Source: Paraspadella gotoi
Lineage: Eukaryota; Animalia; Chaetognatha
NCBI GenBank assembly: GCA_051294375.1
Contig: JBJCIZ010001592.1
Span: forward strand, 1 to 6,530
Reading direction: 5' to 3'
Length of the DNA stretch: 6,530 bases
Shown: piece after piece, positions 1 to 6,530 of the stretch
Position numbering within the stretch: the first letter of the stretch is position 1
Layout: every line of letters starts with the position of its first letter
Translations under genes and position numbers: made by a program
The notes under the pieces: generated by a model
What the model saw: the letters and a program-made list of their open reading frames with translations, nothing else
Databases searched by the model: none
What the model was told of the DNA's origin: nothing

Positions 1-303
1 AGTAAAGTGATACAACAATACATGCCAGTCAACGGACATCAAACTTGCGATCACAAGATGTCGCCATCTTTCATAGTTCAAATTATAGTCTGCTTGATCT
101 ATATGTAACGGTTAAAGCAGGCGCCTGATAAAGTAATATGTGATGCCTGATAATTATTATTGAGGTGTTAACATTAAAATAGTAAAGTGTATGATGGCCG
201 AGTGTCATGATCAAAGTATCATGGCCAGGGAACATCGGGTTCGAATCCCGATGATGGTACTCTTATTTTCATTAATTTTATATTGAGTTGGATTCAGGCT
301 ACA
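1..303 (-). repeat. 3' LTR (partial; about 34 bp lie outside the window)
   Basis: Aligns by eye with 5306-5605 (shared blocks include tcacaagatgtcgccatctttcatagttc and ggttaaagcaggcgcctgata). Similarity stops exactly at gattcaggctaca (303), which reads TGTAG on the minus strand. Confidence 0.95.
188..269 (+). ncRNA. tRNA-like / Pol III type-2 promoter cassette inside the 3' LTR (putative)
   Basis: A-box-like TGGCCGAGTG at 195-204; B box GGTTCGAATCC at 238-248 within hairpin CATCGGG-TTCGAAT-CCCGATG (233-253); TTTT at 266-269. Confidence 0.55.
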
Positions 304-311
304 CGCCCCCC
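304..311 (-). promoter_or_regulatory. Polypurine tract (plus-strand primer)
   Basis: Minus strand GGGGGGCG lies immediately before the TGTAG start of the 3' LTR. Confidence 0.8.
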
Positions 312-734
312 AGACTAAATGAGGGGGGAAAAATTATTATTTCCACGATTTTAGGCTAATTCATTTGAAAAATAGTATAACTTTTTAGCCGAGAGAAAGT
401 AAATACAAAAACTAACTATTTAACTAATAATTTGTTTGTTGAGACAAATTGTAAGTGATGGTTATGATGGATGATACTTTAACGAATTAAGGTATTGTTT
501 AACGAATGCAACTTGTTTAAAAATTCGGATTACTAAGTACTTTTGGTTTAAAAGATTCACAACTTGATTGTGATTAACGAGTAAAAAGTAAAAAAAATAA
601 CGAGTGAGATTTGATTAGTAATTAAGATACTAATACAGTTAATCAAAAAGGTTGGGCTCAAAATATTTAACCGTGCTTCGGTTTTAAAATTCGAATAATT
701 GAGTTTGGGAAATGAAATGGCCCATTTGAGACTT

Positions 735-762
735 GGTTCATTGAGGTTCATTGAGGTTCATT
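735..762. repeat. 10-bp tandem repeat (GGTTCATTGA x ~2.8) over the pol stop codon
   Basis: ggttcattga ggttcattga ggttcatt read directly. Confidence 0.85.
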
Positions 763-1199
763 TGATGGATTAAATGTTTCAACACGGGTGCGTACGAGCG
801 TCGAATACTCGCCACGTCTCTTGGCGGTGGGCGTGGCCACGCTGCTCGGTGGGAAAAATTTTCCAGAGAGGTGCGTGAGGATTGAGCGAGGGGAGAGGGG
901 GGCCTCGTTGGCGTTTTGGGAGCAGGGAGTGGCGGGAAATCGATCTCGTAGCCTGGAGGAGGCGTAGAAAAGGTCGACGAAGGAGGGGGAAGAAGAGGGG
1001 GAGGATGAGGAGGAGGAGAGGGAATCGGAGTGGGGGGAGGAGCTTGAGAATTTCCCCGAGTCGACGATCGTAATACTCGTGTCGATGTTGGAGGGATTCT
1101 CGTGCGGCGTCCGGGCGGACGGCCCGGAGGACGAGGTGAGGGAGGCGGGGAGGGCGTATCGGAGGCGGAGTTGTTGTTGTTGTCGCGGTCCATCCACGC

Positions 1200-2230
1200 C
1201 GGTTTCAAACGAGAGATAGATACGTTTTCAGTTCCTCTGCCGGGCAATTCGATCCTGAAGGTTAATTCATCGCGTGAAATCACTCGATATGGGCCCAGAT
1301 ATGGCGCTGAGAGTGGCGGGGCCACGCCTCCGCGGCGGACGAAAACGTGTGAGGCGTTGCGGAGGTTTGTAGGTAAATGAATTTGAGGCTGGCGATGTGT
1401 TGACGTGGCTGTTGGTTGGAGGCGAGACACTTCGAGTCGGAGATTTGAAAGCAGGAGGCGACGTTGGCGGTTCTCGTCAGCGTCACTTCCGGTCTCCAAT
1501 GGAAGTAGCGTTCCGGGCACGGCAATCGATTCGCCGTAAACCAGCTCCGCTGGGGACGCTCCGACGTCGGGTTTTAGCGTCGTTCGAATTGCCAGGAGGG
1601 CGCAGGGGAGGCGCCAGAACCATTCACCGCGGTTTTCGGCGCCGAGCGCTATCAATGATTCTTTTAGACGGCGGTGAAAGCGTTCGACTAAGCCATTGGC
1701 TTGTGGATGATATGCCGTCGTCATTTGATGTTTAATTCCCCATGAACGGAGTAATTGAGACCATGTAGAGGAGAGAAATTGCGAGCCTCTGTCGGTGGTT
1801 ATAATTGATGGTATGCCGAAAGAGGATATCCATCCATGCGTTAGGGCGTCGATGACTGACTTGGCGGAGATGTCCTTTATGGGGATGGCTTGAGGCCATC
1901 GAGTAAAGCGATCTACAATTGTCAACAAATACTTGAAACCATTCGATGGGGGTAGGTGAACGATGTCGACATGTAGGTGGGTAAATCGGCGATCGGGGAG
2001 TTGGAATTGGCCAATCTCTGGTACAGTGTTCTTAGAGACTTTTGCACGTTGGCAGTCGAGACATTCTCTCGCCCACTTGCTGACGTCAGAACGCATCGAC
2101 GGCCAAACGAATTTGTCGCCGATTGTTTGTCGAGTTCGCTCGACGCCGGGATGGCCGAGGCCGTGAACGGCGTCAAAGATCCGCCGGCGCCATGAATAAG
2201 GGACGAATGGGCGGATGGGACCATTGCTGA
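1200..2230 (-). other. Integrase domain of Pol (HHCC, DDE core, GPY module; approximate bounds)
   Basis: HGLGH...CLDC zinc finger; HVDIV, TTDRGSQF, NGLVERFHR catalytic motifs; PYLGPYRV and VSISRLKPA. The domain is uninterrupted in ORF 738..2537. Confidence 0.96.
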
Positions 2231-2459
2231 CATCGACTACTATTTGTTGTTCACCGATTGGGACGCGTCGGAATCGTAGACCTGTCTGTGCATCCTGGAA
2301 AATGCGCTGAAAGTGGTCATAGAATAATGTGAGGCCACTATTGGGGGTGGGGGTTGGTTTTTGGGTAAGGATAATGAGGGAAAAGAATGAGAGCGGAGTA
2401 GAATCAGGTGAAGGGGGAGGTGGAGAAGGGGGAGTGGCTTGTTTTTGTGCATTTGGTCT

Positions 2460-2825
2460 TGACAGTGCGTCGGCAACCACGTTTGCTTTACCGGCCAGAT
2501 ATCGGATATCGGTAGTGAATTCTGCTATGCCCGCCAACTGATAGGTTTGACGGGCAGTGTGTGGTTCAGATTTTTTAGCAAGAGCGGGACGAGAGATTTG
2601 TGGTCGGTATACAGGGTGAAACTGCGGCCTTCAATCATCGGTCGAAAGTGTCGAATCGCGCGGAAGGCCGCCAGCAATTCCCTGTCGAAAGGAGGCCACT
2701 GCTGCTGGTTGGCATGAAGCTTCGCTGAGAAGAAGGATAAAGGCTCCCACCCAGTCGGGCCTCGCTGCTCGAGTACGGCGCCTATCGCTGTGTTGGAGGC
2801 GTCGGCTGTTACGGCGAGTTGAGCA
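2460..2825 (-). other. RNase H domain of Pol (approximate bounds)
   Basis: TADASNTAIGAVLEQ, DRELLAAFRAIRHF, YTDHKSL, NVVADALSR. Confidence 0.93.
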
Positions 2826-3099
2826 TTTGCTCGAGGGTGGTGGAGCATGACGGCTCTGGACAAAGCTTCCTTTGTGGCTTCGAATGCAGCTTGGCATGGT
2901 TCGTCCCACTTGAGGATCTTGGGCTTACTCTTGAGGGCCTCAAACAATGGGTACATGTGCTGGCGGACCTGGGTAAGAATCGCCTGTAATAGTTGATCAT
3001 GCCCAGGAACCTCTGGAGCTCCTTGATGAGGTGGGCGGCGTTGTTTTTTGGATTGCCTCGATACGAGTTGGTAAAGGTGCGATTCCATTTTGATCCACG

Positions 3100-3640
3100 T
3101 GATAGCCCAAGAATTCGAGGGACGATTTACCGAAAACGCATTTTTTCCGGTTTATTACAAGGCCATTCTGGTTTAAGATCTCGAAAACCTCTTTGAGATG
3201 TTGCTCATGTTCGATGTGGTTTGCTGAGGCTACTAAGATATCGTCTATATAGACGAATACGTGAGGTATGTCGGCCAAGATTTCATCCATGAGTCTTTGG
3301 AAAATCTTGCCCCGCATTTTTTTAACCCAAAGGGGTGCGGGGAAAGACAAAAAGGCCAAAGGGGGCAATGACTCCAGTTTTTTTGACATGTTCTTCGGCC
3401 ACTGGAATTTGATGGTAGCCTTTTAGTAAGTCTATCTTACTGAACACTTTTTTACCGGCTAGATTTGCATTGAAGTTGTTCAATGTTTTGACGGGATACT
3501 TATCGTCAGTTGTGATGTTATTTAGCCGTCGATAGTCACCATAGACTCGATAGCCGCCGTCGTGTTTACTGACTACCAGCAACGGTGAGGCCCACTCGCT
3601 TTTGGCGCGCTTGGCAATGCCCAATTGGCAGAGCTTTTCG
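3100..3640 (-). other. Reverse transcriptase domain of Pol (approximate bounds)
   Basis: SEWASPLLVV, DYRRLN, FSKIDLLKGYHQIPV, PFGLF, FQRLMD, catalytic YIDD (3251-3240), KCVF...LEFLG. Confidence 0.96.
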
Positions 3641-3919
3641 AGCTCGGCCTTCGCTACCTCGAGTTTGTCTGGGGCGAGTCTGCGGGCTTGGGATTGGACG
3701 GGTCGACCTGTGGGGATGTAGTGTCGAACCCCGTGCTTTGGTTCCTTGGGTTTGAAGGAGGGTGTACAGAGGTCTGGATAGTTGTCCAGCAGCTTGTAGT
3801 AAGGGTCGTCTAATTGATCTACAAAGTTTACTCTGATTGTTTCTTCTACAGGTGAGTGTTGTGCTCTCAAAATCGAATAATCCTGCAAGTCAAGTAAAAA
3901 ACCATCGCGATGGTTGGGA

Positions 3920-4185
3920 GCAAGGTAGTTTTCGGCCAAAAAATCTGATCCGAGTGGGTTGGGACACGTCTGCAATGGTAAGCCTGTATGGAAATTTTCT
4001 CCCGTCGAGATGGACTTGCACATCTCTATATCCATAACAGGGTATTAGGGTGCCATTTGCAGCTTGCAATTTGGTTGGGGTTTCTCCTTGTTTTCTATCG
4101 TCCTCGGTGGAACTATCAAGACTAAGGCTCCACCATCGATGAGCCAGTTGCAATTGTTTACAGCATCGTGAACGAAGAGAAGGTT
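3920..4185 (-). other. Aspartic protease domain of Pol (approximate bounds)
   Basis: LLFVHD...WLIDGGALV, then KLQAANGTLIPCYG...LTIADVSQP and LGSDFL across three frames. These match the retropepsin active-site, flap and ILGxDFL motifs. Confidence 0.85.
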
Positions 4186-4205
4186 TCCTTGGTCTTTGAG
4201 ATTTT

Positions 4206-4254
4206 GGCCGGGAGCGACGGCGTTCACCTCCGTCCTCCGGCCCTGAAGTTTTCC
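4206..4254 (-). promoter_or_regulatory. Putative -1 programmed ribosomal frameshift signal (gag-pol)
   Basis: G_GAA_AAC in the gag frame (4254-4248), a 5-nt spacer, then a stem-loop GGCCGG..GACGG-loop-CCGTC..CCGGCC (4242-4206). The protease frame is -1 relative to gag. Confidence 0.75.
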
Positions 4255-4814
4255 GCCTTGTTTTTGTAGCAGCCCGGTTCACATTGCCTTGCGGCATCGC
4301 CGAAGGTTTTGTGATAGAAACAAACCTCCACGGAGGTAGTTTTTGCTGCATTTGACGAGCGTGGAGGGTTTGCCTTGTTGGCGGAGAACCTCCTGTTGGG
4401 AAATCGAGTCGACGGGTTGCTGCGGCGGAAAGGTTGTTGGCGTGGACGATTGATGGCATTGATGGAGTCGCCTTCCTCTGCGGCATCTTCGGGCATCAGC
4501 GGTGGGACAGCGGCGTTGATAGTCGACGAGGTGTTGGAGACATGAAGGGTCTGTCCATCCTTGTCGAAATACGAATCCGCTAGTTGTGCTGCTGCTTCAG
4601 CATCGACTTTCTCTACTCGCTCAGCCAGGTTTCGTTGCACTTCAATTGGTAATTCGCGTATCAACAACTCTTTGAGAATGTCGTCGACGCTTACGTCGCC
4701 TGCCTTCTCCTTCATGATCGCGAGAAGTTGTGAAGGGCGACGTCCTTCACGACGGATACCGTCGATTAATGAGGCAGCTTGCTGCGACCTCGTGCGGCCG
4801 TATTCGTATTCGGC
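4224..4814 (-). CDS. gag: Gag (C-terminal part; true start upstream and unresolved, possibly near the ATG at 5120)
   Basis: The frame of ORF 4224..4715 is open back to 4814 and reads YGRTRSQQAASLIDGIRREGRRPSQLLAIMKEKAG...DDILKELLIRELP...AAAQLAD, resembling the Gag core of this lineage. C-terminal CFYHKTFGDAARQCEPGC (4322-4269) is CX2HX9CX3C. Confidence 0.88.
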   Translation of the reverse strand, partial: AEYEYGRTRSQQAASLIDGIRREGRRPSQLLAIMKEKAGDVSVDDILKELLIRELPIEVQRNLAERVEKVDAEAAAQLADSYFDKDGQTLHVSNTSSTINAAVPPLMPEDAAEEGDSINAINRPRQQPFRRSNPSTRFPNRRFSANKANPPRSSNAAKTTSVEVCFYHKTFGDAARQCEPGCYKNKAENFRAGGRR

Positions 4815-5259
4815 TTACAGGTAGTTGGTAAAACTGATTCGCAACGTCTCGTTGGTAGCCCTCGCCAAAAAGGAAGGCGTTTATACATGGCTGCGGAGTT
4901 GTCGGTCAGTTCCACTCATCCGGCGTCGGTCCCGAGGTTTGGGGAGTTGAGGGAGAGTGGGGGTGGGAGAGAAAAGAGTGTGAGAGAGGCAAGAGGGCGC
5001 CTAATATTCGGATTCTCTGTCTTGCCTACCTTGAGGGAGAATGAATTTCCATTGATGGGGCGGCCTCCCGTGGACCGTCAGCTGTGGTGCGATGCACTTA
5101 TTTTGTTTGTTTTGATTCATACGACTTTTTGAGGGCATCAAGAGAGAGCTAGACAGACAGACATGAGTTCTGTTTCAAGGCTAATCGTTTGTTGGATTGC
5201 ATTTTTTCTAAGGCTTGTTTTTTATGCAGAAAGGTTTGGCTTTTAATTTCGTATAGGAA

Positions 5260-5269
5260 GGGTCACGCA
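5260..5269 (-). promoter_or_regulatory. Primer-binding site, tRNA-Trp type
   Basis: Minus strand reads CTACA-AC-TG(C)GTGACCC, 2 nt after the LTR end. Apart from one extra base it equals TGGTGACCC, the complement of the tRNA-Trp 3' end (...GGGUCACCA). Confidence 0.75.
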
Positions 5270-5271
5270 GT

Positions 5272-5605
5272 TGTAGAAAACGGACTTTTTATGTATTCAG
5301 AGAAAAGTGAAAGTGATCAACAATACATTGCAGTCACGGACATCAACTTAGCATCACAAGATGTCGCCATCTTTCATAGTTCAAAATTATAGTCTGCTTG
5401 ATCTATATGTAACCGGTTAAAGCAGGCGCCTGATAAAAGTAATATGTGATCCTGATAATTATTATTTGAGATGTTAACATTAAAATAAGTAAAAGTGTAT
5501 TAATGGCCGAGTGGTCATGATCAATTATCATGGCCAGGGAAACATCGGGTTCGAAATCCCGATGATGACTCCTATTTTTTATATTGAATGTTGATTCAGG
5601 CTACA
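5272..5605 (-). repeat. 5' LTR (complete, 334 bp)
   Basis: Starts tgtag (5272-5276) and ends ctaca (5601-5605): a 5-bp terminal inverted repeat with canonical TG...CA. It is a direct repeat of 1-303 and abuts the PBS. Confidence 0.92.
5496..5580 (+). ncRNA. tRNA-like / Pol III type-2 promoter cassette inside the 5' LTR (putative)
   Basis: A box TGGCCGAGTGG at 5504-5514; hairpin TGGTCATGAT-caatt-ATCATGGCCA (5512-5536); T-arm-like CATCGGG-TTCGAAAT-CCCGATG (5543-5564, one extra A versus the other LTR); T6 at 5575-5580. Confidence 0.55.
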
Positions 5606-5629
5606 AGTCAACTTAACTTGGGGTTTTTT

Positions 5630-5690
5630 TCCATGCAAACTCAATTTCCCACTGCTCGATTCCATGCAAACTTTATATCCGCTGCTCAAT
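5630..5690. repeat. Imperfect 30-31-bp tandem duplication in the flank
   Basis: tccatgcaaactcaatttcccactgctcgat (5630-5660) followed by tccatgcaaactttatatccgctgctcaat (5661-5690). Confidence 0.75.
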
Positions 5691-6530
5691 CACACACTTT
5701 CCTACGACCATAAATTGAATCTGGGATCTATCCATTCAATTATTGATTAATTCATTAATAATGGTTTAAACTTATTAAAAAGACGTCAAACGAGAAGAAG
5801 TGAGACATGTTTTTTTTCCATTTAAACTCATTTCCACTCGCACGATTCATTCGAAACTTACTATGTCCAGGTCAACCGCGATGACACGGGTCGTAGAGGG
5901 CGCGACAGGCAGAGAGAATGTGTTGCGTTGAGTGAGTGTTCGATCCGATCCATCAGGAGTAGATTGGGAGTAAGTGGGAAGAGGTGGACGGGATTGAGCG
6001 GAGGCGGAGACGGGAGCGGAGCGCGATCGGTGTGTTTTGGTGTGTGTTGTGTAATGCTAGGCAGAGTGATGAGGTGGGTCTGGGATGTGATGGTAAAAAT
6101 AATAGTAAGAGATGCCAATCCATGCGTAGGCGCACTCAACAGAATTTAGTAGCGGTGGCACAGGGCGGGAGCGGGGTCGCAGAATGAGATTAGTAGAGTG
6201 CGGATCTGTGATTAGCAGATCGCGAAACTAAATTTTTCAGCTTGTTAATAAATAGACGGTTTATTTACGATTCTATGACAAATCAAATCTGCAAAAAATC
6301 GTAAAATCCCCTTCTTTTAGGAAATTTTACAAATTTAAGTGTTAAATTTTTAGACTTCTTTATACTACCGCGTTTTATATCAGGTGCCGTGGTTTCGAGT
6401 AAAAGTATTGTTACGGAACGGAAAGCTCTAATTAAATAAAACAAAAAATTAATTCGCAAGCCATATCGAAATTAGGTTCCGTTAACCGTTAATTTTCGAG
6501 AAATTATTAATCAATTAATTTAAAAAGTTA

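Follow-up and report, generated by a model that had tools for sequence, protein, structure and literature searches.

The window analysed here is a stretch of 6,530 nucleotides from the chaetognath Paraspadella gotoi (contig JBJCIZ010001592.1). It contains a single Ty3/gypsy element of 5.6 kb, which lies on the minus strand and encodes gag and pol. The 5' LTR (5272 to 5605, minus strand) is 334 bp long with TG...CA ends; the 3' LTR (1 to 303, minus strand) is clipped by the window edge, and about 30 bp of it are absent. A gag piece with a CX2HX9CX3C (CHCC) motif was found at 4224 to 4715 (minus strand). Pol occupies 738 to 4035 (minus strand), where it is spread over several frames in this read and codes for reverse transcriptase, RNase H and an integrase with a GPY motif. 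Between pol and the 3' LTR, neither an open reading frame of at least 80 amino acids nor an env gene was found. The polypurine tract (PPT) is located at 304 to 314 (minus strand), and a relative termed L008 has a matching tract followed by an identical LTR start. The primer binding site (PBS) at 5260 to 5269 (minus strand) is probably of the tRNA-Trp type. In this noisy read it is one letter longer than the PBS printed for the CsRn1 clade, and the two agree over about 9 bases (PMC2582038, in part). CsRn1 features present in the element include the gag CHCC motif, the order of reverse transcriptase, RNase H and integrase, and the GPY/F motif. As far as can be judged from such motifs, CHCC and GPY agree with the definition of the CsRn1 clade, and the putative tRNA-Trp-type PBS would agree with it as well (PMC2582038, in part). 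Named relatives from a schistosome, a nematode and a pseudoscorpion show 37-46% identity where measured.

The two LTR copies were aligned over 286 bases and show 6 mismatches and 31 internal gap positions, mostly single-base gaps. Since the copies differ mainly by such gaps, and many of these are absent from short-read contigs, the window looks like an uncorrected long read. A putative Pol II core promoter of the LTR was placed at 5355 to 5410 (minus strand), with a TATA-like stretch at 5402 to 5409 and a small hairpin at 5358 to 5373. A poly(A)-like signal was read near 5290 on the minus strand. From the TATA-like stretch near 5405 and the poly(A)-like signal we infer a U3 location for the Pol III-like unit described below, with the unit running in the direction opposite to Pol II transcription, in agreement with a preliminary description of this DNA, which had put it on the U3 side. 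A stretch of 33 bases near the presumed Pol II start (5349 to 5381, with the small hairpin) recurs in several short and deeper contigs of run X9 that have other loose ends, which suggests that other LTR families share it. The flank at 5620 to 5870 contains short imperfect repeats. Next to the insertion, 5657 to 5700 reached a contig depth of 26,000-30,000 in run X4 and is a very abundant host repeat.

Both LTRs contain a predicted Pol III unit on the plus strand, antisense to the PBS, pol and the PPT. The unit is about 85 bp long and has separable boxes, spacer and terminator. In the 5' LTR it spans 5496 to 5580 and is directed out of the element; in the 3' LTR it spans 188 to 269 and is directed towards pol. 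The right copy has its A box at 5504 to 5514, a 10-bp hairpin between the boxes at 5512 to 5536, with the listed copy differences in its loop, and a 7-bp T-arm-like hairpin at 5543 to 5564, which encloses the B box (5548 to 5559, with one extra base in the read). In the left copy, the A box lies at 195 to 205, the B box at 238 to 248 and the T arm at 233 to 253. The starts of the boxes are 43 nt apart in the left copy and 44 nt in the right copy, and the T stem forms 7/7 pairs in both. Box spacing, perfect T-arm-like hairpin and inter-box hairpin were thus all recovered as the preliminary description had given them. Its statement that the B box of the left copy is exact also holds, but the left A box is one G short and the right B box carries one extra A, so that neither copy has both boxes exact in the read. 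In short-read contigs, both boxes were intact on each copy in four of four runs. Since contigs from all four runs lack the one-letter differences, these are most likely read errors. The T run follows about 14-17 nt after the B box and is the predicted Pol III terminator. An oligo-T run directly after the unit had been reported, and a run is indeed present (5575 to 5580, T6 in the read). The contigs, as deduced from loose ends, instead carry T4 followed by a second T4; the left copy has T4 at 266 to 269 and again at 276 to 279. T4 is a minimal terminator.

Of 1000 dinucleotide-shuffled versions of the window, 8 contained a site with the loose pattern of a B box, an upstream A box and a downstream T4. 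On the plus strand, the unit reached fold z-scores of only -1.9 to -2.75. ARAGORN predicted no tRNA gene, and no Rfam tRNA match was obtained in the whole window at E up to 10. When the left copy was scored alone, it reached 12.2 bits against a cut-off of 29. The acceptor stem forms 4/7 pairs and the D stem is absent. These results rule out an ordinary tRNA gene, as had been stated before. Three other candidates were rejected. For a twister ribozyme, the Rfam search of the window remained negative up to an E-value of 10. The 3' end of the unit, read from the sequence, lacks the complementarity to the PBS that a self-made primer would have. A tRNA-derived SINE head was discarded because the T run comes right after the T arm, with no body or tail, in the window and in two relatives, L007 and L008. 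Irrespective of its use, the unit is probably a real Pol III transcription unit.

Contig depth served as a rough guide that gives no copy number. In the main contigs of run X4, depth was 1,382 over the unit, 1,178 over the rest of the LTR and 299-339 over the element interior, compared with 26,000-30,000 over the neighbouring repeat. The depth over the unit is therefore similar to that of the rest of the LTR and about 4x that of the interior, and the neighbouring repeat is some 20x deeper. Thus no abundant repeat matches the unit at 80% identity or above, and an abundant host SINE, which the preliminary description had considered as an incidental source, was not found at this identity. The SINE check at 80% recovered only LTR-type contigs; more diverged SINEs would escape it. 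A second LTR subfamily was present in four of four runs. It keeps the unit and differs by 11 substitutions and 2 gaps over window positions 158 to 256. Five of the 11 substitutions are unlisted; those changes that are listed affect the acceptor-like 5' strand ahead of the A box, a free position within the A box and the loop of the hairpin, and the first T4 is kept. A comparison stretch of the LTR carries 12 changes in 87 positions versus 11 in about 100 for the unit region. Subfamily 2 shows that the unit is family-wide in the host; as this other stretch is about equally diverged, it does not demonstrate selection on the unit. With a single sister subfamily, and with no clear difference in conservation between the unit and the other part of the LTR, the case for selection within the window's own lineage is thin. 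The antisense type-2 Pol III layout of the preliminary description is nevertheless found in both LTRs, in contigs of all four runs and in the sister subfamily. In run X9, possibly RNA, contig depth was 90.5 for subfamily 2 and 23.8 for family 1, with the opposite relation in the DNA runs; we gave this no evidential weight.

One metagenome scan yielded five loci, of which L007 and L008 (64% integrase identity) reach a native 3' region. L009 was left unscored as foreign sequence replaces its 3' end, L010 ends within the integrase, and L011 is a weak match. In both scorable relatives, the antisense strand has, just past the end of pol, an A box and a B box at a distance of 42 nt, with a T5 26 nt from the B-box start. 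In shuffled sequences, the unit pattern arose with a frequency of 1/1000 for L007 and 3/1000 for L008. The PPT and LTR start of L008 lie about 900 nt beyond the unit, which places the L008 unit in the 3' UTR. The unit is not bound to the LTR: these relatives have it directly behind the pol stop codon. For L007 and L008, the acceptor stem forms 0/7 and 2/7 pairs and the T stem 5/7 and 4/7, and fold z-scores of the units were -0.9 to +0.3. The boxes, whose conservation in relatives the preliminary description had suggested testing, thus persist together with the terminator spacing, whereas the stems were not kept, and its emphasis on a structured RNA or tRNA mimic is not supported. Across the units, it is the boxes and the terminator spacing that persist, and the RNA fold does not. 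Of more distant elements, 0/6 loci from viral collections, whose 3' ends may be incomplete, and 0/2 long loci at 39% identity had a unit. The viral-contig scans had yielded these 6 distant loci at 25-31% identity, the other three viral scans being empty; of the genome-contig scans, the first was empty and the second gave 5 distant loci. The Gypsy elements L012, L013 and L014-L016, with identities of about 39-45%, come from bacterial genome bins, in which their contigs are most likely eukaryotic contamination.

The 3' non-coding regions of the window, L007 and L008 have only two 9-mers in common. One is the B box. The other is a motif at 652 to 660 of the window (minus strand), at 2576-2584 in L007 and at 2176-2184 in L008. 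Any of three candidate 9-mers was contained in 25/20,000 shuffles of the window UTR. The motif shared by the three elements indicates that their 3' UTRs are homologous and that the window element is without the unit where its relatives carry it; in the window, the motif is nearer to the pol end, and no unit is present at that place. On the Pol III strand, the motif lies exactly 45 nt upstream of the A box in L007 and L008, and it stands alone in the window. It also resembles part of one CsRn1 PBS form.

Several further observations were made on the relatives. At the contig end of L009, a tRNA- or SINE-like head (5312-5329) matches the A-box region of L007 in 17/18 bases (E 0.07), and a head of this kind is a possible host source of the clade's unit. 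The region that takes the place of the Gypsy 3' end in L009 (4400-5345) is other, unrelated sequence; its reverse strand resembles what we take to be a decayed Penelope-type endonuclease. In L007 (2370-2700), the C-terminal Pol motif is missing and an ORF crosses the whole unit in another frame. L007 2515-2530 and L009 3483-3498 are identical over 16 bases, which in L009 are the codons after the first catalytic Asp of the integrase. The match extends over 11 bases in L008 and is absent for the other units. An RNA from the L007 unit would be antisense to sibling families at the integrase Asp codons, and the match may be due to chance.

In some cases, the Pol ORF does not stop at its conserved C-terminal motif but extends into the 3' UTR, where an antisense B box becomes readable as a peptide. 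P0107, which is 96% identical to L007 in the integrase, ties this peptide to the DNA unit. We used 240 cluster representatives (the best 120 of 1,415 and the best 120 of 902 matches); 205 have the anchor motif, and 26 have tails of at least 28 residues. Among these best representatives, the antisense B box was spelled in 12/26 long tails, in two reading frames. A Lys is found 6-7 residues ahead of the B-box peptide in 12/12 cases and is compatible with an antisense T run. As a background, the disordered region before the anchor was evaluated, with 23 matches in 37,324 residues and a Lys in 1/23. All 12 tails with a B box fall into one clade with L007 and L008 (support 100, two trees), with 12/18 long tails inside and 0/8 outside, the clade having been delimited after the B-box matches had been seen. 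Six of the 18 clade tails are without the signature; at least three of these stop before the expected site. The 8 tails outside the clade cross the PPT into the LTR start and carry no B-box signature, so the unit is not established for the whole group. In most other families the ORFs end at the anchor, ahead of the place where a unit could be read. In P0002, P0005, P0010, P0018, P0034, P0139, P0162 and P0170, pol crosses the PPT into the 3' LTR and there is no 3' UTR. The length of the 3' UTR varies widely, from 430 nt in the window and about 950 nt in L008 to none in eight families.

As a held-out set, 64 new proteins were collected with a search region that excluded the tail. The anchor was present in 52, and 13 had long tails, of which 6/13 stop by residue 30. 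The fixed pattern was matched in 3/13, all with Lys at -6, against 0.14 expected, and one more match was seen in the third frame. This third frame was left out of the counts because the conserved protein motif GxRT fills its control region. More distant representatives gave 5 pattern matches in 17,444 post-integrase residues (143 proteins), none with Lys. The occurrence of the B box in different frames at one place points to a constraint on the DNA and not on the protein. The peptides establish only compatibility with the DNA motif, and GFEP and GSNP fit either strand; the antisense orientation follows from the other peptides, the Lys, and L007 and L008.

In both trees, the window element is placed apart from the clade that carries the unit. 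A tree joining it with the clade was not rejected by the AU test, with a p-AU of 0.42 and, when P0056 was added, of 0.66 with a likelihood above the free search. Its unit has little beyond the boxes in common with those of L007 and L008; compared with L008, a stretch of 25 bases around the T arm is 88% identical (E 0.24), and there is little else. In view of the position outside the clade and the low similarity of the units, these may be separate captures. Both a single ancestral unit that was relocated into U3 and a second capture are possible.

Our leading explanation, which we hold tentatively and at somewhat under an even chance, is that a captured tRNA gene has been worn down to a Pol III promoter plus terminator, and that it is kept since a bound Pol III complex would hold the chromatin open. 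In this model, TFIIIC would bind the A and B boxes, TFIIIB would sit on the AT-rich stretch between the unit and the Pol II promoter of the LTR, and Pol III would make an RNA of about 80 nt that ends at the T run and is largely a by-product. Being located in U3, the unit would be carried along by every new insertion and every solo LTR, and a Pol III site would then lie some 30 bp from the edge of each. The stop would matter as the unit points at pol, where read-through would produce a long antisense RNA. The kept terminator suggests that transcription may really occur and need a stop before it runs antisense into pol. We rank a cis effect of Pol III occupancy first because the features read by TFIIIC and Pol III on the DNA are kept, the RNA features for being a tRNA are lost, and the terminator is kept. 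A T run at this distance behind the B box corresponds to the acceptor strand of a tRNA gene plus a short trailer, which favours a captured tRNA gene over a SINE head. The backwards orientation would presumably spare the genomic RNA from tRNA-processing nucleases. In fission yeast, the tDNA barrier formed by the tDNA-Ala of cen1 needs TFIIIC and Pol III and is orientation-independent (PMC2040200, in part). A barrier role is easier to reconcile with a unit in U3 than with one in the 3' UTR as in the relatives, where the unit of L008 is about 900 nt away from the LTR. A wider reading, which is possible but doubtful, holds that a lineage of autonomous animal Gypsy elements has domesticated a tRNA gene as its own Pol III small-RNA gene, movable between 3' UTR and U3, with the RNA or the Pol III complex countering silencing. 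We would liken such a gene, presumably, to the viral VA, EBER and TMER cassettes, beside those of foamy viruses.

Alternatively, the RNA product itself could be the point, as a small Pol III RNA acting in trans, as a decoy for defences based on RNA silencing or tRNA cutting, or as an antisense brake on the element's own 3' UTR. The conserved terminator would yield a defined RNA, and the RNA predicted for the window forms two clean hairpins whose stems are untouched by the listed changes between copies. The 10- and 7-bp stems are short for a pre-miRNA, and neither the fold nor the inter-box sequence is kept among the relatives. When the unit was compared with the element's own coding sequence, the longest exact matches were 9-10 nt and duplex energies lay in the range of shuffled sequences. 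Antisense targeting of pol is therefore not general, and we consider an RNA-based function unlikely, even with the precedents of the LTR cassettes of simian foamy virus, which have an A box, a B box and a terminator (PMC3993851, in part), and of the type-2 Pol III promoter of BLV, which is active in latency (PMC4992882, in part). A role of the sense strand is the least likely of the alternatives. Here, the genomic RNA would contain, in its 3' UTR or U3, the complement of the T arm and D loop of a tRNA, and the primer tRNA would pair with it. Ty3 of yeast has such a two-part primer site, in which T arm and D arm of the primer pair with U3, 4.8 kb from the 5' PBS (PMC5371799, in part). Such pairing would account for the antisense orientation and the 3'-end position and would suit a PBS whose agreement with the printed CsRn1 PBS is limited to about 9 bases. 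It leaves the T run at a fixed distance unexplained, and in eight relatives pol leads directly into the PPT and no unit occurs at that place. Moreover, the free positions of the B box vary (GFEP, GIEP, RLEP, GSNP, DSNP) like a promoter consensus and not like one tRNA, and the T stem of animal tRNA-Trp, as we assume it, differs from these units.

The unit could also be a neutral passenger, that is a tRNA gene, pseudogene or SINE head that inserted into the tolerant 3' end of an ancestor, the LTR copy in the window being a separate and younger accident. The wording of Kojima that "not a few" Repbase LTRs hold tRNA-like pieces (PMC10886601, in part) is in line with such an origin. The L009 end with its 17/18 match indicates that the host may have repeats of this kind, the unit is not clearly more conserved than its surroundings in subfamily 2, and 6/18 long clade tails lack the signature, though at least three end short of the site. 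Against a passenger, boxes and terminator spacing outlast the inter-box sequence and the fold over an integrase path between L007 and L008 of 0.35 changes per site, and the B box is one of only two 9-mers common to the three 3' non-coding regions. The T run follows at once, unlike in a SINE head with a body, and the depth over the unit, roughly as it can be read, resembles that of the LTR and not that of the neighbouring repeat. We therefore regard a mere passenger as distinctly unlikely, more so than a functional RNA and less so than a primer site. Compared with these alternatives, an occupied Pol III promoter acting on chromatin remains our first choice. As the unit of about 85 bp has separable parts, the rival mechanisms would be distinguishable by simple reporter changes.

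The literature was surveyed for similar arrangements. The clade to which the window element appears to belong, with PwRn1 and AgCR, shares the CHCC motif, probably the tRNA-Trp-type PBS, GPY, the order PR-RT-RH-IN and an LTR of about 330 bp, and its description, in the part covered, makes no mention of a Pol III unit (PMC2582038). Neither "polymerase III" nor "B box" occurs in the covered part of an LTR-modelling paper that includes CsRN1 (PMC3601003), and the covered parts of PMC12471100 and PMC3286476 contain nothing on Pol III units of this kind. Among open-access titles and the beginnings of abstracts, no description of an antisense, self-terminating Pol III unit in autonomous Gypsy elements was found, subscription journals and Repbase entries lying outside this scope. 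The feature is real and more widespread than the preliminary description had it. Capture of Pol III promoters by LTR retroelements is known as such; here it concerns an autonomous lineage and takes a form useless for self-transcription, with a predicted function.

If the unit were a portable chromatin barrier or a small-RNA gene, retrotransposons would have a means against silencing that is new, and the host genome would gain a Pol III site with every solo LTR that the window's family leaves behind. If it were a domesticated small-RNA gene, Ty3/gypsy elements would possess it as an accessory module, from which LTRs of the Helenus type could have arisen.

Of the known systems, Ty3 has tRNA-complementary sequence in the U3 of a Ty3/gypsy element. 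There, short segments match the single primer tRNA (PMC5371799, in part); here, a full arrangement of A box, B box and T run varies like a promoter. Foamy virus and BLV resemble our element in having units of A box, B box and terminator within an autonomous retroelement, located in the LTR in the former and internally in the latter. They are retroviruses, their long hairpins are processed to miRNAs, and expression has been shown (PMC3993851, PMC4992882, both in part). In contrast, the present stems have 10 and 7 bp, the fold is not kept in relatives, and the unit is known from sequence alone. tDNA barriers share the proposed mode, namely a Pol III unit that acts by occupancy of TFIIIC and Pol III in any orientation, as in S. 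pombe. They are host tRNA genes at fixed places (PMC2040200, in part), whereas here a degenerate predicted unit rides on a mobile element.

The preliminary description had named Cassandra as a precedent. This is valid in so far as Cassandra, like Helenus and Ajax, is a non-autonomous element whose LTRs contain a Pol III promoter (Kojima 2024, PMC10886601, in part), but Helenus, with tRNA boxes in its LTRs, is the nearer one. Other Repbase LTRs hold tRNA-like pieces, of which only short LTRs are analysed in the covered part of that paper. Helenus and TRIMp3 have tRNA-derived A and B boxes in both LTRs, with the boxes kept and the tRNA fold lost, and animal Helenus elements are thought to depend on Gypsy, some having a tRNA-Trp PBS (PMC10886601, in part). 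The four motifs of our unit had no matches in one text supplement file of PMC10886601; consensuses outside that file may bear on a kinship with Helenus. Helenus elements are non-coding and 311-1263 bp long, and their Pol III promoter is proposed to make the element RNA. The known Pol III promoters of LTRs serve the self-transcription of such small non-coding parasites, and according to the same paper their autonomous partners have to rely on Pol II, which makes LTRs of the Pol III type improbable in them (PMC10886601, in part). The window element, in contrast, is 5.6 kb long and encodes gag-pol, and its unit is inserted backwards and followed immediately by a T run, so that it cannot make the genomic RNA. 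Thus, where Helenus is proposed to use its promoter for itself, an autonomous lineage that keeps a backwards and self-terminating unit across many families must have it do something else, or must meet an unrecognised constraint.
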